DNA of 32,557 bases from Planctomycetota bacterium (GTDB lineage: Bacteria > Planctomycetota > Planctomycetia > JALXBF01). Shown one piece after another: positions 1-32,557 of this stretch. Numbering within the stretch: position 1 is the stretch's first letter; the number at the start of each line of letters is the position of its first letter. The stretch lies in contig JALXBF010000190.1 in the NCBI GenBank assembly GCA_026991575.1, positions 1 through 32,557 on the forward strand, in the 5' to 3' direction. The notes beneath the pieces were generated by a model that saw only the letters and a program-made list of their open reading frames with translations, did no database searches and was not told the origin of the DNA. Both the position numbers and the translations under genes were made by a program.

Positions 1-1
1 C

Positions 2-316
2 CAGCGTTGCCTGGTTTGCTTCCAGGATCGTCTCACGCACGTTGCGCAGCAGGTCGGCCACGTCGCGAAGCGTGTCGACCGTGAGGTTCAGCGTGGTGCG
101 TGCTTCCTCAAGGTTCGCCAGATGTGCGTCGATCCGGGCAATGTCGGCCGCAAGGAATTGTCCGAGCGCGTGTTCGGCCGGTGCGTCCGACGGCTTGCGC
201 ACTCGCATGCCGGTGGCGGCCTGGATCTGCAGGTCCGTAATCCGGCCGTAGTACCGCTGGACCGTCCGGATCGTTTGCTTCAGGAAAAACGTCGGCGTGA
301 TACGAACCAGCGACAT
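2..316 (-). CDS. flgL: Flagellar hook-associated protein 3 FlgL, N-terminal part (runs off the left edge)
   Basis: Manual translation from ATG at 316 (RBS GAGGA upstream): MSLVRITPTFFLKQTIRTVQRYYGRITDLQIQAATGMRVRKPSDAPAE..., which matches the flagellin/FlgL N-terminal TG.R..KPSD.P motif; directly downstream of flgK. Absent from the ORF track because it has no stop in the window. Confidence 0.85.
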   Translation of the reverse strand, partial: MSLVRITPTFFLKQTIRTVQRYYGRITDLQIQAATGMRVRKPSDAPAEHALGQFLAADIARIDAHLANLEEARTTLNLTVDTLRDVADLLRNVRETILEANQATL

Positions 317-488
317 GGCTGTTGTCCTCACGGACCAGAGTCCTCTCTGCACCTGAATCCGGCAGAGCCGGGCAGCTCGACATGCGGCAGCATCACCATC
401 TGTTGCATGGCGCACCGGCGGCTCACCACGTGACTGTCGATCGGGCCGCCAGCGGCTTGCCGCACGCCGCTAGGGAACAGCTCTTCCC

Positions 489-2459
489 TTACAGCACATT
501 CATCAGCTCATCGAGTGCGTCGTTCACGACACGCACCAGCTGAGCGGATGCTTCGAAGGCACGCTGGTACTGGCTCATCCTGATCACCTCCTCTTCGATG
601 TCCACGCCGGAGGCGCTTTGTCGTTCGAACTCAAGCTGCTCCAGCAACAGCTGCTCATGGGTCAATTGGCCGTCCAATTCGCTGACCGTCGCACCGATAT
701 CCGTCAGCAGCGTCAGGAAGTATCCGGACATCGACAGCGTGCCACCGGCCATGGTGAGTTGCTCACGTAACGTGCCCAGCTGCCGGGCGAGCAGGCCATC
801 GCCGGGCTCCCCCGTTCGACCGGCCGCTAGTGACGCTGGATCAGCCACCAGCTCAGGCCGCACCTTGATGTCACCGGCACCGCTACCGCGGAACAATGAG
901 TTCAGGCCGAGTGCAGCGAGCACGCCAGTCTCGTCCGGTCGGCCGACCACGTCGAGCGTGATGACATCGCCGTCGTTAAGCGTGCCCGGACCGACGCTCA
1001 GCACGATCCCCTGCCCCAGCGACAGCTCATCCCCAGGCGCGTACCCGGCACCGACGTTGAATTCGCCGAGCACCTCGCCTGCTCCGTTCGTCACACGCAG
1101 CAACAGGCCATCCGTCACGCCGACCTCCCCCGATCCGACCACCGTGACGGTGAGCGTGTCGTTGTTCTGGCCCGTGTAGACGCCGTCGACGGTAAACCGA
1201 GCGGTACCGCTGACGCCCGAGTGGTCGGGCACGGCAGGCATTCGGCCGGTGAAGTCGAAGCGGTAGCCCGGTACGGCCGCGATGGCGATGGTGTTCGTTG
1301 CGGCATTCACCACGGCGGTGACGTTCGGCAGGGCCGTGATGGCTGCGGCAAGGTCCTGGAGGCTCATCGTGGCCGGGTCGATCGCCACGCGATGCAACGC
1401 TCGCTGGCCCGTTGCCGTGTCAGTCACAGTGATGTAGAGATCTCCGGCCTGGACCGGAAACGCACCTACGGCCTGGGACAAGGGGACCGTGCTGTCGGAG
1501 ACAGGCCGAACGCTTGTCAGACGCGTGTAGCTGCCGTTCAGCCCGAGTCCGGTTGCGTGCAGACCGTCGACTTGGGCCATGACGGTGGTTGCCAGAAGGT
1601 CGAGCCGTTGTCGGATATCGGCAAAGACCGAATCGTGCAGTTCGATCAGTCCGGCTAGCTTGCCGGCTGTGACTTGGACGGCGCCGGGAATGCCCTGCAT
1701 CCGGACCGTCGTCTGGGCCAGCCCCTCGAACTCGACCGACAACGGGCTGGCCACCCCTTCGCCAACAAGCATGTACCCGCCCACGAGGATGTTTACCCGG
1801 CCGTAGTCCTGTTCGATCACCTGGATGTCGACCAACTCGGCCAGCTTCTCCAGCAGCAGATCCCGGCGATCGCGCAGGCTGTTGGCCTGCTTGCCGCTGA
1901 GCTCCGCGGCACCGATGCGGACGTTGAGTTCGGCAAGCTGCTCCGCGTAGCGGTTGATGGTCTCGATCGTGCCGCGGATCTCGGTCTCGACCACCTCGCG
2001 AAAACGGGTGAGCTGGTCGCTAATGCCGTTGAACTGATCTGCCAGTGCGACGGCCTGGTTCAGCACGCTGCGGCGCAAGGTCATATCGTCCGGCCGGCCG
2101 CTCAGCTCGTCAAACGCGAGAAAGAACCGGTCCAACAACTCGTTGATCTTGCCTTCTTCCGGTGCGAGGATGGTCTCCAGGCGGCGTGTGAACGTTAGCA
2201 GCACGTCGAGGCGGCCGCGTCGTTCCAGCCCCGCCTGGATCGACTCTTCCACCACGGCGTCCCGGATCCGGCGGATCGCCAGGATATCGACCCCCGTGCC
2301 CAGCAGGATCGCCCCCCGCTCCAGGTCCGGACGCGGGGCCAACATGATCTCCTGGCGGTGGTAGCCTGGCGTGTTTGCATTGGCCACATTCTGGCCGATG
2401 ACTTCTAGTGCCAGGCGGTTCGCGCGCAGGCCACTTAACGCTGTCTGCAAGCTGATCAT
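489..2459 (-). CDS. flgK: Flagellar hook-associated protein 1 FlgK
   Basis: N-terminal TALSGL...GQNVANANTPGYHRQ, central LRDRRDLLLEKLA, C-terminal SGVDIEEE...YQRAFEASA; 656 aa. Confidence 0.95.
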   Translation of the reverse strand: MISLQTALSGLRANRLALEVIGQNVANANTPGYHRQEIMLAPRPDLERGAILLGTGVDILAIRRIRDAVVEESIQAGLERRGRLDVLLTFTRRLETILAPEEGKINELLDRFFLAFDELSGRPDDMTLRRSVLNQAVALADQFNGISDQLTRFREVVETEIRGTIETINRYAEQLAELNVRIGAAELSGKQANSLRDRRDLLLEKLAELVDIQVIEQDYGRVNILVGGYMLVGEGVASPLSVEFEGLAQTTVRMQGIPGAVQVTAGKLAGLIELHDSVFADIRQRLDLLATTVMAQVDGLHATGLGLNGSYTRLTSVRPVSDSTVPLSQAVGAFPVQAGDLYITVTDTATGQRALHRVAIDPATMSLQDLAAAITALPNVTAVVNAATNTIAIAAVPGYRFDFTGRMPAVPDHSGVSGTARFTVDGVYTGQNNDTLTVTVVGSGEVGVTDGLLLRVTNGAGEVLGEFNVGAGYAPGDELSLGQGIVLSVGPGTLNDGDVITLDVVGRPDETGVLAALGLNSLFRGSGAGDIKVRPELVADPASLAAGRTGEPGDGLLARQLGTLREQLTMAGGTLSMSGYFLTLLTDIGATVSELDGQLTHEQLLLEQLEFERQSASGVDIEEEVIRMSQYQRAFEASAQLVRVVNDALDELMNVL

Positions 2460-2463
2460 CGGA

Positions 2464-2985
2464 CTACCCCACCGTACGCACGATCGCTCCGTCGCAAGGT
2501 GCGTCTACCTCGCCACCCGGTCCGTAGAGTGTTCCGGCCGTGGGCTCGCCCACCAGGGTGTGCAGCACGCGGCGGAGCAACTCGACGTGGTGGCGCAGCA
2601 ACAGCGCGTTGCCCTCATTGGTCCGGCGGACACGCTGCACGAGTTGCCGCAGGGCCGCGGCCCGCTCCATGAGCTGGTCCCGCCGTTGCCGGTCCAGGGC
2701 CTGGGCAATTCGACCGATCGTTAGCCCTCTGCTGTCGGGCACCCTCAGCGCCACGGCGGCTTCGGCCAGCAGGTCGTGCCGTTCGCGTTCCATTTCGCGT
2801 GCCACCCGCTGCAGGTCCTGGCTATCGCGCACCACTGCCTGCAGTCGCGCCAGGTCCCCTTGCACCAGGCACTGCCGCACGGTCTGCAGCACCTCCAGCA
2901 GCTGCGTCTGGTACGCTTCTTCACGCTCCAGGTAAGCAAGGCACAGCGTGTAGAGTCGGTCGGTGAGTTCGCGTCCTGCGGTCAC
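2464..2985 (-). CDS. flgN: Flagellar export chaperone FlgN-like protein
   Basis: Helical protein directly upstream of flgK, with a C-terminal NEGNALLL...LYGPGG FlgN-like pattern; GTG at 2985 preceded by GGAGG chosen as start rather than 3057. Confidence 0.75.
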   Translation of the reverse strand: MTAGRELTDRLYTLCLAYLEREEAYQTQLLEVLQTVRQCLVQGDLARLQAVVRDSQDLQRVAREMERERHDLLAEAAVALRVPDSRGLTIGRIAQALDRQRRDQLMERAAALRQLVQRVRRTNEGNALLLRHHVELLRRVLHTLVGEPTAGTLYGPGGEVDAPCDGAIVRTVG

Positions 2986-3267
2986 CGCTTGCCTCCGGTG
3001 GGCCAGCAAGAGGGAAAGGAATGGCAAAGGCAGGTCACGTCCGCGGCCGTAGGCCACCTATGGGATCGTCACGACGGGTCTGTCCGGTTCGACCCAATGG
3101 GGCCGCCACGGGCAGCACAGACCGCAGAACCGGTAGATCATGGCGACGGGGACCAGCCACACCGTGCCGGTCCGAAAGTCCGCACCCCACAGGAAATGCC
3201 GTGCGGCTCTGAGGCTCCCCGGCTCCAGAACGGCAGCGAAAAGAGTCGGGTTGGTGGTGAGATCGCT

Positions 3268-3654
3268 TCAGTGCCCCCGGCCAGCCATTTCCGCGTGTGC
3301 GGCAGGCGCTGTGCTCTGTTGCGCTCGACTAGCGTCGGCCTGCTCGCGTCGTTCCAGATAGCGCTCGATCATGCGCGCAACACCAAGCGAGCTGTGCTCG
3401 GCCAGGTAGTCGGCCAGGAACATGTCGAAGAGGGCACCATACGCGTCGGCTTGGTCACCGGGGAACAACCCCTCTTCGGTCATCGCGGTGCGCAGCCGGT
3501 TGATGACCATGGACCAGAACATCGCTTCAAACTTTCGCGCCACCGTTCGGGCATCGACGTTGCGTGACAGCCCGAGCTGTTCGGCAAGCGTGCGTGGGTT
3601 GCCGAGGAGGCTGCTGGCATCAGGCATAGGCACTGCAGAACCGGCATCCACCAT
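3268..3654 (-). CDS. flgJ: Rod-binding protein (FlgJ N-terminal domain only)
   Basis: VARKFEAMFWSMVINRLR...YGALFDMFLADYLA..SSLGVARMI rod-binding motif; follows flgI; no muramidase domain. Confidence 0.75.
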   Translation of the reverse strand: MVDAGSAVPMPDASSLLGNPRTLAEQLGLSRNVDARTVARKFEAMFWSMVINRLRTAMTEEGLFPGDQADAYGALFDMFLADYLAEHSSLGVARMIERYLERREQADASRAQQSTAPAAHAEMAGRGH

Positions 3655-3669
3655 GGCCTGGCCTCCGAA

Positions 3670-4779
3670 TCACATGATCACCAACTCGGCGTGCAGGGCT
3701 CCGGCCTGCTTCAGCGCCTGGAAGATGGCCACGATGTCTCGGGGGGTGACGCCCAAAGCGTTCAGGGCTCGGGCCAATTCCCCAACCGTAACGCTTGGTC
3801 CGATCGGGTGCAGCGTGCCCCCTTCTTCGGTGACGTCAATCTGCGTTCGCGGCACGACGGTGGTTTGCCCCTGGCTCAGCGGCGCCGGCTGCGAGACCAT
3901 CGGGGTCTCTGACGTGACGATCGCCAGGTTGGCATGTGCGATCGCAACCGCGGAGATCGCCACGTGCTCACCGGCCACGATGGTCCCGGTACGTTCGTTG
4001 ATGACGACACGGGCCGGCACATCCGGCTTGATCTTCAACTCACCGATCTCAGCCAGGAAAGCAACCGGGTCACGGTCGGCCTCATCTGGCAGCGTGATCT
4101 GCACCGTGCCGGCATCGAGTGCCACGGCCGTGTTCGGGTAGCGTCGGTTGATCACCCGTGCCATCGCCGTTGCGGTTGAGAAGTCGGGCTGCCGCAACAG
4201 CAGCCGCACGAAACCGCCGTGCACGAAGTCGGTTGGCAGCGTTTGTTCGACGACCGCGCCACCGGGGATGCGGCCCACGGTGGGGTGATTCTTCTGAGCC
4301 TGAGCCGCTTGACCAGAGAACACAAACCCCCCGACCGACAGTGGCCCTTGGGCGACGGCGTACACTTCCCCGTCCGCGCCCCGCAGCGGCGTAAGTAGCA
4401 GTACCCCCCCTTGCAGACTCTTCGCGTCGTCGATCGCAGAGACCGTCACGTCGATCCGGCTACCCTCGACCGCAAACGGCGGCAGTTCTGCCGTCACCAT
4501 CACCGCCGCAATCGTCTTGGTGTCGAAGTCCGACAGGCCGGTCACAAAGTTCAGGCGGCGGAGCATCTCAACGGCAAGCTGCCGGGTGAAGTTGCTGCGA
4601 CCACCGGTGTTGTCCAGCCCGACGACCAGTCCGAGGCCATAGAGCTGGTTGGCCCGCACTCCCTCGACGTCGACCACATCCTTGATGCGCACCTGGGCCA
4701 CCGCCCCCGGGGCCAGCACCAGATGCACCGCGATGGCAACGGCGCAGAGGCATGCTCGTCTAAAACGGCCAGATCGCAT
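3670..4779 (-). CDS. flgI: Flagellar P-ring protein FlgI
   Basis: RIKDVVDVEGVRANQLYGLGLVVGLDNTG, DAKSLQGGVLLLTPL, VVINERTGTIV, LKQAGALHAEL; start placed at ATG 4779, which precedes a signal peptide (start uncertain). Confidence 0.95.
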   Translation of the reverse strand: MRSGRFRRACLCAVAIAVHLVLAPGAVAQVRIKDVVDVEGVRANQLYGLGLVVGLDNTGGRSNFTRQLAVEMLRRLNFVTGLSDFDTKTIAAVMVTAELPPFAVEGSRIDVTVSAIDDAKSLQGGVLLLTPLRGADGEVYAVAQGPLSVGGFVFSGQAAQAQKNHPTVGRIPGGAVVEQTLPTDFVHGGFVRLLLRQPDFSTATAMARVINRRYPNTAVALDAGTVQITLPDEADRDPVAFLAEIGELKIKPDVPARVVINERTGTIVAGEHVAISAVAIAHANLAIVTSETPMVSQPAPLSQGQTTVVPRTQIDVTEEGGTLHPIGPSVTVGELARALNALGVTPRDIVAIFQALKQAGALHAELVIM

Positions 4780-5383
4780 TGAGAATCCGTCCGACGATGC
4801 CAGGATTGACAAAGTGCGACTCAACACCCCGTCCCTCATACCAGATCGTGAAATCGGCGATACGGTCCGAACGCACTAGGTTGCCGTCCAGGATGTCGAT
4901 CGGGCGCACGATTCCTGAGACATGGATCGTGCGTTCCTCGCCGGCAATCACCCTCCGCCGGGTTCCTTCGATTACCAGGTTGCCATTCGGCAGCACTTCG
5001 ACGACCTTCACCGACATCCGGTCCACGAAGTCCCGCTCAGCCCGGTAGCGCGCGTTGCCGTCCAGCGTGCGGGCGCTGTCCCAACCGAGCACGCTCTCAA
5101 GCGAGGCGGTCCGAGATGTCGTGGCCCCTTTCGTTTCCCCCTCGAAGGCAGTGTTGACCTTTGACTCCGTCTCCTTCTCGAGCTGTCGGATCTCGCGGTT
5201 CTCGATGTTCGTGCTTTCGGTCACGATGATCGTCAGAATGTCGCCGACGCGCCGGGCACGGGTATCCTCAAAGAGGTAGGCCCATTTTGCCCGGCGTCGC
5301 TTCCAGATCGAATCGGCCTGGGCCAGGTCAGCGGCAGCGACCGACCCGATCAGTGCGATCAAGAGTAATCGCAGGGTTTTCAT
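4760..5383 (-). CDS. flgH: Flagellar L-ring protein FlgH
   Basis: ARRVGDILTIIVTE, VVEVLPNGNLVIEG, VSGIVRPIDI..GNLVRSDRIAD, ends WPF; start at MKTLRLLL (5383). Confidence 0.93.
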   Translation of the reverse strand: MKTLRLLLIALIGSVAAADLAQADSIWKRRRAKWAYLFEDTRARRVGDILTIIVTESTNIENREIRQLEKETESKVNTAFEGETKGATTSRTASLESVLGWDSARTLDGNARYRAERDFVDRMSVKVVEVLPNGNLVIEGTRRRVIAGEERTIHVSGIVRPIDILDGNLVRSDRIADFTIWYEGRGVESHFVNPGIVGRILNAIWPF

Positions 5384-5459
5384 GGCTTGCAACCCCTGTT
5401 GTCCGGTCTCAGGCAGGGTTATCAAAGGTCGTTGAGAGATCGTCATGCATGCAGAGGAA

Positions 5460-5476
5460 CGCAAAGCTTGAGCCAG
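5460..5476 (-). promoter_or_regulatory. Candidate sigma-54 (-24/-12) promoter upstream of flgH
   Basis: Minus strand reads CTGGCTCAAGCTTTGCG: exact GG-N10-GC spacing, one mismatch to TGGCAC-N5-TTGC, about 80 nt upstream of the flgH ATG in the flgA-flgH gap. Confidence 0.5.
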
Positions 5477-5603
5477 CTGCCGGGCGGACGGCCACCATGG
5501 CACGTGGCCATGGCCGTCGGCACCGGGAGTAACTGCTGCGCCGGCGGCTTGATCAGACGCTGCTGACGCGGCCGGCTTCGTGGTCGCCCACTCGGCCTAC
5601 CAG

Positions 5604-6509
5604 TCAGAAGATCACCTCCACCACCCCTCGGTCCACCACGCGGCCGACGACGACGCGCTGGGACTTCAAGTTCCGCACCCGGATGAACTGCCCCAGGCGG
5701 CCGTCCTGGAGTGCCTGACCGGTGGCCGTGACCGTGAAGAAACGGCTCCGCGCGACCAGACGCACCACGTCGCGGCGGTGCACGAGTATGGGGCGTGATC
5801 GGGCCGCCTCGGGCAAGTCACCACCCGCTTCAAAGCCGACCTGAACGATGCCCGATCCCTCTCCGTCACGCCGCTGTTCCAGGTAGACCGGCAGCGTGGC
5901 AACCAGTCGATCGCCGGCGTACACGGAGACGTCCACCCGAAGTCGGTCCCCTCGGAAGGGGGCACCGGCCAGCAGAGCCGGTTCCAGTCGGACGACGCCG
6001 TAGTGGCGGGGCACGTACAGCGGTCGACGGAGGTAGGACCGCAGCTGCGTGCCGGCCACACGAAGCAATTCGGGGAAATGCCGCTGCAGCCAGCCGGCCA
6101 CGGCCCGCTGCAAGTCCTCGGCCGTCACCGTTTCGACGTCGACAGTCAGGTAGATCCTGTCCGGCCCGTCGACTCGCCAGTCGTAGGCACGGGCACGACG
6201 TAACCGCTGGAGTACTTCGTCGCGGGTCCAGATGGCGACGCGCCCCGGCGCGGGCGCCCGTCCGAGAATTAGCCGTCTCAGCACCGGCTCCTCGCTACCT
6301 GCCCCCCGCAGCTCTTCGGCCACATCGCCTAAACGAACCACCTCGGCACGCAAGCAACCGGCCGGCCGCAATCGGACCAGGATTGTCCGCTGCTGCACTG
6401 GTTCGTCAGGCTGCAGCTCGGCTGTCACTCGAACCGCCGGCCCGGCCGCCAGGAGCAGCAGCCCGAGCAGCACAGCCACGGTTAGTTTCGCCGACCGCTT
6501 CTCCGCCAT
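5604..6509 (-). CDS. flgA: Flagella basal body P-ring formation protein FlgA
   Basis: Signal peptide, VRLGDVAE domain, C-terminal LVHRRDVVRL...GQALQDGRLGQFIRVRNLKSQRVV motif; lies between flgG and flgH. Confidence 0.88.
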   Translation of the reverse strand: MAEKRSAKLTVAVLLGLLLLAAGPAVRVTAELQPDEPVQQRTILVRLRPAGCLRAEVVRLGDVAEELRGAGSEEPVLRRLILGRAPAPGRVAIWTRDEVLQRLRRARAYDWRVDGPDRIYLTVDVETVTAEDLQRAVAGWLQRHFPELLRVAGTQLRSYLRRPLYVPRHYGVVRLEPALLAGAPFRGDRLRVDVSVYAGDRLVATLPVYLEQRRDGEGSGIVQVGFEAGGDLPEAARSRPILVHRRDVVRLVARSRFFTVTATGQALQDGRLGQFIRVRNLKSQRVVVGRVVDRGVVEVIF

Positions 6510-6522
6510 CACGCTCTCATGC

Positions 6523-7314
6523 CTACCGGCTGAGCTGGTTGGCCGTTTCAAGCATCGCGTCGCCAGCCCGGATCGCCCTCGAGTTGATCTCATAGGCCCT
6601 CTGGGCCAGGATCAGGGTCACGAGCTCGGTGACGACCTCAACGTTGGATTCCTCGATGAATTCGCCCAGAAGCGTGCCGGCGCCGTTCTGCCCCGGGATG
6701 CTGAGGATCGGCGGGCCGGATGCGGGAGTTTCCGAGTACAGGTTGTGGCCTTCGGAACGAAGCCCTGCCGGATTCGCGAACAACGCAATCTGGATGTTGC
6801 CCACGACAGTTGCGGTAGTCGGTGCGCCAGCCGTGATCACGGACACGGTGCCGTCGCGCGAAACGCTGATCTGAATAGCATCCTGCGGGATGGTGATTGC
6901 CGGTTCCAATGGGTATCCTTCAGGCGTGACGATCTGGCGATTCTGATCCAGGCGAAAGTGACCGGCGCGCGTGTAGCGGATCTCGCCGGATGGCATCAGG
7001 ATCTGAAAGAAGCCGTCACCTTCGATGGCTATGTCCAGAGAGTTACCTGTGTGCCGCAGCGGCCCCATGGTGAATTGCTTCATCGTGGAGGAGACGGCAA
7101 CGCCGCTGCCGATCTCCAGTCCCGTCGGGATCATGTTGCCCTGGGCATCCTGAGTCCCGGGTGGCTGCTCGTTCACGTAGACCAGGTCCTTGAACGAAAC
7201 CAGGGACCGTTTGAAGCCGGCAGTATTGAGGTTCGCCAGGTTGTTGGCCGTGACGTCGATAACTTTCTCCTCGGCCTTCATTCCGGAGGCGCTGGTGTAG
7301 AGCGCGCGGATCAT
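6523..7314 (-). CDS. flgG: Flagellar basal-body distal rod protein FlgG
   Basis: MIRALYTSASGM...ANNLANLNTAGFK, DIAIEGDGFFQI, YTRAGHF, EESNVEVVTELV..ILAQRAYEINSRAI; 263 aa. Confidence 0.96.
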   Translation of the reverse strand: MIRALYTSASGMKAEEKVIDVTANNLANLNTAGFKRSLVSFKDLVYVNEQPPGTQDAQGNMIPTGLEIGSGVAVSSTMKQFTMGPLRHTGNSLDIAIEGDGFFQILMPSGEIRYTRAGHFRLDQNRQIVTPEGYPLEPAITIPQDAIQISVSRDGTVSVITAGAPTTATVVGNIQIALFANPAGLRSEGHNLYSETPASGPPILSIPGQNGAGTLLGEFIEESNVEVVTELVTLILAQRAYEINSRAIRAGDAMLETANQLSR

Positions 7315-7335
7315 GCTCGTCCCTCGTTGCTCGTG

Positions 7336-8034
7336 CTAGAGCAGTTCGTTGGTTGCAGTCTGAATGAGGACCGAATAGCCCTGCAATGCCCTCTGGGATG
7401 CCTCATAGAAACGCGTGGCCAGGATCAACTGAACCAGGTCAATAATCGGTTCGACATTGCTGCCTTCGCGGGTCCCGGGCACCAGCCGCGGGTTCTCCAC
7501 CGGCTCAGCGCTGGCCTGACCAGGATCCTCAAACAGCGATGGGCCAACCGGCCGAAGTTGATCGACGTTTTGGAACCTGACCACACGCAGCTGGCCAACC
7601 GGTTGCCCCCCCGCGGTGACCGTTCCGTCTTCCAGGATCCGTACCGCACCCGCCTGAAGCGGCACCGTAATCGGCCCACCAGTCCCAGTCACCTGGTAAC
7701 CGGACGGGGTAACCAGCCGCCCGGTCGAGTCCACCAAGAAGATGCCGGCGCGCGTATACAGCGGCCCCGTGGGGCCTTCGAGAACGAAGAAGCCATCGTC
7801 GGCGATGGCTACGTCGAGCGGGTTTCCCGTCTGTTGATAGCTGCCGGGAGAAAAATCGATCCTTGGCTCCCCCGCCATCGCGATACCGCCGGACGGACCC
7901 GGCTCCAGCACGATCTGCACGGCCCGTCGGCGGTAACCGTGTACCCGCAGGTTCGCCAGGTTCTGGGCCGCGACCTCGTACAGCCGCTGGGCAGCGACCA
8001 TACCGGCTGCGGTGTCGTACAGTCCGTCCGGCAT
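7336..8034 (-). CDS. flgF: Flagellar basal-body rod protein FlgF
   Basis: GLYDTAAGM...AQNLAN, TGNPLDVAIADDGFF, YTRAG, EGSNVEPI; immediately upstream of flgG; GGAGGAG RBS. Confidence 0.88.
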   Translation of the reverse strand: MPDGLYDTAAGMVAAQRLYEVAAQNLANLRVHGYRRRAVQIVLEPGPSGGIAMAGEPRIDFSPGSYQQTGNPLDVAIADDGFFVLEGPTGPLYTRAGIFLVDSTGRLVTPSGYQVTGTGGPITVPLQAGAVRILEDGTVTAGGQPVGQLRVVRFQNVDQLRPVGPSLFEDPGQASAEPVENPRLVPGTREGSNVEPIIDLVQLILATRFYEASQRALQGYSVLIQTATNELL

Positions 8035-8225
8035 CGCTCCTCCCGGAAAGTTGGTCTTTTTCCGCTATTGCTGTTGATCGGCAAACGCGCCACGCGAAGT
8101 GAAGTTGGAACGGCCCGCAGCACCGGCGCAAACGGTCCAACCCGCGCCACGCAAACGGACGCCGTGACGTGTCACCCCGCCAGCCTTCCCCCAAGCCGCC
8201 GACGGGCGGCCGACGGTCTATGGAG

Positions 8226-9005
8226 CTAGCGCGCGTCTACGTTCCGGCGGCGGCGCCAGAGAACCAGCCCGGCTCCGCCGGCCATAAGTAGCAGGCTGGT
8301 CGGTTCAGGGGCCGGCTGGAACGACCAACTCAACACCTGGTGCGCTGCAGCGGCACCTCCGGTCGAAGCCGTGAATCCAACGTACGCGTAGCTGGTGCCG
8401 AGTAGCGCTGGGATGTCGACGGCGTGGGCAAGCGTCGTAACGAGGGTGCTGCCACGGTACAGCCTAGTCGTCAGGGTGCCGCCGGCGTAGTCAATCGTTG
8501 CCGTCCACGTCTGGCCGTCCTGGAGCAAATAGCCCGCAGGGATGTTCGTTGTGGCAACCGAGACGACCGAACCGTTCGTGTTGACTCCGATGTGATTGGC
8601 CGAAGGGTCGAAAAGTGGAAAGTTGTAATAGATGTCGAACTCGACAGCGACACTCGGGCTAATACCTGCGTAGCCGAGCCCGCCACCGCTGCCGCCCAAC
8701 TCGCCCGGTCCGGTAGGCTGGATCGTAAACGTCAATCCGTCGGCACCACCGCCGATCAGGTCCACAAACCGAAACCGGAACGTGGTGGTGAACTCACCGA
8801 CGAAAACATCGGTCGTGCGAAACACGCTACCACGACGATACATGTTCGCGGACACGACCGTCAGGATGCCGCCGCTGGCGGACGCGTCGCCGTTGAGTTG
8901 CAGCCCGGCTGTGCTGGAGAAATCCGCATAGTTGAAGCCGCCAGCCTTGACGACCGAAACCGCCAGCAACGTGACCGCAGCCGCCCATACGGCTTTCATT
9001 CGCAT
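8226..9005 (-). CDS. PEP-CTERM-sorted legume(L-type)-lectin-domain protein
   Basis: Signal peptide (MRMKAVWAAAVTLLAVSVVKA); lectin motifs GADGLTF, VAVEFDIY, NHIGVN, YVGFTASTG; C-terminal APEPTSLLLMAGGAGLVLWRRRR. Confidence 0.9.
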   Translation of the reverse strand: MRMKAVWAAAVTLLAVSVVKAGGFNYADFSSTAGLQLNGDASASGGILTVVSANMYRRGSVFRTTDVFVGEFTTTFRFRFVDLIGGGADGLTFTIQPTGPGELGGSGGGLGYAGISPSVAVEFDIYYNFPLFDPSANHIGVNTNGSVVSVATTNIPAGYLLQDGQTWTATIDYAGGTLTTRLYRGSTLVTTLAHAVDIPALLGTSYAYVGFTASTGGAAAAHQVLSWSFQPAPEPTSLLLMAGGAGLVLWRRRRNVDAR

Positions 9006-9325
9006 CGTCCCTTGCCCCCCGGAATACGGTCCTCCCATTGCATGCACCCACTGGCGCCTCACCGAACCAAACTCCCGTGCGAACCAGCAACAAAGCCGAC
9101 AACCGAGTGCTATGCGCTGGTCCAACCTTGGCTGCCGGGTCCGCCGGCGTACGCGGCCGAGCCTTGCCCCCGGAACTACCCCCGTTTTCGCGCTACGATG
9201 CTAGCTGATGGAGCCGCGCCAGGTCAAGCAGGTTGAAGCTGGCCACGGCCAGCTACGCTCGCCGCCCAGGTGATCTCTGCCAGTGTTCGCCGTTGCCGGA
9301 CGGCAGCTGCTTTGTCGAACTGCTT

Positions 9326-9354
9326 TTGACAACGGCAGCGGAAATGGCTATTTC
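9326..9354 (+). promoter_or_regulatory. Candidate sigma-70 promoter
   Basis: TTGACA(9326-9331)-17 nt-TATTTC(9349-9354) upstream of ATG 9391; supports 9391 rather than 9283 as the start. Confidence 0.4.
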
Positions 9355-9390
9355 CTACTGGCGGCGTCTGAAGATAACAGGAGCTGTCCG

Positions 9391-10398
9391 ATGAGCCGCT
9401 ATCGGCTATTCGATCGAAGCCGTCTGCAGGTGCGGCCGCTGAGCGAGCGGCGGAGCCTGGTGAGTTGGGGCGACCTGATCTATCCGGACATCACGCCGCC
9501 GGAGGCTTCCTGCCCAGGAGGACTGCCCGAGGTAGCAGCTGCCGTCCTGGAGGCGCGCCGGCGCGGCCGGCCAGTGATCCTGTTCTTCGGCGGACATGTC
9601 ATCAAGCAAGGTCTTGGCCCCGTCCTCGCCGACCTCGTCCGCCGTGGTTTCGTCACGCACCTGGCCACGAACGGCTCCGGTCTTATCCATGACTTTGAGC
9701 TCGCACGGCACGGGGCAACGAGCGAGCCGGTGCCGGAGACGATCCGCGATGGTCGCTTCGGCCTGTGGCTGGAAACGTCAGAACTGAACCGGATCGTTCG
9801 CTCGGCTGCATCCGAAGGCGAAGGCGTCGGTGAAGCGGTGGGGCGTGAGATTGCGATGGGCAGCATGCCATACCCGCACCTGAGCGTGTTCGCCGCGGCG
9901 TGGCAGGAGGGGGTACCGGCGACGGTTCATGTGGCCATTGGCCAGGACATTGTTCATGAGCATCCGAACTGCGACGGGGCAGCGTGGGGAGCCGCGTCGT
10001 ACGTGGACTTCTTGATCTTTGCCGCTGCCGTTGAACGGCTGGAGGGAGGCGTGTTCCTCAATGTTGGCTCAGCTGTAGCCGGTCCGGAGGTCTACCTGAA
10101 AGCTCTGGCCATGGCGCGCAACGCGGCAGCCCAACAGGGACGCTCTATCGCGCGGTTCACAACGGCCGTGTTTGACATCATCCCCCTGGCGGAGAACTGG
10201 CGCGAGGGCACACCGCCGCCGGACCAACCCGGCTACTACTTCCGGCCATGGAAGACGATCCTCGTGCGAACGGTAGCGGACGGTGGCCGGAGCTACTACG
10301 TACAGGGTGAACACCGGGTCACGCTACCGTGGCTGGACTTCCTGCTCAGGCAGCGCGACGGAGTTCAGGAAGACCACCACGGCGCACAAGCTGCCTGA
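9391..10398 (+). CDS. Conserved hypothetical protein, deoxyhypusine-synthase-like fold (GSU2086-like)
   Basis: GGHVIKQGL, HLATNGSGLIHDFE, PATVHVAIGQDIVHEHP, NVGSAVAGPEVYLKAL, GEHRVTLP; RBS AGGAG before ATG 9391. Family recognised from memory, function unknown. Confidence 0.7.
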   Translation: MSRYRLFDRSRLQVRPLSERRSLVSWGDLIYPDITPPEASCPGGLPEVAAAVLEARRRGRPVILFFGGHVIKQGLGPVLADLVRRGFVTHLATNGSGLIHDFELARHGATSEPVPETIRDGRFGLWLETSELNRIVRSAASEGEGVGEAVGREIAMGSMPYPHLSVFAAAWQEGVPATVHVAIGQDIVHEHPNCDGAAWGAASYVDFLIFAAAVERLEGGVFLNVGSAVAGPEVYLKALAMARNAAAQQGRSIARFTTAVFDIIPLAENWREGTPPPDQPGYYFRPWKTILVRTVADGGRSYYVQGEHRVTLPWLDFLLRQRDGVQEDHHGAQAA

Positions 10399-11452
10399 GC
10401 GCCGCATGCAAGAGCTTCGCCCCGCTACCTAGCCTCAGTTCGATCCGCAGCGCATACAGCGGTAGCTCGCCCAGAGCACGCGGTGGCAACTTGACCAGGT
10501 CCTTTTCCGTGGTCACCGCGCAGTCCGCGCTGACATCGGAAGCCAGGCGGGCCAGGTGGGTCAGGTCCGCACGACCATAGCGATAGTGGTCGGGGAAGAC
10601 AACCTTCTCTACCACGCGGCAGCCGATCTCTTCGAGCTGCTGGAAGAACGCCCTGGGATTGCCGATTCCGCAGAAGGCAAGGACCCGACGGTACTGCTTC
10701 ACTTCGGCCACGGCCAGGTGCGGGCCACCACCGGCAGGCACCCATCCCAGCGGTTCCACGGCCGCCTCCACCAGCGGCTTGTTGCCCGACAGGCGGCTGA
10801 GCTGCTGACGCAGTTCGAACCGGCGGCGCGTGGTCACCTGCTCGCCACGCGTCAGCACAACGAAGTCGGCTCGCCGCAGAGCGGTGGCCGGCTCGCGCAA
10901 GAGCCCCCTCGGCAGCAGTGCCCCGTGACCGAATGGATTCGTGGCATCCACCACGACGATGTCCAGATCACGATGCAGTCGACGATGCTGAAAGCCGTCG
11001 TCCAACAGCAGGACGGCCGGTGCGAAGTGTTCCTCGGCATACTGCGCCAGCGCGACGCGATCACGGCCCTGGAGTTGAACGGCCGACGGCGCCAGTCGTT
11101 TGAGCACCTGACCTTCGTCGTTCAGTTTCCCGTCGCGGCCCCCACCATAGCCCCGACTCAACACCACCGGTCGTATCCCGTGCCGCCACAGCCAGCGGGC
11201 GAGGTAAGCGACCAGCGGCGTCTTGCCTGTGCCCCCAGTCGTGATGTTCCCCACACTCACCACCGGCAGGCCGGCCCGGTACATTCCCTTGAAGCCATGG
11301 TCGTAGAGCCAGTTGCGGACCGCCACGCCCGACCGGTAGCCCACCGACAGGGCACTGAGAAGACCGTGCGCAAGCCGTTTCGCTGAGCCCGGCGCCGGAT
11401 CGCTGACCAGCTTCAGATACCCGCGACGCAATGCTGGGAAGCGGCTCGACAT
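10346..11452 (-). CDS. lpxK: Tetraacyldisaccharide 4'-kinase
   Basis: PVVSVGNITTGGTGKTP, LSRGYG, LLDDGFQHRRLHRD, LLPRGLLREP, FCGIGNP, TTEKDLVKL. Confidence 0.97.
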   Translation of the reverse strand: MSSRFPALRRGYLKLVSDPAPGSAKRLAHGLLSALSVGYRSGVAVRNWLYDHGFKGMYRAGLPVVSVGNITTGGTGKTPLVAYLARWLWRHGIRPVVLSRGYGGGRDGKLNDEGQVLKRLAPSAVQLQGRDRVALAQYAEEHFAPAVLLLDDGFQHRRLHRDLDIVVVDATNPFGHGALLPRGLLREPATALRRADFVVLTRGEQVTTRRRFELRQQLSRLSGNKPLVEAAVEPLGWVPAGGGPHLAVAEVKQYRRVLAFCGIGNPRAFFQQLEEIGCRVVEKVVFPDHYRYGRADLTHLARLASDVSADCAVTTEKDLVKLPPRALGELPLYALRIELRLGSGAKLLHAALRQLVRRGGLPELRRAA

Positions 11453-11569
11453 CTGGCCTCCGTCCCACGAACGCTCCCGCGGTCCCTTCCTTAGGATCGG
11501 TCTCCACTTCTATCGGACACCGGTCTGCTTGTAAAGAGGGGGTCAGATCGCAGACTCGACCGATCTGCG

Positions 11570-11598
11570 TTGACCAACTCAGGCCGACCGGCTAGATC
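11570..11598 (+). promoter_or_regulatory. Candidate sigma-70 promoter of the hldE operon
   Basis: TTGACC-17 nt-TAGATC, 43 nt upstream of the hldE ATG. Confidence 0.35.
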
Positions 11599-11641
11599 AG
11601 AGCCGGAGCCCTTTGGCAAACCTTGAGCAACCGGTATCGCA

Positions 11642-13138
11642 ATGAGCCAGCATCGATTGCTTCGGTCACTTGAGCAGCTTGGTCGACCCCGCGTTTTGGT
11701 CGTGGGCGATCTGATCCTGGACCGTTACACCTGGGGCAACGCAGAGCGTGTCTCTCAGGAGGCCCCGGTCGTCGTACTTCGTGTCGACGATCATGAGTGC
11801 CGCCCGGGCGGCGCAGCCAACGTCGCCCAGATGGTTGCCGCCCTGGGCTGCACGCGCGTGACGGCCGTCGGCGTCATCGGCGATGACGGGGACGGCGACA
11901 CGTTAGAGCGATTGCTCTTGGCTCGAGGCATCGACGCTCAGCTTGTCCGTGATCGCAGCCGGCCAACTACGGTGAAGGAACGGTTCATCGGCAAAGCCCA
12001 ATCACGCCACCCTCACCAGATTCTGCGCGTCGACCGCGAGTGTACCGAGCCGGTGGCCGGCGCGATTGAGGACGCCTTACTGCAGCGTCTGGAACCGGCC
12101 GTCCGCAGCCACGACGTGGTGCTGGTCTCCGATTACCGCAAGGGGGTATGCACGTCCCGGCTGCTGGCCCATCTGATCAGCACCGCTCGGGATCAGGGCA
12201 TCCCGGTCCTGGTTGACCCGGGCCGTGGTGCGGCCCCGGACTTGTATCGGGGTTGCAGTTTGCTGAAGCCGAATCGATCCGAAACGGCAGCGGTTCTGGG
12301 GCGGGCGATTGCTTCGATCGAAGACGCAAAACAGGCGGCATCGGAACTGGTGCGCGCGCTCGAGCTGGACGCGGCCGTTGTGACGCTCGATCGGGACGGC
12401 ATGGTGCTCGCCACGAACTCCGGCGAGCTGACCCATTTTCCCACCAGAACCCGAAACGTCTATGACATTACCGGCGCAGGCGACATGGTCCTGGCTGCGC
12501 TTGGTGTGTTCTTTTCAGGGGGGGCATCACTGGCCGACGCCGTGCAGCTGGCTAACGTTGCGGCCGGCATCGAGGTGGAGAAGATTGGGGTTGTGCCTGT
12601 GGTGCGCGAGGAGATTGCGGCCGAGCTTGCGCGCCGAACGGCACACAGCGGCAGGAAGCTCGTCGATCTAGCAGAGCTCAAAGAAGAGGTAGCCCGGCGC
12701 CGTCAGGCCGGACAGCGCATTGTGTTCACCAATGGCTGCTTCGACCTGCTTCACGTGGGACATTTGCAATACCTCCAGGCTGCGCGCGCCCTTGGTGACT
12801 GCCTGATCGTTGCGATCAATTCCGACCGCAGCGTACGTCGGCTCAAGGGTCCGGACCGGCCTGTGATCGGAGAGCGGGACCGGGCTCAGCTTCTGGCCGG
12901 TCTGGAGTGTGTCGACTACGTGGTCGTCTTCGACGAAGAGACCCCTCACCGGCTGTTGCGTGAGCTGCGGCCAGACGTGCTGGTCAAAGGGGGCACTTAC
13001 CGTGAGGACCAGGTTGTGGGCCGTGAGGTCGTGCTGGGTTACGGGGGAGAGGTCGTCGTGGGACCGGTGATACCAGGATTGTCAACCACGGCGATCGTGG
13101 AACGGATTCGCTCGAGCAACCGGCGCCGCGTCGCCTGA
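11642..13138 (+). CDS. hldE: Bifunctional heptose 7-phosphate kinase / heptose 1-phosphate adenylyltransferase
   Basis: PfkB domain (VVGDLILDRY, GGAANVA, KPNRSE, DITGAGD) fused to a cytidylyltransferase-like domain (FTNGCFDLLHVGH, NSDRSVRRLKG, KGGTY, STTAIVERI). Confidence 0.96.
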   Translation: MSQHRLLRSLEQLGRPRVLVVGDLILDRYTWGNAERVSQEAPVVVLRVDDHECRPGGAANVAQMVAALGCTRVTAVGVIGDDGDGDTLERLLLARGIDAQLVRDRSRPTTVKERFIGKAQSRHPHQILRVDRECTEPVAGAIEDALLQRLEPAVRSHDVVLVSDYRKGVCTSRLLAHLISTARDQGIPVLVDPGRGAAPDLYRGCSLLKPNRSETAAVLGRAIASIEDAKQAASELVRALELDAAVVTLDRDGMVLATNSGELTHFPTRTRNVYDITGAGDMVLAALGVFFSGGASLADAVQLANVAAGIEVEKIGVVPVVREEIAAELARRTAHSGRKLVDLAELKEEVARRRQAGQRIVFTNGCFDLLHVGHLQYLQAARALGDCLIVAINSDRSVRRLKGPDRPVIGERDRAQLLAGLECVDYVVVFDEETPHRLLRELRPDVLVKGGTYREDQVVGREVVLGYGGEVVVGPVIPGLSTTAIVERIRSSNRRRVA

Positions 13139-13161
13139 GCGGTTCAACATGGGCAGCATCG

Positions 13162-14226
13162 ATGAAGATAGCCGTCTTTTGCCCGAACTGGGTCGGTGAT
13201 GCAGTCATGGCAACGCCGGCCCTGCGCGCGCTGCGAAACAGTTTCCGCAACGCGTGGATCATCGGCGTGATGCGTCCGGTCGTGGCCGACGTGCTGGAGG
13301 GTTTGCCGTACTTCGACGCCCGTGTGCTGTGGCATCCGAAGTCGTCCGCCGCGCATTGCCGCACGATGCGCACCTGGCGTGTGTTGCGCAGCATGCGACC
13401 CGACGTTGCGCTGCTGCTAACCAACTCTTGCCGCTCAGCCCTGCTGGCCGCTGCCGCCGGGATCCGCCGCCGCATCGGCTATGCCCGGGACGGCCGTAGC
13501 TGGTTGCTCACGGAACGACTGCACGCACCACGCGAACGAGGCCGCTGGCTGCCAATCCCCCAGGTCGAATACTACCTCCGCATCACCGATCGGCTCGGCT
13601 GCCGCCGCTTTGGGCTACGGCTAGAGCTGCGCACGACGGCACGAGATGAGGCAGAAGCGGACGAACTCTGGCGACGCGAACGACTGGAACGCGCTGCCAA
13701 TGTGGTCGTCTTCAATCCCGGATCGGCCTATGGCCCGGCCAAGCGCTGGCCGGAACGGTACTTCGCAGAACTGGCACGGATGTTCGTCAAGCGGCACCAC
13801 GTCCACGTCCTGGTGCTGTGCGGGCCACAGGAAAGGGACCTTGCGCGGGCGATCGTGCGCGCAGCCGACCACCCAGCCGTCCGCTCGCTGGCCAACTACA
13901 CCCCCAGGATCGGCCTTTCCAAGGCATGCGTCCGCCGCGCGGCCCTGATGATCACGACCGACTCCGGACCACGCCACTTCGCCGCCGCCTTCGACGTCCC
14001 AGTCGTGACCCTCTTCGGCCCAACGCACATCCAGTGGACCGAAACGTTCTACGACAAGGCGCTCCACCTGCAGCGCGAGGTGCCCTGCGGACCGTGCCAG
14101 CTGCGCGACTGTCCTCTGGACCACCGCTGCATGCGTGAGCTGGAGCCGGCCACCGTATTCAAACTGGCTAGCCGATTCTGGCTCCAAACGCAGTATAAGC
14201 TTCAGAGGAAGCGAATGACTGCATGA
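13162..14226 (+). CDS. waaF: Lipopolysaccharide heptosyltransferase II (GT9)
   Basis: PNWVGDAVMATP, NPGSAYGPAKRWP, TTDSGPRHFAAA, LFGPT, CGPCQLRDCP. Confidence 0.92.
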   Translation: MKIAVFCPNWVGDAVMATPALRALRNSFRNAWIIGVMRPVVADVLEGLPYFDARVLWHPKSSAAHCRTMRTWRVLRSMRPDVALLLTNSCRSALLAAAAGIRRRIGYARDGRSWLLTERLHAPRERGRWLPIPQVEYYLRITDRLGCRRFGLRLELRTTARDEAEADELWRRERLERAANVVVFNPGSAYGPAKRWPERYFAELARMFVKRHHVHVLVLCGPQERDLARAIVRAADHPAVRSLANYTPRIGLSKACVRRAALMITTDSGPRHFAAAFDVPVVTLFGPTHIQWTETFYDKALHLQREVPCGPCQLRDCPLDHRCMRELEPATVFKLASRFWLQTQYKLQRKRMTA

Positions 14227-14257
14227 TGTCCTAAGCAGCTCGGATGGAACGCGCCAC

Positions 14258-15208
14258 ATGGTAACGCTTACCCTGGTTCGCTACGGCGACCTCCCGTACA
14301 ACATCGACTACAACCCGATTACCGGCGACCTGCTCTTCGTACACGCCAAGGTCCTGGAACAGCTTCTGCTGCGTGGCTGGACGACGATCGACCGGGTCTT
14401 TCGGATCCCGGCCACGTTGATCCAGGCCGGCCATGGTCAACGTGACCTGGCTCGCCTGACCCTGCCGGAACTGAAGGAACGTGCCTACCTGAAGCGCGAG
14501 CTGGGAACCTACCGCAAGGACCGTCTGAGCGCGTTCGTGCTGGCCGGCCGATACACGACGAAGTGCGTCCAGGAGTTTGTGGCTCTGCGTCACCTCCGGC
14601 GCCATGGCGTGACCGTGCCCAGCCCCCTGGCACTGTGGTTGCATCGTAACGGCAGCCGCGTGCAGGCAGCGTTGCTGTTGGAGGAGCTTCGCGATTACGA
14701 GCCACTGGACCTCGAGCTTGCGCGGGCCCGGAGAGCGTTGCGGGAACGTCCGGAACAGCTCGATCGCATCGCGTGCGCACTGGCGGAGTTCGTCGCGCGT
14801 GTGCACGATGCTCTGGTTCACGATCCGGACCTGTTCGCCTGGCATGTGCTGGTGCGCGCCTCGCGGCTCGGCGATGATTCGATCTGCCCCGACGACTTCG
14901 CGCTCATCGACCTGCAACGCGCACTGGTCCTTGCCTGGAAACCGTGCTGCGTGCGGCGGGCGCGCGATATCGCCGCGCTGTTCGCCTCCATTGACGACGA
15001 CTGCTTTCCCGCCGAAAGCCGCCGCCGTTTCCTGGCACACTACTTCGAAACGGCTCGCCCCAGAGACCCCTGGCGCCCCATCTTCCCGCGCGTGCTCGCT
15101 CGACGCATCGCACGCTGGCGCAGCCGTCGCAAGGTCCGCGAGGCCCTCCAGCTGCAGCAAGACATCGCCCAAGAGGTCAGCGAACCATCCGTAACCCAGG
15201 CGTCATGA
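14258..15208 (+). CDS. Lipopolysaccharide kinase (Kdo/WaaP/InaA family), divergent copy
   Basis: AYLKRE, EFVALRHLRRHGVTVPSPLA, LLLEEL, HDPDLFAWHVL, LIDLQRA, RARDIAAL; within the LPS operon. Confidence 0.8.
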   Translation: MVTLTLVRYGDLPYNIDYNPITGDLLFVHAKVLEQLLLRGWTTIDRVFRIPATLIQAGHGQRDLARLTLPELKERAYLKRELGTYRKDRLSAFVLAGRYTTKCVQEFVALRHLRRHGVTVPSPLALWLHRNGSRVQAALLLEELRDYEPLDLELARARRALRERPEQLDRIACALAEFVARVHDALVHDPDLFAWHVLVRASRLGDDSICPDDFALIDLQRALVLAWKPCCVRRARDIAALFASIDDDCFPAESRRRFLAHYFETARPRDPWRPIFPRVLARRIARWRSRRKVREALQLQQDIAQEVSEPSVTQAS

Positions 15209-15218
15209 TGGGCCGAGC

Positions 15219-16157
15219 ATGGAAGCACGGCCAATGCTTGAAGCAACTGGCCAAAGCGACTGCCCCACCGAAGCGCCGCGGCCGTTCGCGGCCTTGCGCC
15301 ACCCGGTCGACGTGTTCCGTTTGCCCTTCGGATGCCAGCCACCCCGCTGGCTCAATCGCCAGCTCATGGCACTGCCTCTTGCCGACCGTTATCACGCCAA
15401 GCAGGGGCGATCGACCGCTGCCTGGGTCACGCCGGACAGCGGCAGACGCGTGTTCGTGAAACGCCACTATCGGTTCCCACTCTCGATCCGTGCCCTGGCG
15501 GTCGCCGCCCCGCAACGCGCCTGGTCGCCCGCCTTCAGGGAGTGGTCGGGACTGCTGCTGGCCGCCTGCGCCGGTGTGCGTGTACCGGCACCGGTGGCTG
15601 CAGCACAGTTTGTCGGTCCGGGGCTGCGCCTGCAGAGCGTGTTGGTGGTTGAGGAACTGCATGGCTACCTACCGGCGCACGAGTGGCTGGTCGAAGCACG
15701 CAGCCGGCTCAGCTTGGAACGCTGGCACGATCTGGCTGAGCAGCTGATGGCCGCGGCGGGCCGGACAGCAGCCAGGCTGCATCGGGCGCGGCTCTTCCAC
15801 AAGGACCTCTACCTTTGCCACTTCTTTGTGCCCGAGACCCGGCTGGCGCATGGTTGGATCGCCCCCGCCGATATCGTGCTGATCGACTTCCATCGCCTCA
15901 GCCGCCACCGCACTGGCTATCTACACTGGCTGATCAAGGACCTTGCCCAGTTGTTGTATTCGGCACGTGAAGCCGGGGTGCCCGGCCATGCCATCGAGCG
16001 TTTCTTCGACACGTACTGGCCCGCAGCGGGCTGGCCGGCATCGTCTCGGCCCGTACTGCGCTACCTGGCCGAACGGAAAGCCCGCCGGTACTGGGCACAT
16101 AACGAAAAACACGGCACGCTTTGGCGGCCGCCCGACCTGGCGAAGGATGCGGCCTGA
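15219..16157 (+). CDS. Lipopolysaccharide core heptose kinase (WaaP/RfaP-like)
   Basis: VFVKRH, AFREW, VVEEL, FHKDLYLCHFF, LIDFHRL, IKDLAQLLYS. Confidence 0.85.
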   Translation: MEARPMLEATGQSDCPTEAPRPFAALRHPVDVFRLPFGCQPPRWLNRQLMALPLADRYHAKQGRSTAAWVTPDSGRRVFVKRHYRFPLSIRALAVAAPQRAWSPAFREWSGLLLAACAGVRVPAPVAAAQFVGPGLRLQSVLVVEELHGYLPAHEWLVEARSRLSLERWHDLAEQLMAAAGRTAARLHRARLFHKDLYLCHFFVPETRLAHGWIAPADIVLIDFHRLSRHRTGYLHWLIKDLAQLLYSAREAGVPGHAIERFFDTYWPAAGWPASSRPVLRYLAERKARRYWAHNEKHGTLWRPPDLAKDAA

Positions 16158-16180
16158 GCAGATCGTGCGGGAGCAAGCCG

Positions 16181-17350
16181 ATGAGAGTGGCCATCGTGAT
16201 ACGCAGGCTGGATCCCGGTCGAGGGGGGGCTGAGGTCTGGACCGCTCAGCTCGTCCGTTCCCTGCTTGCCGACGGCCACAGCGTGACGGTCATCTCCGAG
16301 CAGCTCGCGTTGGAGCCAGCGCAGCGCCTGGAGTTTCTCCGGATCCGCTTAACCCGCAGGACGCACGACGGCCGCCGGTTGGAGTTCGCAGCTAAGGCGG
16401 CGGCGGCCGCCCGGCGGCTCGCAGCCGATGTCACACACGATCAGGGAGATGGCTGGTACGGCGATCTGTTTCAGCCGCACGGTGGCACTCGGAAGGCGTC
16501 GCTTGAGCACAGCCTGCGCCGGCTTCCTCCGATGCTGCGCCCCTGGAAGCGGGCCGCCGTGGCTGTGCTGCCTCGGTACCGTGTCCATCGCTATCTGGAA
16601 GCACGCCAATACGCGCAGGCCGAGACGATCTATGTCGCGGTCTCCGAGCTGGTCGCACAGCGGATGGTGGCCGACTACGGCATCGATCCTGACCGGATCC
16701 GGGTAGTTTACAACGGCGTGGATACCAGGCGGTTCTGTCCCGGTGTCATGGCCACGGCCGGCACGGAGCTGCGTGCCCGGATCGGTGCCGGACCACGGAC
16801 CACCGTCTTTGCGCTGGTGGCCACCAACTTCGCGCTGAAAGGCGGACCACAGCTCATCGAAGCGTTCGCCCGTCTGCTACGTCGCGGTCACGACGCGCGT
16901 CTGATCGTTGCCGGTACCTGTCCAGCGCTTCCACAACGATGGCTCTACTGGCGGCGCGGTCTGCTTCGCCATGTCTTCTTCACCGGTCCGCTGGTAGACC
17001 CGCGTCCGATCTACGCAGCAGCCGACGTGTACGTCCATCCCACGTTTGGCGACGCGTGCAGCCTGGTGGTTCTGGAGGCGATGGCGATGGGGCTGCCCGT
17101 GATCACGACGTCGGCCAACGGAGCAGCGAAGCTGGTGGAGCGGTTCGAAGCCGGCGCGGTACTGCGTGACCCTGCCGACATCGACGCACTGGCTCGCGTC
17201 CTGGAACTGGCGTGTCGGTGGGAGTGGCGTTTTGCGCACGCAGCGGCTGCCAGAGCCGCCAGGCCCTGGCTCGACTGGCAGCGCAACTACCGCGCTATCA
17301 TCTCGCTCTACGAACAGGTCGTACGCCGCAAGCAACGGTTGGCCGGCTAG
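16181..17350 (+). CDS. Glycosyltransferase family 4 (WaaG-like LPS core glycosyltransferase)
   Basis: MRVAIVIRR..GGAE, VYNGVD, NFALKG, YAAADVYVHPT..DACSLVVLEAMAMGLPVITT. Confidence 0.9.
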   Translation: MRVAIVIRRLDPGRGGAEVWTAQLVRSLLADGHSVTVISEQLALEPAQRLEFLRIRLTRRTHDGRRLEFAAKAAAAARRLAADVTHDQGDGWYGDLFQPHGGTRKASLEHSLRRLPPMLRPWKRAAVAVLPRYRVHRYLEARQYAQAETIYVAVSELVAQRMVADYGIDPDRIRVVYNGVDTRRFCPGVMATAGTELRARIGAGPRTTVFALVATNFALKGGPQLIEAFARLLRRGHDARLIVAGTCPALPQRWLYWRRGLLRHVFFTGPLVDPRPIYAAADVYVHPTFGDACSLVVLEAMAMGLPVITTSANGAAKLVERFEAGAVLRDPADIDALARVLELACRWEWRFAHAAAARAARPWLDWQRNYRAIISLYEQVVRRKQRLAG

Positions 17351-18009
17351 CTGCGGCCACGGCCGAACTCGAGCCGGTGCTCCGCACCACTCAAGAGCCG
17401 GCGGATGTTGTGGCGATGCTTGTACAGGATAAGCACCGCCGCGAAGAACAGGAACCAGGTCACGGTGCGGTGTTCGCGTGCGAAGGGTGAAGGCGTGAAG
17501 AACAGGTAGCTTGCGATGTAACCGGCCGTGCCCGTGAGGGTCCCGAGGCTGGAGTAGCGGGTGACAGCGACGACGAGGACGTAGCAGACCGCCGCCACCA
17601 GCACCGCCTTCGGTGCCAGCACGGCCCCAACCCCCAAGCCTGTTGCACCTCCCTTTCCCCCCCTGAACCGCAGCCACACCGGGAACATGTGCCCGAGGAT
17701 CGCGCTCAGTGCCACCAGTACCGGCAAATCCGCCTGGGCAAACACCCCAACGGAAGGCACCAGCCGGAGCACAAGCCAGGGCAGAGCAAGCGTGGGCACC
17801 GCCCCTTTCAGCGCATCAATGGCAAGCACCGCCACGCCCCATCGCCAGCCGCAGACACGGGCAACGTTGGTAGCTCCGATGTTCCCGCTAGCATACTGGC
17901 GCAGATCAACGCCTGCGACTGCGCGAGCAACGAGCAGACCGGTCGGTACGCTGCCGCACAGGTAGCCCACCGCACAACAGCCGATTGTAAGCCAGATCAG
18001 CTCCGTCAT
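17347..18009 (-). CDS. plsY: Glycerol-3-phosphate acyltransferase PlsY
   Basis: YLCGSVPTG, SGNIGATNVAR, DALKG, GHMFPVWLRFRGGKG, HRHNIRRL. Confidence 0.95.
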   Translation of the reverse strand: MTELIWLTIGCCAVGYLCGSVPTGLLVARAVAGVDLRQYASGNIGATNVARVCGWRWGVAVLAIDALKGAVPTLALPWLVLRLVPSVGVFAQADLPVLVALSAILGHMFPVWLRFRGGKGGATGLGVGAVLAPKAVLVAAVCYVLVVAVTRYSSLGTLTGTAGYIASYLFFTPSPFAREHRTVTWFLFFAAVLILYKHRHNIRRLLSGAEHRLEFGRGRS

Positions 18010-18162
18010 GGCATGGCAACGTTCTGTTAGACTCTTGGCCGGTACCCTTTATCCTACTGTCTCCCCAAGCAACCGCTGGAGTCGCTTCCCTGGGCGGTGA
18101 CAAGAACTCGGCGGCATCGGCGAGCCACAGCGTGTGTGTGCGACTGAGTGAGGCAGGTATCG

Positions 18163-19872
18163 ATGCGTGGTCATTCCCTGTGCTTGCTCTGCTTCGTGTG
18201 TGCTGCAGGAGCAGCTTCGGTGAGTTCTGCCCAAGAGGTAAGCCTCAGGTTCCGGTCGACCCGAGAGCTGCCGGCCGTTGCACGCAACGGTATGGTAGCC
18301 ACCAGTGAACCGCTTGCTGTCGAGACGGGCCTCGCCGTGCTCAAAGCTGGCGGCAATGCGATCGATGCAGCCATCGCCGCAGGGGCCATGATCGGGCTGA
18401 CCGAACCGATGAGCTGCGGCATCGGCGGTGACCTATTCGCCATCATCTGGAGTGCGCGTGATCAGAAGCTGTACGGGCTGAACGCCAGCGGACGTGCGCC
18501 GAAAGCGGCAACAATCGAGCGTCTTCGCAAGCTCGGCTACGAACACATGCCCGTGCGCGGGCCGTTGAGCTGGACCGTTCCCGGCTGCGTGGACGGTTGG
18601 GCAGAGATGCACCGTCGGTTCGGATCGATGAAATGGTCGGAGCTGTTTCAGCCGGCGATCCGAGCCGCAGAGCAAGGCTTTGTCGTCCGGCCCGTGATCG
18701 CACGCTACTGGCGTAACGCGGAACGACTGCTCAGCCGCTGGCCCTCATCAGCCCGCACGTACCTGGTCGACGGCAAGGCCCCGCGTGCGGGTGATCTGTT
18801 TCGCAATCCTGACCTGGCGCGCACCTACCGGCTGATCGCCGAGCATGGTCCGGAGGCGTTCTACCGCGGGCCGATCGCCCAGCAGATCGCAGCCACCGCC
18901 CGGCAACTCGGCGGCCTGATGACGGTCGCGGACCTAGAAGCTCACCGTTCCACGTGGGTCGAACCGGTTAGCACAACCTACCGTGGCTACACGGTCTGGG
19001 AGTTACCGCCAAACGGCCAGGGCATCGCCGTGCTCCAGATGCTCAACATCCTAGAGGGATTCGATCTGAAACAACTCGGGCACAACAGCGCCGAGTACCT
19101 GCATCTGCTGATCGAAACGAAGAAAATCGTTTTCGAAGATCGGGCACGGTACTACGCTGACCCGGAGTTTGCCGATGTGCCGCTGCAGGCACTCATCTCA
19201 AAACGCTACGCTGCTCACCGCCGCAGGCTGATTGATCCCAGGCGTGCTCGACGCTCGGTCCCGCTAGAGGATCCGCGACTGGTTGTCAGCGACACGATCT
19301 ACATGACCGTTGTGGACAAGGATCGAAACTGTGTGTCGTACATCCAGAGCAACTACTACGGGTTCGGCTCGGGTATTGTGCCCGAGGGGCTGGGCTTCGC
19401 GATGCAAAACCGCGGCGCCCTCTTTGCTCTGGATCCTGAGCACCCAAACCGGCTCGAGCCGGGAAAGCGGCCGTTTCACACGATCATCCCGGCGTTTGTC
19501 ACTAAGGACGGCAAGCCGTGGTTCTGTTTCGGCGTGATGGGCGGCGACATGCAGCCGCAGGGGCAGGTGCAGGTGTTGCTGAACATCATCGAATTCGGTA
19601 TGGATCCGCAGAAGGCGGGCGCCGCACCACGGTTCCGCCACTTCGGCTCCTCGACGCCGCGGGCCGATCATGTGATGACCGACGGCGGCCGCGTGGGCCT
19701 GGAGCGGGGCATTCCCGCCGAGGTTCGCCGCAAACTCGAGGCAATGGGCCATCGGCTCTTGCCCCCCGGCGGCGCATTCGGCGGCTACCAGGGCATCCTC
19801 ATCGACCATGAGCGGGGATTGCTCATCGGAGGCTCGGAGGTTCGTAAGGACGGTCTGGCGCTGGGGTACTGA
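18163..19872 (+). CDS. ggt: Gamma-glutamyltransferase family protein (signal peptide)
   Basis: GGNAIDAAIA, GIGGDLF, LNASGRAP, ELPPNGQG, nucleophile region SDTIYMTVVD, PGKRPFHTIIP, GVMGGDMQPQG, RKDG. Confidence 0.93.
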   Translation: MRGHSLCLLCFVCAAGAASVSSAQEVSLRFRSTRELPAVARNGMVATSEPLAVETGLAVLKAGGNAIDAAIAAGAMIGLTEPMSCGIGGDLFAIIWSARDQKLYGLNASGRAPKAATIERLRKLGYEHMPVRGPLSWTVPGCVDGWAEMHRRFGSMKWSELFQPAIRAAEQGFVVRPVIARYWRNAERLLSRWPSSARTYLVDGKAPRAGDLFRNPDLARTYRLIAEHGPEAFYRGPIAQQIAATARQLGGLMTVADLEAHRSTWVEPVSTTYRGYTVWELPPNGQGIAVLQMLNILEGFDLKQLGHNSAEYLHLLIETKKIVFEDRARYYADPEFADVPLQALISKRYAAHRRRLIDPRRARRSVPLEDPRLVVSDTIYMTVVDKDRNCVSYIQSNYYGFGSGIVPEGLGFAMQNRGALFALDPEHPNRLEPGKRPFHTIIPAFVTKDGKPWFCFGVMGGDMQPQGQVQVLLNIIEFGMDPQKAGAAPRFRHFGSSTPRADHVMTDGGRVGLERGIPAEVRRKLEAMGHRLLPPGGAFGGYQGILIDHERGLLIGGSEVRKDGLALGY

Positions 19873-19993
19873 ACCACCTGGCACGCGCCCGACGCAACGT
19901 GGGCTCGCTCCGCTAGAATCAAACGACAGCAGAGGATCCGTCATTACGGGCCAGGGCTATACCGGGCACCACCAACAGGGGAGGACTCACAGC

Positions 19994-20533
19994 ATGCGTG
20001 CGCGTCGCTACAGCCGTCGTGCCTTCCTGGGTACGCTCGCGGCCGTGGCCGTCAGTGGCTGTGCCGGCTCGAGTGGGCGGATGTTCAACTCTTACCTCGG
20101 CAAAACACCGCCGACACTCCAGGGCCAGTTTACCACCTGGCTCAACGGCGAACCGACCGACTGGCCGGAGCTGAAAGGCAAGGTGGTATTCATCACGTTC
20201 AGCTTCTTGCAGTGAGGGGGGTGCCGCATGTTGCGGCCCCACCTGGTCAGGTGGCACAAGGAATTCTCCAAACAGGGTCTGGTGGTCATCGAAGTCGAAG
20301 ACGGTCGGATCAATAGCCTCTCAGAAGTCCAGAGCCACGCCCAGGAGAATGAGCTCCCGTACGTGATCATCCACGACGGGAACGGGGAGATAACTGCTCG
20401 GTTCGGCATCATGGCTTATCCGTCCGCGTACGTGGTGGACCGTTCGGGGAAGGTGATCTGGGAAGGACATCCGGGCGCGGACCAGGCCGAAAGAGCGATT
20501 CGGCGTGCCCTGCAGGAAGGCACGTCAGGATAG
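19994..20533 (+). CDS. Probable selenoprotein: TlpA/redoxin-family thiol-disulfide oxidoreductase with UxxC motif (TGA 20213-20215 = Sec74), Tat lipoprotein, 179 aa
   Basis: RBS GGGGAGGA, ATG 19994. Reads ...WLNGEP..ELKGKVVFITFSFLQ-TGA-GGC-RMLRPHLVRWHKEFSKQGLVVIEV...FGIMAYPSAYVVDRSGKVIWEG in one frame; the TGA is at the first Cys position of CxxC and hairpins follow it. Confidence 0.85.
20216..20257 (+). promoter_or_regulatory. Candidate bacterial SECIS element
   Basis: Directly 3' of the TGA: GGG-(T bulge)-GCCGCA-TGT-TGCGGC-CCC (20219-20240) and CCACCT-GGTC-AGGTGG (20239-20254); GTGCC (20221-25) can alternatively pair with GGCAC (20253-57). Confidence 0.6.
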
Positions 20534-20710
20534 CAGCACCGGACCGGGACCGGTCAGGATCCGCCACCCCCCCTCTCGCACTGGCAGCACTACCGCACCG
20601 CTGCGCGTCGCAAAGAACCACGGCCGCGATCCGCGCCCGGCCGTAACACTGGTGGATACTTGCCGGTTGTCGGACCAAGCGATGTGTTCACCGCCGACCA
20701 ACGGGAGCGG

Positions 20711-21595
20711 ATGATGCTGGTTGTGTTACCGTGTCTGGATTCAGACGAGATGGCCGCGCAGCGGCGGCGCGAGCTGTGCATCTCGCGCGAGCTGGCAGCC
20801 CACCTCGGCCGCACCGCACTGCAGGCCATCAAGAACGGTTACTACATAACTGACAGCGGTGACCGCGTGGACTGGCACGAGGAGATCGCCAATGCGCGCG
20901 CTCGCAAGATCAGCATTCCGCCCGACGAAGAGCTGCCACCGCCCCCCGGCCACACGTTCGCGGAGACAACCGTGCAGGTCAGCAACGAAACGACCCTCGG
21001 AGCAGCTCGGCGTCTGGTGGACCGAGGGCTGCGCCCGCTCGCGTTGAACTTTGCCAACGGCATCCATCCCGGAGGGGGATTCCTCACGGGTGCACGAGCT
21101 CAAGAGGAAACGCTCTGTCGTTCTAGTGCTCTGTATGCGACACTGGTTGGCGACCCAATGTACGAGGCCCACCGGCAGAGGCCATTGCCGGATTCCACCG
21201 ACTGGGCAATCTACTCGCCCGACGTCCCAGTCTTTCGAACGGATGACGGCAGGACACTGCCACGACCGTGGCTATTGAGTTTTATCACGTGTGCTGCCCC
21301 GTACGCGCCGACCGTCGGTCAGCCCAGGTCAGCGAATCTGCTCAGACAACGGATACACCGCGTCCTGACCATCGCCCGAGCCTACGGGCATGAGACGCTC
21401 GTGCTGGGTGCGTGGGGCTGCGGTGCGTTCGGCAATGACCCGGTGCGCACGGCGCGTGACTTCCGCGCAGCGCTGGAAGGTCCATTCGACGGTGCGTTCT
21501 CCGAGGTCGTCTTTGCAATTGCCGACTGGTCACCCGAGCGGCGCCGCCTCGGTCCGTTCCGGGATGTGTTCGCCCAGCCGGCCGGCAAGCACTGA
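20711..21595 (+). CDS. TIGR02452-family protein (bacterial PARG-like macrodomain ADP-ribose glycohydrolase)
   Basis: LNFANGIHPGGGFLTGARAQEETLCRSSAL (GGG-x-QEE catalytic loop), IYSPDVPVFR, ITCAAP, LVLGAWGCGAFGNDP; GGGAG RBS before ATG 20711. Confidence 0.9.
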   Translation: MMLVVLPCLDSDEMAAQRRRELCISRELAAHLGRTALQAIKNGYYITDSGDRVDWHEEIANARARKISIPPDEELPPPPGHTFAETTVQVSNETTLGAARRLVDRGLRPLALNFANGIHPGGGFLTGARAQEETLCRSSALYATLVGDPMYEAHRQRPLPDSTDWAIYSPDVPVFRTDDGRTLPRPWLLSFITCAAPYAPTVGQPRSANLLRQRIHRVLTIARAYGHETLVLGAWGCGAFGNDPVRTARDFRAALEGPFDGAFSEVVFAIADWSPERRRLGPFRDVFAQPAGKH

Positions 21596-22801
21596 CCCTC
21601 CTTGAGACGCGGTGGCCAACCGCTGCCTGTGCCCGGCCACCCGGACCGGCCACCATCCCGCTGCATCAGAGCTGGTGCACTTCGTTGCACCCGACGCGGT
21701 GCAGTTAACAGGGAGGTCGAAAGAGGGACGGTGCTCCGACAACCGTTCTTGAGGCCCCATCGCAGCGTGCTCCCTGTCCTCCGCCGCAGAGTTCTCTTCG
21801 GGCCGTATCGCCAGGCGGAGCATCGCCTCTGGCCGACCTTCGACACCGGGGCGTCATCGCCGCGCAGGTTGTCGCGGAACAGTCCCAGCAACGCGGATGC
21901 CAACGCACCATGGCGGGGGAAGCATCTCCGGGGCGATCGAAGCCCCCGCCGGCCGTCGACCTTTGCCGGTTTTCGTGGGCTCCGTGCGAGCCCTTGGACC
22001 ACTTCCCCGCGACAACGCGCGGCTCGTCGCGGAGCGGTCACGCGGTGGTTTTTTTCCCGTGGCGTGTGACGCACCACTAGTAGCGGCGCGGTGCGCCACA
22101 ACCGCCGGGCCAAGCGCGAAGCGGGACCCCAGGCCGCGCCACGTGCGGCGCGCCCGTAGTCCGCCACACCGGGACGCTCCCGGCAGCACGACCCGCCCGT
22201 CGCCAGGCCGGCTCATCCGCCTCCCCCGGACGGCCACCTTGGCAGCGCGTGCTGGTTAGGACCGGGATGGTTCTGACGGGTGTAATCGTCGGAGAGCTTC
22301 TGCACATCCTCTGCTCGAAAGCTTCGGACGGGCAACGATCGAACTTGCCCGAACTCCGTCCGGGTTGACTCGCGTTGCCCGATCTGTCCGCCGGCAACGC
22401 GCACCGCGACAGGGCGGACGGAACAATCGCACTGCTACCTCGAGGGGCAACGAGCACGCCCGGAATCTGCGCCGGGTCCGACCCCGCTGCTACGTTCCAG
22501 CGTCGCCTGCTGCCGGCCCGCCGCGCGGTTCGAATCCAGTTCGCCTGCGGCCGGGCTGCTGGCCAGGTCCTGACCAGCCGGCGAGGTGGGCTGACCAGCA
22601 GGTGCGACGCCCTGAAGCGACTCGCAATACCGGGGCAGCATCCCCGCTCGCGGCTGCAACCCTGTCGACGACCGGGTACCGCTGGCCGTTTCGAGCGCCG
22701 GAATCGACCAGCCGAAAGGATTGGCCGTACTGTATGTCCGTCCGATCGGCACGATCCGTCGTGCTGCTGATTAGAGGCTAGCGGAGGGGGGTAGTTTGCT
22801 C

Positions 22802-22830
22802 TTGCGGGGCTGCGGGCCGAAAGCTAGACT
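22802..22830 (+). promoter_or_regulatory. Candidate sigma-70 promoter upstream of the DUF4954-like gene
   Basis: TTGCGG-17 nt-TAGACT; would give a leader of about 120 nt before ATG 22959. Confidence 0.3.
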
Positions 22831-22958
22831 TCGGGTGAGAGCATTTCGGGGATTCAGCCGACGGCGTGCACGTACCGACCAACACCCGTTGACAAGAACC
22901 ACAACACCGGGTGCGCCATAGGGTTACCCCGGGCTGGTCCACGTCGTGAGGCTAGACG

Positions 22959-24911
22959 ATGGCCGATGCTTCTCTGCTGTTCAGGCGTCTGCGCGCGTTG
23001 TTGTCGACCTCACCACTGATCCGATCCGTCGGCGAACTGCATCACCGCGGCAAAGTCTTCTGGGCCTACGGTCCGGACGTCAGGCTCCGACCGCTGACCG
23101 ATGAGGAAATCGGCCAGCTCCGTGCTCAAGGTAATGTTGCCGAAGACTGGAAGGCCATCTGGGTGCATCCAAGTTTTCGTCCCGATCGTATCCACCAGTG
23201 CCGGATCCTGGGTTGGGCGGTGTTCGGCCCGTTGCGCGGCACGGTTGCTGTTGACGGCGTCCCGCTGCCCACTGGGGTGTATCGGACCACGCTGCGCGAC
23301 TGTGTCCTTGGTCCGGACGTCCTCGTTCAGGACGTGGCGCTGGCTGCCCGCTGCGTACTTGCGCGGCAGGCCGTGTTGTTTCGCTGTGGCACCGTGGTGG
23401 GCGGCTCGGGTAGCTTCGGCAACGGGGCGGTCGTCCATGTGGGATTGACGGCCGGAGGCCGTGAGCTGCCGCTGGTGGCCGAAGCACCGTTCGACGAGCT
23501 AGCGGCTGCAGCTCTGGACGGCAACCGCTCGGCACACGATGAACTGCTGGCACTTGGACGTGAGTATGCCACCCATCTGCGCGCCGACTGCACCGTGCTC
23601 TTGCCTCGCGCCGCTATCCTGCGCAGCGATAAGGTAGAGAACGTGCTACTCGGACCCGGTGCTGTGATCGACGGAGCAGCCCACGTCGCCTCGACAACAC
23701 TACTAGCCGACGAGCACCTGGTTGCGCGCATCGGGCCCGGCTGTATCGTGAGGGAATCGGTTCTGCAGTGGGGTGCACGCGTGACAGACGGAGCCATCGT
23801 CGAGCGGACCCTGGTGGGCGAAGCAGCGACCGTTGCGCGGCTGGCTCGCGTCTGCCACGCCATCATTGGTCCAAACAGCACGCTGCAACAGGGGGAGGCT
23901 ACGTCGGTACTGGTGGGACCCTTCACTGCCATGAACCACGAAGCCCTCCTGATCGCCGCCCTCTGGCCGGACGGCCGCGGTAATGTCAGTGCCGGTGCAC
24001 GGATTGGTTCAAACCACACTGGGAAAGCACCCGATCAAGAGGCCTTTCTGGGTGAGGGGTTGTTCGTGGGGCTGGGTTGCGCGGTGAAGTTCCCGGTGGA
24101 CTTCTCGAAAGCGGCGTATACCCTGGTGGCTGCTGGGGCCTGTCTGCTCCCGCAGCGGGTCGGCTATCCATTCTCACTGATCCTGCCTCCCAAGCACCGG
24201 CCAGCCGGCGTGGCCGAAGGCCTGAACGAGATCATCCCGGGTTGGCTACTGTACGCCAGCCCGTACACCGTGCTGCGCAATGAGCTGAAGTATGCTGGTC
24301 GGAACCGAGCAGTGCACCAGGCGGTTCGGACCGAGCTCTTCGACCTGCGCCTGCTCCGAGCAATGAACGATGCCGTCCGAAGGCTTACGGACTTGGACCG
24401 TGTGCAGGCGGACTACTACACGGAGAAGCATGATCCACTGCTGGGCAAGAACTTCCTCGTTGAAGCGAACCGGCCGCTTGCGGTTGCCGCTTACCGCACC
24501 TGGGTTCGGCGCGCCGCGCTGCGGGCGTTGTGGCAGCTGCTGAAACAGTCATCGGGCTCGGATCTCCAGCAAGTGCTTCTCCGGGCCGCGGCCGATCCGA
24601 CCGTGTCCTGGGCGCTGGAACACGGCTACGTGGATCGGACCATGCTCAGCCGCGATGGACTGGCAGCGGCCCTTCAGGAACTGCTGCGGATCGAACACGA
24701 GATTGCGGTCGCGGTGGAGCAGAGTAAGAGCCGAGAGTATCGCCGAGGCTGCCGTATTATGCCGGACCTGTACGAACAAGTGCACCCGCTGCCTTCCGAC
24801 GACGGTGTGGTGCGGCACTGTTGGCAGCGGGTCCATGAGCTCAGCGACGACGTGACACGTTTCCTGCTCACTCACGGGCTGGCCACGCCCGGCCTGCGCC
24901 AGCGGCGCTGA
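22959..24911 (+). CDS. DUF4954-like protein with left-handed beta-helix repeats
   Basis: N-terminal RPLTDEEIGQLRAQGNVAEDW, hexapeptide-like repeats (IGPGCIVRESVL, IIGPNSTL), VGPFTAMNHEALLIAALWP.G.GNV..GA.IGSNHTG; family recognised from memory. Confidence 0.75.
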   Translation: MADASLLFRRLRALLSTSPLIRSVGELHHRGKVFWAYGPDVRLRPLTDEEIGQLRAQGNVAEDWKAIWVHPSFRPDRIHQCRILGWAVFGPLRGTVAVDGVPLPTGVYRTTLRDCVLGPDVLVQDVALAARCVLARQAVLFRCGTVVGGSGSFGNGAVVHVGLTAGGRELPLVAEAPFDELAAAALDGNRSAHDELLALGREYATHLRADCTVLLPRAAILRSDKVENVLLGPGAVIDGAAHVASTTLLADEHLVARIGPGCIVRESVLQWGARVTDGAIVERTLVGEAATVARLARVCHAIIGPNSTLQQGEATSVLVGPFTAMNHEALLIAALWPDGRGNVSAGARIGSNHTGKAPDQEAFLGEGLFVGLGCAVKFPVDFSKAAYTLVAAGACLLPQRVGYPFSLILPPKHRPAGVAEGLNEIIPGWLLYASPYTVLRNELKYAGRNRAVHQAVRTELFDLRLLRAMNDAVRRLTDLDRVQADYYTEKHDPLLGKNFLVEANRPLAVAAYRTWVRRAALRALWQLLKQSSGSDLQQVLLRAAADPTVSWALEHGYVDRTMLSRDGLAAALQELLRIEHEIAVAVEQSKSREYRRGCRIMPDLYEQVHPLPSDDGVVRHCWQRVHELSDDVTRFLLTHGLATPGLRQRR

Positions 24912-25085
24912 GCGGCCAGGTTAGCCTGCGCGACGACGTGTTCTGATCGCCCGGGAGTGTGCCCCCTCGGCGGCCGGCCTGTGCGTGCCGGCACCGTTCA
25001 GCATCCCCCCTGGGGTAGAATTAACACGATTCCCACATGTTTCGCAGGCCTGGTTTCCGCGCAGCGACTGGGAGCGACCGAACCG

Positions 25086-26984
25086 ATGCCTTTGACGACG
25101 CTGCCTGTCACGAAGGAATTCCTTGACATGCGTTTGACTAAGGTGCCGACGCGGGTCTTCCGCGCCAGCACCGCAGCCAGCCGCTACGTTGCCCGGCTCA
25201 TTGCCGACTTGATCCGAGAGCGGCAGGCTGAGGGACGGCCCTGTGTGCTGGGCCTCGCCACCGGCTCCACCCCCGTGGGCGTCTACCGCGAACTGATTCG
25301 GATGCACCGCGAGGAGGGTTTAGACTTCTCCAACGTGATCACCTTCAACCTGGACGAGTACTATCCGATGGATCCGTCGCGGTTGCAGAGCTATCGCAAC
25401 TGGATGGATCGCGTTTTCTTCAACCACGTGAACATTCGCCCCGAGAACACGCACGTGCCCGATGGTTCGATCCCGCCGGACCAGGTCGAGGAGTACTGCG
25501 AGCGGTACGAGCAGATGATCCAGGAGGCCGGCGGGCTTGATCTTCAGCTGCTGGGCATTGGCCGCACCGGGCACATCGGCTTTAACGAACCAGGTTCCAC
25601 CGTCGACAGCCGGACCAGGCTGGTTACGCTCGATCCGGTAACTCGCAAGGATGCCGCCAGCGACTTCTTTGGTGAAGACAACGTGCCGTTGCAAGGAATC
25701 ACGATGGGCGTGGGCACGATCCTGTCGGCCGGCAAGATCGTGCTGATGGCTTTTGGCGAGCACAAGGCCGCGATCGTCCAGCAAGCGGTGGAGGGGCCAG
25801 TGACCGAGAGTGTGCCGGCCAGCTTCCTGCAGACGCACCCTGACGCTCAGTTCGTGTTGGATGAAGCGGCTGCCGCAAAGCTGACCGAGATCGATACCCC
25901 GTGGCTGGTGGGCTCTGTGGAATGGACTCCGACGCTGGTCAAGAAGGCGATGATCTGGTTGTGTATGCGGGTGAACAAAGCGCTGTTGAAACTGGAGGAT
26001 GACGACCTCCGTAATCACGGCCTTCATGAACTGCTCCGCGAATACGGCCCGGCTCAGCGAATCGCCCAGGACGTGTTCCAGCAGATGATGGCTACGGTCT
26101 GTTTCACGCCGTCCGGTTCGGACCGGCGGCGCATCGTGGTGTTCAGCCCGCACCCGGACGACGACGTCATTAGCATGGGCGGCACGCTGTTGCACCTGAC
26201 GCGGGTCGGGCATGACGTGCACGTTGCGTACATGACCAGCGGGAACATTGCGGTTTTCGACCACGATGTCGAGCGGTACGTGGACTTCGTGCTTCGTTTT
26301 CTCCGTGTCTTTGAGATCCCGGACAAGCGAGCCGCGGAGTTAGCCCGTGACGTGCGTCGGTTCATCGCCCGCAAGAAGCCGGGCGACGTGGACAGCTACG
26401 AGGTCCGGGAGATCAAGACCCTGATCCGGGAGATCGAAGCACGTGCGGCTGCCATGCATCTGGGCGTGCCCGATGAGAACCTGCATTTCCTCCGGCTGCC
26501 GTTCTACGAGACCGGAGCGATTGAGAAGAACCCGGTCACGGAAGCGGACATCGAGATCATCGAGCGGCTGCTTTCCGAGGTGCAGCCCCATGACATCTAC
26601 CTCGCCGGTGACCTTTCCGACCCGCACGGCACGCACCGAGTCTGTGCCGACGCAATCCTGACCGCAGTACGCCGCGGCCGCTACGGGCCTCAGCCACTGA
26701 ACGTCTGGCTCTACCGTGGTGCCTGGCAGGAGTGGGCACCGCACGAGATCGACAAGGCAGTGCCGTTGACGCCCGAGGACCTGCGTCAAAAGCGCAAGGC
26801 TATCTTCATGCACGAAAGCCAGAAGGATGAGGCGATGTTCCCGGGCCCGTATGACGAGCGGGAGTTCTGGGAGCGAGCCGAGGACCGCAATCGGCACACG
26901 GCCGACCTGTACAACCGGCTCGGCTTGCCCGAGTATTACGCCATGGAAGGGTTCGTCCGCTGGACGCCGGACGACGTCCTCTGA
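25086..26984 (+). CDS. nagB: Glucosamine-6-phosphate deaminase fused to a C-terminal PIG-L/LmbE-like domain (long NagB)
   Basis: LGLATGSTP, FNLDEYYP, LLGIGRTGHIGFNEPGS, TMGVGTI; C-terminal FSPHPDDDVISMGG, DPHGTH, YRGAWQEW, HESQKD. Confidence 0.93.
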   Translation: MPLTTLPVTKEFLDMRLTKVPTRVFRASTAASRYVARLIADLIRERQAEGRPCVLGLATGSTPVGVYRELIRMHREEGLDFSNVITFNLDEYYPMDPSRLQSYRNWMDRVFFNHVNIRPENTHVPDGSIPPDQVEEYCERYEQMIQEAGGLDLQLLGIGRTGHIGFNEPGSTVDSRTRLVTLDPVTRKDAASDFFGEDNVPLQGITMGVGTILSAGKIVLMAFGEHKAAIVQQAVEGPVTESVPASFLQTHPDAQFVLDEAAAAKLTEIDTPWLVGSVEWTPTLVKKAMIWLCMRVNKALLKLEDDDLRNHGLHELLREYGPAQRIAQDVFQQMMATVCFTPSGSDRRRIVVFSPHPDDDVISMGGTLLHLTRVGHDVHVAYMTSGNIAVFDHDVERYVDFVLRFLRVFEIPDKRAAELARDVRRFIARKKPGDVDSYEVREIKTLIREIEARAAAMHLGVPDENLHFLRLPFYETGAIEKNPVTEADIEIIERLLSEVQPHDIYLAGDLSDPHGTHRVCADAILTAVRRGRYGPQPLNVWLYRGAWQEWAPHEIDKAVPLTPEDLRQKRKAIFMHESQKDEAMFPGPYDEREFWERAEDRNRHTADLYNRLGLPEYYAMEGFVRWTPDDVL

Positions 26985-27098
26985 GGCGCAGCGACCACCG
27001 GCATAGGATCGGGCATCGACCCGAGTAAGCCACCGATAGCTCGCAGCCCGAGCAGCGCCGGTGGTATGGATTGCTGGCCTCGGCGGCGACCGCACCAG

Positions 27099-27944
27099 CT
27101 AGCTGGATCGCCCGGCGAACGGTACGACGTTGACCGATTGTCCCGCACCATGGCTGCGTGCGTGGCGCTGCTGTAGCTCTCTGGTCAACTGCTCGACGTG
27201 GCGGTAGTAGTCGGCTTGTTGCAACTCGGCAGCCGCCGCAGCATCCAGGAGAAAGATCACATCCGGGTGAAGCTGAAGCGCGGACGCAGGGCAAGCGGCC
27301 GTGACCGGTCCTTCGATGGCACGGGCCACGGCTTCGGCTTTGTTCGGGCCGCTTGCCAGCAGCAGGATCCGTCGTGCTTCCAGGATGGTACCGATGCCCA
27401 TCGTTAGTGCGTACCGCGGCACGTCTGCAGGTGAATCGAAAAAGCGTGCGTTGTCGCGGATTGTCTCGGCTCGGAGCACCACCGGACGGGTGCGACTGGC
27501 CAGCGACGACCCCGGCTCGTTGAATCCGATGTGGCCGTTGCGGCCGATACCGAGTACTTGTAGGTCGATACCCCCGGCGGCACGGATCTGCTGCTCGTAC
27601 GCTTCGGCTGCCGCCAGCGGGTCGTCGGGCTGAGCCGGTGGAATGTGTGTGGCCCGCGGTCGCTCGCGCAAGCGGCCGAAGAGATGCTCCTCCATGAAGT
27701 GGTGGTAGCTCTGCGGGTGATCCTCCGGAATGCCCAAATACTCATCCAGATTGAACGTGACCACCTGCGAGAAGTCTAACTCCCCGTCGTTCTCCAGCCG
27801 CACCAGCTCATCATAAAGCCCGACGGGCGTGCTACCGGTAGCCAATCCGAGCACGAGGTTGGGCTTCGCGCACAAGGCCTGCGCCACGAACTCGGCAGCC
27901 CGCTGGCTCAGCTCCGCGTAGTCGTCGGTGATGATGATTCGCAT
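27099..27944 (-). CDS. nagB: Glucosamine-6-phosphate deaminase (short form)
   Basis: MRIIITDDY, LGLATGSTP, FNLDEYLG, LGIGRNGHIGFNEPGSS, TMGIGTILEA, PASALQLHP; start at 27944. Confidence 0.93.
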   Translation of the reverse strand: MRIIITDDYAELSQRAAEFVAQALCAKPNLVLGLATGSTPVGLYDELVRLENDGELDFSQVVTFNLDEYLGIPEDHPQSYHHFMEEHLFGRLRERPRATHIPPAQPDDPLAAAEAYEQQIRAAGGIDLQVLGIGRNGHIGFNEPGSSLASRTRPVVLRAETIRDNARFFDSPADVPRYALTMGIGTILEARRILLLASGPNKAEAVARAIEGPVTAACPASALQLHPDVIFLLDAAAAAELQQADYYRHVEQLTRELQQRHARSHGAGQSVNVVPFAGRSS

Positions 27945-28134
27945 TGGTAGCCCTCGCGTCGCTGCAACGCCATTGCCCCCGCGGGGGCATGTGCGGACCG
28001 TGTGTGGGCCGATCGGTTCAGTACTGTTGCAACCGCCGTCCACCCCTCGGTCTGTTCTATTATTGGTGCCGGAACCGGCCCCAGCAGCGCGTGTGTCTGG
28101 AGGGGAGGTCCGCCGGTGCGTGGAGGTAAGACCG

Positions 28135-28935
28135 ATGCCTAAGGAATCCGCGAGCAAGTCACCCAGCGAGTTGCGTGTCTTGGCCATCCATGCTCATCCG
28201 GATGACGTGGAGTTTCAATGCGCCGGTACGCTGGCGCTGTTAAAGCAACTCGGCTGCCAGATCACGATTGCGACCATGACGCCGGGTGATTGCGGCTCGG
28301 ACGAACTTGGTCCGGATGAGATTGCCGCGGTGCGCCGCGCGGAAGCGCGGCGGTCCGCCCAGTTGCTGGGAGCTGCGTACGTGTGCCTTGAATTCCGCGA
28401 CCTTCAGATCGACATCAACACTGACGCGCGCCGCCGTGTGGTCGAGGCGCTGCGCCGCACCCGCCCCGACATCATCTTCACGGCCCCTCCCGTTGACTAC
28501 ATGACCGACCACGAACACACGAGCCGCCTGGTGCGCGACGCAGCTTTCATCGCATCTATCCGCAACTACGCCACGCATGAGTGGGATCCGGCCCCCCCGC
28601 TGGACCACATTCCGTACCTGTACTACGTCGACCCCGTCGAGGGTGTGGATTGGTTCGGGCAGCGTATCGAGCCGCACTTCTACGTCGATATCACGGACAT
28701 GTTCGAGCTGAAACGCCAGATGCTCGCCTGCCACGAGAGCCAGCGGGCCTGGCTGCTGAAGCAGCATGGTATTGACGAGTACCTGAACGCTCAGGAGCAG
28801 TGGTCGGCGCAGCGGGGCTCGGAGGTGGGCGTCAAGTACGCCGAGGCGTTCCGTCAGCATGTGGGCCACCCGTACCCGAAGGACAATATTCTAAGCCGGC
28901 TGCTGGGCAGCCGTGTCCGTGTGCGCACACAATAG
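28135..28935 (+). CDS. PIG-L/LmbE-family zinc-dependent deacetylase
   Basis: VLAIHAHPDDVE..CAGTL, RRAEAR.SA, DYMTDHEHT, YVDITD..ELK..ML.CHESQ, YAEAF; GGAGG RBS before ATG 28135. Confidence 0.92.
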   Translation: MPKESASKSPSELRVLAIHAHPDDVEFQCAGTLALLKQLGCQITIATMTPGDCGSDELGPDEIAAVRRAEARRSAQLLGAAYVCLEFRDLQIDINTDARRRVVEALRRTRPDIIFTAPPVDYMTDHEHTSRLVRDAAFIASIRNYATHEWDPAPPLDHIPYLYYVDPVEGVDWFGQRIEPHFYVDITDMFELKRQMLACHESQRAWLLKQHGIDEYLNAQEQWSAQRGSEVGVKYAEAFRQHVGHPYPKDNILSRLLGSRVRVRTQ

Positions 28936-29066
28936 CCGCGTCAGCCGGCCGGCACCCCAGGGTTCCTGGAGCACGCTGCGTCGGTCGATTCGCCAGACGG
29001 CGGCAGGATCGGTCGCTGTCGAGATGATCACCTGACCGGCTGCCTGGCGTGCAGCTGGCGTTGGAT

Positions 29067-29096
29067 TTGACCTGAGCCGCTGTACGTTTGTACACT
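29067..29096 (+). promoter_or_regulatory. lexA sigma-70 promoter with overlapping palindromic candidate SOS box TGTAC-N4-GTACA (29081-29094)
   Basis: TTGACC(29067-72)-18 nt-TACACT(29091-96); the palindrome TGTACgtttGTACA covers the spacer and the -10 element. Confidence 0.65.
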
Positions 29097-29152
29097 ACAG
29101 TGCGCAGCGTACCGAGGCCTTAGCGGACCGCGTGTTCAGTGGAGCTCGTGGC

Positions 29153-29767
29153 ATGATGCCAGCAGACCCCGATGCTCTGACCCCGCGTCAGCGTGAGATC
29201 TACGAGTTCATCCGCTCCTATGTGGCCGCAACCGGCTACGCCCCGTCGGTGCGCGAGATTTGTGAGGCCGTCAAGATCCGCTCGCCAAACGGGGTCCTCG
29301 GCCACTTGCGCGTCCTGGAACGCAAGCGGCTCATTGAACGGGAGCCACGCAAGTCCCGCAGCATTCGCCTGAAGCAAGACCCGCCGCTGACGCCTCGGCT
29401 GCCGATCGCTGGCGTGATCGCTGCGGGTCTGCCCGTGGAGGCGGTCGAGGACCTGGAGATGATCGACTTCAGTGATCTGTTTAACCAGCCGAACCTCTTT
29501 GTGCTTCGGGTGCGGGGCGACTCGATGATCGAGGACCAGATCGCGGACGGAGACTACGTTATCGTGCGCCGCCAGCCGATGGCGCGCAACGGGCAGGTGG
29601 TCGTGGCTTTGGTAGACAACCAGGATGCCACCCTGAAGCGCTTCTATCGCGAGCGGAACACGGTACGACTGGAACCGGCCAACAGTCAGATGGAACCGAT
29701 TGTTCGCCACGCCCGGGACGTGGAGATCATCGGTGTGGTCATCGGTGTGATTCGCCGCTATGAGTAG
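29153..29767 (+). CDS. lexA: SOS repressor LexA
   Basis: LTPRQREIYEFI...GYAPSVREI...SPNGV..HL..LERK; Ala-Gly cleavage site IAAGLP; catalytic Ser (GDSM) and Lys (ATLKRF). Confidence 0.96.
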   Translation: MMPADPDALTPRQREIYEFIRSYVAATGYAPSVREICEAVKIRSPNGVLGHLRVLERKRLIEREPRKSRSIRLKQDPPLTPRLPIAGVIAAGLPVEAVEDLEMIDFSDLFNQPNLFVLRVRGDSMIEDQIADGDYVIVRRQPMARNGQVVVALVDNQDATLKRFYRERNTVRLEPANSQMEPIVRHARDVEIIGVVIGVIRRYE

Positions 29768-29773
29768 GCACCT

Positions 29774-30745
29774 ATGGCAGGACGCGCTCGGATCCTGGTT
29801 TACGGCGCCGGAGCAGTGGGCAGTCTGCTGGGCGGCTTTCTGGCCAAAGCCGGGCATGCCGTCACGCTGCTGGGCCGCCCCCAGCGGATGCAGGCGGTCC
29901 GTGAGTACGGCCTCAAGATCGACGGCATCTGGGGTACTCATCACGTCTCCGAAGGGCTCGATCCGGTCGCCTCGCCCGAAGCGCTGAGGGGGCGGTGCTT
30001 CGACTTCGTGCTCGTGACGGTCAAAGCGTACGACACGGCCGAAGTGGCCGACGTACTGGCCCGGGCGCCTTTCGAGTATCGGATCGCGGTCAGTGTTCAG
30101 AACGGGTACGGCAACGTAGAGACGCTGGCCGACCGGATCGGCAGGGCGAGAGTGTTGGGCGGTCGGATCATCACGGGTGTGGCGACAATCTCAGCAACGC
30201 ACGTGCGTGTGACGGTCAGTGCCGATGCTCTGCGTATCGGGCCTGCGTTCGACGATGACCAGTCGACATGGCCGGCCGCCGTGGAGATCGCCGGCACGCT
30301 TGCTGCCGCGGGCATCCCTGCCGAGCCGACGCGCAGCTACCGTCAATACCTCTGGGACAAGATCCTCTACAACGCTGCGCTGAATCCACTCGGTGCGCTG
30401 CTGCACGCGACCTATGGGCAGCTGGCCGAGCATCCCGGTGTCCGGGCCATCATGGATTGCATCATCCGAGAGGCGTACGCGGTGATGGACGCGCTGGACA
30501 TACCACGGTTCCTTGCTACGGCCGACGAGTATCTGGCGCAGTTCTACGGCAGGCTGGTCCCGGCCACCGCAGACCATTACCCCTCGATGCTGCAGGATCT
30601 TCGCCAGCGGGCTCGTACGGAGATCGACGCCCTTAACGGCGCAATCGCGCAACTGGCAGCCCAGGCAAACGTGCCGGCCCCGGTCAACGAAATGCTCACC
30701 GCCATGATCCACGTGCGGGAGCGCACGCGGCGAAGCGAGCTGTAG
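29774..30745 (+). CDS. panE: 2-dehydropantoate 2-reductase (ketopantoate reductase family)
   Basis: ILVYGAGAVG, VTVKAYD, SVQNG, WDKILYNAALNPL, PSMLQDL, TEIDALNG. Confidence 0.9.
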   Translation: MAGRARILVYGAGAVGSLLGGFLAKAGHAVTLLGRPQRMQAVREYGLKIDGIWGTHHVSEGLDPVASPEALRGRCFDFVLVTVKAYDTAEVADVLARAPFEYRIAVSVQNGYGNVETLADRIGRARVLGGRIITGVATISATHVRVTVSADALRIGPAFDDDQSTWPAAVEIAGTLAAAGIPAEPTRSYRQYLWDKILYNAALNPLGALLHATYGQLAEHPGVRAIMDCIIREAYAVMDALDIPRFLATADEYLAQFYGRLVPATADHYPSMLQDLRQRARTEIDALNGAIAQLAAQANVPAPVNEMLTAMIHVRERTRRSEL

Positions 30746-30804
30746 CGGTGCGAGCCTCTCAGCGGCCGGCGCCATATGTCCTGGTCACGTCACGGCCCAG
30801 GTCA

Positions 30805-31356
30805 TCACCTGGCAGGTCCCGACGGTCCGGCCTGGCTGCGGTCGGGTTCGTCGTCCGGCGACAGGAACGCGTGCGCGGCCAGCAACAGGGCACCGACGAC
30901 CAGCGCGCTGTCGGCCAGATTGAAGATTGGCCAGTCGTAGACCACGAGCCGCACGTCCAGGAAGTCGCGCACGTGTCCGTGCACAACCCGGTCAAAGCCG
31001 TTGCCCAGGCTACCTCCCAACACCAGGCCCAGGGCCAGCGCTGGCCAGGCCCCCAGCGCGCTGCCCCGGCAAAACACCCAGTAGCTGATGGCCAGCGCCG
31101 CCACCACGCTGAAGGCACCAAACATGTAGGGGGCGTACGGCCACGCTCGGCCCAGGCCCCAGAGCGCCCCTGTGTTGTAGCTGGTCGTCAGGTAAAAGAA
31201 GCCCTCGATTACCGCCACCGACGACCGCCGTCCGTACGGGTCTGGTTCACCGAGCAGGTAGAACACCAGCTCCTTCGTGGCCAGGTCCAACACCACGACC
31301 AGAAAGGCGACCGCAAGGAACAACCGCCAATGAGGTGACGGGTTGCAACGTGCCAT
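30805..31356 (-). CDS. lspA: Lipoprotein signal peptidase II
   Basis: LDLATK, NTGALWG, GGSLGNGFDR, VRDFL, WPIFNLAD. Confidence 0.95.
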   Translation of the reverse strand: MARCNPSPHWRLFLAVAFLVVVLDLATKELVFYLLGEPDPYGRRSSVAVIEGFFYLTTSYNTGALWGLGRAWPYAPYMFGAFSVVAALAISYWVFCRGSALGAWPALALGLVLGGSLGNGFDRVVHGHVRDFLDVRLVVYDWPIFNLADSALVVGALLLAAHAFLSPDDEPDRSQAGPSGPAR

Positions 31357-31427
31357 CGATCAACACCGCTCCACAACTTCCTCACGTAGGCCGGCTCCAG
31401 CCACCATGCTCATTTTCCCGTCAATTG

Positions 31428-32555
31428 CTACGGACGGCCCTTATCACCGTGACCGCCACAACGCTCCGCTGCGGCACCGGCGCCTGCTGCCGTATCCGGG
31501 CCGTCGGGCTGTGAGCCAGGGCGGGCCCCACCCCCTCCTTGCGCATCGCCGGCACCAAGCATGATGCCAGCCAAGTAGCCGACCACGTCCCCGTCCTCGC
31601 GTGCGATCGAACACAGTAGCTTCGGGTCTCCTGCCAGGGCACACAGCTGCTGGACCGTCGGGCAGTACAACCGGTTCAGCGGCACAGCGGACAAGTATCG
31701 CCGAAACGTCTGAACTGCTTCCTGATACCGTCCCAGCCGGCACAGCAAGTTCACCTTGACCTGGGCGGCGATGTGGTCGGTCAACTCGGCGTTCTCATGC
31801 TGCGCTTTCTGCTCCAGCAATGCCAGCGCCGGTTCCGGATCCTCACCGGCCAGTGCCTTCAGGTAGGCCAGGCAGTCGTTGTACACGTCTTCAAACGGGA
31901 CGAAGCCACGGTATTGCAGCATCGGTGACAGGCGTCGGCCGTACTCGCACAGTTCGATCGCCCGGCGGATCGTGTCTGGATCGTCCGACTCGGTGGCGAA
32001 CCGGACGGTGGCCGAGAGGTGGGAGGTATCCACGAAGTAGGTGTTGTCTGCGAACAGCCAGTCCCGGCCTTCGATCAGCTCCATGAGCCCGTCCTGGGAG
32101 CAGTCGCGACCTTCTCGTTGGGCGACGGCATATCGGAGCGCCTCGAGGAGCTCGCCGTGGAGATGGGCCACCAACATGGCGATGCATTCGCGGCGGCCCT
32201 TGCTACCGGCGTACTGTTCCAGAGCGGTCACTGCCGCGCAGGTACCCAGCGTGTCCAGGATCATGCGGAAGCCCTTTGTCGGGTTCACCTGCTCGTGAAA
32301 GGCGATCTGGATGATCTCCTCCGGGGCCCCGTCGGTGGGCAAGGCCTCGATAGCCTGAGCCACCGGCTCGGGTTCATCGATGGCACGGAAGTATGGCCAG
32401 GCGGACGGGATGTCACCGGCATCCAGATAAAGCCGGCCGACTTCGCGGCATGCTGCGACGTACGCGTCTTCGTAGGCCTGCCGGACGTGATCGGGGAGGT
32501 TCTCCAAGGCGTCGCTGTGGATGAGCGGTAGGCCGAGGCGATGGCGTGCGGCTAG
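31428..32555 (-). CDS. Conserved hypothetical helical/TPR-like protein, 5' end outside the window
   Basis: The frame stays open to the right edge (LAARHRLGLPLIHSDALENLP...); protein-like content such as AWPYFRAI, YFVDTSHL, ELCEYGRRLSP. Confidence 0.75.
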   Translation of the reverse strand, partial: LAARHRLGLPLIHSDALENLPDHVRQAYEDAYVAACREVGRLYLDAGDIPSAWPYFRAIDEPEPVAQAIEALPTDGAPEEIIQIAFHEQVNPTKGFRMILDTLGTCAAVTALEQYAGSKGRRECIAMLVAHLHGELLEALRYAVAQREGRDCSQDGLMELIEGRDWLFADNTYFVDTSHLSATVRFATESDDPDTIRRAIELCEYGRRLSPMLQYRGFVPFEDVYNDCLAYLKALAGEDPEPALALLEQKAQHENAELTDHIAAQVKVNLLCRLGRYQEAVQTFRRYLSAVPLNRLYCPTVQQLCALAGDPKLLCSIAREDGDVVGYLAGIMLGAGDAQGGGGARPGSQPDGPDTAAGAGAAAERCGGHGDKGRP

Positions 32556-32557
32556 AA

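Follow-up and report, generated by a model that had tools for sequence, protein, structure and literature searches.

Nucleotides 19994–20533 of a 32,557-nucleotide contig from a Planctomycetota bacterium (JALXBF010000190.1, assembly GCA_026991575.1; the window below means this whole stretch of analysed DNA) are very probably one gene for an exported TlpA/ResA/DipZ-C-type oxidoreductase in which the UGA at 20213–20215 is read as selenocysteine (Sec). This is the best explanation of the evidence as a whole. The first-pass annotation of this DNA had joined two adjacent open reading frames (ORFs) into one gene and placed Sec at residue 74, and both proposals are upheld: the Sec/Cys pairing in one alignment column, TGA at that position in 28 relatives, the Sec machinery of the genome and a downstream hairpin are all in favour. 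SECIS elements were not mentioned in that annotation; a conserved candidate is present at 20239–20254. Sequence comparison gives good support to the view that this is a real selenoprotein gene with a SECIS, of a family type that is already known. Features of the gene are listed in Table 1.

Table 1. Positions of the selenoprotein gene and its elements in the window
Feature	Position	Strand	Remarks
Shine-Dalgarno-like GGAGG	19980..19984	+	9 nt 5' of ATG 19994
Whole gene, very probably for a selenoprotein	19994..20533	+	179 codons + TAG; TlpA/ResA/DipZ-C-like thioredoxin-fold protein
Predicted export signal, residues 1–23	19994..20062	+	Twin-arginine SRRAFLG, then lipobox VSGC (Cys23)
UGA, very probably read as selenocysteine U74	20213..20215	+	Putative attacking residue of U-G-G-C, N-terminal end of helix 75–94
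GC-rich competing hairpin right after the UGA	20215..20244	+	Favoured in the minimum-energy fold; UGA+45 MFE −21.7 kcal/mol
TGC, Cys77, putative resolving residue of UxxC	20222..20224	+	Codon invariant in the 23-sequence DNA alignment
SECIS candidate CCACCU-GGUC-AGGUGG	20239..20254	+	6-bp stem, GGUC loop 20245–20248; encodes (P)HLVRW, helix alpha1
Pro143 codon (AYPSAY)	20420..20422	+	P143 nearly invariant (at least 90% in the 40-sequence alignment)

Gene structure and protein fold

The ORF that ends at the TGA and the ORF that opens at ATG 20228 lie in the same frame and are joined by TGA GGG GGG TGC CGC ATG. Readthrough from ATG 19994 yields 179 residues up to a TAG at 20531–20533 and includes the active-site stretch KVVFITFSFLQ-U-GG-C-RMLRPHLVRW; the protein also contains AYPSAYVVDRSGKV, as quoted in the first-pass annotation. 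The best Pfam match of the readthrough protein is AhpC-TSA (PF00578; 8e-15, residues 51–156), which spans the TGA and, with the shared frame, unites the two ORFs in a single gene; Redoxin and Thioredoxin_8 also score above their cut-offs. In the mechanical list of ORFs, the upstream ORF starts at 19808. A start at this ATG was rejected because it overlaps the end (19872) of the gamma-glutamyltranspeptidase gene at 18148–19872 (+). ATG 19994 is the better start because it follows a Shine-Dalgarno-like sequence and because orthologues begin at the equivalent Met. The TGA is seen again in a second assembly, which has zero differences over 19900–20640 but is not independent, since it may derive from the same sample.

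The complete 179-residue thioredoxin fold that the first-pass annotation had read in the translation is recovered by Pfam matches, structure prediction and structure search alike. AlphaFold2, run on the 40-sequence alignment, gives a mean pLDDT of 91.3, with residues 30–179 near 98. In this model, U74 immediately precedes helix 75–94, where thioredoxin-fold enzymes classically have their attacking Cys. From the type of fold, P143 is presumably the cis-Pro residue. The top Foldseek match is the DipZ C-terminal domain (2hyx, 6e-13); ResA, a DsbE, CcmG and Etrx2, a lipoprotein, follow, and searching solved structures by sequence gives a concordant result. Neither half is a domain alone: the first contributes the initial strand and the active site, and the second everything else in the fold.

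A thioredoxin fold with U/CxxC at the N-terminal end of helix alpha1, as the TlpA-like family (cd02966) requires, is thus found in the readthrough protein. NCBIfam equivalogs are not reached (ResA 44 bits vs 170, DsbE 29 vs 123, StoA 27 vs 210), nor is the selenoprotein model NF041054 (WAxxUGC; 18.1 bits vs a cut-off of 300), and no model in the NCBIfam search claims the clade to which the protein belongs. Judged by these profile scores, the U74 protein is a member of the TlpA-like superfamily only and not any named enzyme.

Selenocysteine and cysteine in one column

DNA of relatives was compared at the position of U74. The top three matches in a set of 61 related genomes each carry one TGA; these are the gene of the window itself, a gene in genome G001 (51% identity) and one in G042 (35%). 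The same TGA arrangement occurs in a Planctomycetaceae MAG. Eight metagenome loci, found by scanning with a three-sequence alignment and two search patterns, add five further TGA forms, a duplicate of the G001 gene and two Cys forms; loci found through the one pattern that contained HLVRW are biased by it. Loci from the other metagenome pattern and from a search of 401 genomes of the phylum are free of the HLVRW bias. The latter search gave a match at E≤1e-16 in 48 genomes, with an in-frame TGA in 35 of 57 non-self matches. When the loci of 39 relatives were aligned, the codon at column 74 was TGA in 28, TGC or TGT in nine and AGC in one (L063), and one locus (L066) was unaligned at this column; L023, which is among the 28 TGA forms, was fetched again as L044 and the second copy was not counted. 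The TGA is kept down to about 30% identity, with the frame open on both sides.

Two further kinds of active site were seen among these loci. In the close relative L063 (G140:C47), Ser stands in place of Sec and makes the site SxxC (FSFVG-S-PGC); the hairpin of this locus is only weak. TlpA-like selenoproteins with W-x-x-W-U-G-P-C (L067–L069, L076–L078) form a second, more canonical group that is common in the same phylum.

Protein databases hold the other side of the pairing. An exhaustive profile-free search returned 17,954 relatives at E≤0.001, of which six reach E≤1e-30. The query was aligned with 39 sequences drawn from the best 150 matches and from earlier matches, and 28 rows span column 74. 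CxxC is present in 25 of these rows, with CxxxC in one (P0028), W in one (P0033) and loss of both Cys in one (P0074). P0033 is very similar to the TGA-bearing gene of G042, and its W may therefore represent a TGA translated under another code. Cys thus occupies the column in most full-length homologues, and TGA occupies it in the DNA of 28 relatives. This is the outcome that the first-pass annotation had sought from an alignment of homologues. The half downstream of the TGA is conserved and not decayed, with its nearly invariant residues kept, including P143.

The expectation that gene callers would split the Sec form is confirmed by database entries. P0024 is 73 residues long and ends exactly before U74, and 11 C-terminal pieces start at Met79, of which ten are aligned entries and one is the window's own P0002 (101 residues). 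These fragments are the product of gene callers that split Sec forms.

A conserved SECIS candidate

The hairpin at 20239–20254 begins 24 nt past the UGA, with a spacing of 29 nt between UGA and loop. RNAalifold applied to nine Sec forms returns this helix and nothing else, with 98.1% of pair cells paired. It returns the helix again for 23 Sec forms, in which 94.2% of 138 pair cells are paired and compensatory changes occur in four cells of two pairs. Slid registers pair only 20–57% of cells, and the covariation score was reached by none of 500 column shuffles, a statistic that overstates significance because the relatives are kin. The 23-sequence alignment omits the six W-U-G-P-C Sec forms, in which no HLVRW stretch is present; a downstream hairpin of their own, in a different register, occurs in four of these.

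Individual loci illustrate how the stem is maintained. A C-G pair is replaced by A-U in L042, and in L046 the synonymous Leu change CUG>UUG is paired with AGG>AAG. L054 likewise combines Leu UUG with Lys AAG, and protein fragments of the HLVKW type are P0055, P0057, P0058, P0105 and P0153. In L058 every one of the four codons differs synonymously (CAU CUC GUG AGA), and the stem survives at 7 bp around a CGUG loop. Codons for Arg in the 3' arm are AGG in 16 of 20 cases in the 23-sequence alignment and AGA in one of 20, and the share of AGG among Arg codons is 6% in seven genes of the window. Across the 23 sequences, the second loop position is invariably G and the first is G in at least 90%. 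Part of this hairpin conservation is protein conservation because the Pro-His...Trp codons determine the outer three pairs.

The bSECIS model in Fig. 2 of PMC13188914 has a loop of 3–9 nt, a stem of 4–16 bp, a UGA-loop distance of 16–37 nt and an MFE of ≤−7.5 kcal/mol, with G in the first two loop positions followed by G or U. The candidate lies within every one of these limits, with its 4-nt GGUC loop, 6-bp stem and 29-nt spacing. Its energy is −8.4 kcal/mol with flanks and −7.7 kcal/mol bare, which is marginal against the threshold of −7.5 kcal/mol. Its likeness to the E. coli fdhF SECIS and the bSECIS consensus lies in the small loop that starts with G-G-U and in the short stem inside the coding region. 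It differs from the fdhF SECIS and the bSECIS in that no bulged U is evident in 20239–20254. The loop of the E. coli fdhF SECIS is also about 10 nt nearer to the UGA.

A perfect-stem hairpin that conforms to the model at ≤−7.5 kcal/mol is present in 19 of 29 Sec forms vs none of ten Cys/Ser forms. The other ten Sec forms miss −7.5 kcal/mol in this simple perfect-stem scan, and two of them are without any hairpin of that geometry. The Cys form L055 keeps a weaker 5-bp hairpin of −4.4 kcal/mol. Stability of the single sequence against shuffles shows no excess (z −0.57; z −0.78 for 71 nt; range −0.57 to −1.13), and such single-sequence z-scores do not discriminate in DNA as rich in GC as this. 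The hairpin at 20215–20244 was considered as the SECIS and rejected: RNAalifold finds that it is not conserved in register, and its loop is 13 nt from the UGA, short of the 16–37 nt range. Stems also follow other UGA codons of this genome: that of selD has one at +28 to +44 whose loop is GGU, and that of L085, a second TlpA-like UxxC gene, has one of 6 bp with GGUC in the loop at +28. Taken together, the comparisons support 20239–20254 as a conserved, covarying predicted SECIS.

Selenocysteine machinery and other readings of the TGA

The genome (4.96 Mb, 98% complete, G+C 65%) has the complete set of genes that the first-pass annotation had proposed to look for. All of them score above curated cut-offs, with 559 bits for selA, 383 for selB and 358 for selD; tRNA-Sec reaches 73 bits, and ARAGORN calls it SeC with anticodon tca. 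Clustered in the order selD, selB, selA and tRNA-Sec, they lie within about 5 kb (contig C184:25019–29790; loci L017, L010, L009, L001). The selD gene itself has one in-frame TGA (SCAG-U-AGK). The genetic code is standard, since TGA terminates five of seven neighbouring genes with Pfam support. Five of 13 AhpC-TSA matches in the genome carry an in-frame TGA; those beyond the window gene are at C87:26427–26807, C65:15988–16371, C166:31452–31799 and C67:6017–6283 (loci L080, L081, L085). L080 is a Prx-type TGA gene, L081 encodes a peroxiredoxin that has the motif T-P-G-U and carries an RR signal, and L085 has the motif W-U-P-V-C.

Other explanations of the TGA can be set against this evidence. 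A nonsense mutation of TGC or TGT to TGA might have killed a Cys-type TlpA-like gene, so that the two ORFs are its remains. Cys-type homologues exist and TGC to TGA is one base change, but the same TGA would then have to be explained in 28 relatives to about 30% identity, each of which has an open, conserved downstream frame. The hairpin that conforms to the model is, moreover, found only with TGA forms, and the downstream half retains nearly invariant residues, P143 among them. A pseudogene is highly improbable on these grounds. It is also very unlikely that the UGA is passed by a non-Sec route with near-cognate Trp or Cys, or that it is a real stop between a 73-residue lipopeptide and a separate 101-residue protein. 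The ATG at 20228, shortly after the TGA, would serve such a second protein, and the W in P0033 would fit readthrough by Trp. Neither half folds alone, however, and a separate C-terminal half would be without an export signal; the genome has every component for Sec decoding, the gene has a hairpin of SECIS type, and the W of P0033 may itself be a TGA translated under another code.

That every TGA is read as an amino acid, as in codes 4 or 25, or that this TGA is an assembly error, is scarcely credible, and nothing specific speaks for either idea. TGA ends five of seven neighbours in a genome with a G+C content of 65%, the letters of the second assembly are identical and the TGA recurs in other genomes. 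Reading of the UGA as Sec in a single exported oxidoreductase is thus the explanation that we prefer.

Export, neighbours and proposed function

The N-terminal signal of the selenoprotein scores 18.9 bits with TIGR01409 (TAT_signal_seq; cut-off 16.7), as measured in the window protein and in its orthologue P0024. The lipobox model LPAM_1 of Pfam gives 16.4 bits, which is under its cut-off of 20. RR and lipobox also occur in P0024, L043 and L042, and L023 has a lipobox without RR. The closest relatives keep the lipobox and mostly the RR, more distant ones have an ordinary signal peptide or anchor, and all Sec-type relatives whose N-termini were read start with a signal or anchor. An extracytoplasmic, membrane-tethered location is predicted from these features. 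Its Tat signal and lipobox make it probable that the protein is a periplasmic thiol-disulfide reductase, tethered to the membrane and with U-G-G-C as its active site. By analogy with ResA, CcmG and DipZ-C, it may act as an extracytoplasmic disulfide reductase; its direction of catalysis and its substrate are inferred as well.

A mechanism can be proposed in which each step would follow from the parts described here. A ribosome positioned at the UGA would already have melted the GC-rich stem directly 3' of it, and the freed hairpin at 20239–20254 would then bind SelB carrying Sec-tRNA(Sec), which would deliver Sec. Helix alpha1 would in this way begin with a U74-G-G-C77 active site. Passage across the cytoplasmic membrane would be directed by the Tat signal and lipobox, and Cys23 would tether the exported protein. 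Its selenolate would attack substrate disulfides and Cys77 would resolve the mixed selenenylsulfide; re-reduction would probably depend on a membrane electron carrier of the CcdA/DsbD type. The genome has two DsbD_TM (CcdA/DsbD) matches, whose products could be the electron donors.

Gene order was compared around the selenoprotein gene. No partner gene is conserved beside it across L042, L044, L045, L047 and L024, and none of its neighbours is conserved in a way that points to a substrate. The selenoprotein gene has a gamma-glutamyltranspeptidase gene next to it in two loci, the window and L043 (2311–3270, −), a metagenome orthologue with 68% identity; the orientation differs between the two, and the genes are not adjacent in more distant loci. 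The downstream gene at 20660–21595 (+) encodes a microbial-type poly(ADP-ribose) glycohydrolase domain (PF10021, 3e-40) and is not conserved beside orthologues. PIG-L deacetylase and glucosamine-6-phosphate isomerase-like genes occur within a few kb in the closest relatives (window 22959–26984, L044:3225–4989, L043:3–1412), which amounts to loose synteny only. No RNA run matching the gene is listed among public runs.

Relation to known selenoproteins and thioredoxin-fold enzymes

TlpA-like (cd02966) selenoproteins with UxxC, named "thiol-disulfide isomerase-like protein", have been catalogued since 2005, when four Sargasso Sea sequences were reported (PMC1088965). Table 1 of a 2026 review contains four relevant families, which include the TlpA-like cd02966 UxxC family and the "Prx-like thiol:disulfide oxidoreductase" selenoproteins (PF00578, UxxC/UxxU) (PMC13188914). 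Selenoproteins are also described in Planctomycetes in PMC4807772. The main texts of the BSepDB and deep-Sep papers contain none of the terms TlpA, thiol-disulfide and Planctomyc.

The window protein shares with the "thiol-disulfide isomerase-like" family a TlpA-type fold, Sec as the first residue of UxxC, widespread Cys homologues and a SECIS hairpin shortly 3' of the UGA whose small apical loop contains G, as far as that family is characterized in PMC1088965 and PMC13188914. Compared by description only, the window clade has the motif F-S/G-F-L-x-U-G-x-C...P-H-L-V-R/K-W, whereas the catalogued family has W-x-x-W-U-G-P-C. In sequence and fold, the window clade is nearest to the DipZ C-terminal domain. 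It resembles the Prx-like family in PF00578 and UxxC as these are given in PMC13188914, but its neighbours are DipZ-C, ResA and CcmG and not peroxiredoxins; this comparison, too, is by description. ResA/TlpA-like selenoproteins of NF041054 have the motif U-G-C in place of the U-G-G-C of the window gene, which is not a member of that family.

Solved enzymes offer a second comparison. The fold is shared with DipZ-C (2hyx, 5cyy), ResA (1st9, 1su9), CcmG (3k8n, 3kh7) and Etrx2 (2yp6), with TM-scores on the query of 0.61–0.73. The position of CxxC is also alike, as is the extracytoplasmic, membrane-tethered location, which is predicted for the window protein. All of these enzymes use Cys, and their identity to the window protein is 16–28%. 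Unlike in those solved systems, cytochrome c maturation and Msr genes are absent beside the window gene.

The window clade may be a subfamily without a family model, set apart from the family references by description only. A more specific reading, which we hold tentatively and consider doubtful as a whole, is that proteins with F-S/G-F-L-x-U-G-x-C...H-L-V-R/K-W form a distinct subfamily of Tat-exported, DipZ-C-like selenolipoprotein reductases that is common in the phylum, which is probably Planctomycetota, with a sequence shaped by its SECIS and a tie to gamma-glutamyltranspeptidase. Under this joint reading, a near-invariant GGUC SECIS within the coding sequence of helix alpha1 may dictate HLVRW, and Cys forms, freed from it, may vary there. 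The position beside gamma-glutamyltranspeptidase in the window and in L043 could point to periplasmic glutathione or thiol turnover.

Implications

This finding matters mainly for annotation. Public protein sets contain the gene as two pieces that make no sense by themselves, and dozens of relatives in the phylum are stored likewise. Joining such pieces recovers a selenoenzyme with Sec in its active site and enlarges the tally of selenoproteins in a proteome rich in selenium. The family also shows clearly, by comparison of its members, how a SECIS within a coding region limits the choice of codons as well as the protein sequence.
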